Below are positions 1 to 44,784 of a DNA stretch of 44,784 nucleotides, piece by piece. Source of the stretch: Escherichia phage TL-2011b. The position numbers and the translations under genes were made by a program. The stretch is taken from sequence record JQ011317. One strand, written 5' to 3'. Within the stretch, counting starts at the first letter, position 1, and each line of letters starts with the position of its first letter. The notes beneath the pieces were generated by a model. That model was not told the origin of the DNA, ran no database searches, and was given only the letters and a program-made list of their open reading frames with translations.

Positions 1-47
1 TAACAGCTAACTCATAGCAAGTCATTCCTATTCAGATACTAACTCAA

Positions 48-79
48 CCCTCTGTTTTTACAGAGGGTTTTTGTTTTTA
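48..79 (+). terminator. Rho-independent terminator at left prophage end (phage-borne analogue of the guaA terminator)
   Basis: Stem CCCTCTG / CAGAGGG with 6-nt loop followed by TTTTTGTTTTT; near-copy of the terminator at 41296-41321. Confidence 0.6.
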
Positions 80-134
80 TGTATTCATTTCTATTCACTC
101 TACACCATATTTTTCGGCGGTACAGGTGACGGTA

Positions 135-149
135 TTACCTTAAAGGTAT
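135..149. promoter_or_regulatory. TTACC-N5-GGTAT palindromic operator-like site upstream of the integrase gene
   Basis: TTACCTTAAAGGTAT, one mismatch to the TTACC-N5-GGTAA motif; 43 bp upstream of the int start. Confidence 0.45.
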
Positions 150-191
150 ACTCTCATACCGTCATGAAAATGGTTTCTATACGGGTGAATT

Positions 192-1439
192 GTGCTTACC
201 GATACAAAATTAAAAAACCTCAAGCCGCAGGACAAACTGTACAAGGTCTCCGATCGTGACGGGCTGTATGTAGCTGTGCTTACGTCAGGCACGGTCTCGT
301 TTCGCTATGACTACCGTATCAACGGTCGCCGCGAAACACTGGTAATCGGGCAGTATGGGCGTGACGGTATCAGCCTGGCAGAAGCGCGAGAAGAACTGAT
401 TGCTGCAAAGAAGCTGCTTAAAGCAGGCCAGTCACCGGCTGCGGCTAAACGTGACGGTATCAAAAAGATTCGTGGTGCCGAGACGTTTGCGGTACATACC
501 GACAGTTATATGAAACATGTCATCCTGGCTGACAGTACCCGCGCAATGAAGCAGGCGGTGATCGACCGTGACATACTTCCGGTTCTTGGCAACAAAATGA
601 TGACTGAAATTACCACATCGATGGTTCGTGATTTGTGTGACCGGATTGTCGAACGCGGTGGTCGGGCAACAGCAGTGCAGGCCAGGGAGATCATCAGCAG
701 CGTATACCGTCACGCCAATGACCGTGGTCATGGTTTGTTTAATCCTGCGGCTGACATTAAACCTTCGTCTATCGCCATATTTAAACCACGAGAGCGAACA
801 CTGACACCAGAAGAAATTGGCCTGTTCTTCCGCACGCTGGATGCCATTGGTGCTATGGGCACTATGAAAATGGCTTTAAAGCTGGTGCTTATCACTATGG
901 TTCGTAAAGGCGAATTCACCAATGCAACGTGGGACGAAATAGATTTTAAAAAATGGACATGGACAATTCCTTCAGACCGCATGAAGGGAAGCCGGGCGCA
1001 TGTTATTTACCTGCCTAAACAGGCACAGGATATATTGGTCGGGTTGCAGATGTACGCTGGTGGAAGTGAATATCTGGTTCCTGGTCGTTACAACTTCCGG
1101 AAGCCATTATCTAATGCCGCGCTGAACTCTCTGATCGACAGAACGGTGAAAATAATAAATGAAGATGGTGAGCATATTCAGGACTTCACCGTACATGATA
1201 TGCGCCGTACAGCCAGTACGTTGTTGCATGAGGCTGGTTATCCTTCAGACTGGATTGAAAAGGCTCTGGCACATGAGCAGAAAGGTGTGCGCGCCGTATA
1301 TAACAAAGCGGAATACGCCAGACAGCGCGCCTACATGTTGCAGCAGTGGGCCGATATGATTGATTCCTGGATTGACGGGGAGCATACGGATCTGATTCCG
1401 TTCTCCCCGTCGAAGTTTGAGAAGTGGATGGCGGGATAA
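192..1439 (+). CDS. int: Tyrosine recombinase / phage integrase (P4-type)
   Basis: 415-aa ORF, GTG start after in-frame stop; C-terminal catalytic signature (HDMRRT ... VRAVYNKAEY); N-terminal arm-binding-type domain. Confidence 0.9.
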   Translation: MLTDTKLKNLKPQDKLYKVSDRDGLYVAVLTSGTVSFRYDYRINGRRETLVIGQYGRDGISLAEAREELIAAKKLLKAGQSPAAAKRDGIKKIRGAETFAVHTDSYMKHVILADSTRAMKQAVIDRDILPVLGNKMMTEITTSMVRDLCDRIVERGGRATAVQAREIISSVYRHANDRGHGLFNPAADIKPSSIAIFKPRERTLTPEEIGLFFRTLDAIGAMGTMKMALKLVLITMVRKGEFTNATWDEIDFKKWTWTIPSDRMKGSRAHVIYLPKQAQDILVGLQMYAGGSEYLVPGRYNFRKPLSNAALNSLIDRTVKIINEDGEHIQDFTVHDMRRTASTLLHEAGYPSDWIEKALAHEQKGVRAVYNKAEYARQRAYMLQQWADMIDSWIDGEHTDLIPFSPSKFEKWMAG

Positions 1440-1445
1440 TAACGT

Positions 1446-1640
1446 TTAATAGTTCTGCTGATTTTCTTCCATCTCGGCTTCTGCTGCCAGTGATTCAATT
1501 TTGTCTGCGAATATTGCTGACAGCGTTGCAAATTCAGCATCAGTGACAGCGGGAATTGGAACAAACCTGATCCCGCTGTGTGCAAGCATGTTTGCAGTTT
1601 CAAGGCATTTCCTTAAATCTGCTGGTGATGCCCTGTTCAT
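1446..1640 (-). CDS. Hypothetical small acidic protein (64 aa)
   Basis: ATG at 1640 overlaps the methyltransferase stop (ATGA coupling); last gene of the leftward operon. No family recognised. Confidence 0.4.
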   Translation of the reverse strand: MNRASPADLRKCLETANMLAHSGIRFVPIPAVTDAEFATLSAIFADKIESLAAEAEMEENQQNY

Positions 1641-2287
1641 GCTGCACGCTCCCGCCCCTGGTTGTCTGTTGGTGACAGCGGAGCATTGCTGAATGCATTT
1701 GTTAATCCGGCAATATCCAACGCGTATCCAGGGTGTAGTTGCACTGCCGGGTCTTCGCACTGATTACCCCAAACATCGAAGCCATGAGACGTCTGGCGGG
1801 CGAATAGTTCAATGCGAGAAACATCGCCTAACAATTGCACAAGTTTTTCACGAACAATATCTGGTTTTCTTGAATGCTCAAGCCGCGGTGCGGTAAATGA
1901 CTGAACGATCCCTGCATTAATGCGCGTAGGTAGTTTTCCCTTTACTGCAAACAGGCAATCTTCACTATTGGCGCGAGTCATGTGACCCATACCCATAACC
2001 AGTTTATCTGGTTGTCGACTACCACATTTTATCCACGTGAATCCCTTCATGGTCATCAGACGGAATCCCCAGGCTTCAACAACTTTTAGTGCTTCGAGTG
2101 GTTGTGTTGGCACCCACCACATGGCCAACAGACAGTTTTCATCGGCCAAATCCCACACAGGAAGGCGGCAGATATCCAGCACACTCATAACTGGATATTT
2201 AAAACCGGCACCGCGATTACCATCTGCGGCTTTGTCCCGGTATGCCCAGGGTGGATCTGCATAGATTAGTGTGTATTTCTTAGTCAT
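1637..2287 (-). CDS. MT-A70-family DNA N6-adenine methyltransferase
   Basis: Translation contains DPPW catalytic motif (LIYADPPWAY); ATG at 2287 (MTKKYTLIYADPPW). Confidence 0.75.
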   Translation of the reverse strand: MTKKYTLIYADPPWAYRDKAADGNRGAGFKYPVMSVLDICRLPVWDLADENCLLAMWWVPTQPLEALKVVEAWGFRLMTMKGFTWIKCGSRQPDKLVMGMGHMTRANSEDCLFAVKGKLPTRINAGIVQSFTAPRLEHSRKPDIVREKLVQLLGDVSRIELFARQTSHGFDVWGNQCEDPAVQLHPGYALDIAGLTNAFSNAPLSPTDNQGRERAA

Positions 2288-2546
2288 AAACCACCCCACA
2301 ACATCCTATGCCGCTATAGTCGCCACGGCGAAGGCCGTTACCTTTTGTGATACATTGGTCCCTGCGAACCGCGATCCTTGCACGCTCAACATCACCAGAA
2401 GCAACATCCATACACTGAAGCCAAAGGTGAGCGGCAATGCGGAACTGCCCTTTTTTCTCTCTTTCAATCGCGCGTTTTTCGATCTCTATCGCCGCAGGAG
2501 TAACGGCGACAATCTTTGACGGACTGCGCATTGAAACCTTGTTCAT
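2280..2546 (-). CDS. Hypothetical protein (83-88 aa)
   Basis: ORF translationally coupled to the methyltransferase; alternative ATG at 2531 has an AAGG Shine-Dalgarno. Confidence 0.4.
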   Translation of the reverse strand: MNKVSMRSPSKIVAVTPAAIEIEKRAIEREKKGQFRIAAHLWLQCMDVASGDVERARIAVRRDQCITKGNGLRRGDYSGIGCCGVVYD

Positions 2547-2813
2547 GTGATATTTTTCAAGTCGGCTTAACTTTCTCACTTAATCCAACCCTCTCTGAAA
2601 ATTAATGCCAGCAGATAAAGCCATGCTGAAACAGAGGCCAGGAATAAGTACCATCCTGACCATTTGCTCCAGTGCCTTAGCAGCGCACTCATGCAGCGTT
2701 GCTCACAGGACGATATACACCTTGCAGAACAGCAGGTCGTTTACCCTAGAACACCCCCGGGCACCCTGCCTGACGTTCATCAAGCCAACGAAAAACTGCA
2801 ACACGGGAAACCC

Positions 2814-2894
2814 ATGGCAAGCAGCTGGATTAACGGTGAAGTTATAACACCGGATAAACCGGAAATTCCCCTGCGCGCTCCATACGGTCGATAG
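2814..2894 (+). pseudogene. Orphan 5' fragment of a replication O-like gene
   Basis: 2800-2867 is about 85% identical to 6603-6670 (RBS plus first 17 codons MASSWI..VITPDKPEI of the O-like gene), then diverges and stops after 26 codons. Confidence 0.6.
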
Positions 2895-2952
2895 TGCTCC
2901 ATGACAGTGGCACCACCGCCAGGAGTTCCTTCTTACCTAATGCACCTTTCAT
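2842..2952 (-). CDS. AlpA-family HTH protein, apparently C-terminally truncated (36 aa)
   Basis: MKGALGKKELLAVVPLSWSTIDRMERAGEFPVYPVL matches the AlpA/Xis-like motif (L..SRSTIYR....G.FP) but stops where the O-fragment homology begins; GAGAGG Shine-Dalgarno 6 nt upstream. Confidence 0.4.
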   Translation of the reverse strand: MKGALGKKELLAVVPLSWSTIDRMERAGEFPVYPVL

Positions 2953-3001
2953 AAATACCTCTCTTGGTTGCAGTGCGGCGCGCGTGGCGCCGCGGTGGTG
3001 G

Positions 3002-3883
3002 TTACATAGATGTTTCGTTTAATTCTTCCCGACGAACGCTGTAAACGTCGGTGGCTTTTGCCAGCAGTTCGTCATCATCTGAAAGTTTTTGTGCAATGTA
3101 TTTGTAAGCCTTATCCAGTTCGGAGACAGTGCTGTAATTCATCGCTGCGCTGGTAAAGGCCATCAGCATTTCTTCTGGCTCACGGCTATCCGCTTTACGC
3201 GTTTGCTCATCAGGCTTTTTCACTGATTTAGCGTTGATCAGACTGTTCATTCCCGCAGCCGTAGTCATTTGCGGAGTAATGTCTCGCTCAACGCGCGGTG
3301 CCGTTTCCTGTAATTCGTCAGGGGTGTAAACACCGAGAAGTACATCAGGAGCGTGCAGGCGAGCCCATCGTTTCGTGCAAAGATAGGCGAGCTGCTGGCG
3401 CGGATCCTGTTCCCACAATGGAGAGTTACGCACTCCGGCTTGCGCCATACTGATGGTAAGCTCACGTGGTTCTGCTTCTCCTTTAAGAACTGCTGACACA
3501 GTTACCGTCAGATTCGGTGATTTATCTGTTTTGCCGTTAACATTCGACCAGTCACCGCTCCAGCGATAATTCAGGCGTGTCGCCAGCAGGCTGGAAGAGG
3601 ATACGACCGCGTTTACCAACTGTGCTTCGTAGCCTAACGTTCCGTTTACCACATGCGTTTTCTGCGCCACGGCGAACGGGTTCATTCCCCACTGTGCCGC
3701 CTGCATGGTCACCGCCAGGCAATCGGCAGGTTTGCCTTCAAGATGTTTCGGTACAGTCGCTTTGCTTTGTGACATCAACTCCGCGAAACGCACCAGTTGA
3801 TTCATGCCCTCGGGGCTGAAGATTGCCGCAGCAGTGCCTACAGTTGCGCCTGGTTGTGATGTGATTGCGATATCATTGCTCAT
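3002..3883 (-). CDS. recT: RecT-family single-strand annealing protein
   Basis: 293-aa ORF recognised as RecT/Red-beta-like; ATGA-coupled to the upstream exonuclease gene. Confidence 0.8.
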   Translation of the reverse strand: MSNDIAITSQPGATVGTAAAIFSPEGMNQLVRFAELMSQSKATVPKHLEGKPADCLAVTMQAAQWGMNPFAVAQKTHVVNGTLGYEAQLVNAVVSSSSLLATRLNYRWSGDWSNVNGKTDKSPNLTVTVSAVLKGEAEPRELTISMAQAGVRNSPLWEQDPRQQLAYLCTKRWARLHAPDVLLGVYTPDELQETAPRVERDITPQMTTAAGMNSLINAKSVKKPDEQTRKADSREPEEMLMAFTSAAMNYSTVSELDKAYKYIAQKLSDDDELLAKATDVYSVRREELNETSM

Positions 3884-4701
3884 ACATACATATCCTGTTT
3901 ACGTGCCCAGTCAGGACGTTTAATAATTTCCACTCCGCCCCATTCATCGTTGATGCGGCATTCGTGATAGGTATTCAGATCCCGGCGGAACAGAGCGTGC
4001 CCGGCATCGACATCCGGCACATCCAGCTCGAACACGCGTACCGGATACCGACCACAATCAATGCTTTCGCTCACGGCAAGAAAGAAAAAACCATGCGGCT
4101 GACCAGTAACCCTCATTGCGCCTTCGCGGTACATTGCGTCCTGCACGTGGTAGCGGAATTCCTCGATGTGACGTGCAAAACGCTCCATATCTGCAACCTT
4201 TTTCACGTCGACGATCACGTTGTGCTCGTTCAGCCATTTGTCTGGACGAATTCGGCACAACTCACCAGTCTCTTCATCGTTCCAGTACATTGACGCTTCG
4301 CAGTAACCAGGTGCTTCCAGCATCCAGCGTGCCGCCGGGTGAGCCATTGCGCTATCACGCATCAGCTCCAGTTTCCGCCACTGCTCGGCATCAAGTACCG
4401 TAATCCCCATATCCGCCACATCACGAAGAAATGCCTCTTCGTCAGCTTTACCTTGTTTCGTCCGACGATCGAATTTCGGTGAAACAATGAAGCGTTTGTC
4501 GAACTCTCCAGGCTCCAGAAGCAGACAGTGCAATGCGGTTCCCATATCCAGTGCAGACTTTTTCTCTTCGTCTTCTGGTGCTGCCTGAACCCATTTAAGA
4601 AGCGCCGGATTCTTGGCAACCATGTCAAGTTGCGACTTACTCACGCCGTCACCGGCGTGGTAGTCTTCGTTGCTGATGTCGAAATAAATTCCCGGTTTCA
4701 T
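3880..4701 (-). CDS. PD-(D/E)xK exonuclease, RecE/YqaJ-like partner of RecT
   Basis: 273-aa ORF starting MKPGIYFDISNEDYHAGDG with IVDVKKV motif; immediately upstream of recT. Confidence 0.65.
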   Translation of the reverse strand: MKPGIYFDISNEDYHAGDGVSKSQLDMVAKNPALLKWVQAAPEDEEKKSALDMGTALHCLLLEPGEFDKRFIVSPKFDRRTKQGKADEEAFLRDVADMGITVLDAEQWRKLELMRDSAMAHPAARWMLEAPGYCEASMYWNDEETGELCRIRPDKWLNEHNVIVDVKKVADMERFARHIEEFRYHVQDAMYREGAMRVTGQPHGFFFLAVSESIDCGRYPVRVFELDVPDVDAGHALFRRDLNTYHECRINDEWGGVEIIKRPDWARKQDMYV

Positions 4702-4997
4702 GCCGCGTCCTTCTGTCCATCAAGCTGATCCGCCAGATCCCAGCGGGCGATAATTGCCATTGCCTCTCGCCGATAGGCATCCATCAGTTCTTCGAACTCA
4801 GGGCTGTCTTTAGCAGCCTCCAGTACTTCCTGACGAACGCCTTTGCCTGTTACAACGTCGAAAGTTGAGGACAGTTGATGAAGTCGGATGCTCTCAATCA
4901 GTTCAACTTGTCGGTCATATAGCTGTTCTGACAGGCGGTAGTCCTTGTCGAATGCCAGCATGATTTTTTGAAGATTTTTCTGCTGATTAACGTTCAT
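4698..4997 (-). CDS. Hypothetical early protein (99 aa)
   Basis: ATG at 4997 preceded by GGGAGG; overlaps the exonuclease start. Confidence 0.45.
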   Translation of the reverse strand: MNVNQQKNLQKIMLAFDKDYRLSEQLYDRQVELIESIRLHQLSSTFDVVTGKGVRQEVLEAAKDSPEFEELMDAYRREAMAIIARWDLADQLDGQKDAA

Positions 4998-4999
4998 TA

Positions 5000-5152
5000 T
5001 CAGCCCTCCCATATCTCGTTATCGTTGGCCACATCGCGAGCTTCTTTGCTGACGAAAGCCCACTTAATGCCTTCCTGTAAGGTGCGGAACTTCCAGCTCA
5101 TGAATCCGCATGCAGTAACGCAGTACCAACCGTTGATGATTTTCCACTGCAT
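5000..5152 (-). CDS. Small ORF (50 aa), first gene of the leftward early operon
   Basis: ATG at 5152 with GAGGT Shine-Dalgarno 8 nt upstream; below the 60-aa cutoff of the ORF track. Confidence 0.3.
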   Translation of the reverse strand: MQWKIINGWYCVTACGFMSWKFRTLQEGIKWAFVSKEARDVANDNEIWEG

Positions 5153-5171
5153 AACTTGTTACCTCGGCTTG

Positions 5172-5248
5172 TTACCGTTTAGGTAATGATTATGCGTATC
5201 TGGTTTGATGTCAATAGATATGAGTTAAAAAAATTACCTGTAAGGTAA
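5172..5248 (-). promoter_or_regulatory. Leftward early promoter (pL-like) with two TTACC-N5-GGTAA operator-like sites
   Basis: Minus-strand -35 TTGACA (5214-5209) and -10 TAATCA (5192-5187); palindromes at 5234-5248 (upstream of -35) and 5172-5186 (at the start site). Confidence 0.5.
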
Positions 5249-5260
5249 TTGTGCGGGCAA

Positions 5261-5284
5261 TAAAAAAGCCGCCATGAGGCGGCT
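5261..5284 (-). terminator. Terminator downstream of the repressor gene
   Basis: Stem AGCCGCC / GGCGGCT with 4-nt loop; A-run on plus strand gives a U-run on the minus-strand transcript. Confidence 0.6.
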
Positions 5285-5305
5285 TACTTACTGAAAACTA
5301 TAGTT

Positions 5306-5890
5306 TTATTGTTTGCTTTTTTCGTTCTGGCTGATGACAAATTCAATGTAACTTTCGATCTTTGCCTTCTCTGTTTCAGGTAACAATGCGTAGCGCGAGC
5401 GGTCATAGTTGATAGTTGCAGGGTCATGCGGGTGAATCAGTAGTTCATATCCGTGACGCCCGAATGCTGATGCAACATTCTCCAGGGTGGAAATGGAAAC
5501 GCTGACCTCATTGTTTAACAGGCGGCTAATTGTCACCTGGGCGACGCCGGATGCGCGGTGAAGTTTTCCCTGTGTTGAAAGGTCGCGGCTTTCGCTCATC
5601 CAGCGTTCCAGGTTGTGAGCCGCCAGCTGACCAATGTCGCTTGGTCCGACAGGCTGAACCCCCTCCTGAGAAAGCGAGCGATCGATATCAAGCCAGTTAC
5701 GGGGTTTATTGGCGGCAGCTTCAATTTTTCGCGCAACCTGGTCGCCGATAACCTTCTTGCCAAGAGCCCAGCGGTTTACCAGATTTGCCTGAGTTCCAAG
5801 TTTTTCTGCCATCCGCGTCTGAACACCATTGAATTCACGGTCGATCAAGTCGTTGAGATTTTGCCTGCGGACGTCCTGGATACTTTTCAT
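5306..5890 (-). CDS. Prophage repressor (CI-like), two HTH domains, no S24 peptidase domain
   Basis: 194 aa; divergent from the cro-like gene across a 154-bp operator region; two HTH-like segments; no Ser/Lys autocleavage module; no Shine-Dalgarno before ATG. Confidence 0.6.
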   Translation of the reverse strand: MKSIQDVRRQNLNDLIDREFNGVQTRMAEKLGTQANLVNRWALGKKVIGDQVARKIEAAANKPRNWLDIDRSLSQEGVQPVGPSDIGQLAAHNLERWMSESRDLSTQGKLHRASGVAQVTISRLLNNEVSVSISTLENVASAFGRHGYELLIHPHDPATINYDRSRYALLPETEKAKIESYIEFVISQNEKSKQ

Positions 5891-5945
5891 TTTCTGGAGA
5901 ATCGCCTCATATATGAATCAGTAGATGATTCAATTTAAAGCAATA

Positions 5946-6019
5946 TTACCCAACAGGTAAATGCACCCCATAGGTAACTATCCTTGATTTTTGTTACCTT
6001 ATGGGTGAATATTTATTAT
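5946..6019. promoter_or_regulatory. Immunity-region operator/promoter (pR-like)
   Basis: TTACCCAACAGGTAA at 5946-5960; inverted repeat CCCATAGGTAAC ... GTTACCTTATGGG (5966-6006) over -35 TTGTTA (5991-5996); -10 TATTAT (6014-6019). Confidence 0.5.
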
Positions 6020-6044
6020 CTGAAATAAATATCAGGCAATAGCT

Positions 6045-6275
6045 ATGAGCGATAACGGACATTTCGATTTCAAAAAGCACTGGCTTGCACTTACTCCGGA
6101 TGAGCGTGAAGCCTTCGCACAGGAAGCCGGAACGACGAGTCACTATATCCAGACTCACTTAACAGGTAAGCGCAAAATGCCAGGTAAAGTATTGATGAAT
6201 GGGCTTTTTAAAGCCTGTAAAACAAGACAATGGCTGCGCTCAAAAGCAGAACTGGCATACTTCTTCTACTCATGA
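6045..6275 (+). CDS. Cro-like HTH regulator
   Basis: 76-aa ORF divergent from the repressor gene; followed by terminator 6298-6319. Confidence 0.55.
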   Translation: MSDNGHFDFKKHWLALTPDEREAFAQEAGTTSHYIQTHLTGKRKMPGKVLMNGLFKACKTRQWLRSKAELAYFFYS

Positions 6276-6297
6276 TATCCAGCCACAAACCTCTGTA

Positions 6298-6319
6298 GAC
6301 CGCCATCCGGCGGTCTTTT
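6298..6319 (+). terminator. Rho-independent terminator after the cro-like gene (tR1-like)
   Basis: Stem GACCGCC / GGCGGTC, loop ATCC, then TTTT. Confidence 0.6.
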
Positions 6320-6423
6320 CATATCTATTCGCACCTTAAAGGTAATAAAAAACCAAATCTGGTTGATCAAATTTTCCAATTGTGCAAAATAGCCAATATC
6401 AATAACAAAAAGGGGCGGAAAAA

Positions 6424-6636
6424 TTGAAGATAGTAACCAGAATGGAGGCCGCAAAAGCCGGGTTAAATCGCTATTTCACAGGAAAGCGGTGCCGTCACGG
6501 CCATCTCTCTGAAAGGTATGTTCTGAACGGAACATGTGTTGAATGTGCAATGAATAGCGCCAACCGCCATCGTAATGAATTTGCTTGTGCACTAAAGAGT
6601 GCAAGAGGGGAAACCTATGGCAAGCAGCTGGATTAA
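6424..6636 (+). CDS. Small Cys/His-rich protein (about 64-70 aa)
   Basis: TTG start at 6424 with AAGGGG Shine-Dalgarno, or ATG at 6442; motif CRHGH...CVEC; overlaps the O-like gene start. Confidence 0.4.
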   Translation: MKIVTRMEAAKAGLNRYFTGKRCRHGHLSERYVLNGTCVECAMNSANRHRNEFACALKSARGETYGKQLD

Positions 6637-7441
6637 GGTTGAAGTTATCACTCCTGATAAACCTGAAATTTTTCAGATAGCAGAAATTCTGGGTATTGAT
6701 CCAGATGCTGTTCTTGGAAAGCTGGTTCGTATATGGGCATGGGCTGACCAGCAAACAATAGACGGTAACGCTGGCAGCGTTACAAAAGGAGTACTTGATA
6801 GACTCGCTTTTATTACAGGATTTGCTGACGCCCTCATTAGCGTCGGATGGCTTGCTTATCATGACGGCAAACTAATTCTTCCAAACTTTGAGCGACACAA
6901 TGGAGAATCATCGAAAAAACGTGCACTTACGAATAGAAGAGTGGCAGAGCATCGAAAACGAGTAACGCAAAAAGTAACGCCAACAGCGTTACAAAAGGAG
7001 TTACCAGAGGAAGAGGAAGATATATATAAAACCCCACACATAGCACACGCGCGCGAGAGTGATCCGACCAGTGAAGCGAACGGTACGCCGTTGCAGGTGG
7101 CAGAACCTGCATTTCTGGATGGCCTGAGTGAACCTATTGGGAAATTTCCGATGACCGATGGCTGGCATCCATCGCCGGATTTTCGACGGCGTGCTGCGCT
7201 GTGGGGAACGGCCCTGCCGGAACCGGAATTTACACCTGCTGAACTTGCTGCATTCCGGGATTACTGGATGGCTGAGGGCAAAGTGTTCACGCAGGTTCAG
7301 TGGGAACAAAAATTCGCCAGGCACGTAAATCATATCAGGGGAAAATCAAAAAACGTCGGGAAAAGCGATGAGCTTGACTGGAATAACACTGACTGGATAG
7401 AAGGGGTGTGGGATGAAATCAACTCCAGAACTTCTCAATGA
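6617..7441 (+). CDS. Replication initiator / replisome organiser (lambda O-like)
   Basis: ATG at 6617 with GAGGGG Shine-Dalgarno; contains iteron-like repeats and an AT-rich tract; followed by a P-like gene. Confidence 0.6.
   Translation: MASSWIKVEVITPDKPEIFQIAEILGIDPDAVLGKLVRIWAWADQQTIDGNAGSVTKGVLDRLAFITGFADALISVGWLAYHDGKLILPNFERHNGESSKKRALTNRRVAEHRKRVTQKVTPTALQKELPEEEEDIYKTPHIAHARESDPTSEANGTPLQVAEPAFLDGLSEPIGKFPMTDGWHPSPDFRRRAALWGTALPEPEFTPAELAAFRDYWMAEGKVFTQVQWEQKFARHVNHIRGKSKNVGKSDELDWNNTDWIEGVWDEINSRTSQ
6765..7031. repeat. Putative origin of replication: iterons plus AT-rich tract inside the O-like gene
   Basis: GTAACGC / GCGTTAC inverted pair at 6765-6783; AGTAACGC at 6961-6968 and 6973-6980; AGCGTTACAAAAGGAG at 6776-6791 and 6985-7000; GATATATATAAAA at 7019-7031. 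Confidence 0.45.
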
Positions 7442-8189
7442 GTACGATCGCTTACGTGAGCATGGTGTTGCTGTGCATGAAGAGCGGCGTGACAGCAATG
7501 GCAAAAAGGAGCAGGTCGCTAGAATTTTCAATGAACTATTTGTCCAGTTACAGGCTGCATTTCCTGCAAGCGTTTCGACCATAAGGGAGCAGAACAAACT
7601 TAATGAATTCCGTAAGCAATGGATGCTTGCGTTTCTGGAGAATGGGATCACTACAATGGAACAGGTTAACGCTGGTATGCGCCACGCCCGCGCCAGTGAA
7701 TCTCCGTTCTGGCCGTCGCCTGGGCAATTTATCAAGTGGTGCAAAGACAGCAAGATGGTTCTTGGTGTCACCATTGACGATGTGATGGCGGAGTTTCACC
7801 GGTACAGCAAGGAAAAAAGTTTATATCCTGGCGGTCCCGAAAGATTCCCGTGGCGGCATCCGGTTATGTACTGGGTTGTATGTGATACCCGCCGCGCAAT
7901 GTATCAGCGCCAGCTTAGCGAGATTGAGGTTGAGAAACACGCGCGCAGGTTGCTCGATGATTGGGCGAAAAAGGTGGCTTCCGGACAGCAGATACCCGAT
8001 CCGGTGATCAGCATACAGGCAAAGCCAGAACCCATGAGTACACCTCCGGACACAGGGAGAGACGTTTACCATCCACCAGGGCGAAGTTTCGGGTGCATGC
8101 CTAACGCCGCCACCCTGGGGGGAATAACACCGGCGCAGTGGCTGATGGAGGAATACAGGCGGGGAAAGGCGGCAGGATTTATCAAGTAA
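7413..8189 (+). CDS. Replication protein P-like (DnaB helicase loader)
   Basis: Block NGITTMEQVNAGMR and overall pattern match lambda P as recalled from memory. Confidence 0.8.
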   Translation: MKSTPELLNEYDRLREHGVAVHEERRDSNGKKEQVARIFNELFVQLQAAFPASVSTIREQNKLNEFRKQWMLAFLENGITTMEQVNAGMRHARASESPFWPSPGQFIKWCKDSKMVLGVTIDDVMAEFHRYSKEKSLYPGGPERFPWRHPVMYWVVCDTRRAMYQRQLSEIEVEKHARRLLDDWAKKVASGQQIPDPVISIQAKPEPMSTPPDTGRDVYHPPGRSFGCMPNAATLGGITPAQWLMEEYRRGKAAGFIK

Positions 8190-8226
8190 TACCAGCGCGA
8201 TAGCGCATTTTTTTACGCCTATATAA

Positions 8227-8303
8227 TTACCTGATGGGTAACAAAATATTCTTATATCTATTGATTTTGTGCCTTATGTGGTTTTTAATTACCTTAGAGG
8301 TAA
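8227..8303 (+). promoter_or_regulatory. Promoter with two TTACC-N5-GGTAA sites upstream of the DUF1064-like gene
   Basis: Sites at 8227-8241 and 8289-8303; -35 TTGATT (8261-8266), -10 TTTAAT (8284-8289); second site overlaps the start site and RBS. Confidence 0.45.
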
Positions 8304-8306
8304 ATC

Positions 8307-8652
8307 ATGAGAAAACAGATACAGGCTCTTGGTCGACTCAAAACAGGCCAGATGAACAAAACAGAATCATGCGTATTGCCAGTACCTTGAGCAGCGTAAA
8401 CGTGCAGGGGAAGTCGCCTGGTATCGGTTCGAGGGTATCAAGCTGCGGCTGGCTGACAACACGTTCTATACGCCCGATTTTGCTGTGATGCTCGCCACCG
8501 GCGAGATGGAACTGCACGAAGTGAAAGGTTTCTGGACCGACGACGCCAGGGTGAAAACCAAAGTCGCCGCAGATCAGTATCCGTTCCGAATCATCGGGGT
8601 AACGGTTAAGCCAAAGAAAGCAGGTGGTGGCTGGAACATCGAAGAGTTCTGA
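8307..8652 (+). pseudogene. DUF1064-family phage protein, frameshifted
   Basis: ATG at 8307 reads MRKQIQALGRLKTGQMNKTES then stops at 8388; the family-like remainder (QYLEQRKRAGEVAWYRFEGIKLRLADNTFYTPDF...) continues in the +1 frame to 8652; one extra nucleotide near 8370-8373. Confidence 0.55.
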
Positions 8653-8713
8653 ATCGACGATCTTTTTAGTTATCAATGTAATCAATAAGTTATGTGGATA
8701 AGCGAGGGTAAAG

Positions 8714-9220
8714 ATGGACGGTAATATCAAAGGGTTAGTTTCCGCCGGGCATGAGATGGCTTCGGAACTGAAAGCTGAATGTGGTGCCGTTGATATGCGC
8801 AGCGTGGCAAAGCTGATCAGCGATTTGGCAACGCAACTGGAAGTGCAACTGGCGCGTGCTAATGCGCTGGCCGAAGACCAGCAGAAAGCGATTGAGTCAA
8901 TTAAGCAGGCTGATGCGGCTGTTAAGTTGGCACACGAGAAGTTTTCAGCTCTGGCGGCGGAGAATGCGGGGCTGAATAAATTTATCGCACAGAGTTGCTA
9001 CGTGTTTGATGGCGAGCAGGATGAAATATCTGATGCGTATATCTGCGCAACAGATGGAGGGATGCCGCAAACACCAGCCACCGATGCTTTCCTGGCTGAA
9101 GTCCGGGCGCAGGGTGTGGAGATGTTCTCAGAAAAATTCGGAGGTGGCACTCCGCTATCCAATATGGTCAAAGAGGTTGCTGCTGATTTTGCGGCGAAGC
9201 TTCGCAAAGGAGGTGAGTAG
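8714..9220 (+). CDS. Hypothetical protein, Ead/Ea22-like
   Basis: 168-aa coiled-coil-rich ORF with GAGGG Shine-Dalgarno; weak recollection of Ea22-type proteins. Confidence 0.4.
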   Translation: MDGNIKGLVSAGHEMASELKAECGAVDMRSVAKLISDLATQLEVQLARANALAEDQQKAIESIKQADAAVKLAHEKFSALAAENAGLNKFIAQSCYVFDGEQDEISDAYICATDGGMPQTPATDAFLAEVRAQGVEMFSEKFGGGTPLSNMVKEVAADFAAKLRKGGE

Positions 9221-9392
9221 TGCGTGTGGCATGTATCGGCTTGTTACCGTACCCGACTCGTTTTTGGGCTTCTGCGCTAATTGCAAAGCCACATGTCCTG
9301 ATGGCTGACAACATCATCCCGGCACCAAAGCGCCGCCATACCGGTATTGCAGCGGCACGACGAGCAGCAAAGAAACGCAGGAGAACAAAACG

Positions 9393-9569
9393 ATGAAAAA
9401 CCGTAAAGCAAAACGACTTTTTTTACAGCGACCTGTGCGTGTGGTGGAGCTGGTTATCAGCAACCATAAGATAGCGGTACTCCATCCATTTGGTCAGGTG
9501 GCTTTTGCCGCAAAGCGTAAGCCTAGCGCGTCACAGAACAGGCGGAAGAAAGGGTACGCAGTAAGATGA
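9393..9569 (+). CDS. Small basic protein (58 aa), paralog 1
   Basis: Starts MKNRKAK; ATGA overlap with the next gene. Confidence 0.4.
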   Translation: MKNRKAKRLFLQRPVRVVELVISNHKIAVLHPFGQVAFAAKRKPSASQNRRKKGYAVR

Positions 9570-9757
9570 AAAACCGTAAAGCTAAGATGCTTATCTCCCG
9601 TGTATACAGACTTTGCTATCCCAGCCAGTGGTTGAGAGTTAGCAATCGCCGTGTGGTGTTGTTTTCATTTTCTGGAATTGCCAGAGAGGGAATCAAAGAT
9701 AAGCGCAGCGCGGCGCAAAACCGCTGGAAAAACCACTTGCGCACTAAAGGAGAGTGA
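9566..9757 (+). CDS. Small basic protein (63 aa), paralog 2
   Basis: Same MKNRKAK N-terminus and shared RVV / SAxQNR blocks with the upstream ORF. Confidence 0.45.
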   Translation: MKNRKAKMLISRVYRLCYPSQWLRVSNRRVVLFSFSGIAREGIKDKRSAAQNRWKNHLRTKGE

Positions 9758-9758
9758 T

Positions 9759-10274
9759 ATGGCGTTAACACACCGCGAACTCTGTCAGATTGCGTATAAG
9801 TTCCTTAAGCGCAACGGGTTCAAGGTTTGTTTTCATGACCGCTTTATAGCTGTAACCAGTACCGGAGAACAGCCAGATGCTATGGGATTCAGAAATTCAG
9901 CATCATGCCTGATAGAGGCGAAGTGTTCTCGTGCTGACTTGTTGGCAGATAGAAAAAAGCGTTTTCGTAAAAATCCATCTCTTGGAATGGGCGACTGGCG
10001 ATTCTTTATTAGTGAGCCGGGAATTATTTCAGTTGAGGATTTACCACCTGGCTGGGGATTACTTCACGTTGTTAACGGAAGAGTACGGAAAGTACATGGG
10101 TGGCCCAAGGGTAATTGCTGTTGGGGTAATCCTGACGATAAGCCATTTACTGGAAATAAGCAGGTTGAATGCGATTACATGTTATCTGCATTAAGGCGCA
10201 TGGAGTTGAGAGGGCACCTTAATGAAATATATGACGGTGTAATTGTTAATAAGAAAGAAGGAAACGCGGCATGA
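9759..10274 (+). CDS. Putative PD-(D/E)xK-type nuclease (171 aa)
   Basis: ATG at 9759 with AAAGGAGAG Shine-Dalgarno; motif QPD ... CLIEAKCS resembles a PD-(D/E)xK core. Confidence 0.4.
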   Translation: MALTHRELCQIAYKFLKRNGFKVCFHDRFIAVTSTGEQPDAMGFRNSASCLIEAKCSRADLLADRKKRFRKNPSLGMGDWRFFISEPGIISVEDLPPGWGLLHVVNGRVRKVHGWPKGNCCWGNPDDKPFTGNKQVECDYMLSALRRMELRGHLNEIYDGVIVNKKEGNAA

Positions 10275-10831
10275 TCACTATTACCAAAGAGCGACTGCTG
10301 ACAATCAAGCAGTGGCGCGAAACATACGGACCGGGTAGCAACGTTGTACTGCCAGCAGAAGAAGCGGAAGAACTGGCACGAATTGCTCTGGCATCGCTGG
10401 AAGCAGAGCCTGTAAACCAAACTTACAACTTACCAGAATTAATCGAAGGCATGGAAGTTTCCATTGATGTAAGCACTTGTGATGCTGATTTAGGTAATCG
10501 CTATTTCGGCACCGTCACCGAGGCGTTAGAACTTGATACGGCCAAGAATGGTTACATCCTCCTAGTTCAGGACGCAGAGCCAAACTTCGATGTAAATGGC
10601 AACTCTCCGGGAACTCCGGATAGTTGGATAAGCTGTAGTGAGCGAATGCCGAATACCAAAACAGCCGTTCTTGTTACCGTGGAGTTTGACAGGAAAGGTG
10701 ACTGGCGAATGAAATGGGCTACTTACATCCCCGGGCATCCTGACGCTAATGATGGGTGGATAATTCCTGGTGCGTCGTGGAAACCGTCACACTGGATGCC
10801 GCTACCAGAACCGCCGCAGGAGGTGAAGTGA
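10271..10831 (+). CDS. DUF551-domain phage protein
   Basis: C-terminal [10 protein letters not shown] ... WMPLPEPP pattern typical of DUF551 as recalled. Confidence 0.5.
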
Positions 10832-11172
10832 TGGACTATTCACAGTTAAGTGATTTTGAAATTAACAGAATGGTAGGAGACATAATTTTTAAAGGCCTTT
10901 GGGCATGTAAACCGGAAACATCAGGGAATAACACCAACAAATGGTATTACGGAAATGCTGATACAACTTTTGAGCCATTAACCCCTTTACCTGACTACTG
11001 CAATGATCCGATCGCTTCATGGCCGATTATTGAGAAATACAGGATTTCTATCTTAGACCAGTTAACTGAATGGTGTGTGGATGCAAAAGACGTAAGACCA
11101 ATATTTGATACCAGACCTCTCCGCGCCGCCATGATTGTATTTCTCATGATGCAGGAAAATCAGAATGGCTAA
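10831..11172 (+). CDS. Hypothetical phage protein (113 aa)
   Basis: ATG at 10831 overlapping the upstream stop (GTGATGG). Confidence 0.45.
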
Positions 11173-11503
11173 ATCAGCAGCAGAGCGCAAAGCCGCTCAG
11201 AGAGCCAGACAAGCTGCATCTGGTGTGCGTAAGATGGAGATTGTGCTTGATGCTCAGGAAATTGAAATGCTAGAGCGTAACTGTGCCACGCGTCGCCCCG
11301 GGCGTGCGCCTTACGAATTTGGTGAGTATATAGCGTCACTGATCCGCCAGGATGATGCACGCGTGCGCGGGCGTATAAAATCGATCAGCAGAAAACGTTG
11401 CGGTAAGTGCGGCGAGAGAGTTCCAGTTAATTCATGCCCGTGCAATGGTGACTCGCAATGCTGGGTGACTAAAGGCTGGCATGAAACGAAATTAATAGTG
11501 TGA
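11165..11503 (+). CDS. Basic protein with C-terminal zinc ribbon; candidate late-gene regulator
   Basis: 112 aa; Lys/Arg-rich N-terminus; C-terminal CGKCG...CPC; last gene before the terminator preceding terminase. Confidence 0.4.
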
Positions 11504-11511
11504 CATGTCAC
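11500..11511. repeat. Perfect 12-bp palindrome GTGACATGTCAC (copy 1)
   Basis: Overlaps the stop codon at 11501-11503; identical palindrome at 32282-32293. Confidence 0.6.
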
Positions 11512-11552
11512 GAGTAGATTATGCATGATGAATTTGATGTGTTTTGAATACT

Positions 11553-11578
11553 GCCGCCAACTATGGCGGCTTTATTTT
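11553..11578 (+). terminator. Rho-independent terminator upstream of the terminase genes
   Basis: Stem GCCGCC / GGCGGC, loop AACTAT, then TTTATTTT. Confidence 0.65.
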
Positions 11579-11589
11579 GCATGGTACTA

Positions 11590-11622
11590 TTACCACAATG
11601 GTAACTATTACCACGGTGGTTA
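11590..11622 (+). promoter_or_regulatory. Tandem TTACC-N5-GGTAA-type sites before the small terminase gene
   Basis: TTACCACAATGGTAA (11590-11604) and TTACCACGGTGGTTA (11608-11622); direct repeat ACTATTACCAC. Confidence 0.4.
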
Positions 11623-12218
11623 TGATGCCTGCTGAACCTAAAACCTATAAACGCAAATCAACGCAATTTAAGCCACTAACAGCAATGCAGGAGGCTTATT
11701 GCCAGTCATACATCAAAACGCCTGAAAACCAGACTCAGGCAGCGATTAACGCAGGATTCTCCCCAAATACAGCGGCAGTTAAAGCCAGTGTAATGATGCG
11801 CGATGAACGTATTCAAAAACGGATTGCCGAGTTGATGGAGGAGCGCAACAAACGAATGCGCGTCAGTGCTGATTACGTTCTCATGCGCCTGGTGGAGATC
11901 GACCAGATGGACGTGATCGACATCCTCAACGACGATGGGAGCCTTAAGCCAATCCGCGAGTGGCCGAAAATCTGGCGCACTACGCTTAGCGGCTTTGATC
12001 TGTCATCGACCATCATGAACATGAACGAGGATTCGATAGAGACAATCCTCAAAAAAATTAAATGGCCTGACAAGGTGAAGAACCTCGAACTGATTGGTAA
12101 GCACGTCGACGTCAACGCATTCAAAGAACGCTTGGATGTTAATGTGAATGTGACAATTGCTGATCGCATAGCAGCAGCCAGGAAGCGACTCAAAGAACGT
12201 CAGGATGGCAATCAGTGA
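11622..12218 (+). CDS. Terminase small subunit
   Basis: Block INAGFSPNTAAVKASVMMRDERIQKRIAEL typical of small terminase; directly upstream of the large subunit. Confidence 0.7.
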   Translation: MMPAEPKTYKRKSTQFKPLTAMQEAYCQSYIKTPENQTQAAINAGFSPNTAAVKASVMMRDERIQKRIAELMEERNKRMRVSADYVLMRLVEIDQMDVIDILNDDGSLKPIREWPKIWRTTLSGFDLSSTIMNMNEDSIETILKKIKWPDKVKNLELIGKHVDVNAFKERLDVNVNVTIADRIAAARKRLKERQDGNQ

Positions 12219-13690
12219 CAGATACAGCGTTATCTCCTGAAGAGCAGTTAATCGAGGATATTGCAGGGTTCACTCACGATCCGCTTGGCTATGCCCTCTA
12301 TGCGTTCCCTTGGGGGGAAGAGGGGACTGAACTGGCACATGCCACCGGTCCACGTAAGTGGCAGGCTGATGCGTTCCGAGAGATACGTGATCACCTGCAG
12401 AATCCAGAGACGCGCTATCAGCCGCTTATGCTGGCACGTGCTTCGGGTCACGGCATTGGTAAATCCGCATTCATCTCAATGCTGATCAACTGGGGCATGT
12501 CCACTTGCGAGGATTGTAAGGTCGTGGTGACCGCCAACACCGACAACCAGCTACGAACGAAGACCTGGCCGGAAATTATCAAGTGGTCAAACCTTGCTAT
12601 CACGAAAGACTGGTTTACCTGTACAGCTACCGCGATGTACAGCAATGACCCTGGGCACGACAAGCGGTGGCGAGCTGACGCAATCCCCTGGTCTGAGCAC
12701 AACACTGAGGCATTCGCCGGACTACACAACGAGCGCAAACGCATCATCGTGGTATTCGATGAAGCGTCGAACATTGCCGATCTGGTGTGGGAGGTAGCAG
12801 AGGGTGCGCTTACGGACGAAGACACTGAGATTATCTGGGTGGCGTTCGGAAACCCGACGCGTAACACCGGGCGTTTCCGCGAATGTTTCCGCAAATATAA
12901 ACACCGCTGGAAAACTGCGCAGATTGACAGCCGGACGGTGGAAGGCACTAACAAACAGCAGTTGCAGAAATGGGTTGATGACTACGGGGAAGACAGCGAC
13001 TTCGTTAAAATCCGTGTGCGCGGCATATTCCCTGATGCATCTGAATTGCAGTTTATCCCTACCGGCCTTACTGACGAGGCAATGAAACGGGTGGTCACCG
13101 CTGCGCAGGTTGCACATGCTCCGGTGATAATCGGTGTTGACCCAGCATATTCAGGCGTTGATGACGCGGTGATATACCTGCGGCAGGGGCTACACAGTAA
13201 GGTGCTGTGGACTGGCAACAAGACTACCGACGATCTGATTATGGCGAAGCGTATCGCTGACTTTGAAGACCAGTATCAGGCTGACGCGGTGTTCATCGAC
13301 TTCGGTTACGGAACCGGTTTGAAGTCAATCGGTGATGGCTGGGGACGTACATGGCAACTTGTTCCGTTCGGCGGTGCGTCCACTGACCCGCAGATGCTTA
13401 ACAAGCGCGGGGAGATGTTCAACTCATGTAAGACATGGCTGAGGCTGGGCGGCATGCTGGATGACCAGGAAACTGCAGACGACCTGTCGGCGGCAGAGTA
13501 CAAAGTTCGTGTGGACGGTAAAATCGTTATCGAACCGAAGGAAGATATCAAGGAGCGGCTTGGGCGTTCTCCGGGTAAAGGCGATGCGCTACTGCTGACG
13601 TTTGCTTTCCCGGTCTCGAAACGCATAAATATACCAGGACAGCAAAGCCAGCAGGGAAGGGCCATAACGGATTATGACCCTTATGCTTAA
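12215..13690 (+). CDS. Terminase large subunit
   Basis: 491 aa, GTG start overlapping terS stop; Walker A-like ARASGHGIGKS. Confidence 0.85.
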   Translation: MTDTALSPEEQLIEDIAGFTHDPLGYALYAFPWGEEGTELAHATGPRKWQADAFREIRDHLQNPETRYQPLMLARASGHGIGKSAFISMLINWGMSTCEDCKVVVTANTDNQLRTKTWPEIIKWSNLAITKDWFTCTATAMYSNDPGHDKRWRADAIPWSEHNTEAFAGLHNERKRIIVVFDEASNIADLVWEVAEGALTDEDTEIIWVAFGNPTRNTGRFRECFRKYKHRWKTAQIDSRTVEGTNKQQLQKWVDDYGEDSDFVKIRVRGIFPDASELQFIPTGLTDEAMKRVVTAAQVAHAPVIIGVDPAYSGVDDAVIYLRQGLHSKVLWTGNKTTDDLIMAKRIADFEDQYQADAVFIDFGYGTGLKSIGDGWGRTWQLVPFGGASTDPQMLNKRGEMFNSCKTWLRLGGMLDDQETADDLSAAEYKVRVDGKIVIEPKEDIKERLGRSPGKGDALLLTFAFPVSKRINIPGQQSQQGRAITDYDPYA

Positions 13691-13739
13691 TCCGCTGGTG
13701 GGGATAATGTCGTTGATATCCTCTGATGAGGATAAAATA

Positions 13740-13770
13740 AAGCCCGCGCATTTGGCGGGCTTTATTTTTA
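13740..13770. terminator. Bidirectional terminator between terminase and the antisense moron
   Basis: Stem AAGCCCGC / GCGGGCTT with 7-nt loop, A-run before and T-run after; preceded by palindrome TATCCTC-TGAT-GAGGATA at 13717-13734. Confidence 0.65.
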
Positions 13771-13775
13771 AATAA

Positions 13776-14123
13776 TTATTTCTTGATAATATTTCCAGAC
13801 ATTGTGCTGGCGTTTCCACCAACAGTTTCGCAGATTACATCTCCAGACATGGTGTTTACATTTCCCAATACATTGGAACAATGGACATCACCAGACATAG
13901 TTTTCACATAATGTGCATCACCGCTTACAGTCACTGATCCATTTTCAATCTCAACACCTTCCACGCTTCCATTAATTGTTACGTTAATCTGTCCGTCAAG
14001 ATTGCTATTTTTTTCGACACCATCAACGATCACTTTTCCATTGTTAATCGTAATATGATGACCAGTGAAGTCTTCTCCGTTGACGCTAACGCTAGCACCA
14101 CGTACGTTATTGATTTTAATCAT
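13776..14123 (-). CDS. Bactofilin-like beta-helix repeat protein (115 aa), moron
   Basis: Repeats of the TMSGDV / G-x-V-x-G type; strong AGAGGA Shine-Dalgarno; antisense to the late operon. Confidence 0.45.
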   Translation of the reverse strand: MIKINNVRGASVSVNGEDFTGHHITINNGKVIVDGVEKNSNLDGQINVTINGSVEGVEIENGSVTVSGDAHYVKTMSGDVHCSNVLGNVNTMSGDVICETVGGNASTMSGNIIKK

Positions 14124-14231
14124 TATAAATCATCCTCTTTTTGAATCGAGATTAACCTCAGGAGATACTATGACATGTTTTTCATGTATGTCGTAATCTG
14201 CATCGATATCATAATTGTGACGTATCACGCC

Positions 14232-14256
14232 AAAAAAAATGCCCGGCGAACCGGGC
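14232..14256 (-). terminator. Terminator downstream of the tRNA on the minus strand
   Basis: A8 run on plus strand followed by stem GCCCGG / CCGGGC, loop CGAA. Confidence 0.6.
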
Positions 14257-14419
14257 GAACTGGAAGCAATGAGTTATGCCTTCCGTGGCTGTACTGGTTT
14301 ACAGCATGAAGTCATCGCAATGGCGTCCTGCTGTAAAAAGGGCGGTGATAGTCCTTCAAGGGAAACCATCACCGCCAAGCCCCTGGAACTTCTGGCATCA
14401 CGGTCCTTAGGCGTGATTC

Positions 14420-14496
14420 TGGCGTGGCATGCAGGATTCGAACCTGCGACCAACCGCTTAGAAGGCGGTTGCTCTGTCCAACTGAGCTAATGCCAC
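14420..14496 (-). tRNA. tRNA-Arg (anticodon UCU)
   Basis: 77-nt cloverleaf folded by hand: acceptor GTGGCAT/ATGCCAC, D-stem GCTC/GAGC, anticodon stem ACCGC/GCGGT with loop CTTCTAA, T-arm GCAGG-TTCGAATC-CCTGC, encoded CCA. Confidence 0.85.
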
Positions 14497-14818
14497 AACG
14501 CTGAGAGCACTTAGCCTGTTAAGGCGCCACACTTTGTCGCGGCTCCATAAATGCTCTCATCGTTGTACCCTCGTCTCTTCCGAGGCGTCACACCGAATCG
14601 CCGGGATGGTGAATCCCCGTGCGCGGAATAAAACCGCTCGACTTGCACATTCCGGCTACCTGGTTCGTTTGCCCGAGCAAGGGAGGGTGCCCCTTAAACG
14701 TATCCAGACCGCTATCGGCGCATGTGCCATACGCCGTACTGCTCAAAATAAAAGCTCACTCCACCTGTTCAATTTAACGACAAGCCAGTCAGGTTAATAA
14801 CCGGAATGAACCCTTTGC

Positions 14819-14833
14819 TTACCTGAAAGGTAA
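14819..14833. promoter_or_regulatory. TTACC-N5-GGTAA site in the tRNA-portal intergenic region
   Basis: TTACCTGAAAGGTAA, 91 bp upstream of the 14924 ORF. Confidence 0.4.
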
Positions 14834-14923
14834 TAATTTGTGCGTTAAATGTCAACTATCTACGATAAATAAATCATATGTGGTTAAATTGGTAATAATT
14901 TAATTGCGTACGGAGTCATTGAT

Positions 14924-15130
14924 ATGTGCATGGGTAGCTCACCATCAGTGCCTGCAACACCAGAAGTTCAGGCAGCACCACAGGAGCAGGATGCCGCCGT
15001 TGTTGATGCCCGCGACGAAGAAACACGTCGCCGTCGCGCTGCTGCTGGTCGTAGTTCTACGCTGCTTACCGGTTCTCAGGGTGACACATCAACCGCTAAT
15101 ACCAGCGGTAAAACGCTGCTTGGTCAGTAA
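14924..15130 (+). CDS. Hypothetical small protein (68 aa) upstream of the portal gene
   Basis: ATG preceded by CGGAGTCATTGA, the same initiation context as the portal gene; low-complexity product. Confidence 0.35.
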   Translation: MCMGSSPSVPATPEVQAAPQEQDAAVVDARDEETRRRRAAAGRSSTLLTGSQGDTSTANTSGKTLLGQ

Positions 15131-15144
15131 CCGGAGTCATTGAA

Positions 15145-16824
15145 ATGGCGGAAACAACTAAAGAGCGATTGAACAAACAGTTCGCACAACTTGAAAGCGA
15201 GCGTCAGTCGTTCGAGCCGCACTGGCGCGAGTTGAGTGATTACATCAACCCGCGTGGTTCCCGCTTTCTGACTTCTGAGGTCAACCGTAACGATCGACGC
15301 AATACACGCATTATTGATTCGACCGGGACTATGGCGGCGCGCACTCTCGCCAGCGGCATGATGTCAGGCATCACAAGCCCCGCGCGTCCGTGGTTTCGCC
15401 TGGCTACGCCAGATCCTGAAATGATGGATTATGGCCCTGTTAAGTTGTGGCTTGAGGCGGTGCAGAACCGCATGAATGATATGTTCAATAAGTCGAATCT
15501 CTACCAGTCTCTTCCGCAGTTATACGGAAGCCTCGGCACATACAGCACTGGTGCAATGGCGGTGCTGGAGGATGACGAGGACATCATTCGCACAATGCCA
15601 TTCCCGATAGGTAGTTACTACTTGGCTAACTCACCTCGTGGCAGTGTGGACATCTGTTTTCGCAAGTTCTCTATGACTGTTCGTCAGCTTGTTCAGGAGT
15701 TCGGGCTAAATAACGTCAGCGAATCCGTAAAAAGCATGTGGGAAAGTGGCACCTACGAGAAGTGGATTGAGGTGATGCATTCGGTTTACCCGAACATTGA
15801 CCGCGATACATCGAAGCTGGATAGCAAGAACAAGCCATTCAAATCGGTTTATTACGAGGTTGGCGGCGATAACGACAAGTTGTTGCGTGAGTCCGGATTC
15901 GATGAGTTTCCAATTATGGCTCCGCGCTGGGAAGTTAACGGCGAAGATGTTTATGGATCATCATGCCCGGGTATGCTGGCGCTTGGACCTGTTAAGGCAT
16001 TGCAGCTTCTTCAGAAGCGCAAGTCGCAGTTGATTGATAAAGCCACCAATCCGCCGATGGTTGCTCCGACTTCCCTCAAGAATCAGCGCGCCTCCCTTCT
16101 TCCTGGCGACATCACGTATATCGATCAGATTACTGGTCAGGATGGTTTCAGGCCTGCTTATCTGGTTAACCCCAGTACAGCAGATCTGGTAGCAGACATT
16201 CAGGACACTCGTCAAATCATTAACAGCGCCTACTTTGTCGATCTGTTCATGATGTTGCAGAACATCAATACCCGCTCGATGCCTGTTGAAGCGGTGATCG
16301 AAATGAAAGAAGAAAAACTTCTGATGTTGGGGCCGGTTCTGGAGCGTCTGAACGACGAATGTCTTAATCCTCTCATTGACCGCGCTTTCTCGATGATGGT
16401 GCGTAAAAACATGCTGCCGCCACCGCCTGACGCGATGGAAGGCATGCCCCTGAAGGTCGAATACATTTCCGTCATGGCTCAGGCGCAGAAGTCTATCGGC
16501 CTGTCCAGTCTGGCGTCCACGGTTAACTTCATTGGTCAACTTGCGCAAGCGAAACCAGAAGCTCTCGACAAACTCAACGTTGATCAGGCGATCGATGCAT
16601 TCGCTGATATGTCCGGAGTGTCTCCAACCGTCATTGTTCCGCAGGAACAGGTTGATCAGGCTCGCCAGCAACGGGCACAGCAGCAACAGCAGCAACAAAT
16701 GATGGCGATGGGGATGGCGGCGGCACAGGGTGCCAAGACGCTAAGCGAAGCTAAAACTTCGGATCCGAGTGTTTTGTCAGCTATGGCGAATGCAGTTAGT
16801 GGTCAGGGTGGGCAATCACAATGA
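15145..16824 (+). CDS. Portal protein (T7 gp8-like)
   Basis: 559 aa; Q/A/M-rich C-terminus (QQRAQQQQQQQMMAMGMAAAQG) resembles the T7 portal C-terminus as recalled. Confidence 0.8.
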   Translation: MAETTKERLNKQFAQLESERQSFEPHWRELSDYINPRGSRFLTSEVNRNDRRNTRIIDSTGTMAARTLASGMMSGITSPARPWFRLATPDPEMMDYGPVKLWLEAVQNRMNDMFNKSNLYQSLPQLYGSLGTYSTGAMAVLEDDEDIIRTMPFPIGSYYLANSPRGSVDICFRKFSMTVRQLVQEFGLNNVSESVKSMWESGTYEKWIEVMHSVYPNIDRDTSKLDSKNKPFKSVYYEVGGDNDKLLRESGFDEFPIMAPRWEVNGEDVYGSSCPGMLALGPVKALQLLQKRKSQLIDKATNPPMVAPTSLKNQRASLLPGDITYIDQITGQDGFRPAYLVNPSTADLVADIQDTRQIINSAYFVDLFMMLQNINTRSMPVEAVIEMKEEKLLMLGPVLERLNDECLNPLIDRAFSMMVRKNMLPPPPDAMEGMPLKVEYISVMAQAQKSIGLSSLASTVNFIGQLAQAKPEALDKLNVDQAIDAFADMSGVSPTVIVPQEQVDQARQQRAQQQQQQQMMAMGMAAAQGAKTLSEAKTSDPSVLSAMANAVSGQGGQSQ

Positions 16825-17117
16825 CAGATTACGAAGACGATCAACTGAAAGAAGAAAACGCCCGTAAGCAACGTGACATGGCACAGCGTGAAATTGATGA
16901 CATTCGCTTTGTCATGAGCAGTGAACAGGGGCGTCGCGTTGTCTGGTCTGTGCTGGAGAAAGGCCGGGTGTTTTCCGCTATCTCTCCGATGGATGCTATG
17001 GCAATGGCATTTAATGAGGGGCAACGCAATCTGGCGCTGGAACTGTTTCAGCGCGTTATGGCTCATTGCCCTGAACAGTATTTGAAGATGGCCAAAGAGG
17101 CCAGTGAACAGGAGTGA
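16821..17117 (+). CDS. Hypothetical head-module protein (98 aa)
   Basis: ATGA-coupled to the portal gene. Confidence 0.45.
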   Translation: MTDYEDDQLKEENARKQRDMAQREIDDIRFVMSSEQGRRVVWSVLEKGRVFSAISPMDAMAMAFNEGQRNLALELFQRVMAHCPEQYLKMAKEASEQE

Positions 17118-17119
17118 TC

Positions 17120-17815
17120 ATGAATTTATTTGAGCGTTTGCTGTATCGCCGTCTTTGCAATGAGCAACCAGTCGATGGTGGAGCAGCTCCGGCTGCGTCA
17201 GAACCGTCAGCGCCTGCAGGTGATAACCCTGCTCCAGTTGGTGATCCATCACAACAGGAAGGTGATAAGCCACAACCTGTTGCTGATGGCGATAAACCTG
17301 CTGATGACAAAAAGCCTGAAAACGATAAGCAGGATGAAAAAAAGGACGGCGATAAACCAGAGGGTGCGCCTGAGAAGTACGAGTTTCAGGCTGCCGAAGG
17401 CGTAGAGCTGGATACAGAAGCGTTGAAGGAGTTCGAGCCGGTGGCGCGAGAACTTAACCTGACCAACGAGCAAGCGCAAAAGCTGGTTGATGCTTATCCG
17501 AAGATTCTGGCAGGTGTGCAGCAGCGCCAGGCAGAAGCCTGGCAGAAAACAACCGAGCAGTGGGCTGCTGATGTAAAAGCTGACAAAGAAATCGGTGGCG
17601 ACAAGTTGATTTCTAACCTTAGCGCCGCACAGCGTGCGCTTGACCAGTTCGGGACACCTGAGCTCAAAGAATATCTGAACACCACCGGACTGGGTAATCA
17701 CCCTGATCTGGTCAAGACGTTCGTGAAAATCGGAAAGGCGATGTCTGAAGATGGCATGGTCACCGGTGGTAATGAAGGCCAGCGTAGTGCGGCCGAAGTG
17801 CTCTATGGCAAATAA
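17120..17815 (+). CDS. Putative scaffolding protein
   Basis: Acidic, Pro/Asp/Lys-rich N-terminal half, coiled-coil C-terminal half; between portal and capsid genes. Confidence 0.5.
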   Translation: MNLFERLLYRRLCNEQPVDGGAAPAASEPSAPAGDNPAPVGDPSQQEGDKPQPVADGDKPADDKKPENDKQDEKKDGDKPEGAPEKYEFQAAEGVELDTEALKEFEPVARELNLTNEQAQKLVDAYPKILAGVQQRQAEAWQKTTEQWAADVKADKEIGGDKLISNLSAAQRALDQFGTPELKEYLNTTGLGNHPDLVKTFVKIGKAMSEDGMVTGGNEGQRSAAEVLYGK

Positions 17816-17823
17816 GAGAGGAA

Positions 17824-18816
17824 ATGACAATGGCTGTTAAAGGCTTAACTGCGCTAACGCTGGCTGACTGGGGTAAGCGCGTCGATCCAAACGGGAAAGT
17901 CGATAAGATTATCGAGCTTCTCGGTCAAACTAACCCGATCCTTCAGGATATGCCTTTTGTCGAAGGGAACCTTCCTACCGGACACCGAACCACCATTCGT
18001 TCTGGTTTACCTTCAGCTACCTGGCGTTTGCTGAACTATGGCGTACAGCCAAGCAAATCAACCACAGTGCAGGTGACCGATTCCGTTGGCATGCTGGAAA
18101 CCTATGCTGAAGTCGATAAGTCACTGGCTGATCTGAACGGCAATACCGCCGAATTCCGCCTGTCTGAAGACCGCGCATTTATTGAAGCGATGAATCAGCA
18201 GATGGCGCAGACGCTGTTTTATGGTGATTCCAGCGTTAACCCTCAGCAGTTTATGGGACTGTCCTCCCGCTATTCCAGCCTGTCTGCGGGTAATGCTCAG
18301 AACATCATTGATGCTGGTGGCACGGGTACAGATAACACCTCTATCTGGTTAGTGGTGTGGGGCGAAAACACCGTGCATGGCATCTTCCCGAAAGGGCAGA
18401 AGGCTGGCATCCAGATGGAAGATAAAGGCCAGGTGACACTGGAAGATGCGAATGGCGGCAAGTACGAAGGCTACCGTACCCATTACAAATGGGACAACGG
18501 GCTTGCTCTGCGTGACTGGCGTTATGTTGTTCGCATTGCAAACATCGATGTCAGCAATCTTTCAGAACCTTCCTCTGCAGCAAATATTGCGAAGTTGATG
18601 GTTAAAGCACTGCATCGCATTCCAAACCGTGGCATGGGCCGCCCGGTGTTCTACATGAACCGCACTGTAGGCCAGGCTCTTGATCTGCAATCTCTGGAGA
18701 AAACATCTCTGGCGATCAGCGTAAAAGAGACAGAAGGCGAGTGGTGGACTTCATTCCGTGGTGTACCAATCCGTGAGACTGATGCGCTTCTGGAAACAGA
18801 AGCCCGTGTGGTGTAA
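17824..18816 (+). CDS. Major capsid protein
   Basis: 330-aa ORF in the T7 gp10 position after the scaffold gene. Confidence 0.65.
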   Translation: MTMAVKGLTALTLADWGKRVDPNGKVDKIIELLGQTNPILQDMPFVEGNLPTGHRTTIRSGLPSATWRLLNYGVQPSKSTTVQVTDSVGMLETYAEVDKSLADLNGNTAEFRLSEDRAFIEAMNQQMAQTLFYGDSSVNPQQFMGLSSRYSSLSAGNAQNIIDAGGTGTDNTSIWLVVWGENTVHGIFPKGQKAGIQMEDKGQVTLEDANGGKYEGYRTHYKWDNGLALRDWRYVVRIANIDVSNLSEPSSAANIAKLMVKALHRIPNRGMGRPVFYMNRTVGQALDLQSLEKTSLAISVKETEGEWWTSFRGVPIRETDALLETEARVV

Positions 18817-18867
18817 CGCCTGTTATTAACCTGTGGGTCGTAACAGACCCACTAATGGAGAAAGAAG

Positions 18868-19305
18868 ATGATCACCGACAAACTGTTGATGTTCTCCGAA
18901 GCTCAGGCGGTTACGAATACCGCGGCTTCTACTGACGTAATCGATCTCGGTCCAATTGACGGAAAACGTCGTGATATCGGCGTGGGTTACCCGCTTGAGT
19001 TTTGGGCGCTGGTTAACACAGCCGCCGCGGCAAGCGGTGATGCAACTGTAAACATCCAGTTGCAGACGAGTGAGAATAACAGCTCATGGACCACTATTTA
19101 TGATAGTGGCGCACTGGCAAAGACCGCCCTGACAGCAGGTAAACGAGTTGTTTCTGCAAAGGTGCCTGCCGGTGTTCAGCGATATCTGCGTGTTAACTAC
19201 TCCGTCGCAACTGGCCCACTAACGGCTGGCGAATTCACTGCTGGTATCAGTCTTGATGTTGATGCCAATACGCCGTATCCGATCCGCTCAAAAGTAACTG
19301 GTTAA
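18868..19305 (+). CDS. Hypothetical virion protein (145 aa)
   Basis: GGAGAAAG Shine-Dalgarno; position after the capsid gene. Confidence 0.45.
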   Translation: MITDKLLMFSEAQAVTNTAASTDVIDLGPIDGKRRDIGVGYPLEFWALVNTAAAASGDATVNIQLQTSENNSSWTTIYDSGALAKTALTAGKRVVSAKVPAGVQRYLRVNYSVATGPLTAGEFTAGISLDVDANTPYPIRSKVTG

Positions 19306-19315
19306 GGTGATATCG

Positions 19316-19651
19316 ATGTCAGGTGAGAAACCAAGATACCGCGTTCTGCGCCTCTCTCATATCCATAACACTCTGTGGCCGGAGGGGGCAGAAATCGAAT
19401 ACGAAGGTGAGCCTGGTAGCGCACTGGAACCTGTTAACGATGCAGCCAGACAGGCAAAAGCAAAAGTTGCAGGAAAGGTGTCAATGGCAGCAACCAGCAC
19501 CAAAATCATCAACGATGTGTCAGATGATGGTGAACTGGATAAGCTCCGTGAAGAGTACGAATTGCTCTTTAACGAGAAGCCACACCATAACGCCAAAGCT
19601 GAAACGCTCCGCGAGAAGATCGCAGATAAGCGTAAAGAACTGGGCGTGTAA
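19316..19651 (+). CDS. Hypothetical virion-associated protein (112 aa)
   Basis: ATG at 19316 with AAGGTGA Shine-Dalgarno. Confidence 0.4.
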   Translation: MSGEKPRYRVLRLSHIHNTLWPEGAEIEYEGEPGSALEPVNDAARQAKAKVAGKVSMAATSTKIINDVSDDGELDKLREEYELLFNEKPHHNAKAETLREKIADKRKELGV

Positions 19652-19667
19652 GCCTCGCGAATCAGAC

Positions 19668-19689
19668 AAGGGGCTTCGGCCCCTTTATT
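19668..19689 (+). terminator. Intra-operon terminator/attenuator after the capsid gene block
   Basis: Stem GGGGC / GCCCC, loop TTCG, then TTTATT. Confidence 0.5.
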
Positions 19690-19701
19690 GCAGGAGTGTA
19701 T

Positions 19702-20025
19702 ATGGAACTCGTAAACCTCAAAACCGGCACTGACAGCTACCAGGATGAGAGCGGAGAAACCAGAACTCGCGATGAATACCCATGGGGGCTGTGCATCACT
19801 CTTAATAACGACACATTGAATAAGCTGAAGGCGCAACCTAAGGGCGTCGGAACGGAAGTGATGATAACTGCAAAGGCTGTTATTCGAGGCCTGTCTGCCA
19901 GAGAAACTGACGATGGTGTCAATCGCAGCGCCGATCTGCAGATCACTGATATGGCGATCGCTCCTGTTTCCGGGGGTGTAGAAAAATCAGCGGCTGAAAC
20001 TCTGTACGGTAACGGAGGTGAGTGA
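19702..20025 (+). CDS. Hypothetical virion protein (107 aa)
   Basis: ATG at 19702 with AGGAG Shine-Dalgarno; coupled to the next gene. Confidence 0.4.
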   Translation: MELVNLKTGTDSYQDESGETRTRDEYPWGLCITLNNDTLNKLKAQPKGVGTEVMITAKAVIRGLSARETDDGVNRSADLQITDMAIAPVSGGVEKSAAETLYGNGGE

Positions 20026-20630
20026 TGGCCTCTGTAGTAGAGATCTGTAATCGTGCGCTGTCCAATATTGGCAACAGTCGCAGCATTAACAGCCTGACGG
20101 AAGCCAGCAAGGAAGCGGGGGAATGTTCGCTGCACTTTGAGGCCTGCCGTGATGCTGTTCTTTCTGATTTTGACTGGAACTTTGCTACCAAACGCGTGGC
20201 GCTTGCAGATACGAGCAATCCACCGCCTGACTGGGAATATGCGTACCAGTACCCGTCCGATTGTCTGCGCATTACTGAAATTATGCTTCCTGGTGTACGC
20301 AATCCAACAGCAGCAATGCGCGTTCAGTACGAAGTTGGTGCAGACACCAACGGAACAGGAAAGTTGATCTACACAGACCAGCCGCAGGCATGGCTCAAGT
20401 ATGTATCTCGCGTTTCAGATGTGAACATGTTTGATGCCATTTTTATGGAGGCGTTGGCCTGGCGTCTTGCGGCAGCTATTAACATGGCGCTGACTGGGAA
20501 TGCAGACCTCGGTACGTTTGCCCTCAATATGTACAATCGCGTGATTCTTAGTGCTGGCTCGCATAGCCAGAATGAATCACAGGAACCACAGCCACCGGTT
20601 GACGAGTTTACCATTGCGAGGTTGTCCTGA
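20025..20630 (+). CDS. Tail tubular protein A-like (T7 gp11 position)
   Basis: About 200 aa, directly before an 823-aa gene, mirroring T7 gp11/gp12; GGAGG Shine-Dalgarno. Confidence 0.45.
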   Translation: MASVVEICNRALSNIGNSRSINSLTEASKEAGECSLHFEACRDAVLSDFDWNFATKRVALADTSNPPPDWEYAYQYPSDCLRITEIMLPGVRNPTAAMRVQYEVGADTNGTGKLIYTDQPQAWLKYVSRVSDVNMFDAIFMEALAWRLAAAINMALTGNADLGTFALNMYNRVILSAGSHSQNESQEPQPPVDEFTIARLS

Positions 20631-23101
20631 TGGCTATCAGTTGGATCCAGCCCAGCTTTGCCGGTGGTGAGATTGGACCGTCGTTGTACGGTCGTATCGA
20701 CATGGCGAAGTACCAGGTGGCATTGCGCAAGTGCGATAACTTTATCGTGCGGCAGTATGGCGGCGTTGAGAATCGACCTGGTACGCGTTTTGTCGGTGCC
20801 GCCAAATACCCAAATCGGAAATGCCGCCTGATCCCGTTCCAGTTCTCGACGGTTCAGACTTATGCTCTGGAGTTCGGACACCAGTACATGCGCGTTATCA
20901 AAGATGGTGCGTTGGTGCTGAACAGCAGCAATGTTATTTATGAAATTGCCACGCCATATACTGAAGCCGATCTGTTCCGAATTAAATTCACGCAAAGCGC
21001 TGACGTGCTTACGCTGGTTCACCCGGCATACCCGCCGAAAGAGTTGCGGCGCTATGCGCATGACAACTGGCAACTTGTTGATGTGGTAACGAAGAACGGG
21101 CCATTTGAAGATATCAATATTGACGAGTCAGTGACGGTTTATGCCAGCGCCAGCACCGGGACAATTACGTTAACGGCAAACGCCTCTATTTTTGGCGCGG
21201 AACAGGTAGGCAAATTGTTCTATCTGGAACAGCCAGCAGTGGATTCAGTACCGGTATGGGAAACCAGTAAGAGTACGTCGATTGGCGATATTCGCCGTGC
21301 AGACAGTAACTACTATCGCGCTGTTACGGCAGGTAAAACAGGCACTTTGCGCCCTTCGCATACAGAAGGCACATCATGGGATGGCTGGGGCGGATCCGGA
21401 GATGATGATACTGGCATTGAGTGGGAATATCTGCACAGTGGTTTTGGCATTGCCCGTATCACTGCTGCAAATGGAACTACTGCAACTGCCGAGGTGATTT
21501 CCTATATCCCTTCTCAGGTAGTTGGCGAGGATAATGCTAGCTATAAATGGGCTAAATATGCCTGGAACAGTGTTAATGGTTATCCTGGCACTGTTGTTTA
21601 TTATCAACAACGTCTTTACTTCGCCGCATCTACTGCGTTCCCTCAGACTATCTGGGCCAGCCGTACTGGGGATTATAAGGATTTTGGCAAAAGCAATCCT
21701 ACGCAGGATGACGACAGAATTATCTACACCTATGCCGGGCGTCAGGTTAATGAGATCCGCCACCTGATTGATGTCGGTTCGCTGGTGGCACTGACTTCCG
21801 GAGGTGAGTACGTCATCACCGGCGACCAGAACAAAGTGTTAACCCCATCATCATTTGCATTCAGCTCTCAAGGATCAAATGGCTCGAGCAATGTCCCACC
21901 AATTGCCGTGGCGAATATTGCTCTGTTCGTCCAGGAGAAAGGCAGTGTTGTCCGTGATCTGGCCTACTCATTCGATGTTGACGGCTATCAGGGGAACGAC
22001 CTGACCATCCTTGCCAATCATCTTTTTCAGAAGCACAGCATTGTTGACTGGTGCTTCTCTATTGTCCCTTACTCCAGCGCCTTCTGCATTCGTGATGACG
22101 GTAAATTACTGGTGATGACCTATTTGCGTGATCAGCAGGTTTTTGCATGGGCACCACAATCCAGTACCGGAAAATATGAAAGCACATGCAGTATCAGCGA
22201 AGGCAATGAAGATGCGGTGTATTTCGTCGTTAACCGAACCGTTAACGGGCAAACAGTGAGATACATCGAGCGACTGTCCAGCCGTTTATTTACCAGCGAT
22301 GAAGATGCTTTCTTTGTTGATTCTGGCCTTAGTTATGATGGAAGAAATACGTCTGACAGAACGATGACCATCACTGGTGGTTCTGGTGAATGGGATTACC
22401 GTGCGGAATATACAATCAGTGTTTCTGGTGGTGCGTACTTCACCAGTAGTGATGTCGGCGCGCAACTACAGTTCCCTTATACCGGAACTGATCCTGATAC
22501 TGGCGATGAAGTGTCAAAAGAATTACGTTGCGACATTATTTCTGTAACCAGCAATACCGCAGTAGTGGTTCGTGCTAACAGGAACGTCCCGTCATCCCTC
22601 AGGAATGTGGCCACCACGAACTGGCAGATGGCGCGCCGGACATTTGGAGGCCTGTCTCATCTTGAAGGCCAGACCGTAAACATTCTCTCTGATGCGAACG
22701 TGGAACCACAGAAAGTAGTTTCCGGAGGTACCGTCACGCTGGAATCTCCGGGGGCTGTAGTGCACATCGGCCTGCCAATAACTGCTGAATTCGAAACACT
22801 GGATATCAACATTAGCGGACAGGAAACGCTGCTGGACAAAAAACAGGTGATCCCGTCAGTTACTCTGGTTGTGAATGCCAGTCGCGGCATCTGGGCGACT
22901 ACGCCCGGCGGTAAATGGTACGAATATCCACAGCGAGAATTCGAGTTCTACGATGATCCTGTTGATGATGCTACCGGAAAAGTAGAAGTGAAACTGGACA
23001 GTAACTGGGGCAAAAACGGACGTGTAAAAATCCGTCAGCTTGACCCGTTGCCGCTGTCTGTTCTTGCCGTTATTCCTCGCCTTACTGTTGGGGGATTCTG
23101 A
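20630..23101 (+). CDS. Tail tubular protein B-like (T7 gp12 position)
   Basis: 823-aa ORF, size and position as T7 gp12. Confidence 0.5.
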   Translation: MAISWIQPSFAGGEIGPSLYGRIDMAKYQVALRKCDNFIVRQYGGVENRPGTRFVGAAKYPNRKCRLIPFQFSTVQTYALEFGHQYMRVIKDGALVLNSSNVIYEIATPYTEADLFRIKFTQSADVLTLVHPAYPPKELRRYAHDNWQLVDVVTKNGPFEDINIDESVTVYASASTGTITLTANASIFGAEQVGKLFYLEQPAVDSVPVWETSKSTSIGDIRRADSNYYRAVTAGKTGTLRPSHTEGTSWDGWGGSGDDDTGIEWEYLHSGFGIARITAANGTTATAEVISYIPSQVVGEDNASYKWAKYAWNSVNGYPGTVVYYQQRLYFAASTAFPQTIWASRTGDYKDFGKSNPTQDDDRIIYTYAGRQVNEIRHLIDVGSLVALTSGGEYVITGDQNKVLTPSSFAFSSQGSNGSSNVPPIAVANIALFVQEKGSVVRDLAYSFDVDGYQGNDLTILANHLFQKHSIVDWCFSIVPYSSAFCIRDDGKLLVMTYLRDQQVFAWAPQSSTGKYESTCSISEGNEDAVYFVVNRTVNGQTVRYIERLSSRLFTSDEDAFFVDSGLSYDGRNTSDRTMTITGGSGEWDYRAEYTISVSGGAYFTSSDVGAQLQFPYTGTDPDTGDEVSKELRCDIISVTSNTAVVVRANRNVPSSLRNVATTNWQMARRTFGGLSHLEGQTVNILSDANVEPQKVVSGGTVTLESPGAVVHIGLPITAEFETLDINISGQETLLDKKQVIPSVTLVVNASRGIWATTPGGKWYEYPQREFEFYDDPVDDATGKVEVKLDSNWGKNGRVKIRQLDPLPLSVLAVIPRLTVGGF

Positions 23102-23565
23102 TGATCGATGTTCAAATTATTCCCGCTACCGAAGAGCATCTTCAGATGATTTTGCCGGATGTTCGTCAGGCTGATATTGACGAACTGTATGCGGTATCGC
23201 TGATGACTACCGAAGATGCGCTGCGTGTTGGTCTGCGCACTGCGACTATGGCCTGGTCAGGGTTCGCGAACGGAGAACTGGTAACCATGTTTGGCGTATC
23301 TCCGGCGTCAATGATCGGTGGCAATGGTACGCCCTGGCTTGTCGGGACCAGCCGTATTGAAAAATATCAGAAGACATTTCTTCGCCACTGCCGACCTGTA
23401 TTGCAGCAGATGCTGGCAGTTTATCCGCGCCTGGAAAACTACGTCGACGAGCGAAACCATGTTGCCAAAGCATGGTTGCACTGGCTTGGATTCAGGCTTG
23501 AAGAAGCCGCGCCTTATGGTGCTCTTGGTCTTAATTTCCACAGATTTCACATGGAGAGAAAATAA
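23101..23565 (+). CDS. Internal virion protein (gp13 position)
   Basis: 154-aa ORF coupled to tail genes. Confidence 0.4.
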   Translation: MIDVQIIPATEEHLQMILPDVRQADIDELYAVSLMTTEDALRVGLRTATMAWSGFANGELVTMFGVSPASMIGGNGTPWLVGTSRIEKYQKTFLRHCRPVLQQMLAVYPRLENYVDERNHVAKAWLHWLGFRLEEAAPYGALGLNFHRFHMERK

Positions 23566-24110
23566 TGTGCGATCCGGTTATTGCTGGTGGCGCAATGCTC
23601 GCCATGAGTGGCATTCAGGCATACACCCAGTACCAACAGGGAAAATATGCCTCGAAGGTTGCAGAAGCGAACGCAGATATAGCCACTGCTCAGGCAAATG
23701 ATGCAATAAACAGGGGTAACGCTGAAGCTGAGCAACGGCGCAGAGAGACCCGACAGCGGCTTGGTACACAGGCGGCGACAATGGGGGCGACCGGCGCTGA
23801 TTTATCTACCGGTAATGCGCTGGATATATTTGGCGACGCTGCCCAGTTTGGCGCTCTTGATTCTCTGACGACGGTGAATAACGCGCAACGCGAGGCTTAC
23901 GGTTATCAGGTTCAGGCTGCCAACTATAAAGCAGAAGCCAGTTCAGCCCGTAAACAGGGGAATGTGGGAGCAGCAACAACATTGCTCACTGCGCCTCTGA
24001 AGGCATACGGTGCGTACCAGATGTTTGGTGGGACGTGGAGTCCGTTTACTCAAAGCACCCCTGCGCCAATCGGGGCAGCAGCAGGAACCAGATTACCCGG
24101 AGGATTATAA
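23565..24110 (+). CDS. Internal virion protein (gp14 position)
   Basis: 181-aa Ala/Gly/Gln-rich ORF. Confidence 0.4.
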   Translation: MCDPVIAGGAMLAMSGIQAYTQYQQGKYASKVAEANADIATAQANDAINRGNAEAEQRRRETRQRLGTQAATMGATGADLSTGNALDIFGDAAQFGALDSLTTVNNAQREAYGYQVQAANYKAEASSARKQGNVGAATTLLTAPLKAYGAYQMFGGTWSPFTQSTPAPIGAAAGTRLPGGL

Positions 24111-26827
24111 TGCCAGTCGTACCAACAGTATCAGGACGTCAGGTTGAGAGTCGTGGTGTACAAACCGGTGGTTTTCAGACCTTCGATGTTCCTCAAGCAG
24201 GTCAGGTGCTGGCGAATGTCGCAGATCAGTATGCGGTGGCATATGGTGAAGCCAGGCAGAAAGCGAATGTTGCATTGTCTCAGGATGCCATCCTTCAGCT
24301 TAATCAGCGCAGCAATGAACGTCTTTATAACCCTCAAACCGGTTTTTATGCACAACAAGGCAAAAATGCGATTGGTAAGGGGCAAGAGTACATATCTGGA
24401 TTTGATCAGGATGTGGAAGAAATAGCTGCTTCATTGACTGATGAAGCAGCAAGAAATATGTTTTTGCAACAAGCCAGAACACAGAAAATTCAGTTCAGTA
24501 CTGGAGTTCTCAGACATGAGATAGGGCAGACAAATGCCTATGAAGATGAGCAATATCAGGCAACGAGAAAATTATGGATACAAAATGAAGCGGATGCCTG
24601 GAATGACCCGCAAACTGCCACTTTAGCCAGAAATTCCAGAATGGTAGCCATTGCCAGATATGGAGCTGCCAGGGGATGGTCACAAGAACGCATTCTGGAA
24701 GAAATAGAAAGTGATGATCGCAGTGCCACAGAAATGCGGGCGAAGAATTATGCCGCTGCCAATCCAGAAGGATGGCTAAATGGTCTGTTTCAGAAAAATG
24801 ATTCTGGAGGCATGGACATGCGTGCCATACGCCTTGTTGAATCAGGTGATCGACATTTTAATCCTGATGGTAGTCTTCTTGAGGGACCGATAACATCTTC
24901 TGGAGAGAGAGCGCAGGGGAAATACCAGTTAATGCCGGGCACAGGAAAAGAACTGGCGGCCAAGCGTGGCGTTGAATACAACCCTACTGACGAACAACAG
25001 CATGAAATGCTCGCCAGTGACTATGTAAATCAACTGTATGGTAAGTACGGTTCCGAAATATTGACCGGAGCAGCATATAACTGGGGGATGGGTAACGTGG
25101 ATAAACTGATCGCCAAAGTCGGTGATCCACGTAAAGGTGAAATATCAGAAGAAGAATTTATCCGAAATCTTCCATCAGAAACACAAGGGTGGCTTTCCCG
25201 ATATAGAAAAAATAAAACTGGAATGGATCCGCTGACTATTTATCAAATAGATAACCTTGCTAATAGTCAGATAGAAAAGCAAAGGAAGTTAATATTAGAA
25301 CAGCTTGAGCCAGCTATTAATAACACCATGGCACAGCTATATAACGGTGAGGTTCCAGATTATATACCGGCTCAGGAGACCATCATCAGGGGGTATGGAA
25401 AAAACGCAGATAAAATAATCAATCAACTGGATATAGCGATTGATAACGCGAGAATATTCCAGGCAATTCAGTATTTGCCTCCTTCTCAGCAGCAAGAAGA
25501 AATGCAGAAAGTGAAGCCTGAGGTTAACGATCCTCACTATGCGTTAAAACTCGATGCTTACGGAAAATTGTCTGCATTGCTTCAGAGATCAAATGAAGCA
25601 ATTCAGGCGCAACGGGATTCACGCAGATTCAATGAGGCGCTGACAATAGGTGAAAAATTAGACCCAAGCAACAAGTCAATGCAGAAAGCTGCTGATTACA
25701 CAGAAATGGCGCAGAACTTTCGTATTAATGATGCCTCCACTCATGATGGGGTTGTTCGGCTTGTGGCTCAGACTGGCATAATGCCTTCGCAGGTCATCAC
25801 GCAGCTTTCAGCAGTATCCCGATCCAGCAATCAGGAAGTGGTTAAAAATGCGGCGGAACTGTTTAGTCGGTTATATGAAACAGACAATGCATCTATTGGA
25901 AATATGCCGAAGGATATGCAGGGTTTTTATCTGACTGTTAAGCAACTAACTGATTCTGGCATGTCTGCTGATGCGGCTATCGAGCAGGCGCAGAACCTTA
26001 CGTACAACCAGACCGATGCTCTTAAAGCTCAATTGGCATCAACGCAGAGTTCAAAAGAGTACAAAAATGATCGCAGCAAGGCGATGAATTCTGCTGTCAG
26101 CAATATGGCGCAGTGGTTCCGTTGGGATCCGTCTGCGGATGACCAGACGCCGGAAGCAGCTAGATTCCGTAATGACTATCAGACGCTGTATGACATTAAC
26201 TACCGCGTTGCTGGTGGTAACGCTGACGTAGCGAAGCAAATGACCAACCAGCAGATAGCCCGCACCTGGAGTATCAGCGAGGTTAACGGAGAAGCGCAGT
26301 TTATGAAATATGCACCGGAGGCGCTTTATCAATATGGGCCGTCAGGCTGGCAGGCGGCGCAGTGGAAAGCTGAAAAAGAACGGCTGATGTACGGTGAGCG
26401 CAAAGAGATTATAACAACCAGTCCGACGTTGCTTGGGATCACGTCAGGTAATGCTCCTGTAGTTGAGACAAAAACCCCTGAGAGTCGTATTAATGGAGAA
26501 TTATTCATAACCCCTGACGTGTTAACACCTCGTAATGGTGATTACGCCATTATGGTAAGAACTAAGGATGAAAATGGCATCGATCGGGTCCAGCCGTTTT
26601 ATAACAAACATGGGCGTCCTATGCGTTGGGAACCATCACTAGAAGATTGGGAACCTTATAAGAAAATGCAGCAGGAATGGGAGCAGTACGAGCAGGAAGA
26701 AATTATGCGTGGACAGGCTATACGAAACTTCAAAGACAAGCATCGCGCTCTGGATGAGCAGTATCAGCGCCTGCATAACGAACGTATGGACAAATTTAAA
26801 GATTACTTTTCGTGGGGATCTAAATAA
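24110..26827 (+). CDS. Internal virion/ejection protein with lytic transglycosylase (SLT) domain
   Basis: ATG at 24110 with GGAGGA Shine-Dalgarno (TAATG overlap); SLT-like motif RLVESG ... GKYQLMPGTG ... AAYNWGMGN. Confidence 0.7.
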   Translation: MPVVPTVSGRQVESRGVQTGGFQTFDVPQAGQVLANVADQYAVAYGEARQKANVALSQDAILQLNQRSNERLYNPQTGFYAQQGKNAIGKGQEYISGFDQDVEEIAASLTDEAARNMFLQQARTQKIQFSTGVLRHEIGQTNAYEDEQYQATRKLWIQNEADAWNDPQTATLARNSRMVAIARYGAARGWSQERILEEIESDDRSATEMRAKNYAAANPEGWLNGLFQKNDSGGMDMRAIRLVESGDRHFNPDGSLLEGPITSSGERAQGKYQLMPGTGKELAAKRGVEYNPTDEQQHEMLASDYVNQLYGKYGSEILTGAAYNWGMGNVDKLIAKVGDPRKGEISEEEFIRNLPSETQGWLSRYRKNKTGMDPLTIYQIDNLANSQIEKQRKLILEQLEPAINNTMAQLYNGEVPDYIPAQETIIRGYGKNADKIINQLDIAIDNARIFQAIQYLPPSQQQEEMQKVKPEVNDPHYALKLDAYGKLSALLQRSNEAIQAQRDSRRFNEALTIGEKLDPSNKSMQKAADYTEMAQNFRINDASTHDGVVRLVAQTGIMPSQVITQLSAVSRSSNQEVVKNAAELFSRLYETDNASIGNMPKDMQGFYLTVKQLTDSGMSADAAIEQAQNLTYNQTDALKAQLASTQSSKEYKNDRSKAMNSAVSNMAQWFRWDPSADDQTPEAARFRNDYQTLYDINYRVAGGNADVAKQMTNQQIARTWSISEVNGEAQFMKYAPEALYQYGPSGWQAAQWKAEKERLMYGERKEIITTSPTLLGITSGNAPVVETKTPESRINGELFITPDVLTPRNGDYAIMVRTKDENGIDRVQPFYNKHGRPMRWEPSLEDWEPYKKMQQEWEQYEQEEIMRGQAIRNFKDKHRALDEQYQRLHNERMDKFKDYFSWGSK

Positions 26828-29800
26828 TGCCAGTTTATGCACAAGCTGAAGATCTTAATAACGGACTGATCCCGTCAGGTAATGTTTTGCCGGAACAAAC
26901 TGGGTTTGATGTTGCCCTTCCGGAAGGGGCTAATCCTGAGCCATTGCCACCGGAGCCTTCCGTATGGGGGGCTGCAATGCGACAGAACAATATTCTGGCT
27001 GGTTTTTTCCGACCAGCCAGACAGTTTGAACCGGTCGAAGGTTATAACCCATATGCTGATAAAAATGAGTTGCACGGTTATGAATACTGGGGGGCGAAAT
27101 TTGCAGATTCCCGATCGCCAGAGGAAACGGCGTGGATTAAGCAGCAGATAGATGATGAAAATGAAGACAGACGTTTATTGTCTGATGCTGGCGTAGTTGG
27201 AACTCTTGCCAGTATTGCTGCGGGAATGGATCCGGTTACTGTTGCGTCAATGTTTATCCCCGGTGCTCAAGGAGGGGCACTGGCGCGTATTGGCTCACAG
27301 ATTGCGATTGGTGCTGCCGGTACAGCATTAAGCGAGGTTGTGCTGAATAATCAGCAAATAACACGCTCATGGGGTGAAAGTGCCGCTCACGTTGCAGCGG
27401 GTGCGATGATGAGCGGCGTGTTTGCCAGTGCTGGTGTTGCGCTTTCGCCATCCGTCCGGGCTGCAGCCACGCGTGAGGTTGCTGATGCTCTTGATAATAT
27501 GAGCATTACATCAGCGACTGACAGGGCTGCCGCTTCGCTTTCTGATGGTGGTAGTGTTGGTGCTATGAAAATTGATACAGCGACTCTGGATGATTTAACC
27601 CCTGTTTCCGGTGGGTGGGTTGGAAAGGCTGCATGGAAAGCAGGGAGCTATCTTACTCCTTTGACAAGGTTAATGGAGTCTCCGTCCAAGACAGTGCGAA
27701 AAACAACGCTGGAGTTAGCCGAAAATAATTTCACCCTTAAAGGAAATGAAAGGGGGATTGAAACACCGGTAGCTGTAGAAACCCGTACACGTGGATGGCG
27801 GCGTGAAGAAGCTGCTGTTGTTGTCGGAAATAAACAGGCATACGCAAAGTATAAAGCTGATGGTGGTGACATGAGTTTTGATTCATTTCGTCAGCAGGTT
27901 GGGAATGCTATGCGAAGCGGTGATGTGCATGCTAATCCTGTTGTTCAGGAAACGGCGCAGGCGATGCGAACTGTATTAAATCGGGTGAAGGTTGAAATGC
28001 AAAAGCTTGGTTTATTACCGCCAGATGAAGAACTGAAAGCATTAGGCCAGGCAAGCTATTTTCCACGTATATATAAAGTTGGAAAAATAATCAGTGAACG
28101 CGATAAATTTCGACGTATTTTGGTTGACTGGTGGTCGAGAGGAAATAAAACACTGGATCCTGAGGATGCTGAAATTGCAGCGGATATCGTAATTAATAAA
28201 ATTACTGGTGCTAAGGTTCCACAGGATTTTGTCAGCGTATTTTCTGTAAAAGCCGCAGGTAGTACGAAAGAAAGAACATTAAATGTGCCTGATAGTCTTA
28301 TCAGGGATTATCTTGAAAGTGATGTGAATTACGTGCTGCAACGTCATATCCGTGAAGCGGCAGCAGAAATTGAGTTGACGAGAACATTTGGCAAACGAAC
28401 TATGACTGAGCGTCTGCAATTAATTGAGGACGAATATGACAGTCTGTTACGGGAAGTGCCTGAAAAAATAAAGGCGAAATATGACGAAAGTGTGGCAAAT
28501 CTGAAAGCACGTTATGAGAGCAATGGTGAAGTTGTTCCTCAGGGTAAACTCGATTCATTAATGCGAAAGTACGAAAAGGAATTACGGAAAGAACAGTCCA
28601 GACTTTCAAAATCAAGAGCAAATGATCTCAGAGACATAACAGCATTACGCGATCGTCTTGTTGGTACATATGGTATGCCTGATGATCCGTCTTCGTTTTT
28701 TGTTCGTGCTGGCGCTTTTCTGCGGGATGTGAACTTCACGACCAAACTCGGTGGAATGACAGTATCAGCTATTCCAGATCTGGCCAGAGGGGTTATGGTT
28801 AATGGTTTCCGTAACACCATGAAAGGCTATGCTTCTCAGATATCCCAATCACCGGCATTTAAGGCCAGCAAAGAAGAGATGTTGAAGATGGGGATTGGAT
28901 TGGAAGCTGTACTACATTCACGTTCTCGTGCAATTGGTGATCTTGTTGACAGTTCTTCCAGGACAACAGCAGTCGAAGCAGGAATGGAGCGAATTACTGA
29001 TGCCTTCGGCAAGCTGACACTCATGGATCGATTTAATGACATAAACAAATCCATGAACGGAATGCTCACGTCAGACGGTATTTTGTCTGGTGCGTTTTCT
29101 GCACGTCGCATGGCAAAACTCGGTATCAACGACAATATGGCTGCGCGTATTCGCAGTGAGTTCGAGAAACATGGTGAGGTAATTGATGGATGGCACATTG
29201 GTAACTTTGATAAATGGGACGATCAGTACGTTGCCGGAGTATTCCAGTCAGCGGTTCTGAAAGACGTTAATAACACTATCATCACCCCCGGTATTGGTGA
29301 CACACCTTTATGGGCGAGTACTCCAATGGGGCGAACGATATTTCAGTTTAAATCATTCACAACGGCTTCATACAACCGTGTGCTACTTGGTGGGTTACAG
29401 GAAGGAACTGCGCAATTTTATTATGGCACTGCATTTCAGATTGCTCTTGGCTCACTGGTCTATGCGCTAAAAGAAGCATCGAAAGGGAAAAATGTTGACT
29501 GGTCACCAGAGAAGCTGGTGCTTGAGGGTATAGATAGATCCGGTATTCTTGGGCCATTGATGGAATATAACAACATGGCTGAAAAGGCTACTGGTGGTGC
29601 TGTTGGGCTGGGGGCTTTATTTGGCACTGGCACACAGTCTAGGTATGCCAGTCGTGGATTCGTAGGATCTCTATTCGGACCGTCATTTGGTCTTGCGGAT
29701 AGCATCATTGATGTGACCGCAGGAGTGTTGAATGGTGATGCCGGTGATCGTATTGTGCATAATGTCCGAACCCTGATACCCGGCAATAACCTGTTCTGGA

Positions 29801-29841
29801 TTGCGCCACTAATAAACCAGGTGGATCCGGTGATGCGGTGA
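26827..29841 (+). CDS. Large internal virion/ejection protein (gp16 position)
   Basis: 1004-aa ORF coupled to the SLT protein gene. Confidence 0.5.
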   Translation: MPVYAQAEDLNNGLIPSGNVLPEQTGFDVALPEGANPEPLPPEPSVWGAAMRQNNILAGFFRPARQFEPVEGYNPYADKNELHGYEYWGAKFADSRSPEETAWIKQQIDDENEDRRLLSDAGVVGTLASIAAGMDPVTVASMFIPGAQGGALARIGSQIAIGAAGTALSEVVLNNQQITRSWGESAAHVAAGAMMSGVFASAGVALSPSVRAAATREVADALDNMSITSATDRAAASLSDGGSVGAMKIDTATLDDLTPVSGGWVGKAAWKAGSYLTPLTRLMESPSKTVRKTTLELAENNFTLKGNERGIETPVAVETRTRGWRREEAAVVVGNKQAYAKYKADGGDMSFDSFRQQVGNAMRSGDVHANPVVQETAQAMRTVLNRVKVEMQKLGLLPPDEELKALGQASYFPRIYKVGKIISERDKFRRILVDWWSRGNKTLDPEDAEIAADIVINKITGAKVPQDFVSVFSVKAAGSTKERTLNVPDSLIRDYLESDVNYVLQRHIREAAAEIELTRTFGKRTMTERLQLIEDEYDSLLREVPEKIKAKYDESVANLKARYESNGEVVPQGKLDSLMRKYEKELRKEQSRLSKSRANDLRDITALRDRLVGTYGMPDDPSSFFVRAGAFLRDVNFTTKLGGMTVSAIPDLARGVMVNGFRNTMKGYASQISQSPAFKASKEEMLKMGIGLEAVLHSRSRAIGDLVDSSSRTTAVEAGMERITDAFGKLTLMDRFNDINKSMNGMLTSDGILSGAFSARRMAKLGINDNMAARIRSEFEKHGEVIDGWHIGNFDKWDDQYVAGVFQSAVLKDVNNTIITPGIGDTPLWASTPMGRTIFQFKSFTTASYNRVLLGGLQEGTAQFYYGTAFQIALGSLVYALKEASKGKNVDWSPEKLVLEGIDRSGILGPLMEYNNMAEKATGGAVGLGALFGTGTQSRYASRGFVGSLFGPSFGLADSIIDVTAGVLNGDAGDRIVHNVRTLIPGNNLFWIAPLINQVDPVMR

Positions 29842-29852
29842 GTTAAACACCT

Positions 29853-30416
29853 TTAGCATGATTCAGGGGAAACCCCAATATTAAATATGAGTGACTCCCC
29901 TGAATCAGCATAATAATGTAATATTATTGACTTACGTTGTTTTCTTGCTTCGTAGAATAAACGCTCTTGCGGCGATAATTTGTGAAAACTGCCGGATGCA
30001 CAATATATGTTTTTTAACTTTTCGCGGGTTTCTTTTATTGTATCTTCTGATATGTATTTTAGGTATTTATCCGTATAGATGTTGCTACTATAAGAAATTA
30101 ATGTTTTGCTGTTGTTGTGATGTATTGTATTTTTATCGTTGAAGTCTGTATTTTTATTTACTGTCATTAGGTTTTTAATGATTACATGTAATACAATAGT
30201 CTCCCCATCATCAATTCCATATTTGATGTCATAGTCAGTATATTTATTTGTTATACCGCTTCCTGATAGCGGCACTATGTACTCTGAGAAAAATGAGTTT
30301 GCCGCGTGACCATCAAGAGCAATAGCAGTTTTTTTGTGGTAAAAATAAAACAATATTGAGAGAGTCAAAATAATAGCGACGCCTAATGCAACCTTTAATA
30401 TAGATATGGTTTTCAA
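29853..30416 (-). CDS. Membrane-anchored protein, low GC; candidate superinfection-exclusion protein
   Basis: TTG start at 30416 with AAGGAG Shine-Dalgarno (alternative ATG 30443); N-terminal TM helix; same strand and position as sieA next to mnt in P22. Confidence 0.45.
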   Translation of the reverse strand: MKTISILKVALGVAIILTLSILFYFYHKKTAIALDGHAANSFFSEYIVPLSGSGITNKYTDYDIKYGIDDGETIVLHVIIKNLMTVNKNTDFNDKNTIHHNNSKTLISYSSNIYTDKYLKYISEDTIKETREKLKNIYCASGSFHKLSPQERLFYEARKQRKSIILHYYADSGESLIFNIGVSPESC

Positions 30417-30506
30417 AATATCGCTCCTTGTTGTAACATACATCAGTAATGTGGCGTTTTTCAATTGTATTAAAGACGTGTAATATGTACACGCCTTTTG
30501 TTCTTC

Positions 30507-30939
30507 CTATTCAGGTATTTCAATTCCAAAACCATCTGCATCCCATGAGTTTTCACAGATGATGTAACCTAGTTCATTGAGCTTATTAAATGTTTTTTCA
30601 AAGATGATCTGGTAATCATTATCTGCAAGTGATTCCAGTTCAAGGTCATTAAGGTTTATATAAAAACTTGTATGTCCAAGTGTTATTTTCTTATTAATTT
30701 CATTAAAGGTTCTTTTGAAAATAATATTTGATATTTCATGTCGTGCATTGTTTGCAATAATTTTTGCTTCATAAGCAGAAATTACGTCATCTTCATGAAT
30801 ATCTTTCAGAAAGCTGGTGTCAAGACGTTGTACTATTTCAGCGTTCATTGATCGCTTATTGGCTTTTGCAGAAATTTCTATTTTTTCTTTTACTTCAACG
30901 GGAAGTCTGATCCCTTAGTTGTGGATCTTCTCTGCTCAT
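30507..30939 (-). pseudogene. Mnt-like ribbon-helix-helix repressor gene with apparent +1 frameshift
   Basis: ATG at 30939 encodes MSREDPQL then stops; the downstream frame continues GIRLPVEVKEKIEISAKANKRSMNAEIVQRL, matching P22 Mnt (MARDDPHFNFRMPMEVREKLKFRAEANGRSMNSELLQIV); one extra base near 30915. Confidence 0.55.
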
Positions 30940-30995
30940 GTTCTTCACCAAATATTGAGTTACTTGCAATGATTGAAGTATGCCTCACCGTGTGC

Positions 30996-31044
30996 TTGAC
31001 ATCAATGACGCACGGTGTGACAATTATTTTGCCCCACGGTGGGG
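30996..31044 (+). promoter_or_regulatory. Pant-like promoter with Omnt-like palindrome
   Basis: -35 TTGACA (30996-31001), 17-bp spacer, -10 GACAAT (31019-31024); palindrome CCCCACGGTGGGG at 31032-31044 (core CCACGGTGG as in P22 Omnt). Confidence 0.55.
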
Positions 31045-31059
31045 CTAAGGAGATATGAA

Positions 31060-31227
31060 ATGCAAAAAGCAAAAGAGATGTGTCAACGACGAGTTCGTTT
31101 TCCGGACGATGTGAAGTTAGCTATTGAAAGAAATGGCGAAAAAGAATGCCGAAAGTTCAATACAGAGATTATCTATCAGCTGAGGAAAGTGTATGGACTC
31201 ACTGGTGAGAAGAATAGCGTGGCATAA
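31060..31227 (+). CDS. Arc-like ribbon-helix-helix repressor (55 aa)
   Basis: ATG at 31060 with AAGGAG Shine-Dalgarno; RVRFPDDVKLAIERNGE ... NTEIIYQL resembles P22 Arc. Confidence 0.55.
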   Translation: MQKAKEMCQRRVRFPDDVKLAIERNGEKECRKFNTEIIYQLRKVYGLTGEKNSVA

Positions 31228-31237
31228 AACAGCGAAG

Positions 31238-31250
31238 CCCCACGGTGGCC
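31238..31250. promoter_or_regulatory. Second Omnt-like palindrome between the arc-like and ant genes
   Basis: CCCCACGGTGGCC with core CCACGGTGG; flanked by inverted repeat GAAGCCC / GGGCTTC. Confidence 0.45.
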
Positions 31251-31299
31251 AGACCGTCAGGGCTTCAGTATCGTAAAACTACGTATAGGAATTAACGAC

Positions 31300-32244
31300 A
31301 TGACGAGTATAGCAACAGCGGTATCTACTATCAACGTGCCATTCCACGGCGCAGAGCTTTATGTTGTCAATCATAACGGCGAACCATACACCCCAATGAA
31401 ACCAGTCGTTGAAGGTATGGGGCTGGACTGGAAAACGCAGTTCCGCAAGTTGCAACAACGCTTTAAGAGCTGCATGGTCGAAATGACCATTCAGCTCCCC
31501 GGTGATACTCAGCGTCGTCTGGTTATCTGTCTTGCTTTACGCAAACTTGCAGGTTGGCTGCAAACCATCAGCCCTAACAAAGTCCGCCCTGAAATCCGCG
31601 ACAAGGTAATCCAGTATCAGGAAGAGTGTGACGATGTGCTCTACGAGTACTGGACTAAAGGCCATGTGGTTAACCCACGCAAAGCTAAAAAGGCGTTGCC
31701 GGGTAAAATAACAACTGAACAGCAGGAAGCCATTAAACAACTCGTCATGAGTCGCGGTCAGTCTCTGCCAAAAGAAAAACAGGCTAAGGCGATGATCACC
31801 ATGTGGTCGTCACTGAAATCTCATTTTGGCTGTTCGTACAAAGAAATTGGTGAAGATCAATTTGCCGAAGCGTTGTCTCTTGTTGCTCGGGTTCCGCTTG
31901 AAGGGGAGTATCTCCCTGCTGGATCTGCATCAGAGAATGATGAAGTGGCAGTCAAGATGTTAGATGCGCTTCGTGAGGCAATTAAAACACAGACAAAATG
32001 TTATGGTTATCCATTGAAGCCCGGCTACCGCAGTCTGATTCATTCTCCGTCTGGTGTTCTCGGTCTGACGGAGAACTCACTGCTGATGAATCTGCTGAAC
32101 CAGTTACAGGAAGACGGGCACGATGTATCGGGCGCGGCGGCGGAGCTGACCACCATGTTCTGTTACATCGTTGGTGTGAGCAAATGCCTGCGTGATATCC
32201 AGACGCACGCGGAGTACATCAACGACAAGGCAGGGTTCTTCTGA
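31300..32244 (+). CDS. Anti-repressor (Ant) family protein 1
   Basis: 314 aa; N-terminal antirepressor-type domain (INVPFHGAELYVVNHNGEPY); C-terminal 77 aa identical to the second Ant protein. Confidence 0.65.
   Translation: MTSIATAVSTINVPFHGAELYVVNHNGEPYTPMKPVVEGMGLDWKTQFRKLQQRFKSCMVEMTIQLPGDTQRRLVICLALRKLAGWLQTISPNKVRPEIRDKVIQYQEECDDVLYEYWTKGHVVNPRKAKKALPGKITTEQQEAIKQLVMSRGQSLPKEKQAKAMITMWSSLKSHFGCSYKEIGEDQFAEALSLVARVPLEGEYLPAGSASENDEVAVKMLDALREAIKTQTKCYGYPLKPGYRSLIHSPSGVLGLTENSLLMNLLNQLQEDGHDVSGAAAELTTMFCYIVGVSKCLRDIQTHAEYINDKAGFF
32008..32244. repeat. Inverted repeat arm A (3' end of ant1)
   Basis: Reverse complement is about 97% identical to 33420-33656 (3 mismatches in the first 84 bp compared by hand). 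Confidence 0.7.
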
Positions 32245-32281
32245 CGGGCGGCGGCACAGGGATGTGCAAAACGAAACTATC

Positions 32282-32293
32282 GTGACATGTCAC
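32282..32293. repeat. Perfect 12-bp palindrome GTGACATGTCAC (copy 2)
   Basis: Identical to 11500-11511; 14-bp extended versions are reverse complements of each other. Confidence 0.6.
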
Positions 32294-32294
32294 A

Positions 32295-32320
32295 GGCCGC
32301 TTTCGCGGCCTTGTTCTTTT
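32295..32320 (+). terminator. Rho-independent terminator after ant1
   Basis: Stem GGCCGC / GCGGCC, loop TTTC, then TTGTTCTTTT. Confidence 0.65.
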
Positions 32321-32480
32321 AACGAATGCCACCGCCGCCCGGGCGGGAATCCGCAGAACGCCCACCGCAGCGGGAGCCGTCAGCGGCAGTATCGCTGTCG
32401 TGCTGACAACGACCGGCAAAGGCCTGAGTTGAAGCTACCAGAGACAACAAAACGAACAGTGCAGCAAATGCTTTTTTCAT
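32319..32480 (-). CDS. Small secreted peptide (53-aa precursor), Gly/Cys-rich
   Basis: Textbook Sec signal peptide MKKAFAALFVLLSLVASTQAFA; predicted mature 31-aa peptide with two Cys. Confidence 0.45.
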   Translation of the reverse strand: MKKAFAALFVLLSLVASTQAFAGRCQHDSDTAADGSRCGGRSADSRPGGGGIR

Positions 32481-32550
32481 TGTGAAATTTCCATCTATAA
32501 GCCACCTCAATGTGGCGTCAATGAGTGTAGCACTGACTTTTGTTTCGTCC

Positions 32551-32574
32551 ACAAAAAAGCCCGCGCTGCGGGCT
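32551..32574 (-). terminator. Terminator of the minus-strand two-gene operon
   Basis: Stem AGCCCGC / GCGGGCT with plus-strand A-run (U-run on the minus transcript); overlaps the stop codon. Confidence 0.55.
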
Positions 32575-33118
32575 ATTCCTTCCATTTATCAGAAAAAAGA
32601 TCTTCTTCTAAAGGCATTGGTTCTGTTTTTGTTTTCTCAAAGAATTGATAACTGATAGTGATTGCTTCCTCTTTAAACTCTTCTTGCTCAGTTATGTTGT
32701 GAGCATCTGCGTCAACAAAAAACATAACCAGCGCATCACGATTGTGATTTACCGAATAAACTAAAAAGCAATCACTTGTTGGTATGCATTTTACTTGTAC
32801 AGACGCTATATTTTTCCATGCATCCCAAGATGATTTTTTACCAGTGTGTTTTTTATCACTATCTTCTGGAATATAGTCTTGGTTATCGACATGAGTATGC
32901 CTGACATTTAGTTTAAGCATTTCTGTCGGACGAGCAAATGCAGCATCTTTACCAAGAGATGGATGGTATCCCGTTTTCCAATACTGGGTAAAGGCATCAG
33001 ATACTTTCTTCAGCTCAAGATCAGATGCACAAAGGGCCGAGAAATTTTGCGTATGCAACACTCGACCCTTATATCTGACAACTTGATTTTTATCATTCTG
33101 CGACGCAGACGAACTCAT
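32573..33118 (-). CDS. Putative toxin, YafO-like (181 aa)
   Basis: ATG at 33118; blocks LGKDAAF, LNVRHTHVDN, CFLVYSVNH resemble YafO toxins as recalled; overlaps a small upstream ORF by 26 nt. Confidence 0.4.
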   Translation of the reverse strand: MSSSASQNDKNQVVRYKGRVLHTQNFSALCASDLELKKVSDAFTQYWKTGYHPSLGKDAAFARPTEMLKLNVRHTHVDNQDYIPEDSDKKHTGKKSSWDAWKNIASVQVKCIPTSDCFLVYSVNHNRDALVMFFVDADAHNITEQEEFKEEAITISYQFFEKTKTEPMPLEEDLFSDKWKE

Positions 33119-33272
33119 AATTTTCCTTATTGTTACGAGAATCAAAGAAAGCGCGGGATACGCGACTTGCGTGATCTTTTGTCATAGTAACTTTTACGTA
33201 CTCTACGCTTCCATTGAAAGAACGTCTTGCGGCAGCTTGCGCTCTACGCATCTGCAATTTTTCGTTTCGCAT
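33093..33272 (-). CDS. Small basic protein (59 aa), putative antitoxin/regulator
   Basis: ATG at 33272 with GAGGT Shine-Dalgarno 6 nt upstream; below the ORF-track cutoff; TTACC-N5-GGTAA site 61 bp upstream. Confidence 0.4.
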   Translation of the reverse strand: MRNEKLQMRRAQAAARRSFNGSVEYVKVTMTKDHASRVSRAFFDSRNNKENYEFVCVAE

Positions 33273-33332
33273 GACATTACCTCATATCTCATAAGTTCAT
33301 TACACGGATTAATAAAAATGAAACCAATCCGT

Positions 33333-33347
33333 TTACCCTTGAGGTAA
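33333..33347. promoter_or_regulatory. TTACC-N5-GGTAA site in the promoter of the toxin-antitoxin-like operon
   Basis: TTACCCTTGAGGTAA. Confidence 0.45.
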
Positions 33348-33419
33348 TAGTACGCTATTCACCCACAGTCTGCAATCTGTACAGAATTATTTAAAGGCAC
33401 ATCCCTGTGCCGCCGCCCG

Positions 33420-33656
33420 TCAGAAGAACCCTGCTTTGTCGTTGATGTACTCCGCGTGCGTCTGGATATCACGCAGGCATTTGCTCACACCGACGATGTA
33501 GCAGAACATGGTGGTCAGCTCCGCCGCCGCGCCCGATACGTCGTGCCCGTCTTCCTGTAACTGGTTCAGCAGATTCATCAGCAGTGAGTTCTCCGTCAGG
33601 CCGAGAACACCAGACGGCGAGTGAATCAGGCTGCGGTAGCCTGGCTTCAGCGGGGC
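33420..33656. repeat. Inverted repeat arm B (3' end of ant2)
   Basis: See arm A at 32008-32244. Confidence 0.7.
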
Positions 33657-34115
33657 GCTGTAGGTTTTGTTCTCTATCTTCATCGCCTGCATCACTGCTG
33701 ACGCCGTGGCGTTGGCTACCTGGTCGGCAACCATCTTTATGCGTTCTTCCTGCGGGAGCGAGTTTTTAATGTAACTTCCGGTGCGGCGGATCTGAGGAAG
33801 AACCTCACCTGTAACCCATTTACGAAAGCGGTAGGGGATAGTGCCTGGTGTCACCGCATCGCGGCAGCGGAGGATCAGTGTGTAGAGGCCTGACTCGGAG
33901 ATGATGATCGATTCTTGCTCACCGCCAGGGGTGTCGGTTGAAGCGACGCCCTTCTCATCATCATCAAGTTTTCGAACAGCATCTCGATGGTTTGCTATGC
34001 CTATAGCCCGACAAACATCTGAAGCGATAAACCATGGCTCACCATTAATGACGATTACCCGTATATCGGCTTGGGATTCGAAAGAAAAAATGGACGTGCT
34101 TTTTGTAGCTGTCAT
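33420..34115 (-). CDS. Anti-repressor (Ant/Bro-N) family protein 2
   Basis: 231 aa; Bro-N-like N-terminus (VIVINGEPWFIASDVCRAIGI); C-terminal 77 aa identical to ant1. Confidence 0.7.
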   Translation of the reverse strand: MTATKSTSIFSFESQADIRVIVINGEPWFIASDVCRAIGIANHRDAVRKLDDDEKGVASTDTPGGEQESIIISESGLYTLILRCRDAVTPGTIPYRFRKWVTGEVLPQIRRTGSYIKNSLPQEERIKMVADQVANATASAVMQAMKIENKTYSAPLKPGYRSLIHSPSGVLGLTENSLLMNLLNQLQEDGHDVSGAAAELTTMFCYIVGVSKCLRDIQTHAEYINDKAGFF

Positions 34116-34384
34116 AGTGGTTACCTTTTAGTCTGGTTAATCACCACTACCGACGCCAATCGGTTGGTGGTGAACTGTGCAGGGTTGGCGTAACCGGCTA
34201 AAAGGACCCGGCGCACCTTTCGGTGCCCCCACACAGCCCACCATAATACGAATGTGGCCGTGCTATACGCATAAAAAAACCGCTTGCGCGGTGAATGCGC
34301 CTTTTAGTAATCCGGGACGCCAATCCCGGCACTGGATTTTTCCAGTGCCCGATTACTATGGCACAAGAGGAGTGCGATGTAAAT

Positions 34385-34492
34385 TTACCGCAAAGGTAAT
34401 GATAAGCGCGGGGATATATAAAAATCAACCGTATTTGGTTGGTGGCGTTTAACGCTTGATCACCTGAAAGCAAGATATTACCTTTAAGGTAA
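34385..34492. promoter_or_regulatory. Two TTACC-N5-GGTAA sites in the 400-bp noncoding region upstream of ant2 and the zinc-ribbon membrane protein gene
   Basis: TTACCGCAAAGGTAA (34385-34399) and TTACCTTTAAGGTAA (34478-34492). Confidence 0.45.
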
Positions 34493-34512
34493 TGTTATTG
34501 TGAGGAAAAGCA

Positions 34513-35241
34513 ATGGAAGTTTTCTGGATAGTTGTTGGTGTGGTTGCGGTGATTATTTACGTTATCAACCAGAACAAGACTAAGATCTCTGATCGTACGG
34601 TCGTTAATCATAACAAAACGATAAAGACCGAAGATGGGGAGATAACGATTAATCGTACACAGGTGATAGAACACACCTCTACTCAGTTTCAAAAAACTGG
34701 AGGTAATGCGCCTAATATTTCCGCACCTCCTGCTTATGATAGTGCGGTAATCCAGACATATTATAAACAGCAGGAGTTAGCAAAAGAGAGGCAACTGATT
34801 CAGCCAAAGCCATTTACAGCAGAGCTTCCACCTGGAGTGTCAACGCGTCCGGCATATCATGGAAGATTCCCTGGTGATGACGTATCGTCTCAGTCACCTA
34901 AAAAAGCACCTCAGGCAGTATCAGAGCCAGCAAGAATACCTTCTGTATCGCCGTCAAAAGAAGAATCAGCTAACGAAGTTTCAAGTGCCCGCAAGCAGTG
35001 TTTGCGATGCAGAATAAACCTTCCATATGAAAAATTCAGGAAATCGTCAAAAAATCCAGATGGATTGACTAAGTGGTGTGCAAGGTGTCTCGATGGCCCA
35101 AAGAATACACGTCATATGAAGTGGTGCCCAATTTGTAATGTCCGCAGAAAACGAACCAGCTTTTACCCTAATAATCAAAATGCGGATGGCTTAATGGCAT
35201 GGTGCAAAACGTGCTGGGACGAGCACAAAGCGAAACGATAG
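34513..35241 (+). CDS. Membrane-anchored protein with two C-terminal Cys4 zinc-ribbon repeats
   Basis: N-terminal TM helix, Pro/Ser-rich linker, two repeats of C-x2-C ... DGL-x3-WC-x2-C. Confidence 0.5.
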   Translation: MEVFWIVVGVVAVIIYVINQNKTKISDRTVVNHNKTIKTEDGEITINRTQVIEHTSTQFQKTGGNAPNISAPPAYDSAVIQTYYKQQELAKERQLIQPKPFTAELPPGVSTRPAYHGRFPGDDVSSQSPKKAPQAVSEPARIPSVSPSKEESANEVSSARKQCLRCRINLPYEKFRKSSKNPDGLTKWCARCLDGPKNTRHMKWCPICNVRRKRTSFYPNNQNADGLMAWCKTCWDEHKAKR

Positions 35242-35264
35242 GCCGCTCTTGCGGCCTTTTCTTT
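35241..35264. terminator. Terminator shared by convergent genes
   Basis: Stem GGCCGC / GCGGCC, loop TCTT, then TTTTCTTT. Confidence 0.55.
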
Positions 35265-35520
35265 ATGTGGTTTGTTTTCGTAGTTGTTCGGCACAATAGT
35301 CGAGATGTGTTTGCAGATCCTGCATAGACATCTGTGAGCTGGTGACGTAGTTAATCAGTGCAGTCAGTTCGGCAAGTGGGCCATCGACATTAAATCCATC
35401 CTTATCGAGATCCCGGAGTAATTTCATCAAGTGCGATCCCTCCACCAGTGATCTGACGCCTCCCGGCGTGTGAATCCTTTCGGTAAATCCGTCTTCCAGT
35501 GGATAGTGATACTGCTGCAT
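35263..35520 (-). CDS. Stand-alone Ant C-terminal-domain protein (85 aa); candidate LexA-controlled antirepressor (Tum-like)
   Basis: ATG at 35520 with GGAGAAG Shine-Dalgarno; diverged homologue of the C-terminal domain shared by both Ant proteins; LexA box 20 bp upstream. Confidence 0.55.
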   Translation of the reverse strand: MQQYHYPLEDGFTERIHTPGGVRSLVEGSHLMKLLRDLDKDGFNVDGPLAELTALINYVTSSQMSMQDLQTHLDYCAEQLRKQTT

Positions 35521-35538
35521 CTTATCTTCTCCATGCAA

Positions 35539-35560
35539 TAACTGTATAAATATACAGTAG
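35539..35560. promoter_or_regulatory. LexA (SOS) box
   Basis: AACTGTATAAATATACAGTA: CTGT-N8-ACAG with AT-rich spacer, close to the LexA consensus. Confidence 0.75.
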
Positions 35561-35596
35561 CAAATAATTTGTTTGCTATCCAGCACGTTTTGCGAA

Positions 35597-35611
35597 TCAC
35601 CTGAAAGGTAA
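35597..35611. promoter_or_regulatory. TCACC-N5-GGTAA site upstream of the tailspike gene
   Basis: TCACCTGAAAGGTAA, one mismatch to the recurring palindrome. Confidence 0.35.
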
Positions 35612-35715
35612 TATCTGTTCGTATTTATGGGTTATCTATCCATATGTGGTTTTTCAGGTAATAGAATAACCGGATATGCGGCGCAACGGGTGCTGCGACT
35701 ATCTGGAGATTTAAC

Positions 35716-37809
35716 ATGACGGTCTCAACCGAAGTTGACCACAACGAATACACCGGTAACGGTGTTACAACGACATTCCCTTATACCTTCAGGATTTTCC
35801 AGAAATCTGATTTAGTAGTGCAGGTTGTTGACCTGAACGAGAACATCACAGAGCTGATTCTTGACACTGATTACATAGTTACTGGGGCTGGAGGATACAA
35901 TGGTGGCAATATAATTCTGTCGAAGGCATTGGTTAGCGGTTATCTGATTTCTATATCACGAGAGCTCCCGGTTACGCAGGAAACTGATTTGCGTAATCAG
36001 GGTAAGTTCTTTGCAGAAGTGCATGAGGATGCTTTTGATAAGCTAACGATGCTGATCCAGCAGGTTCGAAGTTGGTTTAGCTTGGCGCTGCGTAAGCCGT
36101 CATTCGTGGCAAATTATTATGATGCGCTTAACAATTACATCAGAAACTTACGCGATCCTTCAACCCCCCAAGATGCAGCCACTAAAAATTATGTTGATAC
36201 ACAGCTCAGTTCTAACCTGGGGTGTACTTTGCGCGTTCAGGAGCAGATACCGCAACTTCCTGATGCTGCCTCCCGCGCAAACAAGATGCCTGCTTTCGAT
36301 AACGATGGTAACCCTATTGTTGTGCTTCCTCCATCAGGGTCTGCGTCTGACGTATTGATCGAGCTAGCCAAGCCAACTGGATCTGACTTGGTTGGTTATG
36401 GGTCACAGACGGTTAAAGCAACCCTTGATAGCCTGAATAGCATGCGGGAGGAGCTTCTTGATAAAACAGGATTTAATGCGCTGGGGCGCTTCCTTAATCT
36501 TTCAGAGCTTCGCTCCTGTGTTCCGGAGGAGGCAGGGCAGATTGTATACGTAGCATCAGCAGCTAGCACTACACATGCTGAAAACCACCTTGGTGGCGGC
36601 TTTTTCGAGTCTGTTGATAACATTCAGGCGTGGGCTGATGATGGTGGAATTGTAATCAAGCCAGAAACTGGAACGATGGTATGGAGACGAATTAATTTTA
36701 CCACTTACGACATGCAATTTTGGGGGGTGAAACCTGACGGAGTCACAGATAACGCAACAGCTATAACTCTTGCAACTAACTTTGCTCGCTCAAACAAATG
36801 CATTCTAGAGGCTCCTGCTGGAAACATAAATACATCAAAAACAATCCCAATTTATGACAATATGGGAATTAGAGGACAGGGAAAGGCTGAAGCGACAGTT
36901 TTTTATAAAACAACAAATGACAAAATAGATCTCACAAAAAATGGAGAAGTAATTCTTCAGGTGGATGCATTATGTGCTTTTATACCAAAGCAATGGGATC
37001 TAACAGATAACTCAATTAGTTCATTTTGTGTTAACGGTAGAGTTGAAAACTGCATGTTTAGAAGGCTTGGCTTAACACAAGAAAATGTAGATTCTTATAG
37101 AAATTATTACGGACTGTTTTTAGGAAAATCAGCAGCACCAGTTATCAGACAGTCAATTTTTGAATGTGCTTATATCGGATGCTTCTCTTATGTGCCGTTC
37201 TCTGGCGTAATGGAAATGGTCGGTTTCCCACAATATCCAGGGAAAGGATATGCTGGAGTTTTGTTTGAAGATTTTAGGGATGGTCAAATAAAAGTAATTG
37301 GCACTTCTATGGATATGCGCCTTGTTCAAGTTAATGGTTACCAGTTGTCATTTAGAATGTCCGGGATGCAATATACTACCATGACCAATTGTACAGCTGA
37401 AAACTGCACGCCAATGGATGGGGAATCAACTTGCTACGCATTTGATTTTGTAAATCCGTATTGCATTGTCATGAATACTTGTGCAACAGAATTTGTTAAA
37501 GGGGGGCAATTGCGTGTTAGCGTTCAGGGAAACCCATCATTCCGCCCATCTATTATTGTCAATGGCTTTCTACCAATTGACCAACAAAGTCCAGTAGTGC
37601 AAACACCTATAATTGATATTGACAATGGTGGTGTTGTTGAAATGAGTGTCATATTGAATGGTGGTGATTGGGCAATAAATCCATCGGCTGTAAATTTAAC
37701 TTCTCCAAAAGCAAGTGGTAATGGGTTGAAGGTAAGATTGATCGGTGTAAATGGCTCTCCTTCTTCGGTGTGGAGTGCGTCTTCTGGTGCAGAAGTAAGG
37801 GAGTTCTAA
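35716..37809 (+). CDS. Tailspike / tail fiber protein
   Basis: 697 aa; N-terminal virion-attachment-type domain followed by a long beta-rich C-terminal region; GGAGA Shine-Dalgarno. Confidence 0.65.
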   Translation: MTVSTEVDHNEYTGNGVTTTFPYTFRIFQKSDLVVQVVDLNENITELILDTDYIVTGAGGYNGGNIILSKALVSGYLISISRELPVTQETDLRNQGKFFAEVHEDAFDKLTMLIQQVRSWFSLALRKPSFVANYYDALNNYIRNLRDPSTPQDAATKNYVDTQLSSNLGCTLRVQEQIPQLPDAASRANKMPAFDNDGNPIVVLPPSGSASDVLIELAKPTGSDLVGYGSQTVKATLDSLNSMREELLDKTGFNALGRFLNLSELRSCVPEEAGQIVYVASAASTTHAENHLGGGFFESVDNIQAWADDGGIVIKPETGTMVWRRINFTTYDMQFWGVKPDGVTDNATAITLATNFARSNKCILEAPAGNINTSKTIPIYDNMGIRGQGKAEATVFYKTTNDKIDLTKNGEVILQVDALCAFIPKQWDLTDNSISSFCVNGRVENCMFRRLGLTQENVDSYRNYYGLFLGKSAAPVIRQSIFECAYIGCFSYVPFSGVMEMVGFPQYPGKGYAGVLFEDFRDGQIKVIGTSMDMRLVQVNGYQLSFRMSGMQYTTMTNCTAENCTPMDGESTCYAFDFVNPYCIVMNTCATEFVKGGQLRVSVQGNPSFRPSIIVNGFLPIDQQSPVVQTPIIDIDNGGVVEMSVILNGGDWAINPSAVNLTSPKASGNGLKVRLIGVNGSPSSVWSASSGAEVREF

Positions 37810-37820
37810 CTATACAAACA

Positions 37821-37875
37821 TTGACATAATTAATATGTTAATCTAATCTGCCGGAAATTTCAACCATTCCGGCAG
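37821..37875 (+). promoter_or_regulatory. Promoter-like element and 5' hairpin upstream of the acyltransferase gene
   Basis: TTGACA at 37821-37826; inverted repeat CTGCCGGAA / TTCCGGCAG (37848-37875) ends 4 nt before the ATG. Confidence 0.35.
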
Positions 37876-37879
37876 AGTT

Positions 37880-38986
37880 ATGAATAATAAAGGTAATATA
37901 ATTCAAAGTCTTACATCGTTGAGAATGTTTGCCGCTCTTGGTGTTTTTGTTAGTCACCTTGGGCTATTGTCTCAATCATCAATTGGTGTGTTTAATGCTG
38001 CGGCAAAGTATTTTTTTAATGGTTACATAGGTGTGACATTTTTCTACATTCTTTCTGGTTTTATTATAAACTATAGTTTCATAAATCATGTAGAAAAAGA
38101 AGCATTCAGCAATAAAGATTTTATTGTGTACAGAATAGCAAGAATATTTCCTGTGCATATTGTAGCTCTTCTTTGCTTTATTTTAATATTTATGCATGGT
38201 AAGATGGGTGATGGTATTAGTAAGGAAATGCTTATTTCAAATGTGTTTCTGGTGCAGTCATTCATCCCAATTCAGGATTATTATTTTTCTTTTAACTCCG
38301 TTTCATGGAGTATCTCATGTGAGATGTTTTTCTACGTTTCATTCTGCTTCTTAACAAGGCTAAAAACAAAATATTTAGTCTGTGTTCTGTTATTTGTTCT
38401 TGTGATTAATTTCTATTTCTTAATTAACCCGCCCATAACAATATCACAGCACTGGTTGTTTTATATAAACCCAGCATTTAGAATTGGTGATTTTATTATA
38501 GGGATGATGCTCTGTAGAGTATTTATTAATACTAGTGCAAGACCTAACAATACTGTTTGCAGTATCATTGAAATTGCATCAATATTGTCATTGCTTTTGA
38601 CAGTATATATAGCAACAAACTATATTACATATATGAATATAAAGTATGATGTTCTATATATTCCTTGCATGGCATTTATAGTTATTGCCTTTGCTTTTAA
38701 TGGTGGGATATTATCTAAAATTCTTAAAAATAGATTTATGGTTTTGCTTGGCGAGGCTTCTTTTTCATTTTATATGTTTCACTGGATGATTATTCAAATA
38801 GTAACAAAAATATTGAGCGTAGAAAAAGACAACTTTATCGATATGTTGGTGTATGTTGTTTTATCTTTGTTTGTTTCTATTATTGCATCAATACTATCAT
38901 TCAAGTTGATAGAAATGCCAATAAATAAAACAATAAGAAGATGTTGGAAAAAATATAGGGGGATGCAGTCTGTCAGGAGTGCATGA
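37880..38986 (+). CDS. Acyltransferase family 3 membrane protein (O-antigen O-acetyltransferase, serotype conversion)
   Basis: 368 aa, about 10 predicted TM helices, AT-rich; N-terminal R..AALGVFVSH pattern typical of acyltransferase-3 proteins. Confidence 0.75.
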   Translation: MNNKGNIIQSLTSLRMFAALGVFVSHLGLLSQSSIGVFNAAAKYFFNGYIGVTFFYILSGFIINYSFINHVEKEAFSNKDFIVYRIARIFPVHIVALLCFILIFMHGKMGDGISKEMLISNVFLVQSFIPIQDYYFSFNSVSWSISCEMFFYVSFCFLTRLKTKYLVCVLLFVLVINFYFLINPPITISQHWLFYINPAFRIGDFIIGMMLCRVFINTSARPNNTVCSIIEIASILSLLLTVYIATNYITYMNIKYDVLYIPCMAFIVIAFAFNGGILSKILKNRFMVLLGEASFSFYMFHWMIIQIVTKILSVEKDNFIDMLVYVVLSLFVSIIASILSFKLIEMPINKTIRRCWKKYRGMQSVRSA

Positions 38987-39024
38987 GTATTTTTTCTTTT
39001 GTTCGTTTTAGGTGTACAAAGATT

Positions 39025-39066
39025 GAAACAGGCAACCCCACATTGATGGGGTTGCCTGTTTTCAAT
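39025..39066 (+). terminator. Strong terminator after the acyltransferase gene
   Basis: Long stem GAAACAGGCAACCCCA / TGGGGTTGCCTGTTTC around a 6-nt loop, then TTTT. Confidence 0.7.
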
Positions 39067-39342
39067 GCGTTATAAAAATAAGTTTTTTTGTTATTTAAAC
39101 TTTCTTTATTACTGATGAATCCTCACCAAATAAATTCAAGGTATAAGTCAATATATGGCATATAATAAATATATCTAAACTCACCTAATTATATATAATG
39201 TAATTTTGAACACTTAATAGATAATTGCTCCTGTTCTTTCTTCCATTCATAAAATTAAATTATGTTTATCCATATATGGTTTGTTGTGTATGATATACCC
39301 ACTCAACTAAGGGGGTGTCATGAACAGTAAACGGTGGTTGCA

Positions 39343-39747
39343 ATGTCTGCTGGTCTAACAAGTGAATCATTAAATCAGTGGCTTAGTGTGAGTTCTCTTG
39401 CTGCGGTGATAGCGGGAGTTCCTCCAGAGGTCGCTTTGGGATCTTTGGCTGGTGCGGTAATTTTTGTTACCTCTGCAGTAGAATACCCAATCCGTCGTCG
39501 TGTTCTTCTGTCGATGCTCAGCTTTCTCTGCGGCCTTCTTTTCTACAAACCGGCAGCATCAATTCTTATCGGCATAGCTAGCCTGATTCCAACCATCACG
39601 CAGGACTCATTCGAGAAAGGGATTGTATTTTCTGCAGGTGCGTTCGTGTCGGCAATTGTCGCTGTTCGTATTGGTATATGGCTCTATCACCGTTCCGATA
39701 ATCCACGCGAGTTAATTCCGGGGAGAAAAGACGATGGTAACGCATGA
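39343..39747 (+). CDS. Holin (three predicted TM helices)
   Basis: 134-aa hydrophobic protein at the head of the lysis cassette; alternative TTG start at 39334. Confidence 0.5.
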   Translation: MSAGLTSESLNQWLSVSSLAAVIAGVPPEVALGSLAGAVIFVTSAVEYPIRRRVLLSMLSFLCGLLFYKPAASILIGIASLIPTITQDSFEKGIVFSAGAFVSAIVAVRIGIWLYHRSDNPRELIPGRKDDGNA

Positions 39748-40042
39748 CCTTTTTTTACTTATCACCAATGCAGTTATTTGTACTGGCATAGCAATTCGCG
39801 TTGTCACTTTCCAGCGTAACGGATCTCAACACCGAAGATGGGGTGGGTGGATTGCTTATTTCCTGATTGTTGCTGCGGCCAGTATTCCTGTTCGTGTCGT
39901 TTATGCAATCTGGTTACGCACGCCAATGGCTGTGGATTTATCTGAGGTCATTATCAACGCTGTCATGCTTGCTGCGGTTATTAAAACGCGCGGTAACGTT
40001 GTGCAGATTTTTAAAATAACGAGGTCTAAACATGGAGATTAA
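39734..40042 (+). CDS. Second small membrane protein (holin/antiholin-like)
   Basis: 102 aa, two predicted TM helices, overlaps neighbours by ATGA-type coupling. Confidence 0.45.
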
Positions 40043-40661
40043 ACAATTCCAGCGAGCTGCTGGTATTAGCGAGGCGTTGGCCGCACGCTGGTTCTCGCAT
40101 ATAACTTCTGCGATGAAAGAGTTTGGTATCAGCAAAACCGAAGATCAGGCAATGTTTATTGCTCAGGTCGGGCATGAGTCTGGTGGTTTCACCCGGTTGC
40201 AGGAGAATTTCAACTACAGTGTCAGCGGTCTAGCTAACTTCGTTCGGGCTGGGCGTCTCACTCAGGGGCAGGCTAATGCACTGGGTCGCCGTGCTGGTGA
40301 ACCACCATTGCCACTTGAGCGCCAGCGCGCGATCGCAAATCTGGTATACAGCAAACGCATGGGTAACAATGCTCCCGGCGATGGCTGGAATTACCGTGGG
40401 CGCGGGCTTATCCAGATTACCGGTTTGAATAACTATCGTGACTGTGGAAACGGTCTGAAAGTTGACCTGCTGGAGAATCCTGAACTGCTGGCGCAGGACG
40501 AATACGCGGCTCGTAGCGCGGCGTGGTTCTTCTCCGGCAAAGGCTGCATGAAGTATACCGGCGATATTGCTCGTGTAACTCTGATTATCAATGGTGGCAG
40601 GAACGGCATAGACGACCGGCGAGCGCGATACATCACTGCCAGTAAGGTGCTGACGGTATGA
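40032..40661 (+). CDS. Endolysin, glycoside hydrolase family 19-like
   Basis: Motifs [12 protein letters not shown] and [12 protein letters not shown] typical of GH19 lysozyme-like endolysins. Confidence 0.75.
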
Positions 40662-41140
40662 TCCTGACATTCGTAAAATCATATTGGAAACAGCTGCTTA
40701 TCGTGTTGATGCTTGCTGCTCTGTTCATCGTCGGAGTGGTTGCCTGGAATATACACGGCAGCCGCCAGTACGATGCCGGGTATGCGCAGGCGGAAGAAGA
40801 CCGCAAAGCCGAAGAAGACAAAGTTCGTCAGTACTACGAACAGGAGAAAGTGACCAATGAACGTGAAGCGCAGCAGAGAATCGATCAGGCGCGCAGTGAT
40901 GCTCTTGATGCTGCCGCTCGCGCTGGCAGGTTGCAGCGACAGCTCGTTGCCATCCGTGAGCAGCTCAGGCAATATAACGCCATTGTCGGCGCTGGGGCGT
41001 CAGCCGCAGATACCGGAGTTTTGCTTGCCGACGTGTTCAGCAAATCTCTCGAGAGAAATAGACAACTGGCAGAGTATGCTGACCGGGCAGCCGAAGCCGG
41101 AAGAGTCTGCGAAAAACAGTATGACACCCTGACCAGATAG
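40658..41140 (+). CDS. i-spanin (Rz-like)
   Basis: N-terminal TM helix then coiled-coil periplasmic domain; last gene of the lysis cassette. Confidence 0.6.
40857..41132 (+). CDS. o-spanin (Rz1-like lipoprotein) embedded in the +1 frame of the i-spanin gene
   Basis: Lipobox LALAGC after a positively charged N-region; Pro/Ser-rich mature part; AGGAGA Shine-Dalgarno. Confidence 0.5.
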   Translation: MNVKRSRESIRRAVMLLMLPLALAGCSDSSLPSVSSSGNITPLSALGRQPQIPEFCLPTCSANLSREIDNWQSMLTGQPKPEESAKNSMTP

Positions 41141-41250
41141 CATGGTATTTTTCATGGTACTGATTTCCGGTGACGGTATATAAAACGGTACGGGAAAAAT
41201 TGAGCTTTGGAAAAATGTTACCACTCAATTGGTTATGGTATCCGTAAATA

Positions 41251-41265
41251 ATTGAGTGGGAATGA
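41251..41265 (+). other. guaA: Orphan 3' terminus of guaA (IEWE-stop) at the right prophage junction
   Basis: ATTGAGTGGGAATGA encodes IEWE-stop, the GMP synthase C-terminus, with an in-frame stop just upstream; inverted copy CCACTCAATT at 41221-41230. Confidence 0.5.
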
Positions 41266-41295
41266 TTTTAATCCCTGCACTATGAATGAACAAAA

Positions 41296-41321
41296 CCCTC
41301 TGTTACTACAGAGGGTTTTTT
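41296..41321. terminator. Native guaA/yfgI bidirectional terminator
   Basis: Stem CCCTCTG / CAGAGGG, loop TTACTA, then TTTTTT; second hairpin CTTCAAG / CTTGAAG at 41325-41347. Confidence 0.6.
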
Positions 41322-41359
41322 ATCTTCAAGAATCATAGGCTTGAAGTTACTAACATCGA

Positions 41360-41899
41360 TTAATTAAACCAGCTGTCCGATTTGTTCTCTTCTGCTTTGC
41401 CCACGCTTTTCATCAGATCGCGACCGCCTTCAGTCATATTTCTGTTGGCGTCAGCTTCAGATTGCACCACATCGGTTTGCGCAGCTTTGTGCTTCAGTTC
41501 CTGATCGATAAATTCGTTTTCTCGCTTAACGCGGGCTTCTTCTTTCGCCAGCGCCAGTTTTTGTTTCTGAATCTCTAAGCTGCGTAGCTCATCTTCATAA
41601 CTTTGATCGCGTTTTTTGTCCGCAGAGGCTTCGGCGTCCAGTTTATCCTGACGAGCTTTCTTATTTGCTGCTGCCGTTGCCGCTCTTTTGTTAGCGGCGG
41701 CCTGGGCATTTGCGCGACGTTGCTTCTCTTGCTGGATTTCCCTGTTGCGCTCCGCGACCCATTCGTCATGCTGCCTTTGCTCTTCATTTTTACCTTGCTG
41801 TTCAGCTTCTGCTACAGCAGAGAGTTGATCCTGCAATGATGAGGCGATAGCCGGATAGCTTAAGGAGGCCAAGATGGCGCAAAGAAAAACTTTCTTCAT
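41360..41899 (-). CDS. yfgI: Host periplasmic coiled-coil protein, YfgI-like
   Basis: 179-aa ORF with signal peptide; size and gene order match yfgI-yfgH-yfgG-yfgF next to guaA as recalled for E. coli. Confidence 0.5.
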   Translation of the reverse strand: MKKVFLCAILASLSYPAIASSLQDQLSAVAEAEQQGKNEEQRQHDEWVAERNREIQQEKQRRANAQAAANKRAATAAANKKARQDKLDAEASADKKRDQSYEDELRSLEIQKQKLALAKEEARVKRENEFIDQELKHKAAQTDVVQSEADANRNMTEGGRDLMKSVGKAEENKSDSWFN

Positions 41900-41914
41900 G
41901 ACTCCTCCTGATTA

Positions 41915-42433
41915 TTAGCTCTTTTCAGGACATTTAGTATTTGGCTGAATACGCGTTTCGTTATACGTTGTGGTAATAACAACGGCTAAACCTGTCGTAA
42001 ACTGGCACTCTTTACCCACCTGGGTAGAGGTATACACTTTGGTGCCTTCCTTATATGTTAAAGAAACACCTTCCACTAAGGTTTTATCATTCACCATAGA
42101 ACCCGCTGCCGCGCCTACAGCTCCGCCGCCAACTGCCCCTGCCGTCGTTCCGGAATTGCTGCCAGAACCGACGTTGTGGCCGATAACACCGCCAGCGACT
42201 GCGCCAATAAGCGCGCCGAAGGCTTGTGCGTTCCGTTTATTTTGGGAGTTGTCTACGGCAACTTTTGCGGGAAGAATGGAAATAATATTAACGGTTTTAG
42301 TTTCTTGTTTGGTATTCAGTTGATCGGTTTGATAAACATCGGCGGCATGATCGTCAGCATTTGACTGGCATCCTGCCAGAGTGAATGACGCTAACATTGC
42401 CACAGGCAGAAGACATTTTTTAAATTTCATCAC
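41915..42433 (-). CDS. yfgH: Host lipoprotein with glycine-zipper region, YfgH-like
   Basis: 172 aa; lipobox LAGC; Gly-rich segment. Confidence 0.5.
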   Translation of the reverse strand: MMKFKKCLLPVAMLASFTLAGCQSNADDHAADVYQTDQLNTKQETKTVNIISILPAKVAVDNSQNKRNAQAFGALIGAVAGGVIGHNVGSGSNSGTTAGAVGGGAVGAAAGSMVNDKTLVEGVSLTYKEGTKVYTSTQVGKECQFTTGLAVVITTTYNETRIQPNTKCPEKS

Positions 42434-42743
42434 TATTCCTTGTTATACACATTACGAAAAATAAGACATTTAAGATCATCAAAAGAGGAAAGTAAATGTA
42501 TTGCGTATAAAGGGATAGATTAAATTTATTAAAATTCACGCAGGGAATAATTTATAAAAATATATCATTACAACATATATATTAATTTTATATTTATTTC
42601 GCAGCCAAACAGGATAAACATCAGTCAGGACAAAGACGTAAAATTTAAGATGAAAGAATATCTGCCGCTTTGATAATTCCAAAGAGCAAAAGCATCCGAC
42701 AGCGAAGTGCCGTTATGTTCTGTGAAAGTGGAGAAGGTAACCG

Positions 42744-42935
42744 CTAACGTTGTACCGGTGATTCGACGGAGAGTGTGGATTGCTGAGCTTCTTTTTTGCT
42801 CTGATGGTGCTGCCAGGCACCGACGGACGAGTAGATAAAACGGCCAAAGAAGAAGATAAAGCTGATGAGCAGTACGATACGGGTCATGCGACTGTTAAAT
42901 CGGTGTCGTTTTCGCATACTGGTTGCCTGACTCAC
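42744..42935 (-). CDS. yfgG: Host small membrane protein, YfgG-like
   Basis: 63-aa ORF with one TM helix. Confidence 0.45.
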   Translation of the reverse strand: MSQATSMRKRHRFNSRMTRIVLLISFIFFFGRFIYSSVGAWQHHQSKKEAQQSTLSVESPVQR

Positions 42936-43286
42936 AAAAGGTTCCTTGAAGTATGTCCCAAGCTGTGGACGGTACTTGCATTAAGGCACAACAGGACAAA
43001 ATGGTCAATTCTTCGTTATGTAAAAAAGCGTCAGTGGATACATATTTTAATGTTATGGAAGTTAATTTAATTATTTACAATGATGATGTAATAATGATGA
43101 ATTAACATGATAAACGTAATAATTCATTAATCAGGGTTATTTTGTTTGATATATATCAATTGGAACTTTCATATGACACTTAGAATCAATGCTCTCTATA
43201 GTGATGAATAATCATCATTCGAAGTCAGGTGGGATGCCTGTCTGAATACACCTCCTTCAGGATGTGGGGGATTCTGCTGAGCATCT

Positions 43287-44784
43287 ATGAAACTGAATGC
43301 AACTTATATAAAAATACGTGATAAATGGTGGGGGCTTCCGCTGTTCTTGCCTTCTTTAATCTTGCCCATTTTCGCCCACATTAATACTTTCGCGCATATT
43401 TCTTCCGGTGAGGTTTTTCTCTTTTATCTGCCTCTGGCACTGATGATCAGCATGATGATGTTTTTCAGCTGGGCGGCATTGCCAGGGATCGCCTTAGGGA
43501 TTTTTGTCCGCAAATATGCAGAGCTGGGTTTTTACGAAACGCTATCATTAACGGCTAATTTTATTATCATTCTCTGTTGGGGCGGTTACAGGGTCTTTAC
43601 TCCCCGGCGTAACAACGTTTCACATGGTGATACCCGTTTAATTTCCCAGCGTATATTCTGGCAGATTGTGTTTCCTGCAACGCTGTTTCTGATACTTTTC
43701 CAGTTTGCTGCATTTGTAGGATTACTGGCGAGCAGAGAAAATCTGGTCGGTGTCATGCCTTTTAACCTCGGGACTTTAATCAATTATCAGGCCTTACTGG
43801 TGGGTAATCTGATCGGTGTCCCGCTGTGCTACTTCATCATTCGGGTAGTGCGAAATCCATTTTATTTACGTAGCTATTATTCGCAATTAAAACAGCAGGT
43901 TGATGCCAAAGTCACCAAAAAAGAGTTCGCGCTCTGGCTACTGGCATTAGGTGCTTTATTGTTGCTGTTATGCATGCCGTTAAATGAAAAAAGCACAATT
44001 TTTAGCACCAATTATACCTTGTCATTATTGCTGCCCCTGATGATGTGGGGAGCGATGCGCTATGGTTATAAGCTGATTTCTCTGCTCTGGGCGGTCGTGT
44101 TGATGATCAGCATCCACAGCTATCAAAATTACATTCCCATTTATCCTGGCTATACCACGCAGCTGACCATAACCTCCTCCAGTTATCTGGTATTCTCTTT
44201 TATTGTCAATTATATGGCTGTACTGGCAACCCGTCAGAGAGCGGTAGTCAGACGCATTCAGCGGCTTGCGTATGTGGACCCGGTGGTTCATCTGCCAAAT
44301 GTTCGCGCCCTGAATCGCGCGTTGCGTGATGCCCTCTGGTCTGCGCTTTGTTATTTACGCATCCCTGGCATGGAAATGCTGGTTAAGAACTATGGCATCA
44401 TGCTGCGGATTCAATACAAGCAAAAACTTTCTCACTGGCTGTCACCCTTGCTGGAACCGGGTGAAGATGTTTATCAGCTTTCGGGTAACGATCTCGCGCT
44501 GCGACTGAATACAGAATCGCACCAGGAGCGCATTACCGCACTGGATAGCCATCTCAAGCAATTTCGTTTCTTTTGGGATGGCATGCCGATGCAACCGCAG
44601 ATTGGCGTCAGTTACTGCTATGTGCGCTCGCCAGTGAATCATATCTACCTGCTGCTGGGAGAGCTAAATACGGTCGCCGAACTTTCCATCGTGACCAACG
44701 CCCCGGAAAATATGCAGCGTCGCGGGGCAATGTATTTGCAACGCGAATTGAAAGATAAAGTCGCGATGATGAATCGACTACAGC
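43287..44784 (+). CDS. pdeF: Host membrane sensor protein, partial (5' part; PdeF/YfgF-like)
   Basis: ATG at 43287, open to the window end; multi-TM N-terminal domain then cytoplasmic region; not in the ORF track because it has no stop in the window. Confidence 0.5.
   Translation, partial: MKLNATYIKIRDKWWGLPLFLPSLILPIFAHINTFAHISSGEVFLFYLPLALMISMMMFFSWAALPGIALGIFVRKYAELGFYETLSLTANFIIILCWGGYRVFTPRRNNVSHGDTRLISQRIFWQIVFPATLFLILFQFAAFVGLLASRENLVGVMPFNLGTLINYQALLVGNLIGVPLCYFIIRVVRNPFYLRSYYSQLKQQVDAKVTKKEFALWLLALGALLLLLCMPLNEKSTIFSTNYTLSLLLPLMMWGAMRYGYKLISLLWAVVLMISIHSYQNYIPIYPGYTTQLTITSSSYLVFSFIVNYMAVLATRQRAVVRRIQRLAYVDPVVHLPNVRALNRALRDALWSALCYLRIPGMEMLVKNYGIMLRIQYKQKLSHWLSPLLEPGEDVYQLSGNDLALRLNTESHQERITALDSHLKQFRFFWDGMPMQPQIGVSYCYVRSPVNHIYLLLGELNTVAELSIVTNAPENMQRRGAMYLQRELKDKVAMMNRLQ

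Follow-up and report, generated by a model that had tools for sequence, protein, structure and literature searches.

Genomic Context of the Acyltransferase Cassette

The window, that is, the whole 44,784-nt stretch of DNA analyzed here, matches AGSG01000181.1 of EHEC O103:H25 NOS at 100% identity across 12.9 kb. A phiV10-like phage of 45 kb and 47% GC, located at guaA, has been described in that strain (PMC3293862), and the structural genes of phiV10 and TL-2011b are 97% identical. Between the tailspike gene and the lysis genes lies a gene for an acyltransferase-3 (AT3) protein (Table 1). The sequence-only reading that preceded this work had put the gene in that position and had called it and the DNA behind it conspicuously AT-rich, and both points hold: GC content is 30.2% in the gene and 28.8% in 38987-39333; the window has 47.1% and the lysis genes 51%. 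Homology to phiV10 breaks at 36198 and resumes at 39256. The cassette combines a terminator-like hairpin and a deviant composition with insertion between genes that are conserved in relatives, as is found in morons.

Table 1. Features of the TL-2011b window around the acyltransferase cassette.
Feature	Position	Strand	Remarks
phiV10-like prophage TL-2011b of EHEC O103:H25	whole window (44,784 nt)		
Tailspike gene	35716-37809	+	
Tailspike N-terminal virion-anchor part, phiV10-like	35716-36198	+	89% nt identity to phiV10
Tailspike receptor-binding domain, O103 type, exchangeable module	36361-37809	+	
Predicted -35 hexamer, TTGACA	37821-37826	+	TTGAC unchanged across the 20 diverged leaders
Predicted -10 hexamer, TAATCT (family consensus TAAyCT)	37844-37849	+	
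Perfect 10-bp hairpin, 10-nt loop	37847-37876	+	ends 3 nt before ATG
GGCAG motif	37871-37875	+	4 nt upstream of ATG; nearly invariant
AT3-only acyltransferase gene, 368 aa, predicted O-antigen O-acetyltransferase	37880-38986	+	ORF, Pfam, PHROG
Long GC-rich terminator-like hairpin, possibly bidirectional	39022-39066		after AT3 stop codon
AT-rich non-coding spacer, part of inserted cassette	39067-39255		no ORF of at least 40 aa
holin_8-like gene	39334/39343-39747		downstream of acyltransferase gene
3TM holin	39734-40042		lysis cluster
GH19 endolysin	40032-40661		lysis cluster
Rz/Rz1	downstream		lysis cluster

The N-terminal part of the tailspike has many matches among PHROG tail-fiber N-terminal families, and the phiV10 homology of the gene stops with it. 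The receptor-binding domain shares 94% amino acid identity with the tailspike of a P22-like E. coli prophage (L001), which is 90% identical to TL-2011b at the nucleotide level over 36458-38961. Among phage isolates, its best matches are the O103 phages PAS7 (52%) and Ro103C3lw (44%), and the receptor-binding protein of TL-2011b has been placed in the O103 subtype in a study that also describes O-antigen modification genes behind the receptor-binding proteins of Uetake- and Lederbergviruses (PMC10408124). Alleles of the AT3 gene lie behind a P22-like prophage tailspike both in L001 and in another locus, L281, and the final codons of the tailspike gene (...ADVQEF) are conserved together with the AT3 leader. 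The receptor-binding domain and the AT3 gene co-occur in P22-like, epsilon15-like and other prophages of several genera, an observation added by the present analysis.

On the far side of the gene, the long-stem hairpin reported earlier at 39025-39066 was recovered with a perfect 15-bp core (39026-39040 with 39047-39061). Folding energies are -30.2 kcal/mol for the + strand (z -5.7) and -32.8 kcal/mol for the - strand, and the hairpin has the A-tract/U-tract look of a terminator that may work in both directions. A consensus terminator scan accepted it on the - strand only, because just four T's follow the stem on the + strand. Judged by its sequence and allowing for this short U-tract, the hairpin may plausibly insulate the AT3 gene from the lysis genes. 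Every relative has a different hairpin at the same place after the AT3 gene, and comparison with relatives backs both the predicted promoter and the predicted terminator of the cassette. An Rfam scan of 37600-39500 returned no family at threshold, a rimP leader match on the downstream hairpin, with 30 bits where the gathering score is 47, being set aside as chance. BLAST against 5,426 complete E. coli genomes gave no source for 38965-39215, and the AT-rich spacer at 39067-39255 had no homolog in that set.

A Predicted O-Antigen Acetylase

The assignment of the 368-aa product to the acyltransferase-3 family, made at first sight of the sequence, was confirmed by the Pfam comparison: Acyl_transf_3 (PF01757) matches residues 9-336 (E 6.7e-24; 85 bits against a cut-off of 31) and is covered from profile position 2 to 324 of 326. 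PHROG 3333, annotated 'O-acetyltransferase', matches at 2.4e-86, and the 10-TM TmAT fold was recovered. In an alignment of 28 homologs (A2), the invariant residues include R15 and H26 in the R/K-X10-H motif of TMH1, F54, F55, S59 and G60 in the FFYILSG motif of TMH2, and R85 and R88 in TMH3, where RxxR takes the form RIAR. R/K-X10-H (containing the catalytic His; H25 in OafA), FFxxxSG and RxxR are established AT3 motifs (PMC7448272).

The surroundings of the gene and of its homologs link it to the O antigen. The O103-type tailspike gene lies directly upstream; one homolog, 50% identical (P0040), sits inside an Enterobacter O-antigen cluster, adjoining gnd and ugd, and others adjoin gtrA/gtrB. 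From the AT3 motifs, the TmAT fold and the position of P0040 in an O-antigen cluster, we therefore read the gene as a probable lysogenic-conversion O-antigen acetylase moron. An NCBIfam search with the protein matched no model or equivalog. Among the matches listed, no characterized homolog is more than 33% identical, and the closest characterized phage acetylases are at most 25% identical. By its sequence, the TL-2011b protein is a new, uncharacterized member of a well-known kind of O-antigen acetylase moron.

Predicted Promoter and Hairpin in the Leader

We compared 20 distinct and diverged leaders of the AT3 family. TTGAC, a spacer fixed at 17 bp and TAnnCT are common to them, and the sequences of the spacer and of the hairpin loop are not conserved; mean pairwise identity is 0.96 in the -35 element, 0.82 in the -10 element and 0.60-0.66 in the hairpin arms, against 0.41 in the spacer and 0.43 in the loop. 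Within the -10 element, no leader departs from T24, A25 and T29 of the alignment, which correspond to promoter positions -12, -11 and -7. TTGACA/17 bp/TAAyCT is a conservation pattern of the sigma-70 type and would represent the promoter of the AT3 gene itself, with a start of transcription predicted at ~37856 from promoter geometry. A generic promoter scan did not list the 37821-37849 site, because its -10 hexamer matches the consensus at only three of six positions. The promoter and hairpin layout common to the 20 leaders is likewise added by the present analysis.

The inverted repeat in front of the gene had been described as 9 bp long, spanning 37848-37875 and ending 4 nt before the ATG. 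The repeat is real, but it is 10 bp long and ends 3 nt before the start codon, with TCTGCCGGAA at 37847-37856 pairing with TTCCGGCAGA at 37867-37876; an outer extension, in which 37844-37847 pairs with 37877-37880, takes in the first base of the ATG. Folding energies for the RNA are -16.4 to -19.3 kcal/mol, with z-scores between -4.2 and -5.2. Only seven distinct sites in the window carry a perfect inverted repeat with arms of 10 bp or more and a loop of 3-12 nt, compared with 0.45 +/- 0.78 matches in dinucleotide shuffles.

Covariation lends the hairpin modest support. Paired cells make up 80% of the total across the 20 leaders; with the partner columns shifted along, the share drops to 31-53%. 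Only two of the measures were elevated for the 13-pair extended helix, namely the number of cells changed on both sides (13 against 7.3 +/- 2.7, reached in 17 of 500 shuffles) and the covariation score (reached in 30 of 500). For the 10-pair core, no covariation measure rose above the shuffles in the 20 leaders, and RNAalifold returned no consensus structure on them. An argument for RNA-level selection from an excess of G.U pairs was dropped: the column-wise count of 19 G.U cells against 12 A.C cells is not decisive and, with G.U not clearly in excess, does not separate selection on RNA from selection on DNA.

The strength of the hairpin varies with what lies upstream. Directly behind a tailspike gene it averages -13.8 kcal/mol, compared with -7.4 kcal/mol elsewhere (Mann-Whitney p 0.0017, without correction for phylogeny), and where the tailspike gene is absent, the 5' arm decays and the promoter is retained. 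The GGCAG motif in the 3' arm is 90-100% conserved at each position of the 20 aligned leaders, and it persists in leaders that have lost the complementary 5' arm (L306, L307, L293), so part of the conservation of the 3' arm must have another cause. The RfaH ops/JUMPStart element (GGCGGTAG, with conserved G5 and T6) was considered and rejected, as the window reads GGCAGAGT and the T6-equivalent position varies among leaders. Pattern scans of viral contigs, for the promoter with the 5' arm and for the dyad, found no hairpin motif outside the AT3 family; the other returns were GC-rich chance matches lacking an AT3 gene.

Discussion

The cassette is most likely a self-contained lysogenic-conversion moron of the phiV10/epsilon15-like phage TL-2011b. 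To our knowledge, the published O103 structure is not O-acetylated, which tells against O103 as the target. The AT3 protein would move acetyl groups from cytoplasmic acetyl-CoA onto the O103 O antigen of the host, and this would alter the receptor recognized by the adjacent O103-type tailspike; the lysogen would then resist superinfection by TL-2011b and by other O103-specific phages. The unit would comprise its own sigma-70 promoter (37821-37849), the coding sequence and its own terminator hairpin (39022-39066), and would have come by horizontal transfer into a slot that holds an unrelated oac in phiV10. We regard this picture of O103 acetylation, receptor masking and a horizontally acquired, self-contained unit as highly probable, with the substrate and the acetylated position of the enzyme presumed; the idea of a serotype-converting O-antigen O-acetylase, already put forward in the sequence-only reading, is well supported by homology, motifs, predicted fold and context. 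AT3 proteins do modify many glycans (PMC9558356), and a capsule or K-antigen, ECA, the LPS core or peptidoglycan might be the target instead, a view with which the missing NCBIfam equivalog and the low identity to characterized homologs (all at most 33% among the matches listed) would agree. We think this very improbable given the linkage of the gene to an O103-type tailspike, its place in the oac slot of phiV10, the homologs within an O-antigen cluster and beside gtr genes, and an AT3-only architecture like that of Sf6 Oac, not the AT3-SGNH form of the staphylococcal peptidoglycan O-acetyltransferase (PMC7448272).

The leader hairpin is harder to place. Its 5' arm overlaps the -10 element and lies upstream of the predicted start. 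Because the -10 hexamer and discriminator form this arm, the predicted start falls at the arm's end; the arm would thus be missing from the transcript of the acetylase itself, and the hairpin would form only on transcripts reading through from the tailspike gene. Folding gives -16.4 kcal/mol for read-through RNA and -1.1 kcal/mol for RNA from the predicted start. In a lysogen, the transcript from ~37856 would carry an unstructured 24-nt leader and would be translated, and late read-through RNA from the tailspike gene would fold over the initiation region and go untranslated. The earlier suggestion that the hairpin occludes ribosome binding is thus kept in part: the structure is real and conserved in relatives, but the predicted transcript of the gene lacks the 5' arm, and the effect would be confined to read-through RNA. 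This geometry, with the arm at 37847-37856, the start predicted at ~37856 and the 3' arm ending 3 nt before the ATG, suggests fold-back insulation as in IS10 rather than self-regulation. With covariation modest, the mechanism is one that we infer, and we put forward IS10/IS50-style insulation of the AT3 gene, its translational effect included, as a tentative reading, possible but somewhat less likely than not. The best explanation overall, an O-antigen acetylase moron with a fold-back leader, seems to us probable. The more ambitious version is possible though rather doubtful: there, the hairpin is a dedicated insulator that leaves the lysogenic transcript translatable and late read-through silent, and it travels in a portable module of O-antigen-specific receptor-binding domain, leader and AT3 gene that is exchanged among P22-like, epsilon15-like and myovirus prophages of the Enterobacterales and here creates an O-acetylated O103 chemotype.

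Other roles for the hairpin have to be weighed against fold-back insulation. It might belong to the tailspike gene, as a 3'-end stabilizer or a weak terminator or pause site that is near the acetylase by accident. It begins 38 nt past the stop of the tailspike gene, its strongest forms occur in loci with a tailspike end ~70 nt upstream, and the final tailspike codons are conserved together with the leader. Yet the sequence after it (AGUUAUGAAUAAU) has no U-tract, so it is not a canonical intrinsic terminator; the distance between the 3' arm and the ATG stays at 3-5 nt in each of the 20 leaders, and the arm of several (L010, L013, L203, L306) pairs with the start codon itself; and a weakened hairpin persists in loci with no tailspike gene upstream. 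We find such a role unlikely. The earlier view, that the hairpin sits in the 5' UTR of the acetylase and limits or controls translation of the gene in lysogens, draws on a 3' arm that ends 3-4 nt before the ATG and on the lack of a good visible Shine-Dalgarno sequence, so that a transcript with both arms should be poorly translated. It needs a start upstream of 37847, however, whereas the only conserved promoter signals give ~37856 and the nearest sequence further upstream is tailspike coding region, and we consider it quite unlikely. To a similar degree we doubt that the dyad, CTGCCrGAA-N10-TTCyGGCAG, is a DNA operator over the -10/+1 region, at which a dimeric host or phage repressor would switch the acetylase promoter on or off and make conversion regulated or phase-variable. 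The overlap of the dyad with that region would suit an operator, as would arms that are both conserved around a free loop, in the manner of half-sites; symmetric covariation with no G.U excess fits selection on DNA as well as on RNA. Against it, the leaders are carried by unrelated phages (P22-like, epsilon15-like, Mu-like) and chromosomal islands in several genera, which therefore have no shared phage regulator, and the dyad is unlike the consensus sites of LexA, CRP, Fur and OxyR as we know them. Pairing beyond the dyad, which passes a 1-nt bulge on one side and extends as far as the start codon, suits RNA, not a symmetric protein site, and the 5' arm decays without an upstream tailspike gene though the promoter is kept.

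If the O103 antigen is acetylated, the receptor is altered in some O103 STEC, among them the clone of the 2006 Norwegian outbreak, and the EHEC O103:H25 outbreak strain would have a previously unrecognized O-acetylated O103 chemotype. Such a receptor could make O103-specific phages, diagnostics based on tailspikes, and tailocins less effective, and the modification could change serological or vaccine epitopes. O-antigen modification has been flagged as a caveat for predicting serogroups from prophage tailspikes (Pas et al.). The promoter and hairpin leader also offers a testable model of how morons in late operons escape expression from late transcripts.

Comparison with Known Systems

Morons, a concept of Juhala and Hendrix, are autonomous promoter-gene-terminator units. 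The TL-2011b cassette is no different in kind and would be a textbook example, as a promoter-gene-terminator unit of deviant composition, with expected expression in the prophage and flanking genes that in related phages either adjoin each other or enclose a different insert. Apart from the promoter-embedded hairpin, it is an expected feature of the phage group. Oac of the E. coli O157 phage phiV10 (Perry et al. 2009) occupies the same slot, from the tail fiber or tailspike gene to the holin genes, and is likewise an AT3-only membrane protein, annotated for O-antigen acetylation and superinfection immunity (PMC9558356). It differs in showing no significant pairwise similarity to the TL-2011b protein, in lying on the opposite strand, in length (338 versus 368 aa), in having no promoter-embedded hairpin upstream, and in serogroup (O157 versus the predicted O103).

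Sf6 Oac and OacB/C/D are also AT3-only proteins with FFxxxSG and RxxR, which are essential in Oac (PMC7448272). They lie behind a P22-like tailspike, as do the alleles of the TL-2011b family in L001 and L281, and have the receptor-masking role (PMC9558356) that we propose here. Their target O antigen differs, and no Sf6-like record appears among the phage matches listed, all of which are less than 34% identical to the TL-2011b protein. The Salmonella enzymes OafA and OafB (GtrC of BTP1) are AT3 O-antigen acetyltransferases as well, and OafA shares the TMH1 R/K-X10-H and RxxR motifs (PMC7448272). Rhamnose acetylation by prophage-borne OafB protects against the cognate phage BTP1 (PMC9558356). 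OafA and OafB are AT3-SGNH fusions with an 11th TM helix, whereas the TL-2011b protein has no SGNH domain and is about 24% identical to them.

For the leader, the closest parallel that we draw is with IS10 and IS50. In these elements, the initiation region can pair with sequence that lies upstream of the native start, and only incoming transcripts fold and are silenced. This fold-back inhibition of read-through transcripts was reportedly described by Davis, Simons and Kleckner in 1985 and by Schulz and Reznikoff in 1991. We know of no description of a conserved leader hairpin for Sf6 Oac or OacB/C/D. The logic proposed for TL-2011b is the same as in IS10 and IS50; the context there is a transposase and here a phage moron, and in TL-2011b the 5' arm is the -10 hexamer/discriminator itself.

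The acetylase gene and its probable role

Between the tailspike and lysis genes of Escherichia phage TL-2011b lies an acyltransferase-3 (AT3) gene, as the sequence-only reading had claimed. The Pfam search which that reading proposed matched the protein to nearly the entire Acyl_transf_3 profile (85 bits; cut-off, 31), and PHROG 3333, "O-acetyltransferase", was matched at 2.4e-86. The AT-richness noted earlier is likewise borne out, with a GC content of 30.2% in the gene and 28.8% in the next 347 bp, against 47.1% for the whole window and 51% for the lysis genes. The genes that follow are a holin_8-like gene, a 3TM holin, a GH19 endolysin, and Rz/Rz1. Within the coding sequence there is also a promoter-like site (TTGACA, 18-bp spacer, TATATT; 11/12 matches), probably a by-product of 30% GC.

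Features of the cassette and its surroundings
Feature	Coordinates	Strand	Basis or position
Tailspike gene, 697 aa	35716-37809		upstream of AT3 gene
AT3 acyltransferase ORF, 368 aa	37880-38986	+	Pfam and PHROG matches
Predicted promoter	-35 37821-37826; -10 37844-37849; start near 37856	+	leader conservation
Upstream inverted repeat	37847-37856 / 37867-37876		
Promoter-like site	38597-38626	+	within AT3 gene
Downstream hairpin core	39026-39061		
Candidate lysis control block	39256-39333		just 5' of lysis genes
Holin_8-like start candidates	GTG 39334; ATG 39343		
Mini-ORF	ATG 39320 (region 39309-39358)		
32-nt direct repeat	41-72; 41289-41320		probable attL/attR
80-nt direct repeat	2788-2867; 6591-6670		early region
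tRNA-Arg gene (anticodon TCT)	14420-14496	-	within prophage
E. coli core DNA	41200-44784		right end of window

One homolog, 50% identical, sits within an Enterobacter O-antigen cluster, with glycosyltransferases on one side and gnd/ugd on the other; others adjoin gtrA/gtrB, and most lie directly 3' of tailspike or tail-fibre genes in P22-like, epsilon15-like, Mu-like, and other prophages. Because these contexts point to O-antigen, the AT3 protein is best read as a lysogenic-conversion O-antigen O-acetyltransferase, for which we infer an O103 substrate and the acetylated position. The central earlier interpretation, a serotype-conversion acetylase cassette, stands on homology and genomic context; the kind is a familiar one, of which this cassette is a new and uncharacterised example. 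In some Enterobacteriaceae, a homologous acetylase gene is chromosomal, following fliE outside any prophage (loci L010, 4986-7114, and L306, 4001-8380). What lies 3' of it is either another AT3-like gene, which in L010 is split, or genes resembling gtrB/gtrA. These loci keep the promoter and GGCAG motif described below; L306 lacks the inner hairpin arm.

In its structural genes, the phage shares 97% identity with phage phiV10 and other Uetakeviruses. Contig AGSG01000181.1, from an EHEC O103:H25 strain of the Norwegian 2006 outbreak, encodes exactly the same acyltransferase with the same neighbours and is 100% identical to the window over 12.9 kb. The paper on that strain describes a phiV10-like phage of 45 kb and 47% GC, integrated at guaA, under accession JQ011317 (PMC3293862), and Pas et al. 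list the TL-2011b receptor-binding protein under the O103 subtype. The practical implication is a possible O-acetylated O103 variant within the outbreak lineage.

The right end of the window is found in all 5,426 complete E. coli genomes; beyond about 41320, there is only host core DNA (yfgI, yfgH, yfgG, pdeF). Each copy of the 32-nt direct repeat (88% identical) forms a hairpin, AACCCTCTGT...ACAGAGGGTT, with T's behind it. The two copies are probably attL/attR, arising from duplication of a terminator where the phage integrated on the guaA side. The 80-nt repeat (85% identical) covers the starts of two ORFs.

A mosaic insert linking tailspike and acetylase

Homology to phiV10 ends at 36198, past the tailspike N-terminal anchor, and returns at 39256, just 5' of the holin-like gene. 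The corresponding slot in phiV10 holds its own oac, annotated for O-antigen acetylation and superinfection immunity, but on the opposite strand and encoding a protein without significant similarity. The insert is also found in a P22-like E. coli prophage (L001), adjoining intS and tRNA-Arg, with 90% overall identity across 36458-38961. This identity is 99-100% across most of the receptor-binding domain, falls to about 80-90% near 37260-37760, and ranges over 68-94% in 100-nt windows running from the 3' end of the tailspike gene across the acyltransferase. Compared across L001 and three other AT3 loci (L053, L281, and L055), the sequences suggest recombination within the tailspike 3' end and possibly acetylase diversification. 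Among isolated phages, the receptor-binding domain best matches O103-specific vB_EcoP_PAS7 (52%) and Ro103C3lw (44%); no acyltransferase more than 33% identical was found in sequenced phage isolates.

Of 26 related loci, 14 have a homologous tailspike domain 5' of the acetylase gene, with a constant intergenic gap of ~70 nt. The loci belong to Escherichia, Cronobacter, and Morganella or lie on metagenomic or viral contigs. Tailspike and AT3 identities are 91% (domain) and 65% in L281, 78% (whole tailspike) and 64% in L283, 71% (domain) and 60% in L009, and 55% (domain) and 50% in Morganella L013. The linkage is not clonal, since one domain (at least 90% amino acid identity) pairs with acetylase alleles 100, 82, and 64-65% identical. 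In a Mu-like Cedecea prophage (L286, about 3960-4000), ~20 nt 5' of the acetylase promoter resemble the final tailspike codons (GCAGATGTTAAGG...TGA) of podovirus loci; this stretch, too short a match for tblastn confirmation, may be a remnant moved with the module.

A predicted promoter and a hairpin in the leader

The upstream regions of AT3-carrying relatives, 20 distinct ones in all, could be aligned without trouble. After an invariant TTGAC come a 17-bp unconserved spacer and TAnnCT, in which the T, A, and last T, the positions most important for sigma-70, are invariant. Mean pairwise identity is 0.96 in the -35 and 0.82 in the -10, against 0.41 in the spacer, 0.43 in the hairpin loop, and 0.60-0.66 in its arms. 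We read these conserved hexamers as a real promoter. GGCAG, just 5' of the ATG, is conserved even in leaders without its pairing partner; it was rejected both as a Shine-Dalgarno sequence and as an RfaH ops element.

The inverted repeat reported earlier as 9 bp ending 4 nt before the ATG is present, but is in fact a perfect 10-bp stem that closes a 10-nt loop and stops 3 nt short of the start codon. Perfect repeats of this size occur at seven distinct sites in the window, against 0.45 matches expected from shuffles, and both upstream and downstream hairpins fold as RNA far better than shuffled controls (z -4.2 to -5.7). Since the 5' arm is also the -10 end and discriminator, RNA from the predicted promoter would lack that arm and be essentially unstructured (-1.1 kcal/mol, versus -16.4 to -19.3 kcal/mol for tailspike read-through RNA). 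The hairpin is genuine and conserved, but its action is most likely on read-through transcripts and not, as first proposed, on the gene's own mRNA. In several relatives (L010, L013, L203, and L306), the helix grows outward, the -10 bases pairing with GUUA or AUUAAU, start codon included.

Proposed insulation from read-through

In IS10 and IS50, fold-back inhibition silences transcripts entering from outside, and the leader geometry here appears to match. Late phage mRNA reading through from the tailspike gene would fold, so that the membrane enzyme is not made from it, while the own-promoter transcript in the lysogen would escape and allow acetylase expression. The case for this fold-back is only moderately strong. 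In-register pairing holds in 80% of cells, versus 31-53% with partner columns slid, and one stem pair alternates cleanly between G-C (4 sequences), A-U (8), and G-U (4). No covariation measure for the 10-pair core helix exceeded column shuffles; in the 13-pair extended helix, only double changes (13 versus 7.3 +/- 2.7; 17/500) and the covariation score (30/500) were raised, to levels that relatedness alone can yield, and RNAalifold predicted no consensus structure for the leaders.

The dyad might instead be a DNA operator for a regulatory protein, and G.U cells (19) are in no clear excess over A.C cells (12), so these data fit a DNA dyad as well as an RNA hairpin. Three observations nonetheless favour read-through over a protein operator: the carriers have no regulators in common, a one-sided bulge is tolerated in the outer helix, and the hairpin is more stable behind tailspike genes than elsewhere (mean -13.8 versus -7.4 kcal/mol; Mann-Whitney p 0.0017, uncorrected for phylogeny), the promoter being retained in both settings. 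Possibly, too, the hairpin is a tailspike 3' structure. Fold-back of read-through RNA would offer a testable insulator design for morons lodged in late operons.

The downstream hairpin and the lysis genes

In nearly all relatives, a strong hairpin lies no more than ~100 nt from the stop codon, its sequence differing from one relative to the next, which fits independent promoter-gene-terminator units ("morons"). The long-stem terminator proposed for the window has an excellent stem with a perfect 15-bp core, but because only four U's follow on the sense strand, the terminator scan passes it on the minus strand alone; it may work in both directions. In the AT-rich spacer of 190 bp beyond it, there is no ORF, no Rfam family reached threshold, and a search of complete E. 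coli genomes gave no homolog.

The phiV10-like DNA that follows probably holds the lysis-gene control region. Its first block is 88% conserved with phiV10, its 3' part being shared with epsilon15-like L283 and L291, and is a candidate lysis-cassette promoter or regulatory region independent of acetylase read-through. The holin_8-like gene probably starts at the ATG and not the GTG; the resulting length, 134 aa, agrees with phiV10p27 and with the genes called on identical contigs. Overlapping this start is a 12-codon mini-ORF (MNSKRWLQCLLV*), whose Shine-Dalgarno sequence, AAGGGGG, is strong.

Follow-up and report, generated by a model that had tools for sequence, protein, structure and literature searches.

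How does a prophage that inserts at the very end of a gene leave both this gene and the termination of its transcription in order? The question is raised by the right end of the DNA of Escherichia phage TL-2011b (JQ011317), analysed here as one stretch of 44,784 nucleotides (hereafter, the window), where a short copy of the end of guaA, the GMP synthase gene, precedes a terminator closely resembling one found at the opposite end of the prophage. We are highly confident that positions 41221-41347 constitute the attR of an epsilon15/phiV10-type (Uetakevirus) prophage of approximately 41,266 bp, inserted by its integrase at a 17-bp core in guaA, with a swap of terminators.

Integration of this type has been described before, including the sequence of the core. 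An O103:H25 outbreak strain was noted to carry a phiV10-like prophage at guaA (PMC3293862). In vB_EcoP_ZX5, a close relative of the window prophage in which excision and integration were demonstrated by experiment, the attP core is attgagtgggaatgatt, 190 bp from the integrase gene, and attB is the same core at the guaA 3' end, as verified by junction PCR and Sanger sequencing; the 17-mer was published as the attP/attB core for ZX5, phiV10 and epsilon15 (PMC9782041). In the GenBank record of epsilon15 (AY150271), the att region bears annotations for 10-mers bound by integrase, for IHF sites and for a rho-independent terminator, and in that of phiV10 (DQ126339) the att-region terminator is annotated. 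The attR studied here is ordinary, except that the phage carries a near-copy of the E. coli guaA terminator. This likeness goes without mention in PMC9782041 and in the epsilon15 and phiV10 records, and is the only detail, a minor one, that these sources had not already stated.

Extent and Gene Content of the Prophage

Sequence comparison placed a 41.3-kb Uetakevirus prophage between guaA and yfgI. The first 25 kb of the window share 97.5% identity with ZX5, 87% of the length being covered. Positions 1-1500 were found in approximately 560 complete E. coli genomes, and the guaA-attL junction in 568 of 5426 (approximately 10%). An attP of 716 nt, reconstructed by joining window positions 40951-41267 to 2-400, was 100% covered and contiguous in the free phages ZX5, phiV10, epsilon15, SPN1S, BUCT554 (an Enterobacter phage) and BUCT711 (a Klebsiella phage), with an identity of 96-98% for ZX5 and phiV10 and of 85-86% for epsilon15 and SPN1S.

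The first prophage gene (192-1439, + strand) encodes a P4-type tyrosine integrase of 415 aa, according to the Pfam domains Arm-DNA-bind_3, Phage_int_M and Phage_integrase and to RefSeq annotation, and it starts 190 bp after the core, as reported for ZX5 (PMC9782041). The last phage gene before attR (40658-41140, + strand) encodes an Rz-like spanin (DUF2514; Pfam E-value 1.9e-43; phage record annotations). The gene following the right-hand terminator, which a first reading of this DNA from the sequence alone (hereafter, the sequence-only reading) had called yfgI-like, is indeed yfgI (DUF5384; 41360-41899, - strand), as indicated by RefSeq on identical DNA and by PF17358. On the right-hand side of the prophage, host genes begin with yfgI, in a stretch 100% identical to DH5alpha.

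Other modules of the prophage deserve mention. A tRNA-Arg gene (anticodon TCT; 14420-14496, - strand), also annotated in the related O157 typing phages 9 and 10, is the only tRNA gene of the window, and the att site is therefore not of the tRNA type. An Rfam scan of the whole window found no family at either att region. Above the gathering score, it returned the C4 antisense RNA, the isrK Hfq-binding RNA and sar RNA (34163-34248, 34273-34348 and 31231-31298, all on the - strand), adjoining two genes, one antirepressor-like with P22_AR_N (31300-32244) and the other with Bro-N (33420-34115). Taken as a whole, these RNAs and genes look like an antirepressor/immunity module controlled by antisense RNA. 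Further along, 35716-38986 (+ strand) holds a tailspike-like ORF of 697 aa, whose pectate-lyase-like match is weak, and then codes for an Acyl_transf_3 protein of 368 aa. This stretch is probably an O-antigen acetylation module of the kind described in phiV10, with a putative role in serotype conversion and superinfection immunity.

Core, Junctions and Strand Exchange

The attR core, ATTGAGTGGGAATGATT, lies at 41251-41267 (+ strand). It comprises the codons for IEWE, the last four sense codons of guaA, followed by the stop codon and two more bases. This 17-mer occurs once within the window, since the attL core reaches into the window by a single base, its last (window base 1, + strand), and its other 16 bases, the guaA stop codon among them, lie upstream. 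The attL core was accordingly taken from MS8345, a lysogen 99.9% identical to the window, and not from the source strain itself. In MS8345 (locus L001), guaA ends in ...ACTATTGAGTGGGAATGA followed by TT, the second T being window base 1; the gene ends (with ATTGAGTGGGAATGA) at 2999 and the core occupies 2985-3001, window base 1 being position 3001. The attL core was thus found directly upstream of the window, where the sequence-only reading had predicted it.

Comparison with uninfected genomes sets both boundaries to the base. DH5alpha and thousands of other genomes match the window from 41251 rightwards, while on the left the empty E. coli genomes match the guaA-attL junction only up to the last core base, where non-lysogen similarity to attL stops exactly. 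In a four-way alignment of att sites, the attL and attR cores are identical 17-mers and the bases on either side differ at once. In the empty site, as in DH5alpha, there is a single core, which extends across the guaA stop codon. An uninfected reference had been proposed as a check, and DH5alpha provides it, as its guaA ends in IEWE-stop and is followed by the same terminator and then by yfgI. These junction comparisons bear out the proposal that the prophage is integrated at the guaA 3' end and that 41251-41265 is a copy of that end, and nothing observed contradicts the attR assignment.

From a mechanistic point of view, the prophage would be inserted by site-specific recombination of a tyrosine integrase into ATTGAGTGGGAATGATT, across the guaA stop codon. 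Confinement of strand exchange to the 17-bp identity restores guaA exactly and leaves a second copy of its last 15 bases at attR. The overlap is probably GAGTGGG, between the half-sites AATAATT (in attP; AACTATT in attB) and AATGATT, and this proposed overlap fits the crossover motif proposed for the unrelated island GIsul2, GAGTGGGA, which lies inside the same core. The description of ATTGAGTGGGAATGA at 41251-41265 as encoding IEWE-stop, with an in-frame TAA two codons upstream (41245-41247), was exact; this upstream stop is explained by the phage P-arm DNA that precedes the attR copy.

What Integration Replaces at guaA

The guaA gene is rebuilt base for base in the lysogen, and its product bears the same accession, WP_000138282.1, in the lysogen MS8345 and in the non-lysogen DH5alpha. 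What the phage swaps in lies downstream, and consists of a 3' untranslated spacer (46 nt, vs. 28 nt in the native arrangement) and a terminator. The phage P' spacer (2-45, + strand) that replaces the native one is common to attL and attP in the alignment, where attB and attR lack it. This qualifies two earlier statements. The copy at attR had been called a displaced gene end; a guaA end is indeed duplicated there, but the term is overstated, since only the 17-bp identity core is duplicated. Moreover, attP had been expected to carry a substitute guaA 3' end, which also goes too far: only the identical last 15 coding bases and two more are carried, and the substitute is the 3' UTR with its terminator.

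The stronger version of that expectation is that the phage brings a genuine substitute for the guaA 3' coding end and alters the C-terminus of GuaA, as phage 21 and e14 do at icd. The IEWE-stop copy in attP is certainly phage-borne and, depending on the crossover point within the core, the end of guaA after integration may be physically phage-derived. However, the guaA-like phage sequence amounts to 15 coding bases only, with the in-frame TAA and unrelated DNA directly to its left; there is no diverged coding segment, and the GuaA accession is the same with and without the prophage. We regard this explanation as very improbable, and the four-way att alignment refutes its strong form, an icd-type substitute coding end. 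Restoration of the native guaA, with an exchange of the untranslated DNA downstream, remains our reading.

The Two Terminators

The phage-borne intrinsic terminator (46-79, + strand) consists of the stem AACCCTCTGT/ACAGAGGGTT, a TTTT loop and the tail TTTGTTTTT. It is indicated by a terminator scan, by its fold, by its conservation and by the annotation of epsilon15 and phiV10. The native terminator (41292-41321) lies between the convergent genes guaA and yfgI and is present in empty sites. Both had been located from the letters alone, and both descriptions were accurate: CCCTCTGT-tttt-ACAGAGGG followed by TTTTTGTTTTT at 48-79 on the phage side, and the same stem with another loop, CCCTCTGT-tact-ACAGAGGG followed by T6, at 41296-41321 on the host side, where an A-U extension widens the stem to 41292-41319. 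Both sites combine a G+C-rich stem-loop with a T run, 3' of a gene on the same strand (guaA, or the lysis genes), and both hairpins are terminator-like in the scan, with folding energies of -20.1 kcal/mol for the host (z = -5.4) and -17.7 kcal/mol for the phage (z = -5.1), relative to shuffled sequences. The minus strand of the host hairpin folds as well (-18.6 kcal/mol) and, flanked by A and T runs on either side, this hairpin looks bidirectional, shared by guaA and yfgI.

This native bidirectional terminator comes 26 nt after the guaA stop codon in the empty site, ahead of yfgI; integration parts guaA from it and moves it 41 kb away. The terminator of the P' arm, 46 nt after the core, is predicted to end guaA transcription in the lysogen and to shield the integrase gene from guaA read-through. 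The lysis operon is predicted to end at the P' terminator in the free phage and at the host terminator in the prophage; in the lysogen, the latter is thus predicted to follow the phage lysis operon and still to serve yfgI. As the P' terminator lies 3' of the lysis genes and attP in the free phage, each transcription unit would meet an equivalent terminator in either state.

Because the two terminators are direct repeats that bracket almost the whole prophage, they could also be regarded as functional repeats, either as parts of an extended att site or as substrates for RecA-mediated loss of the prophage. Their sequences do favour such a role, with 25 of 27 positions identical, but the breakpoints of similarity are at the edges of the 17-bp core and not at the terminators, and the unrelated spacers between the core and the terminators place the latter outside the crossover region. 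The scar that such a deletion would leave (guaA, P' spacer, terminator and yfgI) was absent from the 5426 E. coli genomes, in which the best full-length matches were empty sites (89.4% identity). We consider this explanation very improbable, and retain the terminators as putative transcription signals that flank, and do not form, the recombination site.

Origin of the Phage Terminator

The near-identity of the two terminators is far above random expectation. The pattern CCCTCTGTNNNNACAGAGGG matched only these two sites in the window, even with two mismatches, for a chance expectation of 0.01. When the phage and host arms were aligned locally, the best score was 44, vs. a mean of 15.7 and a maximum of 30 for shuffled sequences, and none of the 2000 shuffles reached this score. 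Across the eight Uetakevirus attP regions compared, from phages of four host genera, the phage terminator hardly changes, while the neighbouring 12-15 nt vary freely. Its stem shows two changes only, in epsilon15 and Tyrion, both from A to G; a G-U pair is kept in each case, which fits selection on RNA structure and hints at it.

Terminators of other hosts were compared at empty sites reached through YfgI homologues, those of E. albertii, Citrobacter and S. bongori being informative and that of S. enterica not, as yfgI is there separated from guaA by other genes. The native stems are CCCTCCG/GGAGGG in E. albertii and GCCCTCT/AGAGGGC in Citrobacter; S. bongori has ACCTCTG/CAGAGGT near yfgI and ACCCGC/GCGGGT near guaA. 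These related stems make the host element look vertically inherited. None of these orthologous terminators is as close to the E. coli terminator as the phage stem is, and this proximity to the E. coli version favours a common origin. The 25/27 identity thus most likely reflects such an origin, and the likeliest route, judged from the sequences, would be that an ancestral phage captured a guaA terminator of the Escherichia type. The captured terminator may since have been kept under selection at the RNA level; the direction of transfer is itself inferred.

Convergence or chance could also produce two independent terminators sharing an 8-bp stem. Intrinsic terminators are constrained in composition, their stems being G+C-rich and their flanks made of A and T, the identity is confined to 27 nt between unrelated spacers, and other islands that target guaA have a different terminator, AAGCCCGC...GCGGGCTT. 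Beyond the terminator, the gapped alignment of phage and host arms showed approximately 50% identity, which is not convincing as homology. Yet the identity includes the flanks of the stem, and the shuffles, the rarity of the stem pattern and the closeness of the phage stem to the E. coli terminator all speak against independent origins. We therefore consider convergence unlikely, although it keeps more weight than any of the other alternatives, and favour common origin.

A further step would be to propose a "terminator mimicry," with the captured guaA/yfgI terminator being selected throughout the genus, whatever the host, to keep the guaA 3' end equivalent and int insulated. We advance this only tentatively, as a possibility somewhat short of even. 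If it were true, the terminator would be part of the design of an att site located at the end of a highly expressed gene and, together with the GIsul2-like islands that also terminate approximately 50 nt after the core, it would make terminator replacement a general requirement of this site.

Arm Repeats and the Inverted Copy of the Core

The arms of the att site bear repeats of the 10-mer GTGACGGTAT. A repeat scan located this arm-type repeat on the P' arm at 126-135 (+ strand), the homologous 10-mers being annotated as integrase-binding in epsilon15, with further P' copies at 156-165 (- strand, one mismatch), 361-370, 451-460 and 704-713 (- strand). On the P arm, the copy at 41170-41179 (+ strand) is invariant in five of the eight phage attP extracts, namely those that include this stretch. 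With at most one mismatch, 12 matches were found vs. 2.0 expected, and all six exact copies lie within approximately 700 bp of the core. We infer that these repeats are putative Int-binding sites.

The P arm also carries, at 41221-41230 (+ strand), CCACTCAATT, which repeats the left part of the core in inverted orientation. The sequence-only reading had pointed it out, and the copy is exact, being the perfect reverse complement of 41250-41259; it is, however, complete (10/10) in the window phage only and partly conserved elsewhere, three other Uetakevirus attP sites keeping 9 of its 10 bases, a further three keeping 8, and epsilon15 keeping 6. It overlaps ACTCAATTGGTTA (41223-41235), a motif that resembles the IHF consensus. 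This consensus, WATCAANNNNTTR, has one match with one mismatch on each strand, at 41223-41235 and 41257-41245, with a p-value of approximately 0.15 that is not significant alone; the minus-strand match is the mirror image of the other and covers the core. The bases of the inverted copy that are invariant across phages, TCAAT and TTA, fit the IHF-like motif as well as the inverted repeat, and the stretch homologous to the inverted copy is annotated as an IHF site in the epsilon15 record (AY150271). The inverted copy is probably a protein-binding element of the P arm, with IHF or an additional Int core-type site as candidates.

The same inverted repeat (41221-41230/41250-41259) might instead have been selected as a hairpin, in DNA or RNA, for example to signal processing or termination downstream of the lysis genes, and not be a protein-binding site or an accident of one lineage. 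It folds as an 11-bp stem with an inner stem (-21.1 kcal/mol, z = -4.6), and we estimate at approximately 1 in 1000 the chance of a perfect 10-bp inverted repeat so near the core. The right arm of the repeat is nevertheless fixed by guaA, and the left arm, besides its limited conservation in epsilon15, undergoes a mid-stem change from C to G in four of the eight phages, creating a G-G mismatch that breaks the pairing, while the invariant bases suit the IHF consensus with a single mismatch. Because half of the related phages carry this stem-breaking change, the hairpin reading is disfavoured and seems to us improbable, and a protein-binding element is preferred.

Other Elements and Hosts at the guaA End

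The guaA end is shared well beyond E. coli. The 16-mer ATTGAGTGGGAATGAT is identical in at least 120 species of many phyla, mostly non-enteric among the matches listed (loci L010-L129, for example L049 4585-4600, L051 5549-5564, L056 1004-1019, L108 and L126). The matches listed, at least 120 loci, come without E. coli or Salmonella empty sites. Among them, many loci, of Pseudomonas, Citrobacter, Tatumella and others, have the 16-mer followed by a common arm, 'tc.gcgtctggca...ggca...aagcccgcgtaattgcgggcttttt', suggesting that a second, GIsul2-like family of integrative elements is widespread at the guaA end. Among the same matches, these GIsul2-like elements have their own terminator approximately 45-55 nt after the core.

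Variation was also observed at the target. TAA replaces TGA as the stop codon of guaA in E. albertii and Citrobacter portucalensis (ATTGAGTGGGAATAA; loci L136/L137 2188-2225 and L134/L135 2137-2175, reverse strand). Their attB and the phage core consequently disagree at position 14, which lies outside the proposed overlap GAGTGGG, and this difference might affect the efficiency of integration in these hosts. In a Salmonella enterica contig (L130/L131 2029-3528), an 89-aa gene and a DUF1254/DUF1214 gene, and not guaA, lie next to yfgI; the neighbourhood of yfgI is thus unlike that of E. coli and S. bongori. In E. coli itself, the uninterrupted guaA-yfgI empty site was found in only 4463 of the 5426 genomes, next to the 568 with the phage attL. 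Several hundred genomes are thus probably rearranged at the guaA end or occupied there by something else.

The value of these results lies mainly in annotation, as they fix the exact boundaries of the prophage, establish that guaA is intact in the lysogen, and explain a stray "IEWE-stop" fragment that is open to misreading as a pseudogene. That elements at the guaA end bring their own terminator, nearly identical to that of E. coli in the case of Uetakevirus, is a mildly useful addition, and the locus offers a small, testable example of integrating elements that spare the expression of their target gene.

Comparison With Known Systems

The closest known systems are ZX5, phiV10 and epsilon15, which share with the window prophage the identical 17-bp core ATTGAGTGGGAATGATT at the guaA 3' end, the gene order (endolysin, Rz/Rz1, attP, terminator and int), the same terminator, the same GTGACGGTAT repeats and an int start 190 bp from the core. 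The prophage described here is larger, approximately 41.3 kb vs. 39.1-39.6 kb, and its accessory modules differ, but nothing essential does. The islands of the GIsul2 family have the same target, the ultraconserved guaA end, GIsul2 being known to integrate at the guaA 3' end with GAGTGGGA as its proposed crossover motif; they differ in being mobilizable islands and not phages, with att sites of 19 bp (PMC9376610). Their arm sequences are also unrelated ('tctggca...' repeats) and their terminator stem is AAGCCCGC.

Insertion at the 3' end of an essential or conserved gene has classical precedents. Phage 21 and e14 at icd, and the tRNA-gene phages P4 (at leuX) and P22 (at thrW), all insert in this way and carry a copy that keeps the gene intact; they replace more of the gene end, often with a diverged sequence. 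At guaA, only 15 identical coding bases are duplicated, and it is the untranslated spacer and the terminator that are replaced. Since guaA is rebuilt base for base, and GuaA keeps the same accession, the present system is therefore unlike that of phage 21 or e14 at icd.
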